Positions 1 to 64,000 of a stretch of 64,000 nt of DNA are shown piece by piece. Each line of letters opens with the position of its first letter. Position 1 is the stretch's first letter. The DNA lies in assembly GCA_944383915.1 (NCBI GenBank), contig CALWRJ010000023.1, positions 10,274-74,273 on the forward strand, in the 5' to 3' direction. A program made the position numbers and the translations under genes. The notes under the pieces are model-generated. The model did not search any database, was not told the origin of the DNA, and worked only from the letters and a program-made list of their open reading frames with translations. Source of the DNA: an uncultured Clostridia bacterium. Lineage in GTDB: Bacteria > Bacillota > Clostridia > Christensenellales > UBA1242.

Positions 1-9111: not shown

Positions 9112-9810
9112 TTTAAAACGCCATAACACCCTATCACATAATGCAATAGTTATATTGATAAATTATTAAAGAGTAGCAAAAATGTATTATTTTTTAAAAC
9201 CTTTTAATTTAACATAATACAACGCACCACACCAAAAATTTAATATATAAAATAATTAAAACCTTACGAACCCACCCAAAATATAAACAAATAAAAGGAG
9301 TTTAAATAATAAATTTTAAATTAAAAAGACTGAAACTAAATTAAAAATTATAAAATTAACAAAACAAATTGCAAATTAGAAAACTTAATCAACAAAAAAT
9401 TAATTAAAAATTAGGAATAACATAATAAAAATTTTAAAAACAAAGTAAATTAGAAAATGAAAATAAATTAGAGAAGTTAAACAAAGTAAATTAGAGAATA
9501 AAATAAACTAGGTAATTAAAGAAATAACACTAAAATAAATAACTAGGTCAATCATAAAAACAAACTAATTGGAGATTATTTGTACAATGCCAAGAAAAAG
9601 GTAAATATTTTGTCCACACCCACTAAATTTTTTAAGAAATTTAGTTTTCGTAAAGGTTAAAAATTACTTTCACACACGGTTATTTAGTGTGTATTTTGTA
9701 TCTTTTTTTATATTTCGTCTAAATTAGGTTTAAAATTTGGAAATTTAACAATAATTGCATATGTAGTTACAATAATTTTTTGGTAAAATTGTCATAGGAG
9801 AAAATGTAAT

Positions 9811-10929
9811 ATGCGTAAATTTTTTATTTTTGGAACAGTCACTTGTTTGATGCTTTCGTGTTTTGTCGGCAGTGCGAATTTATCACCACTTAATGATTTT
9901 GAAACAACCCATCAAGTTATCACTTCATCACCGCTAGCAAGTAACAGTGAAACTTTATTGCAATTAGAAAATCAAGTTGCCACTTCATCACCGCTAGCAA
10001 ATCAAATTGAAATTTCGCCAACGCAAGTAAATGAAATTTCCACTTCACTAGCGCAAATAAGCCAAAGCGGAACATCAACATCAACAAATCAATTTAAAAC
10101 TTCGTTAGCAATCAATCAAAACAAAACCACATCACCGCTAGTAAATTTAAACTCAAGCCAAAGTACCGCACAGAATTCTGTAAATCTTGAAAATGCTAGT
10201 ATAGGCGAAATTTACTATCGAATTGTGAGCGAAAACGCTATTCTTTACCGCGCACCGCTTGAAAGCACGGAAAGTAGCAATGTTTATTTTTGCCTGCCCG
10301 CCACCTATTTTGTGCGTTTCAATAGCACTTTTGACGAAAAATTTTTAAATGTCACCTATCGCGATTTTACAGGCTATGTGCTTGCTGACGATGTCGAACG
10401 CGTTTACTCCACCCCACTCACTCCTTTTGCAAATCAAACTTTTTCGGTGCAAGGAATTGCGAATTTAGTTTTGCGCAGTGAACCTACGACAAGTAGCGAA
10501 TATATCGGCACCATTCCTTTTAACGCAACCGACATTGAATTTTTCGGCGCGATTGAAGGCGAACAAGCCAACAGCGAATTATCTAACCTTTGGTATTTTT
10601 GCAGATACACAAGTTTTGAACAAGGCATTTTAACAGGCTATGTCTATGCTCCACTCACTAACAATCTTACACCACTCGAGCCGAACACCGAAATTGTCGA
10701 AACCGAGCCGAGCGCCGAAGTTAATACTGACGGTGTGCTTGCTCCCGAACTCCAAAGTGGCACTAGCTTTTGGTTAATTATCGGCTTAACTATTCGAGCG
10801 CTTTTACTTTTACTGTTAGTTTTAAAACCTGGAAAGAACAGAAAAAACAAAGTCGCTAAAAGACAAATTGCGAATCTCAACAAACTTTCGCTTCCAGATA
10901 AAACCAACAAAGATGAATTTGATTTTTAA
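9811..10929 (+). CDS. membrane-anchored secreted protein with SH3b-like repeats (372 aa)
   Basis: AGGAG RBS and an N-terminal signal peptide (MRKFFIFGTVTCLMLSCFVGSA). Has S/T/Q-rich repeats (SSPLA) and two SH3b-like segments. Ends with a C-terminal TM helix plus a basic tail. Confidence 0.6.
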   Translation: MRKFFIFGTVTCLMLSCFVGSANLSPLNDFETTHQVITSSPLASNSETLLQLENQVATSSPLANQIEISPTQVNEISTSLAQISQSGTSTSTNQFKTSLAINQNKTTSPLVNLNSSQSTAQNSVNLENASIGEIYYRIVSENAILYRAPLESTESSNVYFCLPATYFVRFNSTFDEKFLNVTYRDFTGYVLADDVERVYSTPLTPFANQTFSVQGIANLVLRSEPTTSSEYIGTIPFNATDIEFFGAIEGEQANSELSNLWYFCRYTSFEQGILTGYVYAPLTNNLTPLEPNTEIVETEPSAEVNTDGVLAPELQSGTSFWLIIGLTIRALLLLLLVLKPGKNRKNKVAKRQIANLNKLSLPDKTNKDEFDF

Positions 10930-10982
10930 TTACTAAATTTATTTGTATTTTGTAAAAATTTGTAAAAATTTGCTATTTTTTA

Positions 10983-11010
10983 GTACTATGCACGGTATTA
11001 TGCATAGTAT
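10983..11010. repeat. inverted pair of the motif (GTACTATGCA ... TGCATAGTAT)
   Basis: GTACTATGCA at 10983-10992 and TGCATAGTAT at 11001-11010, between convergent genes. Confidence 0.8.
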
Positions 11011-11035
11011 TATGCATTATTTAAAGCATATTTTT

Positions 11036-11300
11036 TGTTTTTTAGCCAATTTCCCACCCAAACACACTTCGGCATCGACAAGGTATGATTTTTATTTATT
11101 AGCCAACTTTTGCCTAAACAAATTTCAACATCACCATAAAACTAATTTTTATTTTTAGCCAACCATCTACCCGAACGCACTTCGGCAACGACATAAAACT
11201 AATTGTTGTTTTTGGCAAACTTTCTGCCGAACACACTTAAACATCGACACGGGAAATATTTTTATTTTTAGCCAACTTCCTACCCTTTTGTGTTTTATTA
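11036..11300 (+). repeat. 56-57-bp tandem repeat, about 4.5 units
   Basis: The anchor TTAGCCAA (once TTGGCAAA) recurs at 11042, 11099, 11155, 11212 and 11268. The unit body ...ACACACTTCGGCATCGACA... is degenerate between copies. Confidence 0.8.
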
Positions 11301-11383
11301 TTTCTTAATGCTGATACACCGTGTTTATTACTTGTAAAGAATTATCCTGTAGCAATATAAAAACCACCACTATATTTTACTAA

Positions 11384-11929
11384 CTAGAAAAAGTTTGGCA
11401 CGCGCAACTTCCTAATTCGGTACGGTTGCTTTGGCTCTGGCAAAAATTCTTTTTTCCTTTTTGATGTTGTTTTGAGTAAAAACTTATTATAAATTCGCGC
11501 AAGGGGCAAATTGTTTTTCACAATATTCTCAACATCGATTTTTGAAATATTAATGCTACTTAAATTTTTAATAAACTTATTAAGTGCGTGCCTTAAATAC
11601 GCATTCGCAGTTAGCTGTCCAACATTACGCACAAATGCCAACTGCCCCATACTTAGCCCCTCTATATAATACTGCTTTAAAATTTTCGCGTCTGTATGAT
11701 TGAGTGTGTCAAGCCCCTCCTCAATCACGCACTTTAAAGTCACAAGTTGCTTTTTCTGCTCCATAATATCAATGATACCCTCGATGCCGTCAAGTGTGTA
11801 AAACGGGTCAAGCGTCAAAGTATAACTATTCGCGCAGTACCTGCTTATCGTTTTGTCAAACCGCTTTAAAACTCCGTCAAGCCGAGAGTACACCGAAAAA
11901 ATTGTTCTCGCTAAAATTAAATCATTCAT
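11384..11929 (-). CDS. sigma-70 region-4-like HTH protein (181 aa)
   Basis: The segment LDTLNHTDAKILKQYYIEGLSMGQLAFVRNVGQLTANAYLRHALNKF matches the sigma region 4 / LuxR-type HTH pattern. No region 2 recognised. Confidence 0.4.
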   Translation of the reverse strand: MNDLILARTIFSVYSRLDGVLKRFDKTISRYCANSYTLTLDPFYTLDGIEGIIDIMEQKKQLVTLKCVIEEGLDTLNHTDAKILKQYYIEGLSMGQLAFVRNVGQLTANAYLRHALNKFIKNLSSINISKIDVENIVKNNLPLARIYNKFLLKTTSKRKKEFLPEPKQPYRIRKLRVPNFF

Positions 11930-12152
11930 AATATCCCCCCTATTTGTCAGTTTACAAAAAATCTTTCGTATTTTTGCTTTTGCACTTTTTACAATTATTT
12001 TATTAATTTTGCCCTTTAAATAGACAACTTAAAAAACTTTAATTTTTAGGAAAAATATATAAGTTTAACGAATGAAGGTGAATATACAAAATTGTATCAG
12101 CAACAACCACCACTTAAAAATTTTTAAACGCAAATTTTTTAGTTTAATTTTG

Positions 12153-12410
12153 TTTAAGTTGCGTTTCTTTTATTTTAAATTTTATAAGTCGCACGCTTCT
12201 TTTTATTGTTTCTATAAAAATGTGCTTATGTTTTAAATTGGCTTTTGTTTTAAAATTTTAAAATTTCACATCATCCGTTTTTCAAGTTGGCTTTTGTTTA
12301 AAAATTTTTAAGTTGCACTTTGTTTGTTTTTAAACGGCCAAATTTTTTAAGCTGTTTTGCTTTGCTCGTTTTTTAAGTTGTCTTTCTTTTGTTTAAAATT
12401 TTTCAAGTTG
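12153..12410 (+). repeat. 7 dispersed direct copies of TT(T/C)AAG(T/C)TG in a T-rich spacer
   Basis: Copies at 12153, 12184 (TATAAGTCG), 12281, 12307, 12346, 12372 and 12402, all in the same orientation. Confidence 0.6.
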
Positions 12411-12511
12411 TGCCGATTTTTAAAATTGTTTTTGTGGACATCACTGCACCCCCTTACGAAAGATTTTTTTGCAAACATTCTGTAAATGTTCGAAACTTTC
12501 TCGTACATTTT

Positions 12512-12525
12512 AGAACATTTGTTCG
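12512..12525. promoter_or_regulatory. LexA (Cheo/SOS) box AGAACATTTGTTCG overlapping a putative promoter
   Basis: Matches the Gram-positive consensus CGAACN4GTTCG in 13/14 positions. TATAAT lies at 12531-12536, with a TTTAGA-like -35 overlapping the box. Confidence 0.55.
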
Positions 12526-12595
12526 CATTATATAATATAATTCCTGACAATGTGTGTCAACAATTATTAAAAAGTCGAAAAAATTTTGAAATATA

Positions 12596-12634
12596 TTGAA
12601 TTTTTTTGTCTAATGGCTTAAAATGTGCTATAAT
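12596..12634 (+). promoter_or_regulatory. putative sigma-A promoter(s) of the membrane-protein gene
   Basis: TTGAAT (12596-12601), 17-nt spacer, TAAAAT (12619-12624). There is also an extended -10, TGCTATAAT, at 12626-12634. Confidence 0.4.
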
Positions 12635-12655
12635 ATAGGGTGGAGAAATGAAATT

Positions 12656-14569
12656 ATGAGAAAATTTAAGTCGCGGGTTTTGATTTTTTGGATTTTGCTT
12701 TTAGGGGTGTTGCTGATTTTACCCCCTATTTTCGCGATTTTTCACAATAATACCAGCACGCAAAATGCGATGAGAGCCGTTTTAAGCCTTAAAAATGATA
12801 CTTTACCTATTGAAAATTCGGCTTTATTAAGCGCCAAAAACAGCAATTATGCAGAGTTCACCGCGATAAATCAAACGAACTATTCGCAAAACGCAACCGC
12901 ACGCTCCTTTGACCGCCAATCTATTTCGTTTATGAATGGAGTAGACAGCCTAACGAGTGTAACCGACCTTGCCTACTCTAGCGAAATTCTCTACGCGACT
13001 GACGGGCGCTACATTTGGTCAAATGACGGAACGACCGCGCAGATAATTTTCGAAAACACCGAAGGCACGATTGACGATTTTGTCGTGGTTGGAGATTTGA
13101 TTGTTTACTCAAAAGCCGATTTATACCTTTATGTGCTAGACCTTAACAGTCCGCTCGGCGACACCAACCCCGCAAGCATCACCGAATACTATACGACTTC
13201 CCCCGACCCGATTCGCTTGCCCGATGGACAAAAAAAATTGACCGCGAGTGCGACCGGCGAAATTTTCGTAATTTTCAACAACTTCGTTGCGCGCCTTGAC
13301 AGCGTCACCGCGAGCGCGCCCACCTATCGTTTAAATTATGTAAGCGAACTTTTTACTGATACGGAATTTAGCACGGGCGGGTTTTTCGCGAGTGAAAATG
13401 GAAATAAACTTTGGTACAGCGCGAGCACGGAAATTTTCTGCATCGATTTAGAAAACGCCACGACTAGCCAAACCGATATCGTGGCGAACGCCGAAATTCG
13501 CGAGTTGGCAGTCGATGTGCTTGGAAATATTTTCTACCTTACGGACACCGAGATTTGCAAAAACGACACGACCACCGGAATTGACGATTACACGCAAAAC
13601 GCGGTTTTTGACTTTGCGAGCGGAGCAATTTTCGCGACAAATGGTTCGCAAATTGTGCGAGCGACTGACAATATTGACCAAGATTTTATGACGAATTACA
13701 GCACGCAACCTGCCCCAATCGAGTTGGCGGACATTTCCGCATCCACCCAAATTTTCGAAGTGGTGAAAGTCAACGCGGGCACGAATTTGTACTTTTACAG
13801 TAGCCTTACGACAAGATTAAGCGAGTACGACACGGAGAAAAATCTCCTGCTCCTTTCAAGCGACAACGCCGATTTTTACTACATTTTGGACACAAATTAC
13901 CCTGATGGTAGCGGTTTTATCACAGGTTATATCGAAAAAACCGATGCAACTATTTTGGAAAATTCCACGACCGCCGACACCGCGCGCGTAGTGGTTGCCA
14001 GCACGAAACTTTACATTTTGCCGAGTAGCGTTGCACTTTATGAAAATTACACAGCCGATTTACAAAAAATCACTTATGGGAAAAATTTGACCATTTTATT
14101 TGCCCCAGCCTATCCCACCGACTCGAACGGCGCGACATTTTTCGCTGTTCAAATCGAAAATGACGAAAATGTTTACTATATCGACAGCCGAACCGTTGTT
14201 GGCGTAGAATTTGATAACGATATTCCAAACCAAGTCGTGTACAACACGAGCCTGCGCGCTGATACGATTGTGTATAGCGACCAAGGTTTAACGACCGAGT
14301 GCGACACGATAAAAAAAGGCACGATGGTGGCAATTCTTGAAACCGTTGACGGAGTCGCAAAAATCGAGTACCAACTTTTAAACGAAAATAACGAAGTCAT
14401 CGACACCGCGCAGGGCTACATTCCGCGTTCTTTCCTAAATGACGGAACGCTCAACGCGACTCAAATCGTTGGCATTGTTTTGATGTGCGTGTCGCTCGTA
14501 ATGGCAATTGTCATCGCGGTAGCCCTTCACCAAAACAACAAAAAGAAAAAAAGCCAAGCACTCGAATAG
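12656..14569 (+). CDS. large membrane protein with C-terminal SH3b-like domains (637 aa)
   Basis: ORF-track ORF 12623-14569. I prefer the ATG at 12656, downstream of GGTGGAG. Has an N-terminal TM, a long extracytoplasmic region, SH3b-like segments near the C-terminus, then a TM helix and a KKKK tail. Same overall architecture as ORF 9811-10929. Confidence 0.6.
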   Translation: MRKFKSRVLIFWILLLGVLLILPPIFAIFHNNTSTQNAMRAVLSLKNDTLPIENSALLSAKNSNYAEFTAINQTNYSQNATARSFDRQSISFMNGVDSLTSVTDLAYSSEILYATDGRYIWSNDGTTAQIIFENTEGTIDDFVVVGDLIVYSKADLYLYVLDLNSPLGDTNPASITEYYTTSPDPIRLPDGQKKLTASATGEIFVIFNNFVARLDSVTASAPTYRLNYVSELFTDTEFSTGGFFASENGNKLWYSASTEIFCIDLENATTSQTDIVANAEIRELAVDVLGNIFYLTDTEICKNDTTTGIDDYTQNAVFDFASGAIFATNGSQIVRATDNIDQDFMTNYSTQPAPIELADISASTQIFEVVKVNAGTNLYFYSSLTTRLSEYDTEKNLLLLSSDNADFYYILDTNYPDGSGFITGYIEKTDATILENSTTADTARVVVASTKLYILPSSVALYENYTADLQKITYGKNLTILFAPAYPTDSNGATFFAVQIENDENVYYIDSRTVVGVEFDNDIPNQVVYNTSLRADTIVYSDQGLTTECDTIKKGTMVAILETVDGVAKIEYQLLNENNEVIDTAQGYIPRSFLNDGTLNATQIVGIVLMCVSLVMAIVIAVALHQNNKKKKSQALE

Positions 14570-14830
14570 CAGTAGAAAAATAAAAACAACACTTTTTTAA
14601 ATAACAGTAGAAAAATGCTTTATCGAAAAACAAAGCATACTCAAATATAGAAAACTTACACTTTCGCAAACAACAATAAAAATTGCTCTTATGAATATCA
14701 AGATAAAAAACTTTTTCTTGAATAACTAAAAACACTTTCTCGATTAGTAAAATTACGCTCTATCGAATAACAAAAAAGCACTATCTTGAATAGCAGTAGA
14801 AATGCTTTCTCGAATAGCGAAATAAAAAAA
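14557..14830 (+). repeat. about 11 degenerate ~24-bp tandem units (core CTnTCGAATAnCA...AAAAA)
   Basis: Recurrent CTCGAATAGCAGTAGAAA, ATCGAATAACAAAAAA, CTTGAATAGCAGTAGAAA and similar, starting at the stop codon of ORF 12656-14569. Confidence 0.55.
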
Positions 14831-14865
14831 ACGCCGTTTGTTTTAAATGGCGTTTTTCTTTTTAA
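14829..14865 (+). terminator. putative intrinsic terminator
   Basis: Stem AAACGCC / GGCGTTT with a 13-nt loop, followed by a T-run. Confidence 0.45.
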
Positions 14866-15316
14866 AATTTTATGAAAGGCAAATAATAACATTGTCGGTA
14901 CTTAAAAAATTTGTATTAACAAAAAAACAATCAAAGCAAGCAAACAAAATAAATGTAGTGTTTTACCAACTGAACAATTAATAACAACGCAGAAAAGACT
15001 GTGTTTTTTTACTAATAAAATAAACGATAACAATGCATAATAAAAGCAAGCAAACAAAAAAGTTTTTGACAAAACAAAAATTAAGGCAGTGCTTTTTAAT
15101 AAAAATCACCGATACGAAATTAAAAAAGCAAAGTTAGTGCTTTGCTAAGAAATTATTAAAACAAAAGGCGTACTTTTTAAAGTACAATTCGCAGGCTTTT
15201 AAATTTGATAAGTAACAACTATTTTTTTACTTTCCCAAAAATCAAGAGAGAGGATATAAAAATAATTTATTATTTTATTTATTTTTTTATTAAGAAGCCG
15301 TATTATTAGTAATGCG

Positions 15317-15476
15317 TGTGGAAATGTGGAAAACTTTAATTCTCGCCTTCCCTTTTTGCCTTAGGTTAGCCAAAATTAGAACATATGTTTGAAAACTTTT
15401 TCTGTGGATAACTATGTGGACAACCACCCAAAACTTGTGGAAAAGATGTGGAAAAGTAGTAAAAAAGTGTGGAAAA
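15317..15476 (-). promoter_or_regulatory. cluster of 7 DnaA boxes in the same orientation
   Basis: Plus-strand boxes: TGTGGAAAT 15317, TGTGGAAAA 15325, TGTGGATAA 15403 (perfect complement of TTATCCACA), TGTGGACAA 15415, and TGTGGAAAA at 15436, 15447 and 15468. Confidence 0.8.
15378..15391. promoter_or_regulatory. LexA-like box AGAACATATGTTTG (weaker)
   Basis: Two mismatches to CGAACN4GTTCG. Located inside the DnaA-box cluster. Confidence 0.35.
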
Positions 15477-15504
15477 CTCGTTTTTTTATGTATTTTTTGA
15501 AAAT

Positions 15505-15681
15505 TTAAAATTTTTTGCCCTTATTTTGCCCTTTTTTCTCTCGGCGAAACCAATCTAAATAGCGCAAATTTTCAATCTGAAATTGCAAATTTCCATTCGT
15601 GCAATTTGCAATTAGAGCGTTGTATTTTTTGCGTGTGCCGCTATAAAAATTCGCACCATTTTGCCAAAATTTTGTTTTCAT
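15505..15681 (-). CDS. possible small basic protein (58 aa), not in the ORF track
   Basis: Hand translation: MKTKFWQNGANFYSGTRKKYNALIANCTNGNLQFQIENLRYLDWFRREKKGQNKGKKF. AGGGG lies 6 nt upstream of the ATG, with a TATAAT-like -10 further upstream. Ends about 30 nt from the DnaA-box cluster. Confidence 0.3.
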   Translation of the reverse strand: MKTKFWQNGANFYSGTRKKYNALIANCTNGNLQFQIENLRYLDWFRREKKGQNKGKKF

Positions 15682-15845
15682 AACCGCCCCTGCTCTTTAA
15701 AAATTTTCGTTTTTTAGTACTTAATATATAATATATTATACGAAGTTTAGTTTTAAGTCAAATGATTTATTAAGCCAAAAATGTTAAAAGGTGCGAAAAA
15801 TTGTGAAAAAACTGTAATTTTCATCGTTTTTTCGCGAAATTTTAG

Positions 15846-15949
15846 GTACTATGCAACAAATTTACAAAAATAATGAGGTACTATGCAATATATTTGGGAA
15901 AATTGAAGTACTATGCAATAAATTCGCAAAATATTGGGATACTATGCAA
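15846..15949 (+). repeat. 4 direct copies of GTACTATGCAA spaced 32/30/31 bp (three helical turns)
   Basis: Copies at 15846, 15878, 15908 and 15938 (GATACTATGCAA). This is the reverse-complement orientation of the TGCATAGTAC motif. Lies 120-220 nt upstream of ylbJ. Confidence 0.85.
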
Positions 15950-16068
15950 CTAAATTAACTTTTTATAATATTTTTAGGTATAAATTTGTTTCAAAATTAA
16001 AAATAATAAACCGCTAGTTTAAGTCTCCGCGGTGTTATATTTATTAAATTTTTAAAATAAAATACTAT

Positions 16069-17061
16069 ATGAAAGTTTTGTTTGTAAAAATACGGTACAT
16101 CGGGCTTGCGGTGTTGATTGTTTTTATTATGCTCGCCCTTGTACTTAACCCCGAAAGGTATATGCAGTCCGTCACGAACGGGCTAATGGTTTGGCTCTAT
16201 TCGGTACTCCCCGCGCTGTTCCCCTTCTTTTTCTTTTCGGGGCTACTAATTAAACTACACGTTGTGGACAATCTCGGCGCGCGTTTTAGCAAGTTTACGC
16301 AAAAAGCATTCCACTGCCCAGGCTCGAGCGGAATAATTTACCTATTAAGCATAGTTTCTGGCTACCCAGTCGGCGCAAAAATTGCGAGCGAGATGTACAA
16401 AAGTGGCGCGCTGACTCGCGAACAAGTTATGCGGGTGAACGCGTTTGCCTCGACTTCGGGACCCCTTTTTATTGTTGGCGCGGTTGGTGTTGGAATGTTT
16501 TTAGACCACACTTGCGGAATAATAATGTTGATTTCTCATTACATCGGCGCACTACTTAACGGGCTATTATACCGCAATTACGGGTACAAAAAGGAGAAAC
16601 TCGAAGCGCCATATGTACTTAACAAGAACACCGAGGACATTATGTCTGCGACAATGTACGACTCGATTATTTCGATTTTATTGGTCGGCGGATACATTGC
16701 AATTTTCTTTATTTTGATTGATATTTTAGGAAATTTTGGCATTTTAAGCGTAATTTCGCAATTTTTTAGCGTAATTTTAAACTTTTTGGGGCTGGACTCG
16801 TCACTTTCTGTTGGACTAGCGAGTGGGATTTTCGAAGTCACGCGTGGGTGTTTGGACTTGTCGCAAGCGGGCGCGAGCCTAAAAGTCATTATTCCCCTGG
16901 CGTGCGCGCTCATCTCGTGGGGTGGAATTAGTATTCACTTCCAGTCGCTCACCTTTTTATCGAAGTGCGGTATCAAAAAACGCGTCTTTTTCCTGCAAAA
17001 ATTCACGCAAAGCATAATTAGTGGGCTCGTTTGTTTAGTATTTGTGCTTTTGTTTTTGTAG
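16069..17061 (+). CDS. ylbJ: sporulation integral membrane protein YlbJ-like (nucleoside-recognition/gate domain)
   Basis: Polytopic membrane protein. The pattern LPALFPFFFFSGLL...SGYPVGAKIA...TSGPLFIVGAVG matches the YlbJ family from recall. Confidence 0.6.
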   Translation: MKVLFVKIRYIGLAVLIVFIMLALVLNPERYMQSVTNGLMVWLYSVLPALFPFFFFSGLLIKLHVVDNLGARFSKFTQKAFHCPGSSGIIYLLSIVSGYPVGAKIASEMYKSGALTREQVMRVNAFASTSGPLFIVGAVGVGMFLDHTCGIIMLISHYIGALLNGLLYRNYGYKKEKLEAPYVLNKNTEDIMSATMYDSIISILLVGGYIAIFFILIDILGNFGILSVISQFFSVILNFLGLDSSLSVGLASGIFEVTRGCLDLSQAGASLKVIIPLACALISWGGISIHFQSLTFLSKCGIKKRVFFLQKFTQSIISGLVCLVFVLLFL

Positions 17062-17174
17062 GTTTTTAATTTGCTTTATTGTTAGTTTTTGTGTGTTTTT
17101 GTTGTTTTTTATTTGTATTTTTAGTTTTATTTTGTTTTTTGCTACTTTTTTATCTTGTTCTGTTTATTTATATA

Positions 17175-17506
17175 GGCGAAAAAATTTTCGCTACGCGAAA
17201 AACATTTTCGCACTCAAAACAAAATGCTTATTCGCTACGCTCAAATTAGCAATTAGCAGGTAGCAATTAGCAATTATGGAGTTATTACTTAAATATTTAG
17301 GTATTCCTGCCTTAATTACTAATTAATTAAAGTTTTTTTTGTTACGCGCGGTTCGGCGGGGATAGAGCCCCCGCAGGCTCAATACGCCTTCGGCGAGTAC
17401 AATACTCTTTTATTATACCCAGCCTTAACTGCTAACTGCTAATTGCTAATTGCTAATTTGAGCGTAGCGAATAAGACTGCTAATTGTTAATTGCTAATTG
17501 TAAATT
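17175..17506. repeat. mosaic intergenic element L1
   Basis: GCGAAAA..TTTTCGC hairpins. AATTAGC-type array 17244-17275 is inverted relative to the GCTAATT-type array 17427-17458. The flanks CTTATTCGCTACGCTC / GAGCGTAGCGAATAAG are also inverted. GC cassette at 17343-17400. Preceded by a ~110-nt T/G-rich tract. Confidence 0.9.
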
Positions 17507-17526
17507 ACAACAAGGTTGTAATTTAC
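17500..17526 (-). terminator. 12-bp-stem hairpin overlapping the stop codon of ORF 17523-18320
   Basis: GTAAATTACAAC-AAG-GTTGTAATTTAC. Confidence 0.5.
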
Positions 17527-18320
17527 ATATAGTTCTCATAAAACGAAGCCAAGCGATTTTGGAGTTCCATATTATAAAATCTAACTGATTTAATGGGCGC
17601 GAGCAAATTATTTAGGCTGATTAGGAGCGCGTTTAAAATTTTAAAGTTTTTGAGTTCGATTGCGGTAATGAGAGCGTCTAGGGTGATGTTTAGGTCATCG
17701 AAGCGGTCGGGCTTGATGTGTGTGTCGAGTTTGATAGTTTCTTTAATTTGGTTGAAAATAATTTTCAAGTCCTCAAACAACGATTCGACCGAGTTCACCT
17801 CGTTCTCCTCCTCCAAAATTTCGTCATTTTCGTCTTGAATTCTTTCGTCTAAAATCATATTCTTTTGTTCCCCTTTTTTTGTTTTAAACCCCACCCAATC
17901 GCACAAGTATTCGCAAAACGGGTCGACCATTTCATCATTGAAACGGTGAAAACTTTCCGCCAAACTTTCCGCCGAAAAATACTGGTGCACGAACTCCTGC
18001 AAGTCTAGTTTCCTAGTATCAAATTCGGTGAGCACGCTAAAAACGAGGGCGATGACGCGGTAAGGCTCGGCAGGGAGATTGATGTGCTGATTTCCTTCCA
18101 AGTCTACGCTCGTGCATTTATTCATTTCGCTTTCAAGATTAAAGCCAACGAGCGCGTCCCCAACGATTTCCACAAGCGTAGGACTAGACACAATACTACG
18201 GAGCACTTTGCTAACTTTCGCGTCCGCTAAAATAATTTTTGAGCCTTTCAACTCCTGGCAAGCATCGTAAAATGCCTTGATTTGCTCGTTTTCCACAACA
18301 ACCGCCTCCATTTTTTGCAT
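17523..18320 (-). CDS. hypothetical acidic protein (265 aa)
   Basis: ORF track only. No motif recognised. The stop codon lies inside a 12-bp-stem hairpin. Confidence 0.5.
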   Translation of the reverse strand: MQKMEAVVVENEQIKAFYDACQELKGSKIILADAKVSKVLRSIVSSPTLVEIVGDALVGFNLESEMNKCTSVDLEGNQHINLPAEPYRVIALVFSVLTEFDTRKLDLQEFVHQYFSAESLAESFHRFNDEMVDPFCEYLCDWVGFKTKKGEQKNMILDERIQDENDEILEEENEVNSVESLFEDLKIIFNQIKETIKLDTHIKPDRFDDLNITLDALITAIELKNFKILNALLISLNNLLAPIKSVRFYNMELQNRLASFYENYM

Positions 18321-18461
18321 AATTATACATTATTATAGCATATATGCGAAAAAATTAAAAATGATTTTATGCCTTTTTCCAACAAAAATGTACAAAGTTT
18401 TAATTGCTTAAAGTAAATCATTGTGGTATAATAAAATCGTTTTATCAAGGGAGAAAGTTTT

Positions 18462-19004
18462 GTGAAATTAGAATTTAGCAATGATGATTTTAAGACGAAG
18501 TTAATGCTTCTTTATATGCTCGAGCAGATTGAAATTCCACTCACCGAACAATTTATTTTGGACATTTTGACGACTCGAAACGACTGGATAAATTATATGG
18601 AGTGCGTGTCCGTTTTCCACGATTTGCTTCGCGATGGCTTTATATACACCCCAGACGGCGAGGATTCGCAACGCCAAAGATACACGCTTTCGGCAAAAGG
18701 CAGGAGCGCGCTCGATATCTATTACGAGGAAGTCCCAGAAAATATTCGCCAGGAAATGAGCGAGTTCTGCAAATCAAACAGAATGTACTTTAAAAGGCTT
18801 CAAGAGTTTGTCGCCGATTTCCGCAAAAATAGTGACGGTACATACCTTGTCACCCTGCGAATTATCGAAACGGCGAGCAGTGAGCCGATGTTTGAGATTA
18901 GCATAAACTTGCAAACAAGGGCTGACGCTGTGCGTGCTGTCGAGGTTTGGACGGACAAAGCGCCAAGTATGTACGAATTTGTGTACACGAATCTTTTATC
19001 TTAA
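18462..19004 (+). CDS. DUF4364-family protein (180 aa)
   Basis: GTG start after AGGGAGAAAG. The N-terminal pattern KLMLLYML..I..PLT..QI.DIL resembles the Clostridia DUF4364 family (recall). Confidence 0.5.
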   Translation: MKLEFSNDDFKTKLMLLYMLEQIEIPLTEQFILDILTTRNDWINYMECVSVFHDLLRDGFIYTPDGEDSQRQRYTLSAKGRSALDIYYEEVPENIRQEMSEFCKSNRMYFKRLQEFVADFRKNSDGTYLVTLRIIETASSEPMFEISINLQTRADAVRAVEVWTDKAPSMYEFVYTNLLS

Positions 19005-19025
19005 AAATAAGGGGGCAAAAAAAAT

Positions 19026-19343
19026 ATGGAAGTTTATAGACCAGATGGCACCTGTGCCAGACAAATTTTATTTGAGGTGGACAAAAACGGAATTTTGACC
19101 GACCTTCGCATTTTAGGTGGTTGCCCAGGTGGAATGCAGGCACTAATTCGATTTAGTGTAGGGCGACCAGTGGCGGAAATTATAGACAAGTGCTACGGAA
19201 TAAAATGCAAGAACAACACGAGTTGCCCCGAACAACTCGCGCTCGCGCTCCGCTATTACATCGAGCGCAAACAAAGAGAAAGACAGGGCGAAATTAACGA
19301 ACACCACCCACGCGGACACCCAAAAACTTTGCCGATACACTGA
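19026..19343 (+). CDS. TSCPD-domain protein (TIGR03905-like, 105 aa)
   Basis: AAGGGGG RBS. Motifs GGCPGG and TSCPEQLALAL are typical of the small TSCPD-domain family. Confidence 0.65.
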   Translation: MEVYRPDGTCARQILFEVDKNGILTDLRILGGCPGGMQALIRFSVGRPVAEIIDKCYGIKCKNNTSCPEQLALALRYYIERKQRERQGEINEHHPRGHPKTLPIH

Positions 19344-19406
19344 TAACAAAAAGCACAAGCAATATGCTTGCGCTTTTTTGCACTTTATATTAACCGTTGC
19401 ACTTTT

Positions 19407-21515
19407 TTAAGCCGTTGTTCTGCCCCCATCACCTGCTGTGCGTTCAGTTGATGCGGTTGCTGCGTTTCTCTCTCGTGTGCTAGCATTGTTGCGTGCTGCT
19501 TGCTCTAGCCTTTCTTGAACATTTGCTGGGTTAATTGATTCCATATAACTATTTAAAAGGTCTATTTCCTCATCAGTTAAGGTGTCTCCTGCTGCCATTC
19601 TTTCCACTAAGTCTTGCGCTCTTGCGAAGTCGTCAGCAGTTAATGGTTGCTCGGTTTGCTCTTGTACAACTGGTGGCACTTCACCTTCTAATGCTTCCGC
19701 TTCCATTGGTGTTGCCTCGGGCGCTTGCGCTTCGGCGGCTTGTTGCCTACCTTCCCATGTACGCATATCAGGTCTTGAAGTCAACTCTGGATTAAACACT
19801 GCGTCCATTTGGTCTTGCGATACCCATCTTTCGTTGATAACTTCTTGATTAAATGGCTTTTGAATAGGGCCTTCATTCTTAAATTCCTCTTGTGCTTGCT
19901 TAACAACTTCATCAAGCCCTAATTTTGATGGTGGCGTGTTGCCACTAAGAATTGCATCAATGTTCGCCTGCGTAACAGGTTTGCCACGGTCTTGCAAAAC
20001 TTTGAGTTCCTCGTAAACTTGCAAGTCTACAACTTTTCCGTTTACCTCGTACTCCCCTTTTTCGTTCTTGCCTAATTGGTAACCAACAGGGTTGTTGTAA
20101 TAGTCTTGCATACCTTGGCTAGCGTTTGCCATTGCGTCTGCCATATCTTGAGTTCTTTGCTGTTCTGCTTGTTTTTGTTGTTCAACTTGCTGGTTGTATG
20201 CGTCAACGAAACCAGATTGTTGAAGGGTTTCCGCCATTTGTTTACCCATGGCTTCTCTCGCCTTTTTCTCTTGAAGTTCTACATCCCTACTCTGTCTTAA
20301 AGCAACTTCTTTAAAAGCAAGTCCGTTTATAGTAATAGTTTGTCCGTCCTTAGAGAAAGTAACCTCTTTGCCCTGGTTGATTTTAATCAAAGTGTTTTTG
20401 TTTGCCTCAATCATAGCAGTTGTGATTTCAACGCCGAATTGTTGAGTTAGGTAATCGCTCAATTCTTGCGCGTTTACCTGGTAATTAGCGATTTCATCCT
20501 TAGTTTGTTTAAGCCACGCGTCATAGTCCGCCGCGTTTTTCTTAATAAATGTACCGTCTTTTTGTTGAATGTAGTGGTAGTCCTTCGTCTTAATGTGGCG
20601 AAGTCCATCAAGGTCGGTCGTCATACTCTCAAAGTCTTTTGCTCTTAAAGTCTCGTCTACGCCTGGAATGTTGATTTTCGACCTCCACAAGTGCCAACGC
20701 GCGCGAAGTTTCAAGTCGCCCGTGTCACCCTTGTAACAGTGCGTTTCGGACAAAAACGGGTTACCTGTAATTTCCCTAACATTCGCACCAATATCAAGGC
20801 TCTTAATTTTCCAACATCCTGCGACACAGCCCTTTCCTATTACTTCTGTTTTTGGTGGGAACACAAAATCTCCACGCCCACCAAAACGCGCACGGCGTTG
20901 GTCCACAAGATTTTTGCACCCTGCCCACGCATAATCACCAATGATACGAACCTCACAGTCTGGTCCATATGTAACGTGGCGAAGGTGCGGGTTGTCCGCA
21001 CAAGCGCTGTTTCCTATTTCTACCACATTGCGCATTTTATCAAGTGGCAAATCACGAATTGCAGTGCCACGAAGTGCGTTGTCGCCGATATAGGTTGCTT
21101 GTTCTAGCACTTCAAAATTAGCATCTACAAGATTTCTAGCGCCATCAAAACTCCCCGCTGGAATTCCGTCAAGTATGGGTGAAAAACGAACCACACGCAA
21201 GTGCATTGCGTTTTGCGCATAGTTTGGGTCGATAGACCTAACGGTTGGGTCCATAACAATACGGAACATAGTTTTCTTGTCCGCATCACTAAAACGCCCT
21301 GCCTCTACCGCGTGAACGACCTTTTCTCCTAAAAATTTTGGAACGACTTGGCTCAAAGCATCACTGCTCGCCTCACGCATTTCTCTGCCTGCCAAAGTGA
21401 ATCTCATACCAAAATTAGATAATGCCGTTGCATAACGATTACGGTCGCGAGGTGGATTAGCATTCGCCATAGCAACTCTTTCTGCATCGGTCAATGGTTG
21501 GTTTGGTTCTGCCAT
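19407..21515 (-). CDS. large cytoplasmic protein with degenerate LRR_5 (BspA-type) repeats and a long Q/E-rich C-terminal region (702 aa)
   Basis: ORF-track ORF 19407-21560. I prefer the ATG at 21515, 8 nt after GGGAG. LRR_5-like units include IGDNALRG, IGNSACADN, IIGDYAWAGCKNL and VIGKGCVAGCWKIKSL. No signal peptide. Visibly higher GC than its neighbours. Confidence 0.55.
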   Translation of the reverse strand: MAEPNQPLTDAERVAMANANPPRDRNRYATALSNFGMRFTLAGREMREASSDALSQVVPKFLGEKVVHAVEAGRFSDADKKTMFRIVMDPTVRSIDPNYAQNAMHLRVVRFSPILDGIPAGSFDGARNLVDANFEVLEQATYIGDNALRGTAIRDLPLDKMRNVVEIGNSACADNPHLRHVTYGPDCEVRIIGDYAWAGCKNLVDQRRARFGGRGDFVFPPKTEVIGKGCVAGCWKIKSLDIGANVREITGNPFLSETHCYKGDTGDLKLRARWHLWRSKINIPGVDETLRAKDFESMTTDLDGLRHIKTKDYHYIQQKDGTFIKKNAADYDAWLKQTKDEIANYQVNAQELSDYLTQQFGVEITTAMIEANKNTLIKINQGKEVTFSKDGQTITINGLAFKEVALRQSRDVELQEKKAREAMGKQMAETLQQSGFVDAYNQQVEQQKQAEQQRTQDMADAMANASQGMQDYYNNPVGYQLGKNEKGEYEVNGKVVDLQVYEELKVLQDRGKPVTQANIDAILSGNTPPSKLGLDEVVKQAQEEFKNEGPIQKPFNQEVINERWVSQDQMDAVFNPELTSRPDMRTWEGRQQAAEAQAPEATPMEAEALEGEVPPVVQEQTEQPLTADDFARAQDLVERMAAGDTLTDEEIDLLNSYMESINPANVQERLEQAARNNASTRERNAATASTERTAGDGGRTTA

Positions 21516-21602
21516 AAAAAATTCTCCCTTTTTTCTTTTATTATAGTTATATTGTACCATTTTTCAAATAAAATGTCAATATTTGTAGGAAAAAAACTAA
21601 AT

Positions 21603-21805
21603 AATTAGTGCCGTAGGACACTAATTATTAATTAGCAATTAGCAATTAGCAATTAGCAGTTAAGGAAGGTATTTTCTAAATATAAAATTATTTTTGGAAA
21701 TAACTCCTTAATTCAAAATTTCTAATTCAAAATTCAAAATTGGAGCGTAAGCGAGTAGGCTTCGCGCGCACGCGCCCATTAACTGCTAATTGCTAATTGC
21801 TAATT
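21603..21805. repeat. mosaic intergenic element L2
   Basis: (AATTAGC)x4 at 21630-21657 is inverted relative to AACTGCTAATTGCTAATTGCTAATT at 21781-21805. AATTCAA-type array at 21710-21741. GC junction GTAGGCTTCGCGCGCACGCGC. Confidence 0.9.
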
Positions 21806-23036
21806 AAATTTTGAACTTGCGTTCAAAATTTTTAGACTGTCTGTGTATATTTAGTAAAATACCGAAAGACGCTAAAAACATAATTAAACTAGTGCTTCCT
21901 GCCGAAACGAGCGGAAGCGGTAGTCCAGTTGGTGGAATTGTGCCGGTAACAACTGCGATATTTAGGACGACTTGAATCGTAAGAATAGTTGTTATTCCCG
22001 TTGCGAGATAGCACCCAAAACGGTCTTTTGCGTGAATTGCGATTTTAAAGCCGAAGTAAATTACTCCCAAAAATGCTAAAATCAGCAAAATGCACCCAAC
22101 GAAGCCCAACTCTTCGCCTATTATGCTAAAAATGAAATCGCTTTCGCTAAACGGCAGAAAACTATATTTTTGGCGACTATTAAAGAGCCCAACGCCGAAC
22201 CACCCGCCCGAGCCGAGCGAATATAGAGATTGTATTAACTGAAAGCCTTCGCCCTGCGGACTCGCCCACGGGTCTAAAAATGCAAACAACCTATTTAGCC
22301 TATATGGTTCGATTATAATTAAGAGTGGAATAAGAAGTATTGCTGGAATTGCGAGAAGTGACAAGTGCTTAATTCGCATTCCGCCCACCAACAGCATCAC
22401 CACCATTAACGCGCCCACGCACATAGTTATAGACATATTCGGCTCTAATAAGATAAGCACGCACATTCCCGCCCCCGCGAGAAGCACAGGCAACGCACCG
22501 CGAAAGGTGTTCATTTTGTCCTTGTGGCTCGCCATATAACTAGCGCTAAAAATGATAAAGCAAAATTTCGCGACTTCGCTTGCCTGGAAAGAGAACGCAC
22601 CGAACCCTATCCACCGTTTCGCTCCGTACGACTCAATGCCGATTCCTGGTATAAAGACGATTGCAAGGAGAATAAACCCCACAGCGAGCGCGACATACCC
22701 GATTTTTGAAAGCCACGAGTAATTTATATTATAGCATAAAAATAGCGCTACTAGCCCTAACACCACGCCGATAATTTGTTTAGTGGCGAAAAACATCGAG
22801 TCGCCGTAGTTTTGGAGCGCGGTATAACTAGACGCCGAGTATACCATTATAATTCCAAAAATCGAGATACCTAGCACGAGCAAAAATAGTGGCAGGTGAA
22901 ATTTATTCTTTCCGCGATACCAAAATTCAACTTTGTTCGCTTTTTTTGGAATATTAAATATCTTTGTATTCGCTAACAAGTCCGCTGAAATATTCCCCCC
23001 TTTCCTCAAAATTTGCAAATTCATCAAAGGACGCAC
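21804..23036 (-). CDS. ftsW: FtsW/RodA/SpoVE-family peptidoglycan polymerase
   Basis: Polytopic SEDS protein (MVYSASSY..., GWFGVGL, LPLPLVSAGSTS) in dcw context after murD. The start is uncertain, because the ORF overlaps the murD 3' end by about 80 nt and no clean RBS is visible. The stop abuts a heptamer array. Confidence 0.8.
   Translation of the reverse strand: MRPLMNLQILRKGGNISADLLANTKIFNIPKKANKVEFWYRGKNKFHLPLFLLVLGISIFGIIMVYSASSYTALQNYGDSMFFATKQIIGVVLGLVALFLCYNINYSWLSKIGYVALAVGFILLAIVFIPGIGIESYGAKRWIGFGAFSFQASEVAKFCFIIFSASYMASHKDKMNTFRGALPVLLAGAGMCVLILLEPNMSITMCVGALMVVMLLVGGMRIKHLSLLAIPAILLIPLLIIIEPYRLNRLFAFLDPWASPQGEGFQLIQSLYSLGSGGWFGVGLFNSRQKYSFLPFSESDFIFSIIGEELGFVGCILLILAFLGVIYFGFKIAIHAKDRFGCYLATGITTILTIQVVLNIAVVTGTIPPTGLPLPLVSAGSTSLIMFLASFGILLNIHRQSKNFERKFKI
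21806..21831 (-). terminator. AT-rich hairpin covering the last codons of ftsW
   Basis: AAATTTTGAAC-TTGC-GTTCAAAATTT, directly abutting the heptamer array. Confidence 0.45.
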
Positions 23037-24303
23037 ACGCAGGGCTTAATAGCACGATTTCGTCCTTTTTCGCTCCCTGTTTTGCACAAATAAAGGCAGA
23101 AAGCAGATTTTTACACAAGAAAATTCCCTGCCTTTTCTCTTTTTGCGCGATTTTAGCAATTTTCTTACCCATTTTTCCAAAACACACAAGGCGAACAACA
23201 TTGTTCGGTAGTTTTGCGATAAATTTTTTAAAGTTCTCGCCCTTATCACTTCCGCCTAATAGTAGCCAAATTTTCTTATCGCCGAACGCGTCAACTGCCA
23301 TTTTTGATGACGCGATGTTTGTGGCTTTAGAGTCGTCATAATAAAGCGCACCATTGATTTTCCCCACAAACTCGAGCCTATGTTTCGGCGCTCGAAGTGT
23401 ACGCACCGCCTTTTCAATTACTTCGGGCAAAATGCCAGAATACAAAGCAAGCGAAACTGCGCACAATAGGTTACTTTTGTTATGCTCGCCCACAAGTTTA
23501 AATTTTGAAATATTAATAATCGGCTTTATTTCGTCACCCTTACGCGTAAAAATTTCGTTATCGCGCAAAAAAAAGCCGTTAAAACCGCGCGGAAGTTCGC
23601 CCGTACTAAAATACTCGCAGTTTGTCTTGTTTTCTCCTAGCGTGCGGGTAATGTAGTCATCAAAATTTAAGAAAACCCTGCCTTCTCCCACGCGACTTAA
23701 AATTATCTTTTTGGCATCGAGATAGTTATCAAAAGTCTTGTATCGGTCTAAATGGTCGGGCTCGATGTTCGTTATCCCCACCGCGTATGGCGAAAAGCCT
23801 GCCGAATTTTCGAGTTGAAAACTACTCACTTCGCACACAACGCTATCTTTCAGCGCGATTTTGTCCACAACGCTACTAAACGGCGTACCGATGTTACCGA
23901 GCGCCCAAGTTTTCTTTTTTGCGTACTTTAAAATTTGCGCTAAAAAAGTGGCTGTGGTCGTTTTTCCGTTCGTTCCCGTGATTGCGTAAATCGGCGCAGG
24001 ACAAAATCGGCTAGAATACGCAAGTTCGCCCTCTATTTCGATTCCTTTTTCTTTAATAATGTTTATTATCTTTTTATCAAGCACAACGCCAGGGCTAATT
24101 ATTATTTTCGTAACCCCCGAAAGCGATTTTGCGCAGAGTTTGTCCACGACTTCCACGCTTTTTGGTATCAAATTTTTGTCTATAAAATCACGCGCCTTGC
24201 CCTTTTCTTTATCAAATACTGCTGTATACTCATTATTTTTCACTAAAAAATTAGTTACACTTACTCCGCTAGAACCAAGTCCCACGACTAAAAACTTTTC
24301 CAT
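22954..24303 (-). CDS. murD: UDP-N-acetylmuramoylalanine--D-glutamate ligase
   Basis: Mur ligase P-loop GTNGKTTTATF. AAGGGGGG RBS. Position between mraY and ftsW. Confidence 0.85.
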   Translation of the reverse strand: MEKFLVVGLGSSGVSVTNFLVKNNEYTAVFDKEKGKARDFIDKNLIPKSVEVVDKLCAKSLSGVTKIIISPGVVLDKKIINIIKEKGIEIEGELAYSSRFCPAPIYAITGTNGKTTTATFLAQILKYAKKKTWALGNIGTPFSSVVDKIALKDSVVCEVSSFQLENSAGFSPYAVGITNIEPDHLDRYKTFDNYLDAKKIILSRVGEGRVFLNFDDYITRTLGENKTNCEYFSTGELPRGFNGFFLRDNEIFTRKGDEIKPIINISKFKLVGEHNKSNLLCAVSLALYSGILPEVIEKAVRTLRAPKHRLEFVGKINGALYYDDSKATNIASSKMAVDAFGDKKIWLLLGGSDKGENFKKFIAKLPNNVVRLVCFGKMGKKIAKIAQKEKRQGIFLCKNLLSAFICAKQGAKKDEIVLLSPACASFDEFANFEERGEYFSGLVSEYKDI

Positions 24304-24312
24304 TCGCCCCCC

Positions 24313-25305
24313 TTAGATAACGAGCATCGCACTAATGACGCCCGCCAAAATTGTTACAATTATATATATGGCGACAATTTTACTTTCATTCACACCTTTT
24401 TTCTCAAAATGATGATGGAGGGGCGCCATTAAGAAAATTCGCCTTTTCGTGCGCTTAAAGTGGAGCACTTGAATAATTACACTTACCGCACTTACCACAA
24501 AAACTATGCACAAAATTGGTAAAATTAGCGTTTCGCGAGAGAAAACCGCTAGACAAGTAATTAGTCCGCCCAACGCTAGCGAGCCTGTGTCCCCCATAAA
24601 AATTTTTGCAGGGTAACTATTGTACATCAAAAAGGCAAGGACGCCCCCACTTGCGCTCGCGCCTAATAATGCTAAATTATTAATTTCGCTTGAAAGCCCA
24701 AGACTTCCGCCTTCGCTTATATAACTTTGGTTAGAAACGCACAAAATCACCGTTAAAAAGGCGAGCATTACAAAACTTGTCCAGCCCGCGAGCCCGTCTA
24801 GTCCGTCTGTTAGGTTTGCCGAGTTCGTCATCGCAAGAAATACGAAAATAATAAGCGGAATAATTCCCCACGACAAGTCTAGTTCGCCCCACGGAGTATT
24901 TAAAATCGTGCCGATATCGGTATTTGTGTACACATAAATCGCTACAATCACCGCAATTCCCAACTGCCCGAGCGCCTTTTGGTATGCGCGCAGTCCTAAG
25001 TTTTTGTGCGTATGCACCTTTATAAAATCGTCTAAAAAGCCGAGCAACGCGTAACTAAAAAAGACACCGATTGCCACGTACAAAATACTTGCTTGTCCAC
25101 TCGCGAAAAACAAGGGCACGGTTATTATCGGCAGTATAAAAATCAGCCCGCCCATCGTTGGAGTGCCTTGTTTTCCCTTATGCGCGGTTACATACTGTAA
25201 AATTTCTTGCCTAGCGCCCACTTTTTTAGCCATTTTTATAACAAGTGGCCCCAGCACAGCGCCAAAGGCGAATGTAACCAAAAAGACAAGCAAAATCGTT
25301 AGCAT
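24313..25305 (-). CDS. mraY: phospho-N-acetylmuramoyl-pentapeptide transferase
   Basis: Polytopic protein with GTPTMGG, DDFIKV, NLTDGLDGLA and MGDTGSLALGG motifs. Its start overlaps the murE stop by 7 nt. Confidence 0.9.
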   Translation of the reverse strand: MLTILLVFLVTFAFGAVLGPLVIKMAKKVGARQEILQYVTAHKGKQGTPTMGGLIFILPIITVPLFFASGQASILYVAIGVFFSYALLGFLDDFIKVHTHKNLGLRAYQKALGQLGIAVIVAIYVYTNTDIGTILNTPWGELDLSWGIIPLIIFVFLAMTNSANLTDGLDGLAGWTSFVMLAFLTVILCVSNQSYISEGGSLGLSSEINNLALLGASASGGVLAFLMYNSYPAKIFMGDTGSLALGGLITCLAVFSRETLILPILCIVFVVSAVSVIIQVLHFKRTKRRIFLMAPLHHHFEKKGVNESKIVAIYIIVTILAGVISAMLVI

Positions 25306-26798
25306 CGTTTACTTTCGTTGCTCCTTTCTCTAAATTCTTGCACCGTTTCAAAGTCCGAATAATGCACTTTTTTGCCCATAATATCGAGATAATCTTCCGC
25401 GCCTTTGCCAGCAATCACCGCCACATCGCCACTATTTAGCCTTTCAAGCGCGTAGAATATGGCTTGCTTGCGGTCTGGAATCGAAATGTGGCTAGACTTA
25501 CTCATTCCTTTTTCGATGTCTAAAATAATGCTTTCGGGCTTTTCGAGTCGCGGGTTGTCGCTTGTTAGCACGGTAAAATCGGCAACATTTTCGCTAATTT
25601 CCCCCATAATCGCGCGTTTACTTGTATCCCTATTTCCGCCACAGCCGAATACTGAAATCAGCCTGCCTTTCGTTATTTTACGCATAGTTGAAAGGATATT
25701 TTCCAGTCCGTCTGGCGTGTGCGCGTAGTCGATTACAACCCCTGCGCCGTTGTTTAGCCTAATAATATTTATGCGCCCAGGCACGAAGTCCATACTATTT
25801 AGCCCCTCTTTTATCGCTTCCAAACTTACGCCCACCGAGTAGCAAGCAGAAGCCGATGCAAGTGCGTTATATATATTAAATTCCCCAATAAGTCGCGTAT
25901 TTATGCATATAAGATTGTCGTCAATATTCAAAAAATAGTGCGTGCCGTTAAGGTCGTACTTTATGGCGGTTGCAAAATTGTCCGCTGGCGAATTTATGCC
26001 GTAACTTACAACACAAAAATTACTTTTTTGTATATTTTGCATAGCGATAACTATATCTTGCCCAAGGCTATCATCGGCGTTCACAATGGTTATCGTGCAG
26101 TATTTAGGCTTTAAAAATTTCGATTTTGTATCTCGGTAATTTTCGAAAGTGCCGAAAAAGTCCAAGTGGTCTTGCGTAACATTTGTAAGCACGCCGACAT
26201 CGAAGCGGACGCCAGCGAGTTTGTTTAGTGCAATCGCGTGCGCGCTCACTTCCATAACGACTGTATCGACTTTACTATCCGCCATTTCCCTAAAAATTCG
26301 CTGTAATTCGAGGGGGTCTGGAGTTGTAAGGTTACTTTCAAAATGGTTTTCGCCGATAAAGTAACCGAGCGTGCCGATTAGCCCAACTTTCTGCCCCGCG
26401 CTCTCTAAAATGGACTTAATCATATAAGTTGTGGTCGTTTTGCCGTTTGTCCCCGTTATGCCGATTAGTCTAAAATTTTGCCGAGGGTTGCCGAAATAAT
26501 TCACCGCCATTTTGCTCAATGCCGAACGCGTTTCGCCCACGACAATTTGCGGAATTTCCAGCCCATCGATTTTTCGCTCGACAACAACGGCGCGCGCCCC
26601 CTTATCTTGTGCAGTCCGCGCGAAGTCGTGCCCGTCCGCCTTTTCCCCTTTCAAGCACACGAAAACATCACCCTGCCTCACCTTGTTACTGTCTATCTCA
26701 ATCTTGTTTATCTCTAATTCCCCAAAATCTTTTCCGCCAGCATTAATTCCGCCAAAATCTGCTAAATCAATTCCCTTTAAAATCTGCTCTAACTTCAC
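25299..26798 (-). CDS. murE: UDP-MurNAc-L-Ala-D-Glu--2,6-diaminopimelate ligase
   Basis: GTNGKTTTTYM P-loop and a DNPR motif (LTSDNPR) typical of meso-DAP-adding MurE. GTG start after AAGGAG. Confidence 0.85.
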   Translation of the reverse strand: MKLEQILKGIDLADFGGINAGGKDFGELEINKIEIDSNKVRQGDVFVCLKGEKADGHDFARTAQDKGARAVVVERKIDGLEIPQIVVGETRSALSKMAVNYFGNPRQNFRLIGITGTNGKTTTTYMIKSILESAGQKVGLIGTLGYFIGENHFESNLTTPDPLELQRIFREMADSKVDTVVMEVSAHAIALNKLAGVRFDVGVLTNVTQDHLDFFGTFENYRDTKSKFLKPKYCTITIVNADDSLGQDIVIAMQNIQKSNFCVVSYGINSPADNFATAIKYDLNGTHYFLNIDDNLICINTRLIGEFNIYNALASASACYSVGVSLEAIKEGLNSMDFVPGRINIIRLNNGAGVVIDYAHTPDGLENILSTMRKITKGRLISVFGCGGNRDTSKRAIMGEISENVADFTVLTSDNPRLEKPESIILDIEKGMSKSSHISIPDRKQAIFYALERLNSGDVAVIAGKGAEDYLDIMGKKVHYSDFETVQEFRERSNESKRC

Positions 26799-26956
26799 CC
26801 CATTATCTCCTTTTAATCTTATGATATGAAAATATTTTTTTCAAAATTAGCAATTAGCAATTAGCAATTAGCAGTTAAGGAAGTTATTTCCTAAATAATA
26901 ATTTATTAATTTCAACCACAATTCCTAATTACTAATTATTAATTATTTTATTTTTT

Positions 26957-27030
26957 GTCCTACGCGGACAGCGGTGCGGTAGACCGCACAAGTCATTAGC
27001 GTATGCAAGCATACGCGAAAGTCCGTAAAT
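26957..27030 (+). repeat. GC hairpin cassette c1 (74 nt), identical to 45057-45130
   Basis: GTCCTACGCGGAC, GTGCGGTAGACCGCAC, CATTA, GCGTATGC-AA-GCATACGC, GAAAGTCCGTAAAT. Confidence 0.9.
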
Positions 27031-27090
27031 ATTATTGCTTTTCTTTTTTTACTATACCCAGCCATAACTGCTAATTGCTAATTGCTAATT

Positions 27091-27156
27091 CGCGTGCAAC
27101 GCGTAAGCCCCCGCTGGCTCATTAGCGTATGCAAGCATACGCGAAAGTCCGTAAAT
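27091..27156 (+). repeat. GC hairpin cassette c3
   Basis: CGCGTGCAACGCG hairpin, then TAAGCCCCCGCTGGCTCATTA, then the same GCGTATGC-AA-GCATACGC hairpin and the GAAAGTCCGTAAAT tail. Confidence 0.9.
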
Positions 27157-27261
27157 AATATTGCTTTACTTTATTTTGTTTTTGATTAATTAAAAAAGGA
27201 AGTTTATTTATCTATTAAAAAGCTTCGCGCGCACGCGCACATTAACTGCTAATTGCTAATT

Positions 27262-27292
27262 TTTTATTAAAACTTTTCAAGTTTTAATAAAA
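27262..27292 (-). terminator. 12-bp AT-rich hairpin with the PBP stop codon in its loop
   Basis: TTTTATTAAAAC-TTTTCAA-GTTTTAATAAAA. Confidence 0.45.
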
Positions 27293-29184
27293 ACAATTCC
27301 CCCCTCAAACAGCAATTCCCCTGCTGGTACACTTTGCCACAACACCGTTCCGCCCTCGCCGTCTATTTCGTATTCCAACTTCATTTTTTTAATTAGGCTA
27401 ACCGCCTCGGTAACTGAAAGTCCAACTAGGTTTGGCACTTCGATATTCGGTTGCAATTTTTCTAAATCCTCGGTTAAATTCGTTGGTGCGATATTTAGAT
27501 AATTAAATAGCCCGCTGTAAATCTCCTTTGCATAGGGGGCGGCGACTAAACTTCCGTAATAAACCGCTGTTCCAGGCTCATTCACGCAAAAAAGCAAGAC
27601 ATATTTAGGGTTTTCAACGGGATAGCACCCCACGAAACTTGAAACATACTTTCCGCTCGCCACGTGTCCGTTTTCGTACTTTTGCGCAGTCCCAGTCTTT
27701 CCACCGATTCGGTAGCCAGGCACGAAACTATATAGCCCCTTCGTGCTTACTACTTGCTCCATAAGACTTGCAATCGTGCTACTTACACTCTCGCTAACTA
27801 CTCTACTTTTAGCCACCGCGCCAAACTCCTTCGTTTCGCCGTCTGGAGTCGTGATAGACTTGATAAAATGCGGTTCGTAAAGAGTGCCATTTAGAAGCGC
27901 ACAAACGCCTGTTATCATTTGTAGCGGAGTAACAGCAATCGCCTGCCCAAACGAAATACGCGCAAGGTCGACATTTTTTACGCTCTCGCTATTCATCATA
28001 ATTCCCGCACTCTCGCCTGCAAAGTCTACACCTGTCGCACTGCCTATCCCAAAACGAGTTAGATAACTATAAAGCGTATCAACGCCGAGCCTAAGCCCTA
28101 GGTCCATAAAAACGCTGTTACAACTGTTACAAAGTCCCTCAACAAGCGTCTGCGAACCGTGTCCGTTCGTGCGCCAGCACTTAATTCTCTCACCGTCAAC
28201 AACTCGGTAGCCAGGGTCGTAAAATTTTTCGTCTAGGCTCGTTTTATTCTCACTTAAAGCGCTAGCAAGGGTGAAAAGTTTAAAAGTACTTCCAGGCTCG
28301 TAAATGTCTACAATGTTTACATTCTTACTATATTCAAGCAACTTCTCCACATCATCGCGTGGCGGGTTGTTTAGGTCAAAACTAGGCTTAGACACCATTC
28401 CCAAAATCGCACCATTAGTCGCGTCCATCATAATCGCAGTTACGCCCTTCGCCTCGTGTTCTAATAATGCTCGCGCGGACACCGATTCGAGAATTTCTTG
28501 AATTTCGGCGTCAATGGTTAGAGTTACATCGCACCCAGGGATACCAGCCACGAAACTTGTTGTCGCGTTACTGAGTTCTAGCCCCGTAATCGTGCTTTCG
28601 GTGAGTGCCACTCCGTCCTGCCCTGTTAAAAAATTGTTGTAGTACGCCTCTAGCCCCGCTTGCCCAACATTATCAATAGTAGTGAAACCTAATACACTCG
28701 TTAACATATCACCGTACGGATATTGCCGAGTGCTCGTTTCCCCTAGGTAAATTCCGTCAATGTTGGCATTAATTATACTTTTTGCGGTGTCAATGTCGAC
28801 TTGCGCCTTTACTAAACTTTCCGAAATGTCCGTTTTGGTGGCAAGGCGGTAAACTTCGTCATACTCCACCCCTAGTGTGCTTGATAGCAAACTCGCTACT
28901 TTTTCCGCGTCTTTCACATTACTCGCGCGCACATAGACATTATAACTAGTATAACTCGATGCCAGCACTTGCCCGTTCGTGTCTAAAATTTTGCCACGAA
29001 GCCCCGAAAGCGTCAAATCTCGCGTCCACTGGTCAATGGCGCGCATCTGTAATTTTTGCCCACTTATAATCTGCACTACAAAAAGTTTGCCAATCACGAC
29101 TAAAAAAAGAAAGGCTATTATACCTAAAACGCATAATAGTCTCTTTTGTAATCTCGTAATCGTGTACTCTTGTTTTTGTTTCAT
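27277..29184 (-). CDS. class B penicillin-binding protein (PBP2B/SpoVD/FtsI-type) with a C-terminal PASTA domain
   Basis: Transpeptidase motifs STFK, SCN and KTGT. N-terminal TM anchor and one PASTA-like segment at the C-terminus. dcw position after the ftsL-like gene. Confidence 0.85.
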   Translation of the reverse strand: MKQKQEYTITRLQKRLLCVLGIIAFLFLVVIGKLFVVQIISGQKLQMRAIDQWTRDLTLSGLRGKILDTNGQVLASSYTSYNVYVRASNVKDAEKVASLLSSTLGVEYDEVYRLATKTDISESLVKAQVDIDTAKSIINANIDGIYLGETSTRQYPYGDMLTSVLGFTTIDNVGQAGLEAYYNNFLTGQDGVALTESTITGLELSNATTSFVAGIPGCDVTLTIDAEIQEILESVSARALLEHEAKGVTAIMMDATNGAILGMVSKPSFDLNNPPRDDVEKLLEYSKNVNIVDIYEPGSTFKLFTLASALSENKTSLDEKFYDPGYRVVDGERIKCWRTNGHGSQTLVEGLCNSCNSVFMDLGLRLGVDTLYSYLTRFGIGSATGVDFAGESAGIMMNSESVKNVDLARISFGQAIAVTPLQMITGVCALLNGTLYEPHFIKSITTPDGETKEFGAVAKSRVVSESVSSTIASLMEQVVSTKGLYSFVPGYRIGGKTGTAQKYENGHVASGKYVSSFVGCYPVENPKYVLLFCVNEPGTAVYYGSLVAAPYAKEIYSGLFNYLNIAPTNLTEDLEKLQPNIEVPNLVGLSVTEAVSLIKKMKLEYEIDGEGGTVLWQSVPAGELLFEGGIVFIKT

Positions 29185-29199
29185 CGAACCCCCTATGGA

Positions 29200-29994
29200 C
29201 TACCTACCAAACAAGTACGAGAAAAAATCAGTTATTTTATTGAAAACATTGTCGCTCGTTGTAATGTCAGTCGGCACTTCGGGTGCAACATTAATACTTC
29301 CGCCCGCGCCCGCATTCTCCATACCTTCGGGAATCTGCCCAGACTCGTTAGTAATACTTCCGTTAAGGTCGGCTAACTCCTGCTCTTGCACAATTATTCC
29401 GCTTGTAGCATCGCTGATTTCACGATTCACCGCCCCTAACGAGAAAATATTGCAAATTATCAAAGTTAGGAGCAAAACAATACAAACCGCGCCAACGCTA
29501 TACCACATAATTTTGCGCGTGGATACGCTTTTCGTCTTTGAAACCGTATTGTCTGGCGCTTTGTCCGCCTTGATTTCAAGTGTCGGCTGTTCGGTAGGCA
29601 TCTCAACAACATCGCGGTATGTCGGCTTTTTCTTTTCACGCATACGCGAAAGCACTTCGGGGTCGCCAAAAAATGGATTGTTTACCGTGTCCACCCTTTT
29701 TTGTGTAGTAGAAACCGTGTTTTGCGCCTTATAATATGTGGCTCGGTCAATCGCATCATAGGCAGAATTTAAATTTACCGCCGTGTGCGAATTGTCAAAA
29801 CGGTCAACTTCGCGCTCAATTTCCGTCTTGTTTATACTTTGTGGCTCACTTTCCGTACGGCTCGCGCTCTGTTGCTCTCTCTCCGCCCTTTTCTCAACTT
29901 CGGTGTTTTCTTGCACCCTCTCGTCAATCAAATCTAAAATCGTAGTTTTCGGCTTTTCAATGGTAGTCGTCCTGTCATCATCATAATTAGACAT
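29200..29994 (-). CDS. bitopic membrane protein in the FtsL position of the dcw cluster (264 aa)
   Basis: ORF-track ORF 29200-30027. I prefer the ATG at 29994, downstream of a GGGGGGTGAG purine-rich stretch. Long charged cytoplasmic N-terminus, a single TM (IMWYSVGAVCIVLLLTLIICNIF) and a short coiled exterior. Assignment is by synteny only. Confidence 0.45.
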   Translation of the reverse strand: MSNYDDDRTTTIEKPKTTILDLIDERVQENTEVEKRAEREQQSASRTESEPQSINKTEIEREVDRFDNSHTAVNLNSAYDAIDRATYYKAQNTVSTTQKRVDTVNNPFFGDPEVLSRMREKKKPTYRDVVEMPTEQPTLEIKADKAPDNTVSKTKSVSTRKIMWYSVGAVCIVLLLTLIICNIFSLGAVNREISDATSGIIVQEQELADLNGSITNESGQIPEGMENAGAGGSINVAPEVPTDITTSDNVFNKITDFFSYLFGR

Positions 29995-30499
29995 AGTAGT
30001 ATACTCACCCCCCTTCGCAAATATCACAAAGTCTTAACTTATTGTTTTTAAGTGCTAACAATTTCCCTTTTACTTCTTTGCTTTTAAAGTGCTATCAATT
30101 TTTAGTCGCCTTTTACTTCTTTGCTTTTTAAGTGCCAACGAAATTTTTCCTAAATAATGATTAGAGTTAGCAAAATAATTTAAAAAACTAACTAGAATAC
30201 ACTTCTAATTACATATATTATATAATTTTTTTCGCAAATCTCCAAATAAAATGAACAAAAATTTTTCTGCAAATAAAAAAATTTTTAAAATTAGGAATTA
30301 GAAATTAGGAATTAGGAATTGCGGAGTTATTATCTTGAATATTAACTTTCTTATATATAATCATCTATTTATATTATTTAGAGAACAATATAATAAATCA
30401 TTTTATTTAACAAATTATTTAATAAATTAATAAATAGAGCAAACATAACCAGCAAATAAAAAACACTTGTTAAAAAAGTGTATAACTTAATTGTACCAA

Positions 30500-30513
30500 C
30501 GAACAAATGTTCT
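30500..30513. promoter_or_regulatory. LexA (Cheo) box CGAACAAATGTTCT within a promoter-like context
   Basis: 13/14 match to CGAACN4GTTCG. Plus strand: TTGTAC (30491-30496), 16-nt spacer, TAAAAT (30513-30518). Minus strand: TACAAT immediately adjacent. Confidence 0.55.
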
Positions 30514-30852
30514 AAAATATTTCAAGAGCAAAAAAGTAACAAAAAGGAAGTTTATATATTGCGTGCAAAGGAAGTAATATTTAATTAAATATTAATTTTA
30601 TATCCAGCCACAATTACTAATTCCTAATTTCTAATTATTAATTTGGAAGGTTTCCTTCCTTAATTCCTAATTAAACAAAAGCAATGAGAGTAAAACTCTC
30701 AAAGTACTATAACAAGCGATTATTGAAATACAACAACTAAAAAATCAAGGATATATCATGAGAGTAAAACTCTCATTGTATTATAATTATTTTATTAATT
30801 GACATAGTCTTTAATGTGCTTAAATTATAAGTTAATGCTTTATTCGTACTAA

Positions 30853-30866
30853 CGAACATATGTTCT
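30853..30866. promoter_or_regulatory. LexA (Cheo) box CGAACATATGTTCT
   Basis: 13/14 match to the consensus. Lies in a direct repeat of the 30493-30550 module. Confidence 0.5.
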
Positions 30867-30968
30867 AAAAATATTAAGGGTAAAAAAGCAACAAAAAACA
30901 AAACAACAAAAAAGGATAAAATATTAATTTCATCCTTAATTCCTAATTACTAATTCCTAATTGCTAAT

Positions 30969-31001
30969 TTAGAAAAAATTTGTATTTCAAATTTTTTCTA
31001 A
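30969..31001 (-). terminator. 14-bp AT-rich hairpin covering the rsmH stop codon
   Basis: TTAGAAAAAATTTG-TATTT-CAAATTTTTTCTAA. Confidence 0.45.
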
Positions 31002-31925
31002 AACGCGCAGTTTCGCCGAATGCGAGCGCGGGTTATTTTTCAGTTCGTCAGGGCTCGGCAGAATCGGTTTTTTGCTAACAAGGCGCACTTCGGCTTTGTG
31101 GTGGCACACGCAAACGGGCAATTTTTTATCGCAAATGCAGTCGCTTGCGAGCAAATTGAACGCCTCTTTCACGATTCTATCCTCGAGTGAATGGAAAGTG
31201 ATGACCGCGAGCCTTCCGCCCGTGTTGAGTCCATTGCGCACCATCGAAAGAAGTCCCTCTTTCAAGCCCTCCAACTCGCCGTTTACCTCGATTCGAATTG
31301 CTTGAAAAACGCGTTTTGCAGGGTGTCCCGCACCGAATCTCGCGCGCGCTGGAATTGCGTTTGTAATAATTTCCGCCAACTCCTTTGTTGTCGTGATTTT
31401 TTTAGTTTTGCGAATAGTTGTTATGGCTTTTGCTATGCGACCAGCAAATTTTTCCTCGCCGTAATCACGAAAAATTCGCTCTAGGGCGCTCTCCGTATAC
31501 TCGTTTACCACAATCTCGGCATTAAGGCGCGCGTGCTCGTCCATCGCCATATTAAGTTCGCCGTCCTGCATATAACTAAACCCGCGCGAAGCCGTGTCTA
31601 TCTGGTAACTGCTCACCCCCAAATCGAGAATAATTCCGTCAAAACCGCCGATTTTTTCATCGTCCATAACGGAAAGAAAATTTTTAAAATTGTTGTGTAC
31701 AAAAGTTTTTTGGCAGTTAAAAGGCTCTAAACGCTTTTTCGCAAAATTAATGGCAGTTTCGTCCAAATCGAACATCACGAGTCGGCCATTTTCTCCCAAA
31801 CGCTTCGCAATCTCGCTACTATGCCCGCCACCACCCAAAGTGCCGTCCATATAAACTCCGTCACTCTTAATGTTTAAGGCATCAATGCTCTCTCCCAACA
31901 ACACCGAAATATGACAAAATTCCAT
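30987..31925 (-). CDS. rsmH: 16S rRNA (cytosine1402-N4)-methyltransferase
   Basis: MraW family pattern (HISVLL, DGTLGGGGHS, DLGVSSYQID, SLEDRIVK). AAGGAGG RBS. Confidence 0.9.
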   Translation of the reverse strand: MEFCHISVLLGESIDALNIKSDGVYMDGTLGGGGHSSEIAKRLGENGRLVMFDLDETAINFAKKRLEPFNCQKTFVHNNFKNFLSVMDDEKIGGFDGIILDLGVSSYQIDTASRGFSYMQDGELNMAMDEHARLNAEIVVNEYTESALERIFRDYGEEKFAGRIAKAITTIRKTKKITTTKELAEIITNAIPARARFGAGHPAKRVFQAIRIEVNGELEGLKEGLLSMVRNGLNTGGRLAVITFHSLEDRIVKEAFNLLASDCICDKKLPVCVCHHKAEVRLVSKKPILPSPDELKNNPRSHSAKLRVLEKI

Positions 31926-31955
31926 ACTTTTACCTCCTTACGCAACTTCGTTGCG

Positions 31956-32352
31956 AATTAGCAATTAGTAATTAGCAATTAGCAGTTAAGGATGAAATTA
32001 ATTTTTTATCCTTTTTTATTGTTACCAATCTCGTTTAAATTAGCAATTAGCAATTAGCAGTTAAGGAGTTATTTCTTTAAATACTTATAATCTAATAGAT
32101 TTCAGCCTTAATTCCTAATTACTAATTCCTAATTCCTAATTATTTTGCACTCCGTGCGGGGCGGGGATAGAGCCCCCGCTGGCTCATTAGCGAACAAAGT
32201 TCGCGTTCGCTCCGCTCAAATTAGCAATTAGAAATTAGGAATTAGGAATTAATGAATTTATTTATCTTAAATAATATATTTTTTAATATTCCTTCCTTAT
32301 TACTAATTACTAATTTGGAAGGTTTCCTTCCTTAACTGCTAATTGCTAATTC
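31956..32352. repeat. mosaic intergenic element L5 (upstream of rsmH)
   Basis: AATTAGC/AATTAGT arrays at 31956-31985 and 32039-32060. CCTAATT arrays at about 32109-32141. GC cassette at 32147-32205. AATTAGG array at about 32219-32250. GGAAGGTTTCCTTCC. GCTAATT array ending about 32351. The CGCAAC-TTC-GTTGCG hairpin (31941-31955) abuts the rsmH RBS. Confidence 0.9.
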
Positions 32353-32374
32353 GCGCGCCAGCGAGTAACTTCGC

Positions 32375-32775
32375 AAACTTCTACCAGTTTACAATCTTTG
32401 TAGGAGCAGATTGTCGCTCCGCTCAATCTGGTTGCGGTAGATTGCAAGTTTTTATATCTTGCAAACTTCAACCAACCTGCAATCTTTGTAGGAGCAGATT
32501 GTCGCTTCGCTCAATCTGGTTGCGGTGAATTTTATGCTAACGCATTTTTAGTTGGTTTCACATACGCTCTACCATCACAATTCTATAAGAGCAGATTGTC
32601 GCTCCGCTCAATCTGGTTGCGGTAGATTGCATGTTTTTATATCTTGCAAACTTCAACTAACCTGCAATCTTTGTAGGAGCAGATTGTCGCTCCGCTCAAT
32701 CTGGTTGCGGTGAATTGTATGCTAACGCATTTTTAGTTGGTTTCACATACGCTCACCAACTCACAATTCACCTGA
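32375..32775 (+). repeat. ~185-bp higher-order tandem repeat containing four 47-nt units
   Basis: CAATCTTTGTAGGAGCAGATTGTCGCTCCGCTCAATCTGGTTGCGGT at 32392-32438, 32480-32526, 32578-32623 (5' part diverged) and 32665-32711. The interleaved segments are also repeated. The last unit runs into the 3' end of the metallophosphoesterase gene. Confidence 0.9.
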
Positions 32776-33437
32776 TCACAACTGCAAAGCAGGTATTTTA
32801 CATCATTTTGGACAAGTTCGTGTTTGACTCGGCAATTTTTTCCGTGCAAATGCCCGTACACGACATAATCGACTTTATACTGTTCGCAAAGGCGCGTAAA
32901 ATCGGACGGGAGCATTTTTGCGTTAAACGGCGGATAGTGAATCATTACGATTCGTTTATCCCCTTCGACAAACAACTTGTCCAAATCTTTTAGTCCTAGT
33001 TCGAGCCTAATAACTTCGCGCTTGTAGATTTTTTCGTCATCGGCGTCTTTAAAATCTTTTTCGGGCACAGTCCAGCCACGAGTACCGCATATCACCGCGC
33101 CATCAAAACGAATTGCGTCATTTTGGAGCGCGTACATATTAGGTGGCAAAATCGAGCGCACCGCCGAAATTGATTTCCACCAATAATCGTGATTTCCGCG
33201 CGTGATAATCTTTTTACCCTTCAATGCGCCAATAAGTTTTATGTCTGGCTCGGCCTCCGTAAGATACATTCCCCAACTAATATCCCCAGGAATTAGCACC
33301 AAGTCATCGTCCCCGACCTTTTCATTCCAATCGGCACAAATGCGCTCAAAGTGGTTATCCCACCCAGGACCAAAAATATCCATAGGCTTTTTAACCACGC
33401 TAGATAAGTGCGTATCCCCTATTGCAAAAATTTTCAT
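32733..33437 (-). CDS. calcineurin-like metallophosphoesterase (234 aa)
   Basis: Motifs IGDTHL, GDISW, GNHDYW and YGHLH. Its RBS lies in a repeat-derived module. Its last ~50 nt are duplicated in the downstream tandem repeat. Confidence 0.75.
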   Translation of the reverse strand: MKIFAIGDTHLSSVVKKPMDIFGPGWDNHFERICADWNEKVGDDDLVLIPGDISWGMYLTEAEPDIKLIGALKGKKIITRGNHDYWWKSISAVRSILPPNMYALQNDAIRFDGAVICGTRGWTVPEKDFKDADDEKIYKREVIRLELGLKDLDKLFVEGDKRIVMIHYPPFNAKMLPSDFTRLCEQYKVDYVVYGHLHGKNCRVKHELVQNDVKYLLCSCDQVNCELVSVCETN

Positions 33438-33450
33438 AAAAACTCCTTCT

Positions 33451-33619
33451 GTCGCTTGCGCTCCAATTTTGAATTAGGAATTTTGAATTTTGAATTATTG
33501 CTAGGTATATTATTTAATTTTATATAATACCTTCCGCAATTCCTAATTTCTAATTCCTAATTCCTAATTTGGAAGGTTTCCTTCCTTAACTGCTACCTGC
33601 TAATTGCTAATTGCTAATT
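33451..33619. repeat. mosaic intergenic element L6
   Basis: TTGAATT-type array, CCTAATT array, GGAAGGTTTCCTTCC and a GCTAATT array. Sits between the metallophosphoesterase RBS and the TGCATAGTAC cluster. Confidence 0.9.
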
Positions 33620-33692
33620 CCTTATTGTTTTATTATACCAATTTACCAACTCATTTGCAAGTGTTTTCTCTTTTAAAACGCAATAAAGCAAT

Positions 33693-33747
33693 TGCATAGT
33701 ACTAAATAAAGTTTGCATAGTACTTGCGTAATACCTATGCATAGTAC
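33693..33747 (+). repeat. 3 copies of TGCATAGTAC (spacing 21 and 24 nt)
   Basis: Copies at 33693-33702, 33714-33723 and 33738-33747. Confidence 0.9.
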
Positions 33748-33974
33748 TTAAAAATTGTGTAAAAATGGCAAATTTGTTAAATTTTGCAAAAATACAATGA
33801 AAATTTCAGCCTAAAAACTATTTTAGGTTTAACAAATAACTTTTCAAAAATTTCTTTCGCCTACCCTATTTTCTAGTAAAGGTAGCAATAAAATAATAAA
33901 AAAACCACCCCTAAATTTACTTTACTTATAATTTATTTTAAAATGTTTAATATGTCCAAATTTTTAGTTTTATA

Positions 33975-34003
33975 TAAAAAGGCGTGCTAGATTAAGCACA
34001 CCT
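33975..34003 (-). terminator. rho-independent terminator of ORF 34073-34741
   Basis: Minus-strand AGGTGTGCT-TAATCT-AGCACGCCT, followed by TTTTTAT. Confidence 0.7.
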
Positions 34004-34072
34004 AAAAGGTAAAATTACCTAAAATATATTTACTTAGCCAAACGCTAAGGTGCAGAGATAAATCTTACGGGT

Positions 34073-34741
34073 TTAAAATTCGTTTGTCGTAAGGTTTGAA
34101 ATCGGGTTTGTTGACGGGAACAATGGCAGTTCAAAGAAGCCCTGACAAACATTTGTAGAAAACTCTTGACATTGTGGAATGAAGCAATAACCATAACTTG
34201 GTACCAAAAGTTCAGTTTCTGCCACAATCTTAATAATCAACATCACACAGCCTTCAACCGTTGCAATACTACCATCAAATGTTGCTTCCGATATAATTGC
34301 GCTTGCCACAAGTTCTACTTGATAAGGAATAATTGATGCCTGCGGTAAAAACAGCACTACATCTTGCGGAAGGGCTATTACCCCCGTTGCTACTCCTTGG
34401 ACATTGTTTGCATCAGTGTACACGATTTCAATAGGTATGTTGGCGGTCGCAGAAATGCGTGCAAAGTTCGGGCGGTCGTCAAAACGCGTAACAGTAAGAT
34501 TAGACAAAGTCGGCGCAACTGTCATACTAGACTGACCCGAAACAAAGGTTAATGGCGCAGTAGGGTTTGCCGGCGTAAAACTCGTCAACTGTACTTGGGT
34601 GTTGGTTATGTGCTGTTGCTTTAAACACGCATCAAAAACCTTTTTCACTTGAATACAGACCTTTTCGCAAAGACCACGAGTTGGGTTGCCATTAATTGGC
34701 CCTGGAATCTGCTCGGACCTAATACCAGAGAAAAAAGACAT
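34073..34741 (-). CDS. hypothetical protein (222 aa), Cys-containing, probably beta-rich
   Basis: GGAGG RBS and a good minus-strand terminator downstream (33975-34003). No family recognised. Visibly higher GC than its surroundings. Confidence 0.55.
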   Translation of the reverse strand: MSFFSGIRSEQIPGPINGNPTRGLCEKVCIQVKKVFDACLKQQHITNTQVQLTSFTPANPTAPLTFVSGQSSMTVAPTLSNLTVTRFDDRPNFARISATANIPIEIVYTDANNVQGVATGVIALPQDVVLFLPQASIIPYQVELVASAIISEATFDGSIATVEGCVMLIIKIVAETELLVPSYGYCFIPQCQEFSTNVCQGFFELPLFPSTNPISNLTTNEF

Positions 34742-34823
34742 TGCAAATTACCTCCATAAGATTTGCCCGTACATTATATAGTATGCAACCGCTCTTTTTT
34801 GTGACACTTTACTCGCTACGCTC

Positions 34824-34916
34824 GAATTTTGCCTTGGAGTGTGCAATGCACACGGAAAGCCAGCCGAAAGTAAGAGTAATTGTCAAAGTGAGTGGCTCAC
34901 GGCTGAACTTTGAATT
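34824..34916 (+). repeat. conserved 93-nt module, copy 1 (candidate structured RNA)
   Basis: GAATTTTGCCTTGGAG-[GTGTGCA-A-TGCACAC]-GGAAAGCCAGCCGAAAGTAAGAGTAATTGTCAAAGTGAGTGGCTCACGGCTGAACTTTGAATT. Confidence 0.8.
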
Positions 34917-35180
34917 AGGAATTTTGAATTAAGGCTTTACGCTTCGCCTTTGGCTACGCTAAATTAGAAATTAGGAATTAGGAATTAGGAATTAAGGAAG
35001 GAAACCTTCCAAATTAGTAATTAGAAATTAGGAATTTTATTCGCTACGCTCAAATTAGCAATTAGCAGTTAGCAATCTACCACGCAAAGCGAGAATTAGC
35101 AATGAGCAATTAGCAATTAGCAGTTATTGTGCGCGTGCGCGCGAAGCAATTATAGATAAATAAACTTCCTTACAATATTT

Positions 35181-35276
35181 GAATTTTGCCTTGGAGTGTA
35201 CAATAATGTACACGGAAAGCCAACCGAAAGTAAGAGAGATTGTTAAAATGAAAGGCTCACGGCTGAACTTTGAATT
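35181..35276 (+). repeat. conserved module, copy 2
   Basis: Same flanks as copy 1. The hairpin is changed to GTGTACA-ATAA-TGTACAC. Confidence 0.8.
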
Positions 35277-35349
35277 TTGAATTTTGAATTATGGCAGGAA
35301 TTATCAAAAATATATAATATACCCAGCCATAACTGCTAATTGCTAATTG

Positions 35350-37431
35350 CTAACTGCTAATTCTCGCGGAGCGAGTAAGATTCTTTGTTCTCTCGAATAT
35401 ATTTTTTAGTAAAAACTGTTCGTCCGCGTCAGTGTAACCGTTATAGTCCTCTAAATATTTAGGATTGTCAACCTTATCAAAATTATCTTGCAAAATTTTA
35501 TTAAAGTCGTTATAACCTGCCCCGACCGTGATTTTTTTGACGCGATAGTGCGTTTCATCGTTCATCGCTTTATCAAAGCCTACACACACGCGTTTTAAAC
35601 ACTCCACAATCTCATCTTGCAAAACTTTATCGGAGTTGATAATTTTTAAAACACGGCTTGGCACTTCGATGTTGTCTAACGTTACCTGCTTGCGCTTTTC
35701 GTCATACCACACCCACGCCTGCCCAAGTATTCTTTCCCCTTTTTTTATCACCAAAAAACCCGAATTTGCTCGCGTCATACCGTACTCCACGCACTCCTGC
35801 GCCGAATTTCCATAAGTTTGGCAACAGTTCGTTATGTCTCCGAGCACAGCGCCGAGCGGGTCATTTTTAGAAAGAAGTTCGTACGAAACCTTCGTTTTTT
35901 CGGTATCGGGAGCGCATTTAAGTGTTAACTCGTCATCGGGAATGCTAATTCCCTTTAAGTACCACTTTGAAATCGCGTCAAAATCGTCTTGCGAATAACC
36001 GTAATTTGCTAGTAAACTAGCGAGTTTTTCCGTTTTTTCGGTAACATTTTGGTAATTTACGCTTAACAAATAATCTCTTACCATTTTTGGAGTAAGGCGC
36101 TCGTTGTCTTGACGCGTAATTATCTTTTTATTAGGAAAATCTCTCAAAATTTTATTGAAGTTATCGTGCGCCCTGTACATTAAATTCACCCCGTCTTTCA
36201 CCATAAAATCAGGGTTTTCAGGGAAATACAGCATAAAAAACTGTGCAAATTCGTGATTGTATTTTTTGTTTTTAGAGTTGAAATCAAACATTTCGTGAAT
36301 TTGAGTTTCATTATAAACGCCAAGAATATGCTCTTTTATAAAATTTGTAGCAATGCTAGACTCTTTTCCGTCTCTACTAAACACCCCTAGCGCGTGCGCA
36401 AGCCCAAAAAGCGAAATTCGATTTACATCGTTTTGAATATTCGCAATTTTTGAGATTTCACGCCAATTTTTTTCGTTGTTATTGCAGTAAAATAAAGGAA
36501 TTTCAGATAAAAATAGGTTGTCTACAAGTGAATAGTGCGGAATAGTTTTATCGAGTTTTAGCCACTCGATTAGTGCTGGATAACTATCATAATTGCCGAT
36601 TAATTTATCTAAATTGTTCCATTTTGTCGCCTTGCTTTTGATAATCTCGTCATTTATTACCCTAAAATCGCCACTTAAATCATATATATAGCAGTTTCCT
36701 TTTCTATCTAAAAACATAGCGTTTGTGTTATTCGTTTCTAACCTTTTTAAACCGTCATTTTCGGTAAAAAAATGCACATTTTCGTATGCTCGAAGTTCGG
36801 TTACGCCGTTATAAACATCGGCAAGCGTATAAATCCCAATAGAAGTATGTTTAATGCTATCAAAATGGCTATTATGATATTTCCGCAAGCCGTTTGGCAA
36901 AAAAATGCTGTGAATATTTGTATTTGTAAGTGCTTCGCTTTCAATAAAAAGTAAATTGTCGTTTAATTTGATTTTTTGTAAACTTTCGCAACCGAAAAAA
37001 GCCCTAGCCATAATCATAAGCACATTTTTAGGACAAGCAAAACTTGATAGTGATTTGCACCCTTCAAAACAACTTTCGCCCAACTCGATTACTCCGTCCG
37101 CCGAAACAAACTCAACACTATTAAGGCTCTCGCACCCCATAAACGCACCAAAGGGAATGTTCTTTAAATTAGGACAATCAATTTTCACCCTTTTTAAACT
37201 TGTACACCCTAAAAAAGCGCACTCGCCAAACTCGGTTAAAGATTTTGGCAAGTCCACTTCCTCTAAATTTACAAAATCTTTAAAAGTCTCGCTTTTTATT
37301 CCCGAAAAATCATTAGGAAAATTAATTTTTCTAACACTTCTTTTGTCTAATCCTTCCAACTTCTCAGGCGACATCGTGCTGTCTTTTAGTATAAGCGTTC
37401 CGTCCGCCTGTAAAATATAATTCTCCGCCAA
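35350..37431 (-). CDS. LRR_5 (BspA-type leucine-rich repeat) protein with an uncharacterised Cys-rich C-terminal domain (693 aa)
   Basis: TTG start after GGAAGGAAGG. Clear LRR_5 units in the N-terminal 200 aa (ECAFLGCTSLKRV, FGAFMGCESLNSV, ESCFEGCKSLSS, RAFFGCESLQKI). The C-terminal domain carries DITNCCQTYGNSAQECVEYG...GQAWVWYD. No signal peptide. The last ~10 codons and the TAG stop lie in repeat-derived sequence. Confidence 0.7.
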   Translation of the reverse strand: MAENYILQADGTLILKDSTMSPEKLEGLDKRSVRKINFPNDFSGIKSETFKDFVNLEEVDLPKSLTEFGECAFLGCTSLKRVKIDCPNLKNIPFGAFMGCESLNSVEFVSADGVIELGESCFEGCKSLSSFACPKNVLMIMARAFFGCESLQKIKLNDNLLFIESEALTNTNIHSIFLPNGLRKYHNSHFDSIKHTSIGIYTLADVYNGVTELRAYENVHFFTENDGLKRLETNNTNAMFLDRKGNCYIYDLSGDFRVINDEIIKSKATKWNNLDKLIGNYDSYPALIEWLKLDKTIPHYSLVDNLFLSEIPLFYCNNNEKNWREISKIANIQNDVNRISLFGLAHALGVFSRDGKESSIATNFIKEHILGVYNETQIHEMFDFNSKNKKYNHEFAQFFMLYFPENPDFMVKDGVNLMYRAHDNFNKILRDFPNKKIITRQDNERLTPKMVRDYLLSVNYQNVTEKTEKLASLLANYGYSQDDFDAISKWYLKGISIPDDELTLKCAPDTEKTKVSYELLSKNDPLGAVLGDITNCCQTYGNSAQECVEYGMTRANSGFLVIKKGERILGQAWVWYDEKRKQVTLDNIEVPSRVLKIINSDKVLQDEIVECLKRVCVGFDKAMNDETHYRVKKITVGAGYNDFNKILQDNFDKVDNPKYLEDYNGYTDADEQFLLKNIFERTKNLTRSARISS

Positions 37432-37574
37432 AATAACCTTCCTTCCTTTTCAATAAGGGACAACTTGCCAGTCTGCTTTGCTTTAATTTAGAATTATAAT
37501 AAATTCCATTAAAATAGCCCCTTATAATTCGTCTAGCAGATTATACACCAAAAAGCATGAAAATGCAAGACTAT

Positions 37575-37959
37575 GGCGCGAGCGCGAATTTAAACTTCAC
37601 GCTTCGCTCAAATTTTGAATTGCGAATTTTGAATTTTGAATTATTGCTGGGTATATTATTTAATTTAGATAATATACTCCGTAATTCCTAATTAAACAAT
37701 AGTGTGAGAGTAAAACTCTCAAAGTATGTATTTTTTTAAAAAATAAATTTAGATATTTCAAAATTTCTAAAAGCGGAGAAATTATAAAAACCGTATAAGT
37801 AGCAAGAAATTTTGTCCTTAATTCAAAATTCAAAATTAAGCAAAGCGCTAAGCCTTAATTCCTAATTACTAATTCCTAATTCCTAATTTGCGCTATGCGC
37901 ATAGGCTTGCGCGCACGCGCACATTAATTCCTAATTTCTAATTCCTAATTACTAATTAA
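37575..37959. repeat. mosaic intergenic element L8
   Basis: TTGAATT arrays. GAGAGTAAAACTCTC module (37706-37720). Fold-back module CAAAATTTCT...AGAAATTTTG (37759-37814). AATTCAA and CCTAATT arrays. Junction GCATAGGCTTGCGCGCACGCGC. Confidence 0.9.
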
Positions 37960-37981
37960 TTTAAAGCGCCTGCGCTTTAAA
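37960..37981 (-). terminator. terminator hairpin at the topoisomerase A-subunit stop
   Basis: TTTAAAGCGC-CT-GCGCTTTAAA, overlapping the stop codon at 37977-37979. Confidence 0.6.
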
Positions 37982-40445
37982 TTTTATTGACAAACCCTTC
38001 TGTTATTGGCGTTTCGACTTTGTTTAGTGGCGCGCCCTTCTTTTCGCGCGGGATAATCTCGATTTTTTCACTATTTATGCCGACATTTTCCATTTTTGTT
38101 TTAAGAATAACATCGACAGGATTTGTAATGCAAGTTGCAAAGATGATTTTATCCTCTTTATTTAATAGAATTGAGCGCACACCCTTACGATACCTAGGAA
38201 GTTTGTCGATTTTTGCGAGAATTACGCGTTTTGCGACACCATTTTCGGTAACGATGACCATTTCGCCCTCGTCTGAAGCGAGCCCAGCGAACACACAGTA
38301 ATCGCCGTCATAGAGGCTAACACCTTTAACACCGCCCGAAATACGCCCTTGAAGTGGAATATCGTCTTTCGTTGCAAAAAGGACTTGTCCGTACGCAGTT
38401 GCAAAAATCATATCGTTGCCCTCGGTATCAAATTCGACATCGATAACAGTATCATCGTCCTTAATTTTAACCGCCTGAATATAACTTTTCACCGCGTTAT
38501 ACTCTTTAAATGCAGTTTTCTTTACCATACCGCCACGCGTAAAGAATAGCAAATTGCGGTTGTCGTCCTCGCTAAATTCGGCTGGAATTAGCGCGACAAT
38601 TTTTTCGTCCATTCCAAAATCGTGGAAAATCTCGCGGGGCGAAGTTCCTTTGTCGCGGAATTTGTTCGGCTTTAAATCGGACACATTAAAGCGGATACAG
38701 TATCCCGCGCTCGTGAACGCCAAAATGTCCGCATCGGACTTTGTGTGTAGTAGTATCGTATGCACTTGCGACAGGCTTCCGCCGTTCTTAAACTCTTTAC
38801 TTGCGCCACTAAAAGTCTTGCTTTCAAAGAGTTTGAGATTGCCTTCGGCAGTTACGCCTAATACTACAGGCACTGCCACATCGACCTTAACTGTTTCGAC
38901 TTCAACTTCGTCCATTTTGTCTATAATTTGAGTACGGCGCGGGTTTTTGTATCTCTTTTTAATGTCCAAAATCTCGTCTTTAACAGTTTGGTATTGAAGC
39001 GCGGTGCTTTTTACTATGGCTGTTAATTTATCTATTAAAATTTTTAGTTCTTTGAGTTCGTCCGTAATCTTGTTTACTTCAAGGTGCGTTAGTCTTGCTA
39101 GACGCAAATCAAGAATCGCCTGCGCCTGCCTTTCGGACAAGACAAAACGCTCTTTAAGTTTCATTTTTGCATCGGCAGTTGATACCGATTTTTTAATGAT
39201 TTTAACGACTTCGTCAATATTTTTTATAGCAATAAGCAAGCCTTCTAAAATGTGGCTACGCTCTTTTGCAACTTCGAGGTCATACTTGCTCCTACGCAAG
39301 ATAACTTCGCGCTGGTACTCGACATAATAACTAATGATTTCCATTAAACCAAGAGTTTTTGGCTTTCCGCCCGCGATTGCGACCATATTTATAGCAAAAG
39401 AACACTTCATATCCGTGCTTTTTAGCAAGTTGTCTATGATTGCGTTTACATTGCCTTCTTTTTTAATAGTGATGACCGCGCGCATACCATTTCTATCGGA
39501 CTCGTCACGGACTTCGGATATAAATGAGAGCGGTCCGCCGTTCTTTTCCTCGCTAAGTTCTACGATATTTTGTAATAGTTTTGCCTTGTTTACCTGGTAC
39601 GGAAGTTCGGTAATAACTATATTTTTCTTGTCGTTCTTGCCTTCCTCGATGTGATACTTTGCGTACATAATAATTTTGCCCTTCCCTGTTTCGTACGCCT
39701 TAGCAAGTTCGTCAATAGTCATAAGCGCGCCCGTTGGGAAGTCTGGACCTTTAATGATTTTCATCATTTGCTTTAAAGTGATTTTAGGGTTATCTATGTA
39801 GGCAACGACACCGTCAATTACTTCTGCCAAATTGTGTGGCGGAATGTTTGTAGCAAGTCCAACGGCAATTCCACTTGCGCCGTTTACGAGCAAATTTGGA
39901 AAACGCCCGGGGAGCATATCGGGCTCTTTTGTCGTGTCGTCAAAGTTTAGGCTCCACTTTACCGTGTCTTTGTCCAAATCTCGCAAAAGTTCGAGCGCAA
40001 GCGGAGCAAGGCGCGCCTCGGTATAACGCATTGCAGCGGCGGAGTCCCCGTCATTACTACCAAAGTTTCCGTGCCCCTGCACCAAAATCTCGCGCATATT
40101 GTGCGGTTGTGCCATACGGACCATTGCGTCATAAACCGATGTATCGCCGTGCGGGTGGTACTTACCTAGGCATTCACCGACAATTCTCGCAGACTTACGG
40201 AACGGCTTATCAGGGTCGAGCCCCAAGTCCATCATCGCGTACAAAATTCGGCGTTGCACGGGTTTTAGTCCGTCCTCGACACGCGGAAGCGCGCGGTCAA
40301 GAATTACAAACTCGCTGTATGGAATCATACTATTGTGGAGCACTTCGTCCATATCGCACTCAATTATTCCGCCAGACTCGGCAACCTCGCCCGTATTTAA
40401 CTTTTTGTCTTTTAATTCTTTGTTTTTATCATTTTCTTTTTTCAT
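37977..40445 (-). CDS. type IIA topoisomerase subunit A (GyrA/ParC family; probably topoisomerase IV ParC-like)
   Basis: Motifs [20 protein letters not shown] and [10 protein letters not shown] (catalytic Tyr region). I found no GyrA-box (QRRGGKG) in the C-terminal domain, and there is no dnaA/dnaN/recF context. Confidence 0.85.
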
Positions 40446-40542
40446 AAAAATTTACCTTAAAGTTTTTTGTTTTTGGTATTTTAATTTGTTTGCTTTGTTA
40501 TTTGTTTTTTTATTTTTATTTGCTTTGTTATTTGTACTTTTT

Positions 40543-40938
40543 GGCGAAAAGATTTTTGACTTCGCAAAAAACATTTTCGCACATAAAACAAAATTTTTAA
40601 ATTTTCATCCTTAATTCCTAAATCCTAATTCCTAATTATATGCACTCCGTGCGGGGCGGGGATAGAGCCCCCGCTGGCTCAATATGCCTACGGCGAGTAC
40701 TTTTACTATATCAAATCTATCCTGTTTGCACTTATCGAATATTTATTGTAAAAAGGATTTATATTTCTAATTATTATTAAAAGGATTTTTATCCTTAATT
40801 CCTAATTTTCTAATTACTAATTTAAGCGTAGCCGAATGGCGAAGCGTAAAGCCTTAATTACTAATTTCTAATTACTAATTACTAATTTGGAAGGTTTCCT
40901 TCCGCAATCCCTAAGTCCTAATTCCTAATTCCTAATTC
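40543..40938. repeat. mosaic element L9 between the topoisomerase B and A subunit genes
   Basis: GCGAAAA hairpins. CCTAATT arrays. GC cassette at 40642-40700. Junction TAAGCGTAGCCGAATGGCGAAGCGTAAAGCC. ACTAATT arrays. GGAAGGTTTCCTTCC. Preceded by an ~80-nt T/G-rich tract. Confidence 0.9.
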
Positions 40939-40959
40939 ATTTTGAACTGCGATCAAAAT
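40939..40959 (-). terminator. short AT-rich hairpin just after the B-subunit stop
   Basis: ATTTTGA-ACTGCGA-TCAAAAT. Confidence 0.35.
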
Positions 40960-42918
40960 TTAATGTGGCTCAAAATTATCCACCTTATTAAAGTTTGCGT
41001 GCTCTGTAATATACGCCTTTCTAGCCTCAATATTGTCCCCCATAAGCGTTGTAATCATAAGTTCGGCATTCGCAGCGTCCTCCAAGGTTACGCGCATTAG
41101 CGAACGCGTTTTCGGGTCCATAGTCGTATCCCACAACTGCTCGGGGTTCATTTCACCCAAACCTTTATAGCGCTGAATTTGATAACCTTTCCCCACGCGC
41201 TCTAAAACCTCTGGCAACTCGGCATCACTATACACATATTCGACATAATCGCGTTTTTGCACGCGGTAAAGTGGCGGAAGTCCAATGTAGACATTGCCAT
41301 TTAGCACGAGTTCTTTCATATACCTAAAAAAGAATGTTAGAAGTATCGCTCGAATGTGCGCACCGTCTTGGTCGGCATCACTTAAAATGATAACCTTATG
41401 ATATTTTAAGTTTGTCAAATTAAAGTCCTCGCCGATACCTGTACCGAGTGCGCTAATAATTGTGCGAATTTCCTCGTTGGCTAGCACCTGCGCAAGCCTT
41501 TTTTTCTCGGCATTAAGTGGTTTTCCGCGAAGTGGCAAAATCGCCTGGAATGACCTATCTCGCGCCATTTTTGCGCTCCCGCCTGCCGAATCACCCTCCA
41601 CGATAAACAATTCATTTAGTTCGGGCTTTTTCCCAGAACAACTGCTCAATTTCCCTACAAGGTTGCTATTTTCAATACTGTTTTTCGCGCGCGTAATCTC
41701 TTTTGCCTTGCGCGCAGCCTCACGCACTTTCGCCGCGTTCTTTGCTTTGTTAATCGCAAGTTCTAAAACGCTCTTGTTCGCGCCCTTATCAAAATATTCC
41801 ATCAACTTTTGGTAGCACAGCGCCTCGACTTCGGGCTTGATTTCGGTATTTCCAAGTTTCGTCTTTGTCTGCCCTTCAAATTGCACATTCCTAGCCTTAA
41901 TCGCAAGCACGGTGGTTAGCCCTTCGCGGAAGTCCTCGGCAGTTAGCGTAATATCTTTATCTTTTATTAGATTGTTGCGCTTGCCAAGGTCGGTGAATGC
42001 GCGCGTAATCGCACTTTTGAGCCCTGCCTCGTGAGTTCCGCCCTCGCTTGTTGGAATATTGTTTACATAACTAAAAGTATTTTCAACATAACCGTTCGTG
42101 TACTGCATCGCGCAAGCCACTTTTACTAAATCACTGCTCGCTTCAAAGTAAATCGGTGTTTGGTGCTCAACGGACTTGTTTTCATTTAAGTATTTAACAA
42201 AATCACTAAGTCCGCCGTCATACTTAAATTCGAGAGTGAACGGTTCGCCGTTTTCGAGTTTGCGCTCGTCTACTAAAATAATGCGTATTCCTTTATTTAA
42301 AAATGCAATCTCACGAAGTCTACGCGATACCGTGTCCAAATCAAAAACGATATCCTCAAAAACGCGGTCGTCTGGCATAAAGCGAACAAGCGTACCTGTT
42401 CTATCGGTTTTGCCCACCTTTTTAAGCGGAGCAACAGGAACACCACTTTTTATTTTATTGCCACTCCCCTTGCTCTCAAACTGCATCTCGTACTCGTATC
42501 CTTCACGGAAAACGGAAACAGTTAGCCAGCGAGAAAGCGCATTCGTTACCGATGCACCTACACCGTGTAGCCCGCCCGAGAACGAATAGTTTTCGTTGTT
42601 AAATTTTCCGCCCGCGTGCAACTGCGTAAACACAACCTCGACACCGCTCACTTTCATCTGCGGGTGAATGTCTACCGGTACTCCGCGCCCGTTGTCCTCG
42701 ACTTGCGCGCTTCCGTCCTCTTCAAGTGTAACTTTTATCGTATCGCCGTAACCGTTCGCGATTTCGTCTACCGAATTATCTACAATCTCCCATAACAGAT
42801 GATGAAGCCCTTTTGGACCTGTCGTACCAATGTACATACCAGGACGCATACGCACCGCGTCCAAGCCCTCCAATACTACAATATCTTTTGAATCATAACT
42901 TTTCGCCACAATAAACAC
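40960..42918 (-). CDS. type IIA topoisomerase subunit B (GyrB/ParE family; probably ParE-like)
   Basis: GHKL ATPase motifs (LHHLLWEIVDNSVDE, GGLHGVG) and Toprim motifs (EGDSAGG, DADQDGAHI). Alternative GTG start at 42909, 8 nt after AAAGGGG. Confidence 0.85.
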   Translation of the reverse strand: MFIVAKSYDSKDIVVLEGLDAVRMRPGMYIGTTGPKGLHHLLWEIVDNSVDEIANGYGDTIKVTLEEDGSAQVEDNGRGVPVDIHPQMKVSGVEVVFTQLHAGGKFNNENYSFSGGLHGVGASVTNALSRWLTVSVFREGYEYEMQFESKGSGNKIKSGVPVAPLKKVGKTDRTGTLVRFMPDDRVFEDIVFDLDTVSRRLREIAFLNKGIRIILVDERKLENGEPFTLEFKYDGGLSDFVKYLNENKSVEHQTPIYFEASSDLVKVACAMQYTNGYVENTFSYVNNIPTSEGGTHEAGLKSAITRAFTDLGKRNNLIKDKDITLTAEDFREGLTTVLAIKARNVQFEGQTKTKLGNTEIKPEVEALCYQKLMEYFDKGANKSVLELAINKAKNAAKVREAARKAKEITRAKNSIENSNLVGKLSSCSGKKPELNELFIVEGDSAGGSAKMARDRSFQAILPLRGKPLNAEKKRLAQVLANEEIRTIISALGTGIGEDFNLTNLKYHKVIILSDADQDGAHIRAILLTFFFRYMKELVLNGNVYIGLPPLYRVQKRDYVEYVYSDAELPEVLERVGKGYQIQRYKGLGEMNPEQLWDTTMDPKTRSLMRVTLEDAANAELMITTLMGDNIEARKAYITEHANFNKVDNFEPH

Positions 42919-42952
42919 CCCTTTATGTTATTTTGGACAAAGTCCAAAATAA

Positions 42953-43427
42953 AATTAGCAATGAGCAATTAGCAGTTAGCAGTTAAGGATGAAATTTATA
43001 TTTTATCCTATTTATTGCTTACTAACTCGTTTTAATTTTACTTGCTACACAAGAATTAGCAATTAGCAAAGAATGAAGGAAATTTATCTAATTAATATCT
43101 TTAAATAATTCCCAGAATATTTACTAATGCCTAATCACTCATTAAATAGAATAAAACTTTCCAACTGCGCAACATAAATTAGCAATGCTTAATTTAAATA
43201 TTACCTTATTGTTGACTTTTTGCTTTGTCACCTTCGCTTTAAATTTTGAATTAGGAATTTTGCCTTGGAGTATGCAACGCATACGGAAAGCCAGACGATA
43301 GTTAGAGTAATTGTCAAAGTGAACGGCTTACGGCTGAACTTTGAATTAAGGAGTTATTTTCAAAAGTAATTTTATATTTAGAAAATTCCTTCCTTAACTG
43401 CTAATTGCTAATTGCTAATTGCTAATT
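42953..43427. repeat. mosaic intergenic element L10
   Basis: AATTAGC-type arrays at 42953-42983 and about 43054-43068. 93-nt module copy 3 (43255-43347). (GCTAATT)x4 ending at 43427. The hairpin TTATTTTGGAC-AAA-GTCCAAAATAA (42928-42952) lies in the B-subunit leader. Confidence 0.85.
43255..43347 (+). repeat. conserved module, copy 3
   Basis: Same flanks as copies 1 and 2. The hairpin is changed to GTATGC-AAC-GCATAC. Confidence 0.8.
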
Positions 43428-43717
43428 TTATGAATTTTAATTCATAATCAGTTTGATTTTACCACAAATTTTCAAAAATAGAAAATTATTTTGCGCATAA
43501 ATTTCCACTTTTTCGCAGAATTTCACCCAAATCGCCCGTATTTTTGCCAAAAATATTATAATTATGCCTTATAATTTTTTATTTTTTTCTAAAAAAAGCA
43601 CTATAATTAAAAAGTGATAAACTGTTAAAAAGCATAGTTTTTTCTACTTATCATAATTTACTTATAAAATTAAATTACTTGCATATAATATAATTATTAT
43701 TAAAGGGGGTAAAGAGT

Positions 43718-44785
43718 ATGGCGAGCAACACGATTGTTTTAACAGGGGGCGGAACGGCTGGGCATGTCGTGCCAAATTTAAATTTAATTCCCCTACTTCA
43801 AAAGAATTTTGATAGAATTGTATATATAGGAAGCGAAAACGGAATTGAGCGCGAAATGCTAAACGGGCTAAACGGCGTTGAGTACATTCCAATTCCAACC
43901 ACCAAACTTCGCCGAAGTTTAGATATAAAAAACCTGCTAATTCCCTTCCAACTTGCGAAATCGAAAAAACTTGCCAAACGCGCGCTCCTTGCAAGCGACC
44001 CGTGCGTCATTTTTTCAAAAGGCGGATATGTAGGGCTTCCAGTCGCTCTCGCTTCGCGCAAACTAAAAATTCCCCTAATCACGCACGAAAGCGACTTTTC
44101 GTTAGGGCTTGCGAATAAAATCGCGAGCAAGTCCGCACGCGTTGTGCTAACGACATTCCCAGACACCGCGGACACGCTAAACAACGGGCTTTATGTTGGA
44201 CCGCCCTTAAAAAATAGCGAAATCACGCAAGCCGAGAAAAACCGCGTTCGCCAGATGTACAATATCGCTCTAAACCGACCGCTACTTTTAATAATCGGCG
44301 GAAGTTTAGGCGCGAAAAAACTAAACGAAACAATTTGGAGCGCGCTTGATTCCCTTTTAAAAACTCACCAAATCGTGCATATTACAGGCAAAAATAAGGG
44401 AAATAGCGAAATTAAACGCGAGGGCTACACCCAAATCGAGTTTACGAAATTTATGCCTGTGCTTCTTGAAATTTGCGATGTTGCAATCACGCGCGGTGGC
44501 TCAAATATGATATTCGAACTACTAAATAAATCAGTGCCGATGATAATTGTTCCGTTATCAAAAGGAAGCCGTGGCGACCAAGTCGAGAACGCGCTGTATT
44601 TTGAGAAAAAGGGCTACGCGCTCACCTTAATGGACGATGAATTAAACAAAAATACCCTGCTCCAAACTTTCCAAAATCTGCTTACTCGCGCCCCTATAAT
44701 GCGCGCAAATACGCAACACGCACTCCCCCACGATTCACTCCAAAAAATAGTGTCGCAGATTATGAAATACAAATTAAAAAATTGA
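43718..44785 (+). CDS. murG: undecaprenyldiphospho-muramoylpentapeptide beta-N-acetylglucosaminyltransferase
   Basis: GGGTAGHVVP N-terminal motif. GT28 architecture (ITGKNKG, RGGSNMIFELL). AAAGGGGG RBS. Confidence 0.85.
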   Translation: MASNTIVLTGGGTAGHVVPNLNLIPLLQKNFDRIVYIGSENGIEREMLNGLNGVEYIPIPTTKLRRSLDIKNLLIPFQLAKSKKLAKRALLASDPCVIFSKGGYVGLPVALASRKLKIPLITHESDFSLGLANKIASKSARVVLTTFPDTADTLNNGLYVGPPLKNSEITQAEKNRVRQMYNIALNRPLLLIIGGSLGAKKLNETIWSALDSLLKTHQIVHITGKNKGNSEIKREGYTQIEFTKFMPVLLEICDVAITRGGSNMIFELLNKSVPMIIVPLSKGSRGDQVENALYFEKKGYALTLMDDELNKNTLLQTFQNLLTRAPIMRANTQHALPHDSLQKIVSQIMKYKLKN

Positions 44786-44801
44786 AACCTTTCAATTTTT
44801 T
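44776..44801 (+). terminator. AT-rich hairpin at the murG stop
   Basis: AAAAAATTGAAA-CC-TTTCAATTTTTT, including the TGA at 44783-44785. Confidence 0.5.
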
Positions 44802-44883
44802 AATTTTAATTTTATTATTTTGCCACTTTTAGTTCTTGTTTTTTATTTTTGTTTTTATTTATTTTTGGTACTTTTTCTGCTTA

Positions 44884-45516
44884 AAAATTTCCGCTACGCG
44901 AAAACATTTAAGCAAAACAAACAAAATGCTTATTCGCTACGCTCAAATTAGCAATTAGCAGGTAGCAATTAGCAATTATGGAAGTTATTTTCTAAATAAT
45001 ATTTTAATTAATTCCCAGCCACAACTCCTAATTCCTAATTCCTAATTACTATTTATGTCCTACGCGGACAGCGGTGCGGTAGACCGCACAAGTCATTAGC
45101 GTATGCAAGCATACGCGAAAGTCCGTAAATTTTTAACTGTTGTTTTTATATTTACTTAATTTTAAACTTAAAGGCTATAATATATCAATATTTTTTAGAT
45201 ACTTTCAAAATTTCTAAAAGCGGAGTAAAATTAAATAAGTATAAGTAGCAAGAAATTTTGTCCGTAATTCAAAATTCAAAATTCAAAATTGCGCGAAGCG
45301 CTAAGCCTTAACTGCTACCTGCTAATTGCTAATTGCTAATTCGCGTGTAACGCGTAAGCCCCCGCTGGCTCAATAGCGAACAAAGTTCGCAAATAATTAA
45401 ATTACCCAGCAATAATTCAAAATTCCTAATTCAAAATTCAAAATTCGAGCGTCAGCAAGTAGGCTTGCGCGCTAGCGCCCCGTAATTCAAAATTCAAAAT
45501 TCAAAATTCAAAATTT
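44884..45516. repeat. mosaic intergenic element L11 (longest, about 630 bp)
   Basis: Order: GCGAAAA module; CTTATTCGCTACGCTC; AATTAGC array; AT linker; CCTAATT array; GC cassette 45057-45130; fold-back module 45206-45260; AATTCAA array; GCGCGAAGCGCTAAGCC; GCTAATT array; GC cassette 45342-45390; AATTCAA arrays flanking GTAGGCTTGCGCGCTAGCGCC. Confidence 0.9.
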
Positions 45517-45542
45517 AAAAAAGGCACTTCTGTGCCTTTTTT
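45517..45542 (-). terminator. bidirectional rho-independent terminator at the fba stop
   Basis: AAAAAAGGCAC-TTCT-GTGCCTTTTTT. Confidence 0.7.
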
Positions 45543-46476
45543 AGTGCGCTTTCCCCGCGCTAAGTAATACATCTTTCATTTTGCCAGCCACAAAATCGCG
45601 CATAGCGTCTTTGCAGGCTTGCAAGTATTTACGGGGGTCAAAAATGGTTGGGTTCTCTACTAAAAACTTGCGAATTGTTGCGGTAAACGCAAGACGCAAG
45701 TCTGTATCGCAGTTGACTTTGCTAATGCCGTGCTTACAAGCCTCGCGAATTTCCTCCTCGGGCACGCCCTTTGCCCCTACGATATTTCCGCCGTACTCGT
45801 TAATAGTTTTAACAAAATTTTGTGGCACGCTACTTGCTCCGTGCAAAACGAGTGGCACTTCGGGAAGTAACGAATTGATTTGCTCCAAAATATCGATGCG
45901 CAACTTCGCGTCCCCTGTAAACTTGTACGCGCCGTGACTTGTGCCGATTGCGATTGCAAGGCTATCCACCCCTGTTTTCTTGACAAAATCGACTGCTTGC
46001 TCGGGGTCTGTGTATTTGTGAACATCGCTTTTTACATCGTCCTCAACACCCGCAAGCACGCCCAATTCCCCTTCGACAACGACTCCGTGCTTGTGCGCGT
46101 ATTCCACGACTTTTTTAGTAATCGCGATATTTTCCTCGTACGGCAAACTACTTCCGTCTATCATAACAGAATTAAACCCTAAATCAATGACATCGCGAAC
46201 AATTTCAAAGTTCTTTCCGTGGTCCAAATGCAAAGCCACTGGAATATCTGTCATCTCGGTTACCACGCCTACAACGTGCTTTATATAGCGCGGTTCGGCA
46301 TATTTTAGCCCGCCTTCACTAAGTGCTAAAATTACAGGCGAACGCGACATTTCCGCCGCGTCTACAATAGCACGCATAATTTCAATACTGCTAAAATTAA
46401 AAGCGCCGACAGCGTAGTGTTCTTTCTTCGCTTTTAATAGCATATCGCATTCATTTGTTAATTGATTAAGTCTCAT
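45541..46476 (-). CDS. fba: class II fructose-bisphosphate aldolase
   Basis: ORF-track ORF 45541-46488. I prefer the ATG at 46476, preceded by GGAGGG. Motifs ALHLDHG, GELG and GTSHGAYKF. Confidence 0.85.
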   Translation of the reverse strand: MRLNQLTNECDMLLKAKKEHYAVGAFNFSSIEIMRAIVDAAEMSRSPVILALSEGGLKYAEPRYIKHVVGVVTEMTDIPVALHLDHGKNFEIVRDVIDLGFNSVMIDGSSLPYEENIAITKKVVEYAHKHGVVVEGELGVLAGVEDDVKSDVHKYTDPEQAVDFVKKTGVDSLAIAIGTSHGAYKFTGDAKLRIDILEQINSLLPEVPLVLHGASSVPQNFVKTINEYGGNIVGAKGVPEEEIREACKHGISKVNCDTDLRLAFTATIRKFLVENPTIFDPRKYLQACKDAMRDFVAGKMKDVLLSAGKAH

Positions 46477-46687
46477 AATACCCTCCATAACTTTCGCTTA
46501 AAAAACTTTATAGTTTTAAGCAAAATCAAAAATAGTATGATAATTTTACCCTAATTCATTTAAAAATGCAAACAAATTACAAATATATGCTTAAATTCAT
46601 TTGAAAAAAAACAAATAAAATAATATAATATGTATAAACTATTTGTATAATGTAGTTTTTTAAGAGAAAAATAGAGAGGTATCGACT

Positions 46688-48091
46688 ATGATTTCACTCG
46701 TGGTTACCGCGGACACCAAAAATTACAACCCCGCCGAGCGCGACTTAGCCTTTTCGGCGTTGCTTGCAAAGTACAAAGAACCATTTGAAATTGTGTATGT
46801 TGCGAACGCAGACTACCCCTACCTTGACGAACTCCGTAAAATCGCTTCTGGAAATGACAGAAAACTTGTAGTTACTGCGCCAACAACGAATATTAATACA
46901 CAAATCTACACAGCACTAGACTATACGGACAACGGTGATGTTTTGCTAGCGACACTAGACACCAATCTTGCTCTAATTCAGAAAATTATCGAAAAGCACC
47001 GTGAAGGCGCTGATTTGGTATTTGTTAAGCAACAAGAAAATTGGTTTAAAAATATGTTTATCGCACTTGGGCGCGCTACCTATCAATTAGGGCTAAAAAT
47101 ACTCGGGCGCGGGCACGATATGTGCTGTGACGCGCGCGTCTTGTTTTTAAACAATCGTTCGGTAAATACAATTATTTTAAACCCAACTTTAAGTAAGGCT
47201 TTAAGGCTTGTCAACCCAGACCCTGACAAAACTTCGCGCATTCTTGACGAAAAAGTCATTTACGACAACCCCACGCCTACGCAAAAAGGCGCAAACAATT
47301 CGTTTATGTCGCTTGGTATCGTTTCGCTATTTTATATAATTGCCCTACTTGTCCTTGCAATCGTTTTCCCACTATGCAATTCGGGCGTTTACACCGTTTG
47401 GATACTTGTCGCACTAATTTTGTGGCTTGTACTAGGAATTATCGGCTGTGTCGTTGTCGCGAAATTTATTTACAACACGCGACTAGGACTGCCCGTTGCT
47501 ATAAATCTGGCTGGCGAGCCGATAATTAATATTACCGAAGTCGTGGCAAGCGAATACCAAACTGTATTTGACGAAAACGAACCAATTACTACCCCAAACA
47601 CCGCTTTCGCTGATGAAATTGATGAAAATGAAAGCGAAAATGTCGATGTTGATGTAGTAAATCTTGACGAAACGATTGTAGACCTTGATAACACAGAAAC
47701 CGCAGAAAATGACACAAAGTCTGCGCAAAACGAAACAAAGGACGCAAAAACAAGCGCTAAGGCAAAACAAAGCGCAACTTCAAAAGCGAAAATTACTTCA
47801 AGTAAAGCAAGAGCGCAAAGCGAAACAGACACTTTAAATATTGCTGAAACCGAAAACACGACTAAAAAAGCAGAAAACACTTCAAGCGATGCTAAAACGG
47901 AAAGCGCCAAAACAACTAAAAAAGCAACACAATCCCCTAGCACCGCAAAGAAAACAACAACTAATAAGAAAACGACTAAATCAAGCACGAAAACAACAAC
48001 CAAAAAAGCAAGTGCTACTAAAACAACCGCAAAAAAATCAACTAAAACAGGCGCAAAGAAACCGAAGGTTTCAGTGCGTAACCGCACTTCA

Positions 48092-48097
<6 letters not shown>
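46688..48097 (+). CDS. membrane protein with a degenerate GT2-like N-terminal domain and a K/T-rich disordered tail (469 aa)
   Basis: N-terminal 190 aa loosely GT2-like (EIVYVANADYP, GDVLLATLDTN). Two TM helices and a low-complexity lysine/threonine tail. The TAG stop (48095-48097) is inside the first AATTAGC heptamer of the downstream repeat. Confidence 0.55.
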
Positions 48098-49514
<1,417 letters not shown>

Positions 49515-49515
49515 A

Positions 49516-49572
49516 ACAACTTCGTTGTAAATCAAAAATCTTTTAAAAAACAATTCTTAACAACGAAGTTGT
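49516..49572 (+). terminator. 13-bp inverted repeat after gap (31-nt loop)
   Basis: ACAACTTCGTTGT (49516-49528) and ACAACGAAGTTGT (49560-49572). Confidence 0.35.
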
Positions 49573-49743
49573 AATTAGCAATTAGCAATTAGCAGTTGTT
49601 GTGCGCGTGCGCGCAAGCCTACTTGCTTCGCAAGAATTATCAGTTAATGCTGGGTATTAAATTAATATTATTTAGATAATTTCATCCTTAATTCAAAATT
49701 CCTAATTCAAAATTCAAAATTGGAGCGAAAGCGACAAAAGGAG
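49573..49743. repeat. mosaic intergenic element L13
   Basis: (AATTAGC)x3, then GTGCGCGTGCGCGCAAGCCTAC, an AT linker and an AATTCAA-type array. The terminal module GGAGCGAAAGCGACAAAAGGAG carries the RBS of the TM2 gene. Confidence 0.9.
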
Positions 49744-49750
49744 TCCCCCA

Positions 49751-50224
49751 ATGCGCTGTCCAAACTGTGGTGCAAGAATGAATAAACAAGCGGGCATTTG
49801 CCTAAAATGTGGAACGCGCTTATCTCAAATCCAGACAGCGAGTTTTCAGGCAGTAAAAAAAGCCCGCGCCGAATATCAGCCCGAAAAAGTTGTATACATT
49901 ACCTATTGGCCAAAAGACCTAAACTGGTTACATACGCTATTGTGGTGTATATTCCTAGGGCTTTTTGGCGCGCACTACTTTTATGTTAGGCGCTATGTCC
50001 CAGGGCTAATTTTTCTAATCGGCTGGACAGTTTTTGTGCTCTTTTTTACAATCTCAGGAATAACTCTCGGCGGTGGCGGAATACCTGTGTTTACGGGAAA
50101 CCTGCAAATACTCTCGATTTTTATTGCAATGATGGGCGCGCTAATTTTTGTGTATTGGATATACGACATCATTCGCATCGCCTTAAAGCGCTTTAAAGTC
50201 CCTGTTGTAATTGAAACAAAATAA
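49751..50224 (+). CDS. zinc-ribbon plus TM2-domain membrane protein (157 aa)
   Basis: N-terminal CPNCG...CLKCG zinc ribbon. TM2-like segment LLWCIFLGLFGAHYFYVRRY. Its RBS (AAAGGAG) is part of a repeat-derived module. Confidence 0.65.
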   Translation: MRCPNCGARMNKQAGICLKCGTRLSQIQTASFQAVKKARAEYQPEKVVYITYWPKDLNWLHTLLWCIFLGLFGAHYFYVRRYVPGLIFLIGWTVFVLFFTISGITLGGGGIPVFTGNLQILSIFIAMMGALIFVYWIYDIIRIALKRFKVPVVIETK

Positions 50225-50227
50225 CAA

Positions 50228-50255
50228 GCGAAGCAGTAATTACGCTCCGCTTTTT
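50228..50255 (+). terminator. putative terminator after the TM2 gene
   Basis: GCGAAGC...GCTCCGC stem (1 mismatch) followed by TTTTT. Confidence 0.45.
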
Positions 50256-50289
50256 AAATTTTAAATTTTGTTTTAATTTTATGATATTT

Positions 50290-50565
50290 AGCAAAAATTT
50301 TTGCTGGTAGCAAAATCTTTTTGCACATAAAACAAAATGCTTCGCATTATTTTTTGCACTCCGTGCAGGGCGGGGATAGAGCCCCCGCAGGCTCAATAGC
50401 GTATGCAAGCATACGCGGAAGTCCGTAAATACAATTTCTTTGCTTTTTTATGTTAATGCTAAATTATGCTAGTTAAAAAAGGTTTTCATTTTCTTTAAAG
50501 CTTCGCGCGCTAGCGCCCCTTAATTCAAATTTCCTAATTCAAAATTTAAAATTCGAGCGATAGCG
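50290..50565. repeat. mosaic intergenic element L14
   Basis: GCAAAAATTTTTGC-type hairpins. GC cassette at 50356-50430. Junction GCTTCGCGCGCTAGCGCC. AATTCAA-type array. CGAGCGATAGCG module. Confidence 0.85.
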
Positions 50566-50572
50566 AAAAAAG

Positions 50573-50597
50573 GCGCAGGGTTTCCCCTGCGCTTTTT
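50573..50597 (+). terminator. strong GC-rich terminator hairpin
   Basis: GCGCAGGG-TTTC-CCCTGCGC, flanked by an A-run and a T-run. Confidence 0.65.
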
Positions 50598-50913
50598 CTT
50601 TTGTAAAAATGTAAAATAAAATTGTAATTTTCTTTTGTACTTTTATGACCTTTTCATTTGTACGAAATAAATATATCATTTTATTTTATAAAAAGCAATG
50701 TTTTAGACAAAAAAAGACAATATTTAACATAAAAATTAAAATGATAGGATAATAGAAATATCGAACGGTGTGCAGGAGTTGAACACGATTGTTCAAACTA
50801 AAAAAGCCTTAAAAGCACTTCCCTTTCTTTCCAAAATTTAAATATCATCAAGCAAACAGCGCAAGTTTCGGTAATAAAAATGCTTATACTTTATATAAAG
50901 CCCTACGCATAAC

Positions 50914-50936
50914 AAAAAAGCACCAAAAAAGGTGCT
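50914..50936 (-). terminator. terminator of the ogg-NYN operon
   Basis: AGCACC-AAAAAA-GGTGCT with a T-run on the minus strand. Confidence 0.55.
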
Positions 50937-50980
50937 ACTTTTTATTTTACGCAGAATTATAGTGCTTTTTCCGTACTTTT

Positions 50981-51628
50981 CTATTTCAAAATTGAAAGCA
51001 AATCTTCAAGACTGCTGTAAAGGTCCTCTTCCTCCTCGTCAATATCATCACCTTTTGACGCGAGAATTTCCTCGATTTCGCTTATCAACTCTTGTCTTTC
51101 TTTCATAGCCGAAGCGTCATCGCTCATCGCAGCGCTCGAACGCTCACTAATGTTGCGCAAGCGGTCCGAAAGTTCCTTTTTAGATAGTTTGCTCGGCTTT
51201 GCATAATGTACGCTCAAAGTGATTTTTTGGTCGTACATATGGTCGTTACCGTCTGTCGTTTCGGTGGCAACGGTCAAAAGTTGCTTGTTGTTTGCACGCA
51301 AGAACGAAAGAAGTGGCACAAGGTCGCCGTCCCCCGCTACGATTGCGAACGCGTCAATAAATGGCTTTGTGTGTACTAAATTAACAGCGTCAATAATGAT
51401 TCGCGTGTCGAGTTGCGACTTTGCGCGCTTTTTATAGCGCATTGTTGGGGTGCTTTCAAAACCGTATTTTTCGATTACTTCATCAAAACGAATGTGCTTG
51501 CGCTCGTTAAAGCCGTACACCTTGCAGTACGCGAGTTTCCCCACCTTACTCACCTGTTCGATAATGTCCTTAAAGACATTTAAACTAACTTTTGCGTTGT
51601 CTATGTCGATTAAAAGTGCAATTTGCAT
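50981..51628 (-). CDS. NYN/LabA-like domain protein with an acidic C-terminal tail
   Basis: ORF-track ORF 50981-51643. I prefer the ATG at 51628, 8 nt after GGAGG. Pattern IALLIDIDN ... DTRIIIDAV ... IVAGDGDLVPLL is typical of NYN (LabA-like) domains. Starts 18 nt after the ogg stop. Confidence 0.6.
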   Translation of the reverse strand: MQIALLIDIDNAKVSLNVFKDIIEQVSKVGKLAYCKVYGFNERKHIRFDEVIEKYGFESTPTMRYKKRAKSQLDTRIIIDAVNLVHTKPFIDAFAIVAGDGDLVPLLSFLRANNKQLLTVATETTDGNDHMYDQKITLSVHYAKPSKLSKKELSDRLRNISERSSAAMSDDASAMKERQELISEIEEILASKGDDIDEEEEDLYSSLEDLLSILK

Positions 51629-51646
51629 AATTTTTTCCTCCAAAAT

Positions 51647-52489
51647 TTACTTTCTGCTTAAATAACGCTTGTAGTAAAAGAGATATTGCTGGCAGTAACC
51701 ACTGTCTAATTTGAAAGTGTCCACAAAGTACTTCGCAATTTTGTTGCGGTTCGTTTCCGTGCCTTTAAAGTCCTCGTGGTAAACCTTATCAATCCAAGTG
51801 TCCACAGGGAAAACATCATACTTATTTAGCCCGAATAAAAGAATGCAGTCCGCCACCTTAGGCCCAACACCTTTTAGCGTCAGCAATTTTTCCCGAGCGT
51901 TTAGAGTATCTAACTCTTTTACTTCGTCAAGAAAATCAGTCGTATTAAGTCTTGAAATCGTGTCTACCAAATACGGCGCGCGGTAACCACAACCAGCCGA
52001 AACAAAATCATCGACTGTCGCGTGGCTCAACTCTTTTAAAGTTGGAAAAGCGTACCCCCACGGCATCTTTTTACCAAACTTTCTCGCGATTTTCTCAACG
52101 CTTCCCTGTATTCGCGGAATGTTGTTGTTTGCCGAAATGATAAAGTTTATAATGACCTCGGCTAGCGGTTGGCGAAGCAGTCTAACACCACGCCCATAAG
52201 CGAGAGCGGGTTGCAATATCTCAAATTTCTCCAGCCTTGATAGTATCATATCATAATTTGTGCCAAAATCAAAATAATTTGCAAAGAATTTTGGATTTGT
52301 TGTGCAAATTTCGTAATTTTTGGGGGTTATCTCGCAAATTTTAGCAATATTATCCCCAGAAATCACCCACCAAGTGCCATCTTTTTCGTGACCATAGCGA
52401 AAAACTTGCCCGCTCGCAAGCACGCCGTCAGGGGTAAATGTGTCCGCATCAGTGAGTATTATTTTGTCATTCGTTACTTCGTATTTCAT
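51647..52489 (-). CDS. ogg: 8-oxoguanine DNA glycosylase / HhH-GPD family base-excision enzyme
   Basis: HhH-GPD signature LTLKGVGPKVADCILLFGL...FPVDTW, plus an OGG-like N-terminal domain. Confidence 0.7.
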   Translation of the reverse strand: MKYEVTNDKIILTDADTFTPDGVLASGQVFRYGHEKDGTWWVISGDNIAKICEITPKNYEICTTNPKFFANYFDFGTNYDMILSRLEKFEILQPALAYGRGVRLLRQPLAEVIINFIISANNNIPRIQGSVEKIARKFGKKMPWGYAFPTLKELSHATVDDFVSAGCGYRAPYLVDTISRLNTTDFLDEVKELDTLNAREKLLTLKGVGPKVADCILLFGLNKYDVFPVDTWIDKVYHEDFKGTETNRNKIAKYFVDTFKLDSGYCQQYLFYYKRYLSRK

Positions 52490-52533
52490 AACTTCTATTA
52501 TATCATTATAAATAGAATTTGTAAATAAATTTA

Positions 52534-52905
52534 CTCGCTTTGCGTGAATTAGCAGTTAGCAATATACTACGCAAAGCGAGAATTAGCAATGAGCAATCTT
52601 ATTCGCTAACGCTCAAATTAGCAATTAGCAATTAGCAGTTAATGTGCGCTAGCGCGCAAACAATTTATAGTTAAATAAACTTTCTTTTAATTTAAAATTA
52701 ACAAAATAAAGAAATGTAATAATATTTACGGACTTCCGCGCATTTATGCGCTATTGGGAGTGCGCCTTCGCACCGCACCGCGCGTAGCGGAAAAAATAAA
52801 ATAATTAGGAATTAGTAATTAGGAATTAAGGATAAATATATATTTATTTTGTTTCTGTGCAAAAAGATTTTGCGCTAGCAAAAATTTTTGCCAAAATCTA
52901 ACAAA
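52534..52905. repeat. mosaic intergenic element L15
   Basis: 12-bp-stem hairpin CTCGCTTTGCGT...ACGCAAAGCGAG (52534-52580) enclosing a heptamer array. CTTATTCGCTAACGCTC plus an AATTAGC array. GTGCGCTAGCGCGC. GC cassette at 52734-52790 (minus orientation). AATTAGG/AATTAGT array. GCAAAAA hairpins. Confidence 0.9.
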
Positions 52906-52934
52906 AACAAAAACTCTACAAAAAAAACAAAAAA

Positions 52935-53726
52935 TTAATTTTTGCTCTCATTGTTTTTCATTAACATAGCGATTTTTGTGTTTTCGTAAACGATTGGCAC
53001 ATCGAGTTTGCTTTTAGCGAAATCAAGAAGTTCCTGACTCGTGGTCGCGATTTGTATACCATTATTTAAAATTGTGCAGTACAGCCCTGCGTTTTGGCAC
53101 GCAAAATAACCTGGGAAAACATCCCACGGATACGCCTTTTTATTCACCACCGCATTCACCTTTCCCGCGAGCAAAAAAGCATAACTTGCGACCGAAGTCC
53201 CAAGGCTACGCACCCCTTGACTAGTTTTAAACAACGCATCCCAAAGCAAGTGCCTAGGCTCGTTGCCGTCTATTAGCCACATCGAATGCTCTAAGTCCGT
53301 CTTTAAAAACTCGGCTTTTTCGCCGTTTACGAGCGTCCCCATACCTTTTGCCGACTCGATAAAAATTTTAAACTCTGGTAAATATATCACGCTCGCCACC
53401 GTGTCCCCGTTTTCAAAATATGATAACTGTATCCCCCAAAACGGAAGCCCGTGCGAAAAATTTTTCGTACCGTCTATTGGGTCGATTGTAAAGCAAGTGT
53501 TAGAAATGGCTTGGTCGCTGTTGTACTCCTCACTCACAATACTTGCGTTTGGATAATGCTTGTTAATCTCGTCTATGCAGTGGCGCTCAATCATTAAGTC
53601 TAGGTCAGTAACAACATCGCGCGCCCCTTTATCCATAATTTTATAAACCTTGTTCTTATTTATGATTTTTTCGGCATCGCGCGCGAGTTTTGCCATAAAT
53701 TTAACAACATTAGCGTAATTTTCCAC
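52935..53726 (-). CDS. inositol monophosphatase family protein
   Basis: ORF-track ORF 52935-53831. I prefer the GTG at 53726, 8 nt after AAAGGAG. Motifs EE(Y), IDPIDGTKNF and WDV. Confidence 0.75.
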   Translation of the reverse strand: MENYANVVKFMAKLARDAEKIINKNKVYKIMDKGARDVVTDLDLMIERHCIDEINKHYPNASIVSEEYNSDQAISNTCFTIDPIDGTKNFSHGLPFWGIQLSYFENGDTVASVIYLPEFKIFIESAKGMGTLVNGEKAEFLKTDLEHSMWLIDGNEPRHLLWDALFKTSQGVRSLGTSVASYAFLLAGKVNAVVNKKAYPWDVFPGYFACQNAGLYCTILNNGIQIATTSQELLDFAKSKLDVPIVYENTKIAMLMKNNESKN

Positions 53727-53934
53727 TTTATTTACTCCTTTTTGCAATAAAAAATTAGAAAAAAACTTTCTCCCCTTTTGCACTATATTATGAAATTTAA
53801 AACAAACTCTGCGCAAAAAGGAAATTTTCAAAATATTGCCAACTTTTTTAAATTTTTAGCCTTTCGAATTATTTTTTGTTAGAATAAAAATTATTATATC
53901 ACATTTTTTTATTTTTTCAAAACAAAAAAGAGTC

Positions 53935-54828
53935 CTAAAACTCTCTTTTATCTTTTTTATTTAAATCACCGATTGTGGCGTTACTGCGGACAAATTCATC
54001 AAAATGCCTTGCGCTTTCGTCAATCTGCCTAAACGACTCAATGAAATCTGCCCCGTCTACTCGCTCATACAAATCACCATTTTTGCGGAAAGAGTCCATC
54101 ATTTCATAAATTTTTGTCGAACTCAAATTTTCCTTCTGCTTAAAATCAATGTTGAAATTTTTAAAAATATACTCGGTGGCGCTCTTTACATCGCTAATTT
54201 CGTCTTGCGGAATATTTTTAAACTTCTTGCGCTCGTCATCTAATGGATTAATTTTCATAGGCTCGGTATAAAATAATTTTGCATCATCGCCATCGAAGCC
54301 ACCGCGAAGTCCTAGCAAAGTGCAGTCGCCGTCCTTATACCCTCCAACAACCGCCTTCGCCCTAAACCCGAAAAACTTTTCAGAACGCGGAGATTGCAAA
54401 ACTTCAAGGTTATATATAACTGGCAACGAATCATTCTTTATCCAAGGCGCGAGCATATAAAACCTAGTTACCGAATAATCGTTATGCGATTCTGAAACAT
54501 ATTTTGAGGACGCATTTTTAATAATAATTTTGGGAGTTGAAAGCATTTCTTGCAAATCGTCTGCGGTGTAATAAAAATTATACTTTGTCGGCGAAAAACT
54601 TTTAGGAAGGTTCGCCGTAGTATAATCTACCCCTGTTTTAAATCTAGGGTCAGTTATATCATACCCCTTTTCCCAGTAACGAAATTTCTCTTTTTCAGTT
54701 AAGACTGATGCAAGCATAGATACAAACGCAGGCTTGTTGTTAAGACTCATTTTTACATATTCTTTTTTAGGCTCTTCAAAATGCACTCTGTATTTGTTGT
54801 ACTTGCTCTTTTTTCCGTAATTTTCCAC
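53935..54828 (-). CDS. hypothetical protein (297 aa)
   Basis: ORF track with a GTG start. No family recognised. A TGCATAGTAC motif cluster lies 170-245 nt upstream. Confidence 0.5.
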   Translation of the reverse strand: MENYGKKSKYNKYRVHFEEPKKEYVKMSLNNKPAFVSMLASVLTEKEKFRYWEKGYDITDPRFKTGVDYTTANLPKSFSPTKYNFYYTADDLQEMLSTPKIIIKNASSKYVSESHNDYSVTRFYMLAPWIKNDSLPVIYNLEVLQSPRSEKFFGFRAKAVVGGYKDGDCTLLGLRGGFDGDDAKLFYTEPMKINPLDDERKKFKNIPQDEISDVKSATEYIFKNFNIDFKQKENLSSTKIYEMMDSFRKNGDLYERVDGADFIESFRQIDESARHFDEFVRSNATIGDLNKKDKREF

Positions 54829-54997
54829 TTTTTCTACCTATATCCTTTCACTTTTATTTTACCACAAAATTTATATTTAATCAATCTTTTTTATTGCCAA
54901 ACACTAATTATTAAATAAAATTTCCCCATATCTATTTACTTTCTCTAAAAATTTTATTGCAATATTAGTTTTAAATAATAATTTTAAGCAAAATATA

Positions 54998-55073
54998 TGC
55001 ATAGTACCTAAATTTGCGCATAATTTTATGTTAAAATGCGTGCATAGTACTATGCATACTACTTGCATAGTAC
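54998..55073. repeat. cluster of 4-5 TGCATAGTAC-type motifs including a perfect 16-bp palindrome
   Basis: TGCATAGTAC at 54998, 55041 and 55064. TGCATACTAC at 55053. Degenerate TGCGCATAAT at about 55015. TGCATAGTACTATGCA at 55041-55056 is a perfect palindrome. Confidence 0.9.
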
Positions 55074-55142
55074 CTTATTTTTTACTTTTCAAATATCCTT
55101 AAAGAAACAAAAAAACACCGCTTTTGCGATGTCTTAATATAT

Positions 55143-55415
55143 TTAAGCAATTACAGAAACAACTTTCTTGTTTTGCTTTGTGCGTGTAAATTTCACAGTA
55201 CCTGCTTTTGTGGCAAAAAGTGTGTAATCTCTACCACAGCCGACATTGTCCCCAGCGTGCACTTGTGTGCCGCGTTGACGCACAATAATTTCGCCTGCTT
55301 TAACAAGTGTGCCGTCCGAACGCTTGATACCTAAACGCTTTGCTTCGCTATCTCTACCGTTCTTACTGCTACCTTGTCCTTTCTTGTGGGCGAATAATTG
55401 AATATTAATAAACAT
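55143..55415 (-). CDS. rpmA: 50S ribosomal protein L27 with a cleavable N-terminal extension
   Basis: ORF-track ORF 55143-55469. True start is the ATG at 55415, after [18 protein letters not shown] matches the Prp cleavage motif of Firmicutes L27. Confidence 0.9.
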
Positions 55416-55737
55416 TGTTGACCTCCAATTCAATAAAATCGCTGTACTCGCTATATAAGTCCCCAACACCGCACATCATTGTTGCAAAAATTACTTGCAC
55501 ATCGTGTGCGACTTCGCTAGACAAATTTTGCGGTACTATTATTTCCAAATAGGCTTCATCGCGAATTATTTCGACCCCAGCACCCGCAACCGTGAGCATT
55601 CCCAGCGCCGCCGTCTGCACTATGCTACTAATCGCACTGCAAACGATGTCCTCGCCTTCTACTCCGTAGCCTGTGTGCCCAGAACAAATAATTCTAGTGT
55701 ACTTATCGCCTTTTTTGAAAACTTGTATACTTGTCAT
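55405..55737 (-). CDS. prp: ribosomal-processing cysteine protease Prp
   Basis: Located between rplU and rpmA. Motifs SGHTGY and DIVCSAISS are typical of Prp/YsxB. GGAGG RBS. Confidence 0.8.
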
Positions 55738-55758
55738 AATGACCTCCTACTTTAAGGT

Positions 55759-56067
55759 CTATTTCTTTATAGCATCGATTTTAATCTTGCTAAAAGGTTG
55801 TCGGTGACCTTGTGCACGGTGGTGCCCATTCATCTTTTTGTAAATGGCTAGTTGCACCTTTTTACCTTTTCCGTGTTCAAGAACGGTAGCAGTAACACTC
55901 GCGCCTGCGATTTCAGGGTTGCCGAAAACGCTTCCCTTCTCATCACCAAGCATAAGCGGAACAAAAGTAACCTTAGAATTAACTTCTGCGTCAAGGCGTT
56001 CTACATTAATAACATCGCCAGCCTGCACCTTGTACTGCTTGCCACCTGTTTTGATAATAGCGTACAT
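55759..56067 (-). CDS. rplU: 50S ribosomal protein L21
   Basis: MYAIIKTGGKQYKV N-terminus and GHRQPFSKIKI. First gene of the rplU-prp-rpmA operon. Confidence 0.9.
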   Translation of the reverse strand: MYAIIKTGGKQYKVQAGDVINVERLDAEVNSKVTFVPLMLGDEKGSVFGNPEIAGASVTATVLEHGKGKKVQLAIYKKMNGHHRAQGHRQPFSKIKIDAIKK

Positions 56068-56254
56068 AAATTTCCCTCCTCATACCAATCTCGCTGTATG
56101 GGGCGCGCCAATTTTTAATATTGTGCAATTTTAGAAATTCAAAACAAATAATTTTTGCTTTAAAAACATCTGCTTTACTCTAAATGCTTTAAATAATTTC
56201 TAAATAGCACCAAAACGCAAATTTGATTGCATTTTTTAAAAAAAGTTTTGGCGA

Positions 56255-56291
56255 CTTAAAAAGAAAGCCCGTTCCATGCGGATACGGGTTT
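56255..56291 (-). terminator. rho-independent terminator after ORF 56336-57202
   Basis: Minus-strand AAACCCGT-ATCCGCATGGA-ACGGGCTT, followed by TCTTTTT. Confidence 0.6.
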
Positions 56292-56335
56292 AAGTATAAC
56301 ATAATTAATTAAAAGTGTCAATATTAATTTAATCA

Positions 56336-57202
56336 TTAGAGAAATTTTTTAAAAGTCTTAATTACTTCGTTTTGCTCATCGGTCAAACTGTAACTGTTTC
56401 CCATACTCTCTAACTTTTTAGAAAAATACTCAAGTTCGGCTTTGTCGGCTGGCTTAATAATAGTATCGTACACAACTTTCAACTTCGCCATACGCTCAGT
56501 TTTATCTCCAATCTTTAAAGCACTGCGAATATCTTTAACAGCCGTCATAAAGTGGTTTTTATATTCGTCATTATTACCATTTAAAACATTTTGTGCAGAA
56601 TTTGCGCCTTCACTCTTGAAATTAGACTTGCTCGTTTGCTCGTTAGCGTTGTTAAGTTGTGGTGCGCTATTTAAATTTGAATTTTCAATATTTAAATTAT
56701 TTTGTGCGTTTTGCAGTGCGTCACTGTTTATAGTAGTGCCATTTGCATTGTTTTGCGCTTGCATTTTTGCCATTTTCTTGACATTAAGTTTGAATGATAC
56801 AAAGTAAATCACAACACCGATTATCGCAAATACCACATTAAGAAGCGAATCTCTTAAAAATGCATTTTGCATTTCATTATCATTACTTAGCATATCTATA
56901 AAAATATCAAACGCTTCATTAAATGAATAGCCATAATAATTACCAACTATAAAACCGGCAGATATTAAAAACGCAACTTCACTTAACGCGATTGTCCAAA
57001 ACAGCACCCAAACGAACGATAGCCAATTCACTTTATAAAACTTTTGATAAATATAAAACGAAAGCCCAGCAATCGCTATTGAAATCCAAGCAGATATAAA
57101 GTTAGCATAATAAATTAGCCCCGAAATGACCGCACCAACCAAGCAAACAACAAAACTTAACACTAGCGCAAGCCAAATAGAGTTACGCTTAACTTTTTCC
57201 AT
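56336..57202 (-). CDS. hypothetical membrane protein (288 aa)
   Basis: Four predicted N-terminal TM helices, an N/Q-rich linker and a soluble C-terminal domain. A terminator lies downstream. Confidence 0.5.
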   Translation of the reverse strand: MEKVKRNSIWLALVLSFVVCLVGAVISGLIYYANFISAWISIAIAGLSFYIYQKFYKVNWLSFVWVLFWTIALSEVAFLISAGFIVGNYYGYSFNEAFDIFIDMLSNDNEMQNAFLRDSLLNVVFAIIGVVIYFVSFKLNVKKMAKMQAQNNANGTTINSDALQNAQNNLNIENSNLNSAPQLNNANEQTSKSNFKSEGANSAQNVLNGNNDEYKNHFMTAVKDIRSALKIGDKTERMAKLKVVYDTIIKPADKAELEYFSKKLESMGNSYSLTDEQNEVIKTFKKFL

Positions 57203-57287
57203 AAACTTTCCTACCTTTTTAAAGTATAATAAGATTATATCTTAATTATTATATTATGTCAATTTGAATGCTATGTGATTTCAACTT

Positions 57288-57707
57288 TTAAAGCAACAAA
57301 TCGTCAATATAGCAGTTTAAATATTTTGCAATTTCAAGTAGGTTCGCAACACTCGGCACAACGCCCTTTTTCCACCTTAAAATATTATCTGGCGAATAAT
57401 TTAAATCTCGGCAAAATTTCCTAAACGATATATTTTTATTTTTTATAAAAGTTGATAAATTATGATAAAAAATTTCGCTATCGAACGAATAATTGCCCGA
57501 AAAGTCGTTTTCGTCCTTTAAATTAAACAAATAATCAATCGAAACTTTTAAATAATTCGCAATTTTTATTACAGAATTAAGGCTTGGATACCTTTGCTTA
57601 TATTTATAAAAGGTATTTTTTGAAATTACATTATCAATAAATAAATTTTCCGTACTTTTATTTTGCTCGGCTAAAATATTTTTAACTAACTCCGAAAAAG
57701 TAATCAT
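57288..57707 (-). CDS. XRE-family transcriptional regulator with two tandem HTH domains (139 aa)
   Basis: Two HTH_XRE-like segments (SLNSVIKIANYLKVSIDYLF and SVANLLEIAKYLNCYIDDLL). AGGGGAAAA RBS. A TGCATACTAC site lies about 55-65 nt upstream of the start. Confidence 0.65.
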   Translation of the reverse strand: MITFSELVKNILAEQNKSTENLFIDNVISKNTFYKYKQRYPSLNSVIKIANYLKVSIDYLFNLKDENDFSGNYSFDSEIFYHNLSTFIKNKNISFRKFCRDLNYSPDNILRWKKGVVPSVANLLEIAKYLNCYIDDLLL

Positions 57708-57760
57708 TTTTCCCCTAAAAAATTAATAATTAAATTGCTTTATTGTGCTTTAAATACTTT

Positions 57761-57770
57761 TGCATACTAC
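57761..57770 (+). promoter_or_regulatory. single TGCATACTAC site upstream of the XRE regulator gene
   Basis: Located about 55-65 nt upstream of the ATG at 57707, next to a direct repeat (TTAGGTA) read on the minus strand. Confidence 0.5.
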
Positions 57771-58050
57771 CTAATTAGGATACCTAATACACTTTAAAAA
57801 ATCAAGCAAACTACCAAATAAACGCGAAATTCCCTGTAATATAATGTATTTTTAGGCGAATTTTATATAATTAATTTGATTTTTTTATAATTTATTGTTA
57901 TAATTAAAATTGTTATTAAATTAAGAGTTTTTAATATATTATTTAAAAAGCGCTAATTTGCTAGTTAACTTCCCTTTTGCGACTAAATTCTAAAATGATT
58001 ATCGAAATATTGTTTTATTTTTAATAAATTTAATAAAGAAGGAAAAAGTT

Positions 58051-59340
58051 ATGTATAAAATTGTGCCTGTTACAAACAAAAAATTATTGCGCAAGTTTGT
58101 GAATTTCCCCGTAAAATTGTACAAGGACTGCCCATATTATGTGCCTGCGCTTTACGATGACGAACTAAAAGCGCTCGACCCGATAAAAAGTGTTCACCAA
58201 GGCGAATACGCGACCGCGCAGTGTTTTTTGTGCTATAAAGACGGCGAAATTGTGGCGCGCGCGTGCGGAATTATTAGCAATCTTTATAATGAAAAAAACA
58301 ACGCAAAGCGCGTCCGCATCAGCCGTTTTGATACAATTAACGACCTTGAAGCCGCAAAGGCTGTGCTAACCGCTGTTGAAAATTGGGGGCGCGAAAAAGG
58401 AATGGAAATTATCCACGGGCCGTTAGGTTTTAACGACCTCGAGCGCGAGGGAATGCTTGTAGAAGGCTTTGATAAAATTTCCACTTTTGAAACGAACTAC
58501 AACTTCCCCTACTACCAAGAATTAATTGAAAAATTAGGCTACACAAAAGAAGTGGACTGGCTCGAATTTCAAATGTCCGTTCCCGAAAAGTGCGATGAGC
58601 GCAACGCTCGCCTTGCCGAAGTCGTTTCAAAACGTTTAGGTATTCACGAACTCGAAATAAAAAGTATAGGCTGGCTTCTTAAAAATTATTATGACAAGAT
58701 TTTCGACCTTTTAGACGAAGCGTACGGCGTGCTTTACGGTACAATTCCCATTACTATGCGCGTCCGCCAAAGCCTAGTTTCGCAATTTAAAATGGTGCTA
58801 AATAAAAATCTAATTAGCGTGCTTGTAGACAAAGACGACAGAGTCGTTGGCTTTGGGCTAATATTCCCCAGCATCGCAAAAGGCGTGCAAAAGGCGAAAG
58901 GCCGTCTATTCCCGTTCGGCTGGATACCTGTGCTTCGCTCTATTAAAAAATACGAAAATGTAGACTTCGCGCTAATCGGCGTGCGCCAAGACTACCAAGA
59001 CAAAGGCATTACTTCGATTATTTTCCATAATGTGTTACAGCGCTTCATTGACCACGGTGTAAAAATGGCGGAAACTAACCCACAGTTAGAGGAAAACGAA
59101 AAAGTCCAGCAGTTGTTCACAATATACAACCCAACACAAGTGCGCAGGCGTAGGTGTTATGTGAAAAGTTTAACAGGTAAAGAATTAACTCTTGCTAAAC
59201 CAATAAACAAAAACGCAAAGAAACTTAAAAAAGCACCAAGCACCGAACCCCACAAAAAAACACATAGACTAACATCAAAAATTGCCACAAGACACAAACG
59301 CAAAGTAAACGCCAAAATCAACAAACCATTAGTAGAATAA
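58051..59340 (+). CDS. GNAT-like N-acyltransferase family protein with a basic C-terminal tail (429 aa)
   Basis: The N-terminal pattern LRKFVNFPVKLYKDCPYYVPALYDDELKALDP and later GPLGFNDLEREGMLVEGFD match a widespread uncharacterised GNAT-like family (recall). Confidence 0.5.
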   Translation: MYKIVPVTNKKLLRKFVNFPVKLYKDCPYYVPALYDDELKALDPIKSVHQGEYATAQCFLCYKDGEIVARACGIISNLYNEKNNAKRVRISRFDTINDLEAAKAVLTAVENWGREKGMEIIHGPLGFNDLEREGMLVEGFDKISTFETNYNFPYYQELIEKLGYTKEVDWLEFQMSVPEKCDERNARLAEVVSKRLGIHELEIKSIGWLLKNYYDKIFDLLDEAYGVLYGTIPITMRVRQSLVSQFKMVLNKNLISVLVDKDDRVVGFGLIFPSIAKGVQKAKGRLFPFGWIPVLRSIKKYENVDFALIGVRQDYQDKGITSIIFHNVLQRFIDHGVKMAETNPQLEENEKVQQLFTIYNPTQVRRRRCYVKSLTGKELTLAKPINKNAKKLKKAPSTEPHKKTHRLTSKIATRHKRKVNAKINKPLVE

Positions 59341-59343
59341 AAA

Positions 59344-59372
59344 AGCATTTCAAAAATCGAAATGCTTTTTTT
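59344..59372. terminator. bidirectional terminator between convergent genes
   Basis: AGCATTTC-(loop)-GAAATGCT, flanked by an A-run and a T-run. Confidence 0.65.
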
Positions 59373-59401
59373 AATAAAATCTATCCAAGTCAAAGTCTGT
59401 G

Positions 59402-60412
59402 TTATAATGTGTGTGTTTCTCGGGAATTCTCGTTAGCACCGCGGAGTTCCATACTTTCGATAACATCTTTCATAGTTTCGGGAGTATAGAGTGGCTCAAA
59501 AATATCTTTATCGTAATTTATCTTAGAATTGCAAACCGCAAAGCCGAGCGCATAAGCACCACAGCGCGAGAAAACTTCGGCGCGATAGTTATTTTGCGAC
59601 CAATCAGGTTCGAGCAAGAAGGAGCGAATATCGTGGTCAGGCAAAATTTCGTCATCCATATTGCGATATTCGTCATCATATGATTCGTCTCTATCTTTAA
59701 AAAACCTGCGGTCGTTGATTTTATCGGCGTAAAGGTTTAGGGTATTGTCTTTTATAACTAACTCTCCGCACTTTAAATCACAAGGCTCGTCTTTTGTTTT
59801 ATGCGTCAATTTTCTGTACTCGGCTTCGTAAAATCTGCCGAAAAAGTTATCTTTAAAAGTTTTTAGCGCAAAAGTAGTTGGAAGTTTTGAAACATTTTTT
59901 GGCGCGTATGCAAGGTGGAAAATTTGCCCTAGAATTTTTTGCGTTTCCTCTTGGCTGTATCCGTAAATATCCATGGTTTTAGATAAATCATCAATTAAAT
60001 TATAGACAAACTTACTTCCATAACTAAACGAAAACAAGTTAACATTTCGCATATTTTTTATTGCCTGATTCGTTGAAATGCGCTCGCCCTGTCTAACAAC
60101 TAACGGCAAAAATAAGTGCTTGTTTATTGTTTTTATATCGAGCGATGGCATTTTCGCAATGTCTGTATTTTCATCGTGATTATACGAAATTGAATAAATA
60201 TCTAAATAATTATCCTCTGGTGTTAAATTTAGCAAACGCTCGGCAGTCTTTGCCATAAAGTTTGCATACCTATCAATAACCGTGTTGTTTCCCCCAAAAC
60301 ATAACAACACAGGCTTTTTTGTATCGATATCAGTTAATTCTACGCGCTCCCACCCGACATTGTTTTCGCTAGTTTTAGGAACGCGGTGACCAAAAAACAT
60401 TTCCACTGCCAT
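59402..60412 (-). CDS. hypothetical protein, possible alpha/beta-hydrolase fold (336 aa)
   Basis: Strand-turn LLCFGGNN and a nucleophile-elbow-like SFSYGS, with a later LPDHD. Weak, motif-level only. Confidence 0.4.
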   Translation of the reverse strand: MAVEMFFGHRVPKTSENNVGWERVELTDIDTKKPVLLCFGGNNTVIDRYANFMAKTAERLLNLTPEDNYLDIYSISYNHDENTDIAKMPSLDIKTINKHLFLPLVVRQGERISTNQAIKNMRNVNLFSFSYGSKFVYNLIDDLSKTMDIYGYSQEETQKILGQIFHLAYAPKNVSKLPTTFALKTFKDNFFGRFYEAEYRKLTHKTKDEPCDLKCGELVIKDNTLNLYADKINDRRFFKDRDESYDDEYRNMDDEILPDHDIRSFLLEPDWSQNNYRAEVFSRCGAYALGFAVCNSKINYDKDIFEPLYTPETMKDVIESMELRGANENSRETHTL

Positions 60413-60560
60413 AATTTCACTTCCTTAAATTTAAAAATTAAAGCAGATATTACTATAAAATATATAAGTAAACCGCCTACATAAACAGCGCGTTAATTCT
60501 CTTTATGCATACAATTATACCACAAAAATAGCCACTTGTAAAGGGCTTTATCGCAAATCC

Positions 60561-60789
60561 TTACGCTTCGCCGTTCGGCTTTGCTTAAATTAGTAATTAG
60601 GAATTAGAAATTAAGAATTAAGGCTTAGCGCTTCGCCGTTGGCTCGCTTTAATTTTGAATTAGGAATTAGGAATTTTGAATTAAGGCTGAAATAATCTAA
60701 ATTATATTTTATACCCAGCAATAATTGCTCATTGATAATTGCTAATTGCTAATTCGCGTGCAACGCGTAAGATTGCTAATTTGAGCAAA
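60561..60789. repeat. mosaic intergenic element L16
   Basis: CTTACGCTTCGCCGTTCGGCTTTGCTT plus AATTAGT/AATTAGG arrays. CTTAGCGCTTCGCCGTTGGCTCGCTT plus TTGAATT/AATTAGG arrays. AT linker ending in ACCCAGCA. GCTAATT array. CGCGTGCAACGCG hairpin. Confidence 0.9.
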
Positions 60790-60809
60790 GCGCAAAAGCG
60801 CTTTTGCGC
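60790..60809 (-). terminator. perfect 20-bp palindrome terminator of the pgk-tpiA-gpmI operon
   Basis: GCGCAAAAGCGCTTTTGCGC, 9 nt downstream of the stop at 60818. Confidence 0.7.
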
Positions 60810-60817
60810 GTACGCGT

Positions 60818-61060
60818 TTACATCACCACCGCAAAGAATATTGCAAGGCCAAATAGTATTACGGCGAGTATAAAATACCCCCACTTCATAGGCTTTTTGT
60901 CGTGGTCCTTGCCTTTGTTTATCGAAAGTGCCATAAAAAAGAATGTAAAAAGTAGCAGTGCCAAAATTATAACACCACGAAGCGTGCCGTCCATCGTACG
61001 CACGCCGTTTATTATTGTATTCCACAAAGTCGCCATTAGACTAATCATCATTTTCATCAC
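60818..61060 (-). CDS. possible small two-TM membrane protein (up to 80 aa)
   Basis: ORF overlapping the gpmI stop. Hydrophobic segments VIILALLLFTFFFMAL and YFILAVILFGLAIFFAVV. Followed by a strong palindromic terminator. Start uncertain. Confidence 0.4.
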   Translation of the reverse strand: MMKMMISLMATLWNTIINGVRTMDGTLRGVIILALLLFTFFFMALSINKGKDHDKKPMKWGYFILAVILFGLAIFFAVVM

Positions 61061-62576
61061 CTACCACGATACATTTCCCTGTCATCTCAAGCGGTTGATA
61101 CAAGTCCATTAATTTTAACACGGTAGGCGCAAAAGTGTCAAGCCCGAATTTTCCGCGAGCAAGATTTACTGTTTTATCGGTTATTATAAAGGGAACGGGG
61201 TTAAGAGTGTGAGTCGTACTTGTACCGTTACTTGTGCGCATATCCTCGACATTCCCGTGGTCAGCAGTAATAATGCAGGTGTACCCCGCCATCATAGCCG
61301 AAGTTACTGTTTTTTCGAGAGCCTTATCAAGCGTTTCAAGCGCAAGCACAGCCGCGTCAAAATTGCCCGTATGCCCTACCATATCGCCGTTGCTAAAATT
61401 AATTAGGATAAAATCATAAATCTTTTTAGCGACTTCGGTACTCGCGATATTTGCTATTTCCATAGCGCGCATTTGTGGAAAATCCGCGAAGTTGTCTACA
61501 AACTTACTTTCTACCAAAGTTCGCTTTTCGCCACGATAAGCCTTTTCTACACCACCGTTAAAGTAATAAGTAACGTGCGCGTACTTTGTGGTTTCGGCAA
61601 GTTTTAGTTGCTTGCACCCTACTTTTGATAATCTCTCTGAAAGGGTATTTTTAGGAATATTAGGACCAAATAGATACGGCAAATTCGTTTCATGCTCATC
61701 GTACATACACATAGCCGTTGCACGCACGCGCGGAAAAGACTTGCGGTTAAAGCACAAGAAAGATTTACTTACAAAGGCAGTCGAGATTTGTCTCATTCTG
61801 TCTGGACGGAAGTTAAAGAAAAATATTTCGTCACCGTCTTTCATACCTTCATATCCACCGATTACAAAGGGTGGCATAAATTCATCACTAATGTTTCGTT
61901 CGTAAGTCTTTTTAAAAGCCTCGTAAATACTATTTGTACGCGTGCCGACAGCCGAAACCATTAGGTCAAAGGCAACTTCGGTTCGATTCCAGCGTTCCTC
62001 TCTATCCATCGCATAAAAACGCCCGACAAGTGTCGCGATTTTACCAACACCGAGTTTGCCAAGTTCTGTTTCAATTTCCTCGACAAAGTGACTCCCGCTA
62101 TTTGGCTTTGTGTCCCTACCGTCAGTAAAACAGTGGACGCAAATGTCTTTCACCCCAGCGTGCACCGCAAGACGAAGCAAGTACTTTAAGTGGTCGATAC
62201 TACTATGTACACCACCATTTGAAACAAGCCCCGCAAAGTGTAGAGTCGACTTGTTCGTAATCACCCTTTCAAACATTTCATCAAGCACGGAATTTTTAGC
62301 GAGCGACTCGTCTTTAATTGCATTATTTATGCGCATAAAATCTTGGTAAACGACTCTACCAGCACCAAGATTTATGTGACCTACTTCACTATTCCCCATT
62401 TGCCCTTTTGGAAGCCCGACATACTCTTCACTAGCATAAATTGCTTTGTTAGGAAATTCCGCTAATAATTTATTGAAAAAGGGCATTTTTGCGACTTTCA
62501 TAGGATTGCCTTCCGTCTCATCGCGCAACCCAACACCATCTAAAATAATGCCAACAATTCCGTTTTTGACTTTCAT
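61041..62576 (-). CDS. gpmI: 2,3-bisphosphoglycerate-independent phosphoglycerate mutase
   Basis: 511 aa. Motifs ILDGVG, MGNSEVGH, DGRDT and ADHGN. Follows tpiA. Confidence 0.9.
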   Translation of the reverse strand: MKVKNGIVGIILDGVGLRDETEGNPMKVAKMPFFNKLLAEFPNKAIYASEEYVGLPKGQMGNSEVGHINLGAGRVVYQDFMRINNAIKDESLAKNSVLDEMFERVITNKSTLHFAGLVSNGGVHSSIDHLKYLLRLAVHAGVKDICVHCFTDGRDTKPNSGSHFVEEIETELGKLGVGKIATLVGRFYAMDREERWNRTEVAFDLMVSAVGTRTNSIYEAFKKTYERNISDEFMPPFVIGGYEGMKDGDEIFFFNFRPDRMRQISTAFVSKSFLCFNRKSFPRVRATAMCMYDEHETNLPYLFGPNIPKNTLSERLSKVGCKQLKLAETTKYAHVTYYFNGGVEKAYRGEKRTLVESKFVDNFADFPQMRAMEIANIASTEVAKKIYDFILINFSNGDMVGHTGNFDAAVLALETLDKALEKTVTSAMMAGYTCIITADHGNVEDMRTSNGTSTTHTLNPVPFIITDKTVNLARGKFGLDTFAPTVLKLMDLYQPLEMTGKCIVVGDENDD

Positions 62577-62585
62577 AATCTCCTC

Positions 62586-63311
62586 CTAATATAGACATGA
62601 ACCAATTTGCACAAATTTATCACTATCAAGACTCGCGCCCCCGATTAGCGCTCCGTCAACATTTTCAATATGCAAAATCTCACTTGCGTTCGCGGGATTT
62701 ACACTCCCACCATAAAGTATTGGATAATCAACTTTTAGCGCATTTAACTCATCTTTAATAAACGCGGTCGTGTCTTTTATAATTTCAGCGCTCGCACTTT
62801 TGCCTGTACCAATCGCCCAAACAGGCTCGTAGGCAATAATCATTTCTTTTTTAAGGTCAAGTCCGTCAAGCGCGCTTTTAATTTGCTCGGACAAAACGCT
62901 TTTAGTCTTGTTTGCTTCAAATTCCTCCAAAGTTTCACCGATACAAAGAATAGGAAGCATATCATATTCTTGTAAGCGCTTTAATTTATTATTTACATCG
63001 GCATTGCTTTCATTAAATAAATGCCTGCGTTCGCTATGCCCAACTATGCAAAAGTCTAGCCCAACATCAGCAAGCATTTCAGCAGAAATTTCTCCAGTAT
63101 AAGCCCCGTTTTCGTGGCTCGATACATTCTGCGCGCCGATTAAAAAGTGCCCTTGCAACTTTGACATTCCTAGTAAATATACATACGGAACAGCAAGCCC
63201 AAAAATTACATTGCTATTTTTAGGGAACTTGTATTTTTTAAGCCCACGAGTAAATTCTACAATCTCGCCAGCCGTCTTATTCATTTTCCAATTACCAATA
63301 ATGTACTTCAT
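62586..63311 (-). CDS. tpiA: triosephosphate isomerase
   Basis: Motifs GNWKMN, VGHSERR and AYEPVWAIGTG. Confidence 0.9.
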   Translation of the reverse strand: MKYIIGNWKMNKTAGEIVEFTRGLKKYKFPKNSNVIFGLAVPYVYLLGMSKLQGHFLIGAQNVSSHENGAYTGEISAEMLADVGLDFCIVGHSERRHLFNESNADVNNKLKRLQEYDMLPILCIGETLEEFEANKTKSVLSEQIKSALDGLDLKKEMIIAYEPVWAIGTGKSASAEIIKDTTAFIKDELNALKVDYPILYGGSVNPANASEILHIENVDGALIGGASLDSDKFVQIGSCLY

Positions 63312-63320
63312 AATTTTCTC

Positions 63321-64000
63321 CTATAATTTCTCGCTAATCGCTTGAAGCCCAGGGAGCGCAACGCCTTCCAACAATTTTAGCGCAGCACCGCCCCCTGTCG
63401 AAACGAAATCAATTTTGTTCTGCAAATTCAACTGTTCAATCGCTTTTGCGCTATCACCACCACCAACTATTGTATAAGCCTTCGCGTTTGCAAGCGTCTT
63501 TGCAATTTCATTTGTCCCCGTGGCAAAACGCTGGAACTCGGATACCCCTAAAGGACCATTCCAAAATACCGTTTTAGCCTTGTTTATATAATGTTCAAAT
63601 AGTTTAATCGTCTTTGGACCAATATCCATACCCATACCAGTACGCGGGAATTTTTTAGTGGTTGAAACGACATAATCAGCCGAGAAACTAAACTCACCTG
63701 TTACTATGTGGTCAACAGGCAATACTATTTTTACATTTTGCGTTTTTGCCTTTTCCAAAAGAAGTCTAGCAAGGGTAATTTTATCTTTTTCGATAATCGA
63801 TTTACCTACATTATGCCCTTGCGCACGCAAGAATGTATACGCCATCGCTCCCCCTATTAACACAGCATCTGCTACTTCAATAAGCCTGCTAATAAGCGCG
63901 ATTTTGTCCTTGACTTTTGCCCCACCAATTATTACGACAAAAGGACGCGCTGGGTTCTCTAACGCACCGCCTAAAACAGATAACTCTTTCTCTACAAGCA
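63321..64000 (-). CDS. pgk: phosphoglycerate kinase (C-terminal part; 5' end beyond the window)
   Basis: The reading frame is open to the window edge. C-terminal PGK motifs FWNGPLGV, GGGDS and STGGGAALKLLEG. The ORF track lists only the part from an internal Met. Confidence 0.85.
   Translation of the reverse strand, partial: LVEKELSVLGGALENPARPFVVIIGGAKVKDKIALISRLIEVADAVLIGGAMAYTFLRAQGHNVGKSIIEKDKITLARLLLEKAKTQNVKIVLPVDHIVTGEFSFSADYVVSTTKKFPRTGMGMDIGPKTIKLFEHYINKAKTVFWNGPLGVSEFQRFATGTNEIAKTLANAKAYTIVGGGDSAKAIEQLNLQNKIDFVSTGGGAALKLLEGVALPGLQAISEKL

What the first reader, a model, noticed from the sequence alone, without database searches (positions are those of the whole stretch)
35341..35380. 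Heptamer arrays act as six-frame stop cassettes; the LRR gene reads into one and takes its last codons and stop from the repeat
Seven is coprime to three, so three or more tandem copies present the TAG of AATTAGC/AATTAGG/AATTAGT in all three forward frames. The TAA of the complement (GCTAATT and relatives) likewise appears in all three reverse frames. AATTCAA gives TGA only on its complement. ORF 35350-37431 ends ...NLTRSARISS-TAG. The encoding sequence CTTACTCGCTCCGCGAG-AATTAGC-AGTTAG is a repeat module (compare GCAAAGCGAGAATTAGC at 35087 and 52573) followed by the array. The native 3' end of the gene therefore appears to have been replaced by an insertion that immediately terminates translation.
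Basis: seen in the sequence. Interest (0 to 1): 0.6.

Follow-up and report, generated by a model that had tools for sequence, protein, structure and literature searches.

The report
Repeat element supplies gene's last codons
The last ten codons and the stop codon of a leucine-rich-repeat gene come from a copy of a 7-base-repeat element that fills the gaps between genes in this gut Clostridia genome, which is a real but ordinary side effect already described for similar repeats in other bacteria.

Summary
ORF 35350-37431(-) ends ...NLTRSARISS-TAG. Its last 33 nt match two intergenic copies of a module (small GC hairpin plus AATTAGC array) at 32/33, and the module has about 60 copies in the genome.

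The arithmetic also holds: 188 of 311 arrays close all six frames. The event recurs. About 20 of 908 genes take their stop from a mosaic block, and 8 take at least 3 codons, including clpX and a DUF2207 gene.

Blocks hug gene 3' ends (19 of 108 flanks overlap the gene) and avoid 5' ends (1 of 74).

Homologues without repeats carry 20-40 unconserved residues where this protein has 8 native plus 10 repeat-coded ones. A short, dispensable tail was therefore probably replaced, and the conserved domain is intact. No empty-site orthologue exists to prove this.

"Stop cassette" as a purpose is not supported. 29% of random AT-rich heptamer arrays close all six frames. Ordinary read-through here meets a stop after a median of 7 codons. 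Published stop-hugging heptamers (GGGAATC, GGGGAYT) contain no stops at all.

MacGregor 2015 described the same logic for TAACTGA repeats. This scan has reported the same pattern on other genomes. Verdict: a new member of a known kind, of low to moderate interest.

The parts
35350..37431 (-). Gene for a 693-aa protein. It has an N-terminal BspA-type LRR region (PF13306) and a conserved C-terminal domain of about 490 aa with no known family.
   Evidence: One search found no PDB sequence match for the C-terminal domain.
35350..35382 (-). Repeat-coded end of the gene: 10 codons (NLTRSARISS) plus the TAG stop. It equals the module AATCTTA-CTCGC-TCC-GCGAG-AATTAGC-AGTTAG.
   Evidence: 32/33 identity to C21:548 and C21:582, and 62 copies with <=6 mismatches. 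One search gives the coverage boundary at 35382/35383.
35363..35375 (-). Small GC hairpin of the module (CTCGC-TCC-GCGAG: 5-bp stem, 3-nt loop), here translated as part of the tail.
   Evidence: Other copies carry different stems at the same position (CACGC-AAA-GCGTG, GCAAC-TTC-GTTGC, CTTGC-TAC-GCAAG).
35330..35362 (-). Heptamer array AATTAGC-AGTTAGC-AATTAGC-AATTAGC-AGTTA, in the gene's sense. The TAG of its second unit (35350-35352) is the stop codon used.
34808..35382 (.). Mosaic repeat block that fills the whole spacer down to the promoter region of the next gene. Every base is repeated elsewhere in the genome.
35094..35126 (+). Opposite AATTAGC array. It forms an inverted pair with 35330-35362 around a GC hairpin, a core of about 90 nt (35180-35270), a TGAATTT array (35264-35290) and an AT-rich linker.
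46688..48097 (+). Second case in the window: a 469-aa ORF ending ...NRTSN-TAG. Its AAT TAG is the first unit of array 48092-48124.

Best explanation
A copy of this lineage's gene-less mosaic repeat lies against, and 33 nt into, the 3' end of the LRR gene. The repeat is a palindromic block whose outer arms are a small GC hairpin followed by about four AATTAGN heptamers.

The block most likely inserted, or spread by recombination between blocks, into the gene's unconserved C-terminal tail. The incoming reading frame runs through the hairpin module and is closed by the TAG of the second heptamer. The protein therefore keeps its whole conserved domain and swaps a short native tail for NLTRSARISS.

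The outer arms almost always face genes in the AATTAG orientation, and 7 is coprime to 3. Any frame that enters is therefore closed within a few codons. This makes insertions at gene 3' ends nearly harmless and explains why they survive there but not at 5' ends or inside genes. The stop content is a by-product of an AT-rich heptamer, not a demonstrated function.

Shown: the repeat origin of the tail and stop, recurrence across the genome, the 3'/5' asymmetry, and restriction to this species and its sister. Inferred: that a native tail was replaced, how the block arrived, and that the event is neutral.
For: Repeat origin of the tail.

Recurrence:
- 19-22 of 908 genes have their stop inside a mosaic block.
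- 8 genes have >=10 nt of repeat-coded tail.
- These include clpX (NALHAN*), a DUF2207 gene (20 codons), an HTH gene and a small-multidrug-export-family gene.

Asymmetry:
- 19 of 108 block flanks facing 3' ends overlap the gene, against 1 of 74 facing 5' ends (Fisher p = 4e-4).
- 36 of 108 against 3 of 74 lie within 10 nt (p = 7e-7).
- The median gap is 23.5 nt against 145 nt.
- Blocks occupy 17% of convergent, 10% of tandem and 3.4% of divergent spacers.
- Only 89 of 8038 array bases lie in coding sequence.

Orientation: the first array met on leaving a 3' end is AATTAGN in sense in 76 of 89 cases.

Native tails in relatives without the repeat:
- LRR homologues carry 20-40 aa after Q[FY]LL.
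- ClpX of sister G003 ends KKAEKIANI, against KKER+NALHAN here.
- The DUF2207 orthologue of G003 keeps 35 aa after LGVG, where G000 has 5 native plus 20 repeat-coded.

Lineage restriction: arrays occur only in G000 and sister G003 among the 17 genomes of the genus searched, and in none of 40 other genera of the family.

Precedent: MacGregor 2015 (PMC4679880), Rehm 2015 (PMC4692102) and Coxiella MITEs (PMC5896051).
Against: - No empty site is available for this gene, so replacement rather than extension of the tail is inferred only from homologues about 50% identical, whose tails are themselves variable.
- No target-site duplication or displaced 3' remnant was seen.
- No mobilising enzyme was found. 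The only Y1 transposase in the genome is a pseudogene, and no PF05635 gene is present in G000.
- The common variant units (AATGAGC, AATTAAN, AGTTAGC) all keep a forward stop, while stop-less variants at the TAG positions are rare. This could hint at selection on the stops.
Confidence: 0.75

Rival explanations
1. The arrays are selected translation barriers. On this reading the element, or the host, keeps stops in all six frames. The purpose would be to make insertions harmless, or to keep ribosomes off the hairpins and core of the block.
For: - 60% of arrays close all six frames, against 1.5% of same-length non-repeat intergenic windows.
- The outer arms face genes in the TAG orientation in 85% of cases.
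- Frequent variant units keep a stop, while T>C at position 4 (0 copies) and A>G at position 5 (1 copy) are rare.
- The stop used lies in the first unit in 7 of 9 cases (P = 0.008).
Against: - 29% of random heptamer x4 arrays of this composition close all six frames, and 78% close one strand.
- The families are variants of one motif, so this amounts to one or two independent draws.
- Copies are not independent events, so variant counts carry no test.
- The AATTCAA family has no forward stop.
- The first-unit excess falls to 4 of 6 (P = 0.10) once the cases where only AATTAG is shared are removed.
- Heptamer families with the same stop-hugging layout (GGGAATC, GGGGAYT, CCCCAGT) have no stops in any frame.
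- Read-through in ordinary DNA here ends after a median of 7 codons.
Confidence: 0.12
2. The blocks are functional 3'-end elements of mRNAs, such as stabilisers, processing sites, terminators or protein-binding sites. On this reading they are placed at stop codons by selection, and the overlap with the LRR tail is a consequence of that placement.
For: - Blocks are tightly apposed to 3' ends, are in sense orientation and are rare in divergent spacers.
- Hairpins at the same position differ in sequence but stay self-complementary.
- Rehm 2015 found similar heptamer repeats to be transcribed.
Against: - All but one of the relatives searched lack the arrays entirely at the same housekeeping operons, so they are not needed.
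- The block composition is a mosaic and varies from place to place.
- There is no T-run terminator signature after the hairpins and no Rfam family match.
- Insertion tolerated only where it does no harm gives the same distribution.
Confidence: 0.1
3. The array grew in place by slippage from a native ...AATTAG stop context, without any insertion.
For: In several genes only the AATTAG of the first unit is shared with the ORF, so the stop there could be native. Examples are window 48092-48097, rplJ (C13:23427-23945) and RNase J.
Against: For the LRR gene the translated part includes the 13-nt hairpin and the AATCTTA linker. These are non-heptamer parts of a dispersed module that is 32/33 identical to distant copies. 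Slippage cannot create them.
Confidence: 0.03

Closest known systems
TAACTGA heptanucleotide direct repeats of marine Beggiatoaceae and some cyanobacteria (MacGregor 2015, PMC4679880)
   Same: - Intergenic heptamer arrays whose forward orientation gives stops in all three frames.
- The paper states that the arrays can therefore overlap ORF ends only by a few codons.
- It lists 13 ORFs whose stop is overlapped.
- It argues that insertions are tolerated only at the periphery of proteins.
   Different: - The unit differs: TAACTGA against AATTAGN.
- TAACTGA is open on the reverse strand, while AATTAGN closes both strands.
- TAACTGA arrays lie mostly just upstream of start codons. Here the arrays hug 3' ends and form the arms of palindromic mosaic blocks with GC hairpins.
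G-rich heptamer repeats of Xanthomonas (GGGAATC) and Nostoc (GGGGAYT) (Rehm et al. 2015, PMC4692102)
   Same: - About four units per array.
- Convergent inverted pairs.
- Enriched between co-directional and convergent ORFs and rare between divergent ORFs.
[quoted passage not shown]
   Different: Those units are G-rich, form quadruplexes and contain no stop codon in any frame. The units here are AT-rich, rich in stops and combined with other modules.
MITEs and REP-like elements that overlap gene 3' ends (for example Coxiella QMITE1/2, PMC5896051; REP/BIME; Delihas 2007, PMC2759123)
   Same: Small non-coding dispersed repeats overlap the C-terminal codons of functional genes by 1-50 bp. In Coxiella enhC they supply 33 C-terminal residues followed by a stop.
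   Different: Those elements have defined terminal inverted repeats or REP hairpins and known or suspected transposases. Here the arms are heptamer arrays, and no intact mobilising gene is present in this genome.

Membership tests
Prokaryotic heptanucleotide tandem-repeat families (period-7 long SSRs: Xanthomonas GGGAATC, Nostoc GGGGAYT, Beggiatoaceae TAACTGA, cyanobacterial STRR) | Short tandem arrays of a 7-nt unit, typically about 4 units, present in many copies per genome | tested here: met
   233-311 arrays, with modal length 29 nt (about 4 units). Counts by unit are AATTAGC 126, AATTAGG 57 and AATTCAA 26.
Prokaryotic heptanucleotide tandem-repeat families (period-7 long SSRs: Xanthomonas GGGAATC, Nostoc GGGGAYT, Beggiatoaceae TAACTGA, cyanobacterial STRR) | Intergenic, under-represented in coding DNA and between divergent ORFs | tested here: met
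   89 of 8038 array bases lie in coding DNA; blocks occupy 3.4% of divergent, 10% of tandem and 17% of convergent spacers.
Prokaryotic heptanucleotide tandem-repeat families (period-7 long SSRs: Xanthomonas GGGAATC, Nostoc GGGGAYT, Beggiatoaceae TAACTGA, cyanobacterial STRR) | Close to or overlapping stop codons on the sense strand, often as convergent inverted pairs | tested here: met
   36 of 108 3' flanks lie within 10 nt and 19 overlap; 76 of 89 are in sense; the arrays at 35094 and 35330 form an inverted pair.
Prokaryotic heptanucleotide tandem-repeat families (period-7 long SSRs: Xanthomonas GGGAATC, Nostoc GGGGAYT, Beggiatoaceae TAACTGA, cyanobacterial STRR) | Same unit sequence as a described family | tested here: not met
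   AATTAGN and AATTCAA differ from all the described units compared. This is therefore a new sequence family within the class.
REP/BIME/REPIN elements mobilised by RAYT | An intact RAYT (Y1 transposase, PF01797) in the genome | tested here: not met
   a single PF01797 match at C7:1772-2101, with two in-frame TAA stops.
REP/BIME/REPIN elements mobilised by RAYT | 20-40-bp palindromes with a conserved GTAG or CGTC head | tested here: not met
   the hairpins are 13-15 nt (5-6-bp stem, 3-nt loop). They are preceded by AATCTTAC or TACC, not by GTAG or CGTC.
Classical MITE | Terminal inverted repeats plus a target-site duplication | tested here: inconclusive
   The inverted heptamer arms could serve as terminal inverted repeats. 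No duplication is visible at the LRR junction, but the other edge of the block is buried among further modules.
PF05635 (23S rRNA IVS protein) cassettes bracketed by inverted heptamer arrays (earlier finding of this scan) | A small PF05635 gene between the inverted arrays | tested here: not met
   no PF05635 match in G000; sister G003 has two such genes. One of them (L044) is bracketed by AATTAGG-type arrays at 1395-1429 and 1848-1882. The window's blocks are gene-less.

The most novel reading that the evidence does not exclude
The AATTAGN arms are kept stop-rich by selection. On this reading a mobile palindromic cassette carries built-in six-frame translation stops, so that it can land in gene tails and operon spacers without making toxic fusion proteins, and so that ribosomes cannot melt its hairpins. 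That would be a self-insulating design that helps explain why heptamer (non-multiple-of-3) arrays are the favoured arm of such elements in AT-rich genomes.
Probability: 0.12. Interest if true: 0.55.

Novelty: new member of a known kind. Interest (0 to 1): 0.27.

Why it matters
The case shows concretely how a dense selfish repeat family reshapes protein C-termini. About 2% of the genes in a 1.18-Mb genome are affected, including clpX. It also shows why such elements pile up at gene 3' ends.

For annotation, short odd C-terminal peptides ending at AAT-TAG in this lineage are repeat-coded and should not be read as conserved motifs. The finding does not establish a new mechanism. The logic that a heptamer gives stops in all frames was published for TAACTGA repeats in 2015.

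Tried and rejected
- Rfam scan of the whole window: no family matched.
- Exact-pattern scan of metagenome contigs with 32 nt of the gene's 3' coding part: no match.
- The two other public contigs that carry this protein are 100% identical across the gene and 433 nt downstream, and both break inside the repeats. No polymorphism or empty site could be seen.
- The nearest homologues in 16 same-genus genomes are <=51% identical and are not in the same gene order. In L004 and L005 the LRR gene lies upstream of parC, while here it lies downstream. They serve only as a guide to tail length.
- A 12-mer repeat mask was useless in this AT-rich genome because it covered 44% of the sequence. It was replaced by a 16-mer mask.
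- Counts of unit variants cannot test selection, because the copies are not independent.
- PDB sequence search of the C-terminal domain found nothing.
- The idea that the module originated from this gene was rejected. About 60 copies sit between arrays in spacers, and no homologue has this tail.

Full report
**1. The observation**

On the minus strand the window reads ...AAA GAA TCT... CTT ACT CGC TCC GCG AGA ATT AGC AGT TAG at 35350-35382. ORF 35350-37431(-), 693 aa, therefore ends ...KNIFERTKNLTRSARISS*. Tandem Repeats Finder places a 4.7-copy heptamer array at 35330-35362, and the stop codon used (35350-35352) is the TAG of its second unit.

The arithmetic in the finding is correct. Three copies of AATTAGC, AATTAGG or AATTAGT put TAG in all three forward frames and TAA in all three reverse frames. 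AATTCAA gives only TGA, on its complement. The comparison sequence GCAAAGCGAGAATTAGC occurs at 35084 and 52571.

**2. The tail is repeat DNA**

A BLAST of 34700-35450 against the whole genome shows that every base from 34808 to 35382 is repeated elsewhere, and that the similarity stops at 35382/35383, inside the gene.

The last 33 nt of the gene (AATCTTA-CTCGC-TCC-GCGAG-AATTAGC-AGTTAG) match two intergenic copies on contig C21 at 32/33. They match 62 places in the genome with six or fewer mismatches. In almost all of these places the module lies between two AATTAGC arrays. In the LRR gene it is preceded by unique coding DNA.

The module is a small GC hairpin (5-6-bp stem, 3-nt loop) followed by an array. 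Other copies carry different but still self-complementary stems at the same position. Ten codons and the stop are therefore repeat-coded.

**3. The genome and the repeat family**

The window lies in a 1.18-Mb genome of about 35% GC, in 23 contigs and 97% complete. The LRR protein's relatives come from Clostridia and Christensenellales MAGs.

The genome holds 233-311 heptamer arrays, with modal length 29 nt. They are parts of palindromic mosaic blocks. I defined 210 blocks covering 21.8 kb.

Arrays of this kind occur only in this species and one sister species (G003) among the 17 genomes of the genus. They were not found in 40 other genera of the family. Earlier follow-ups of this scan described the family itself. 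I concentrated on the question of stops and gene ends.

**4. Genome-wide count**

I made my own gene calls: 908 genes covering 82% of the genome.

- 9 stops lie fully inside an array and 12 touch one.
- 19-22 stops lie inside a mosaic block.
- 8 genes have at least 10 nt of repeat-coded tail.

The genes with the longest repeat-coded tails are:

| Gene | Repeat-coded tail |
|---|---|
| DUF2207 gene | 20 codons, reading through a two-unit array and a hairpin |
| 546-aa ORF | 10 codons |
| small-multidrug-export-family gene | 8 codons |
| clpX | NALHAN* |
| HTH gene | not separately counted |
| LRR gene | 10 codons |

The stops of clpP, tig, rplJ, RNase J and dUTPase touch the first unit of an array.

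The informative control is the other end of genes:

| Measure | Flanks facing 3' ends (n = 108) | Flanks facing 5' ends (n = 74) | Fisher p |
|---|---|---|---|
| Overlap the gene | 19 | 1 | 4e-4 |
| Within 10 nt | 36 | 3 | 7e-7 |
| Median gap | 23.5 nt | 145 nt | |

Blocks occupy 17% of convergent, 10% of tandem and 3.4% of divergent spacers. Only 89 of 8038 array bases are in coding sequence. The first array met on leaving a gene is AATTAGN in the gene's own sense in 76 of 89 cases. This follows from the palindromic build of the blocks.

The density of block edges per nucleotide is about the same just downstream of stops (1-2 per nt) as in the last 9 nt of genes, and it decays further in. There is thus no spike that would suggest attraction to the stop itself.

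**5. Was a native end replaced?**

In an alignment of the 40 best homologues, the conserved C-terminal domain ends at GYTDAxxQ[FY]LL. After it come unconserved tails of 3-36 residues, and none ends like NLTRSARISS.

The closest homologues in the genus have no heptamer array downstream and carry 20-23 residues after that motif. The sister species' homologue carries 40. The window protein has 8 native residues followed by 10 repeat-coded ones. This fits replacement of roughly the last 10-30 residues of a dispensable tail, with the whole conserved domain left intact.

Two better-conserved genes show the same pattern:

- ClpX of the sister species ends KKAEKIANI with no repeat downstream. Here it ends KKER+NALHAN.
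- The DUF2207 orthologue of the sister species keeps 35 residues after ...LGVG. Here 5 native residues are followed by 20 repeat-coded ones.

Direct proof for the LRR gene is lacking:

- The nearest homologue is about 50% identical.
- The two other public contigs with this protein are identical to the window through the gene and 433 nt of repeats.
- A metagenome pattern scan found nothing.

**6. Are the arrays stop cassettes?**

As a description, yes. 188 of 311 arrays close all six frames, against 1.5% of non-repeat intergenic windows of the same lengths.

As a purpose, the evidence is weak:

- A random heptamer of this intergenic composition, repeated four times, closes all six frames 29% of the time and one whole strand 78% of the time.
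- All families here are variants of one AATTNNN motif, so this is effectively one or two draws.
- One family (AATTCAA) has no forward stop.
- Ordinary DNA after normal stops in this genome gives the next in-frame stop after a median of 7 codons.
- Published heptamer families with the same layout contain no stop in any frame. That layout is about four units, convergent pairs, within 50 bp of or overlapping the stop on the sense strand, and rare between divergent ORFs. The families are GGGAATC in Xanthomonas and GGGGAYT in Nostoc (Rehm 2015, PMC4692102).

Two hints point the other way:

- The common variant units (AATGAGC, AATTAAN, AGTTAGC) all keep a forward stop, while stop-less variants are rare.
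- The stop used is in the first unit in 7 of 9 cases (P = 0.008).

The copies are not independent, however, and the second figure falls to 4 of 6 (P = 0.10) when ambiguous junctions are removed.

**7. Comparison with what is known**

MacGregor 2015 (PMC4679880) described the same logic for TAACTGA heptamers. Forward repeats give stops in all three frames, so they can overlap ORF ends only slightly. Thirteen ORFs have their stop overlapped, and insertions survive only at the periphery of proteins.

Coxiella MITEs overlap the C-terminal codons of functional genes and supply 33 residues to enhC (PMC5896051).

No intact mobilising gene is present here. The only Y1 transposase is a pseudogene, and G000 has no PF05635 gene. 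The scan has also reported heptamer arrays donating stops and last codons in several other genomes.

**8. Verdict**

The LRR gene's last ten codons and its stop are repeat-coded, most likely after insertion or spread of a mosaic block into an unconserved tail. The six-frame stop content explains why such events are tolerated, but it is best read as a by-product. This is a new sequence family of a known kind of element and a known kind of effect.

Noticed in passing
window 34825-34912 and 35180-35270: Two copies of a hairpin-rich core of about 90 nt lie in the same spacer (GCCTTGGAGTGT.CAAT..ACACGGAAAGCCA.CCGAAAGTAAGAG...GGCTCACGGCTGAAC). Both are antisense to the LRR gene. A further copy lies near C10:122996. 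There was no Rfam match.
   Followed up: partly
window 35350-36831 (-), residues about 200-693 of the LRR protein: The C-terminal domain of about 490 aa is conserved in more than 100 Clostridia LRR proteins. It has no Pfam family and no PDB sequence match. It contains a CCQTYG motif and ends at GYTDAxxQFLL.
   Followed up: partly
G000:C10:206644-211336 (tig-clpP-clpX): All three genes of this housekeeping cluster have stops that touch or lie inside mosaic blocks. The clpP-clpX spacer is 581 nt here and about 300 nt in sister G003. G003 also has an array there, but 25 nt after a shorter ClpP tail.
   Followed up: partly
G000:C7:1772-2101 (L001): This is the only IS200/IS605-type Y1 transposase (PF01797) match in the genome. 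It carries two in-frame TAA stops and is probably a dead gene.
   Followed up: no
G000 contig ends C1:1-25, C2:27-55 and C8:1-20; L038 and L039 ends: Several contigs begin in heptamer arrays. Two independent metagenome assemblies of the same strain both break at the same point inside the block downstream of the LRR gene. The repeats limit assembly, so repeat counts are lower bounds.
   Followed up: no
G000: C15:36-314, C21:82-411, C12:16849-17361, C13:16783-18552, C19:33249-34007 and others: A paralogous family of surface or LRR proteins shares a near-identical C-terminus (...QTDSGNHDFN* or ...GNSGVL*). It is followed by the same hairpin terminator (AAAAATTCACTTCAAAAGGGGTGAATTTTTT). This repetition comes from the gene family, not from the mosaic repeat.
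   Followed up: no
L044 (G003:C2:43449-46760), 1395-1882: In the sister species a PF05635 (23S rRNA IVS protein family) gene is bracketed by inverted 35-nt AATTAGG-type heptamer arrays. G000 has the arrays but no such gene.
   Followed up: partly
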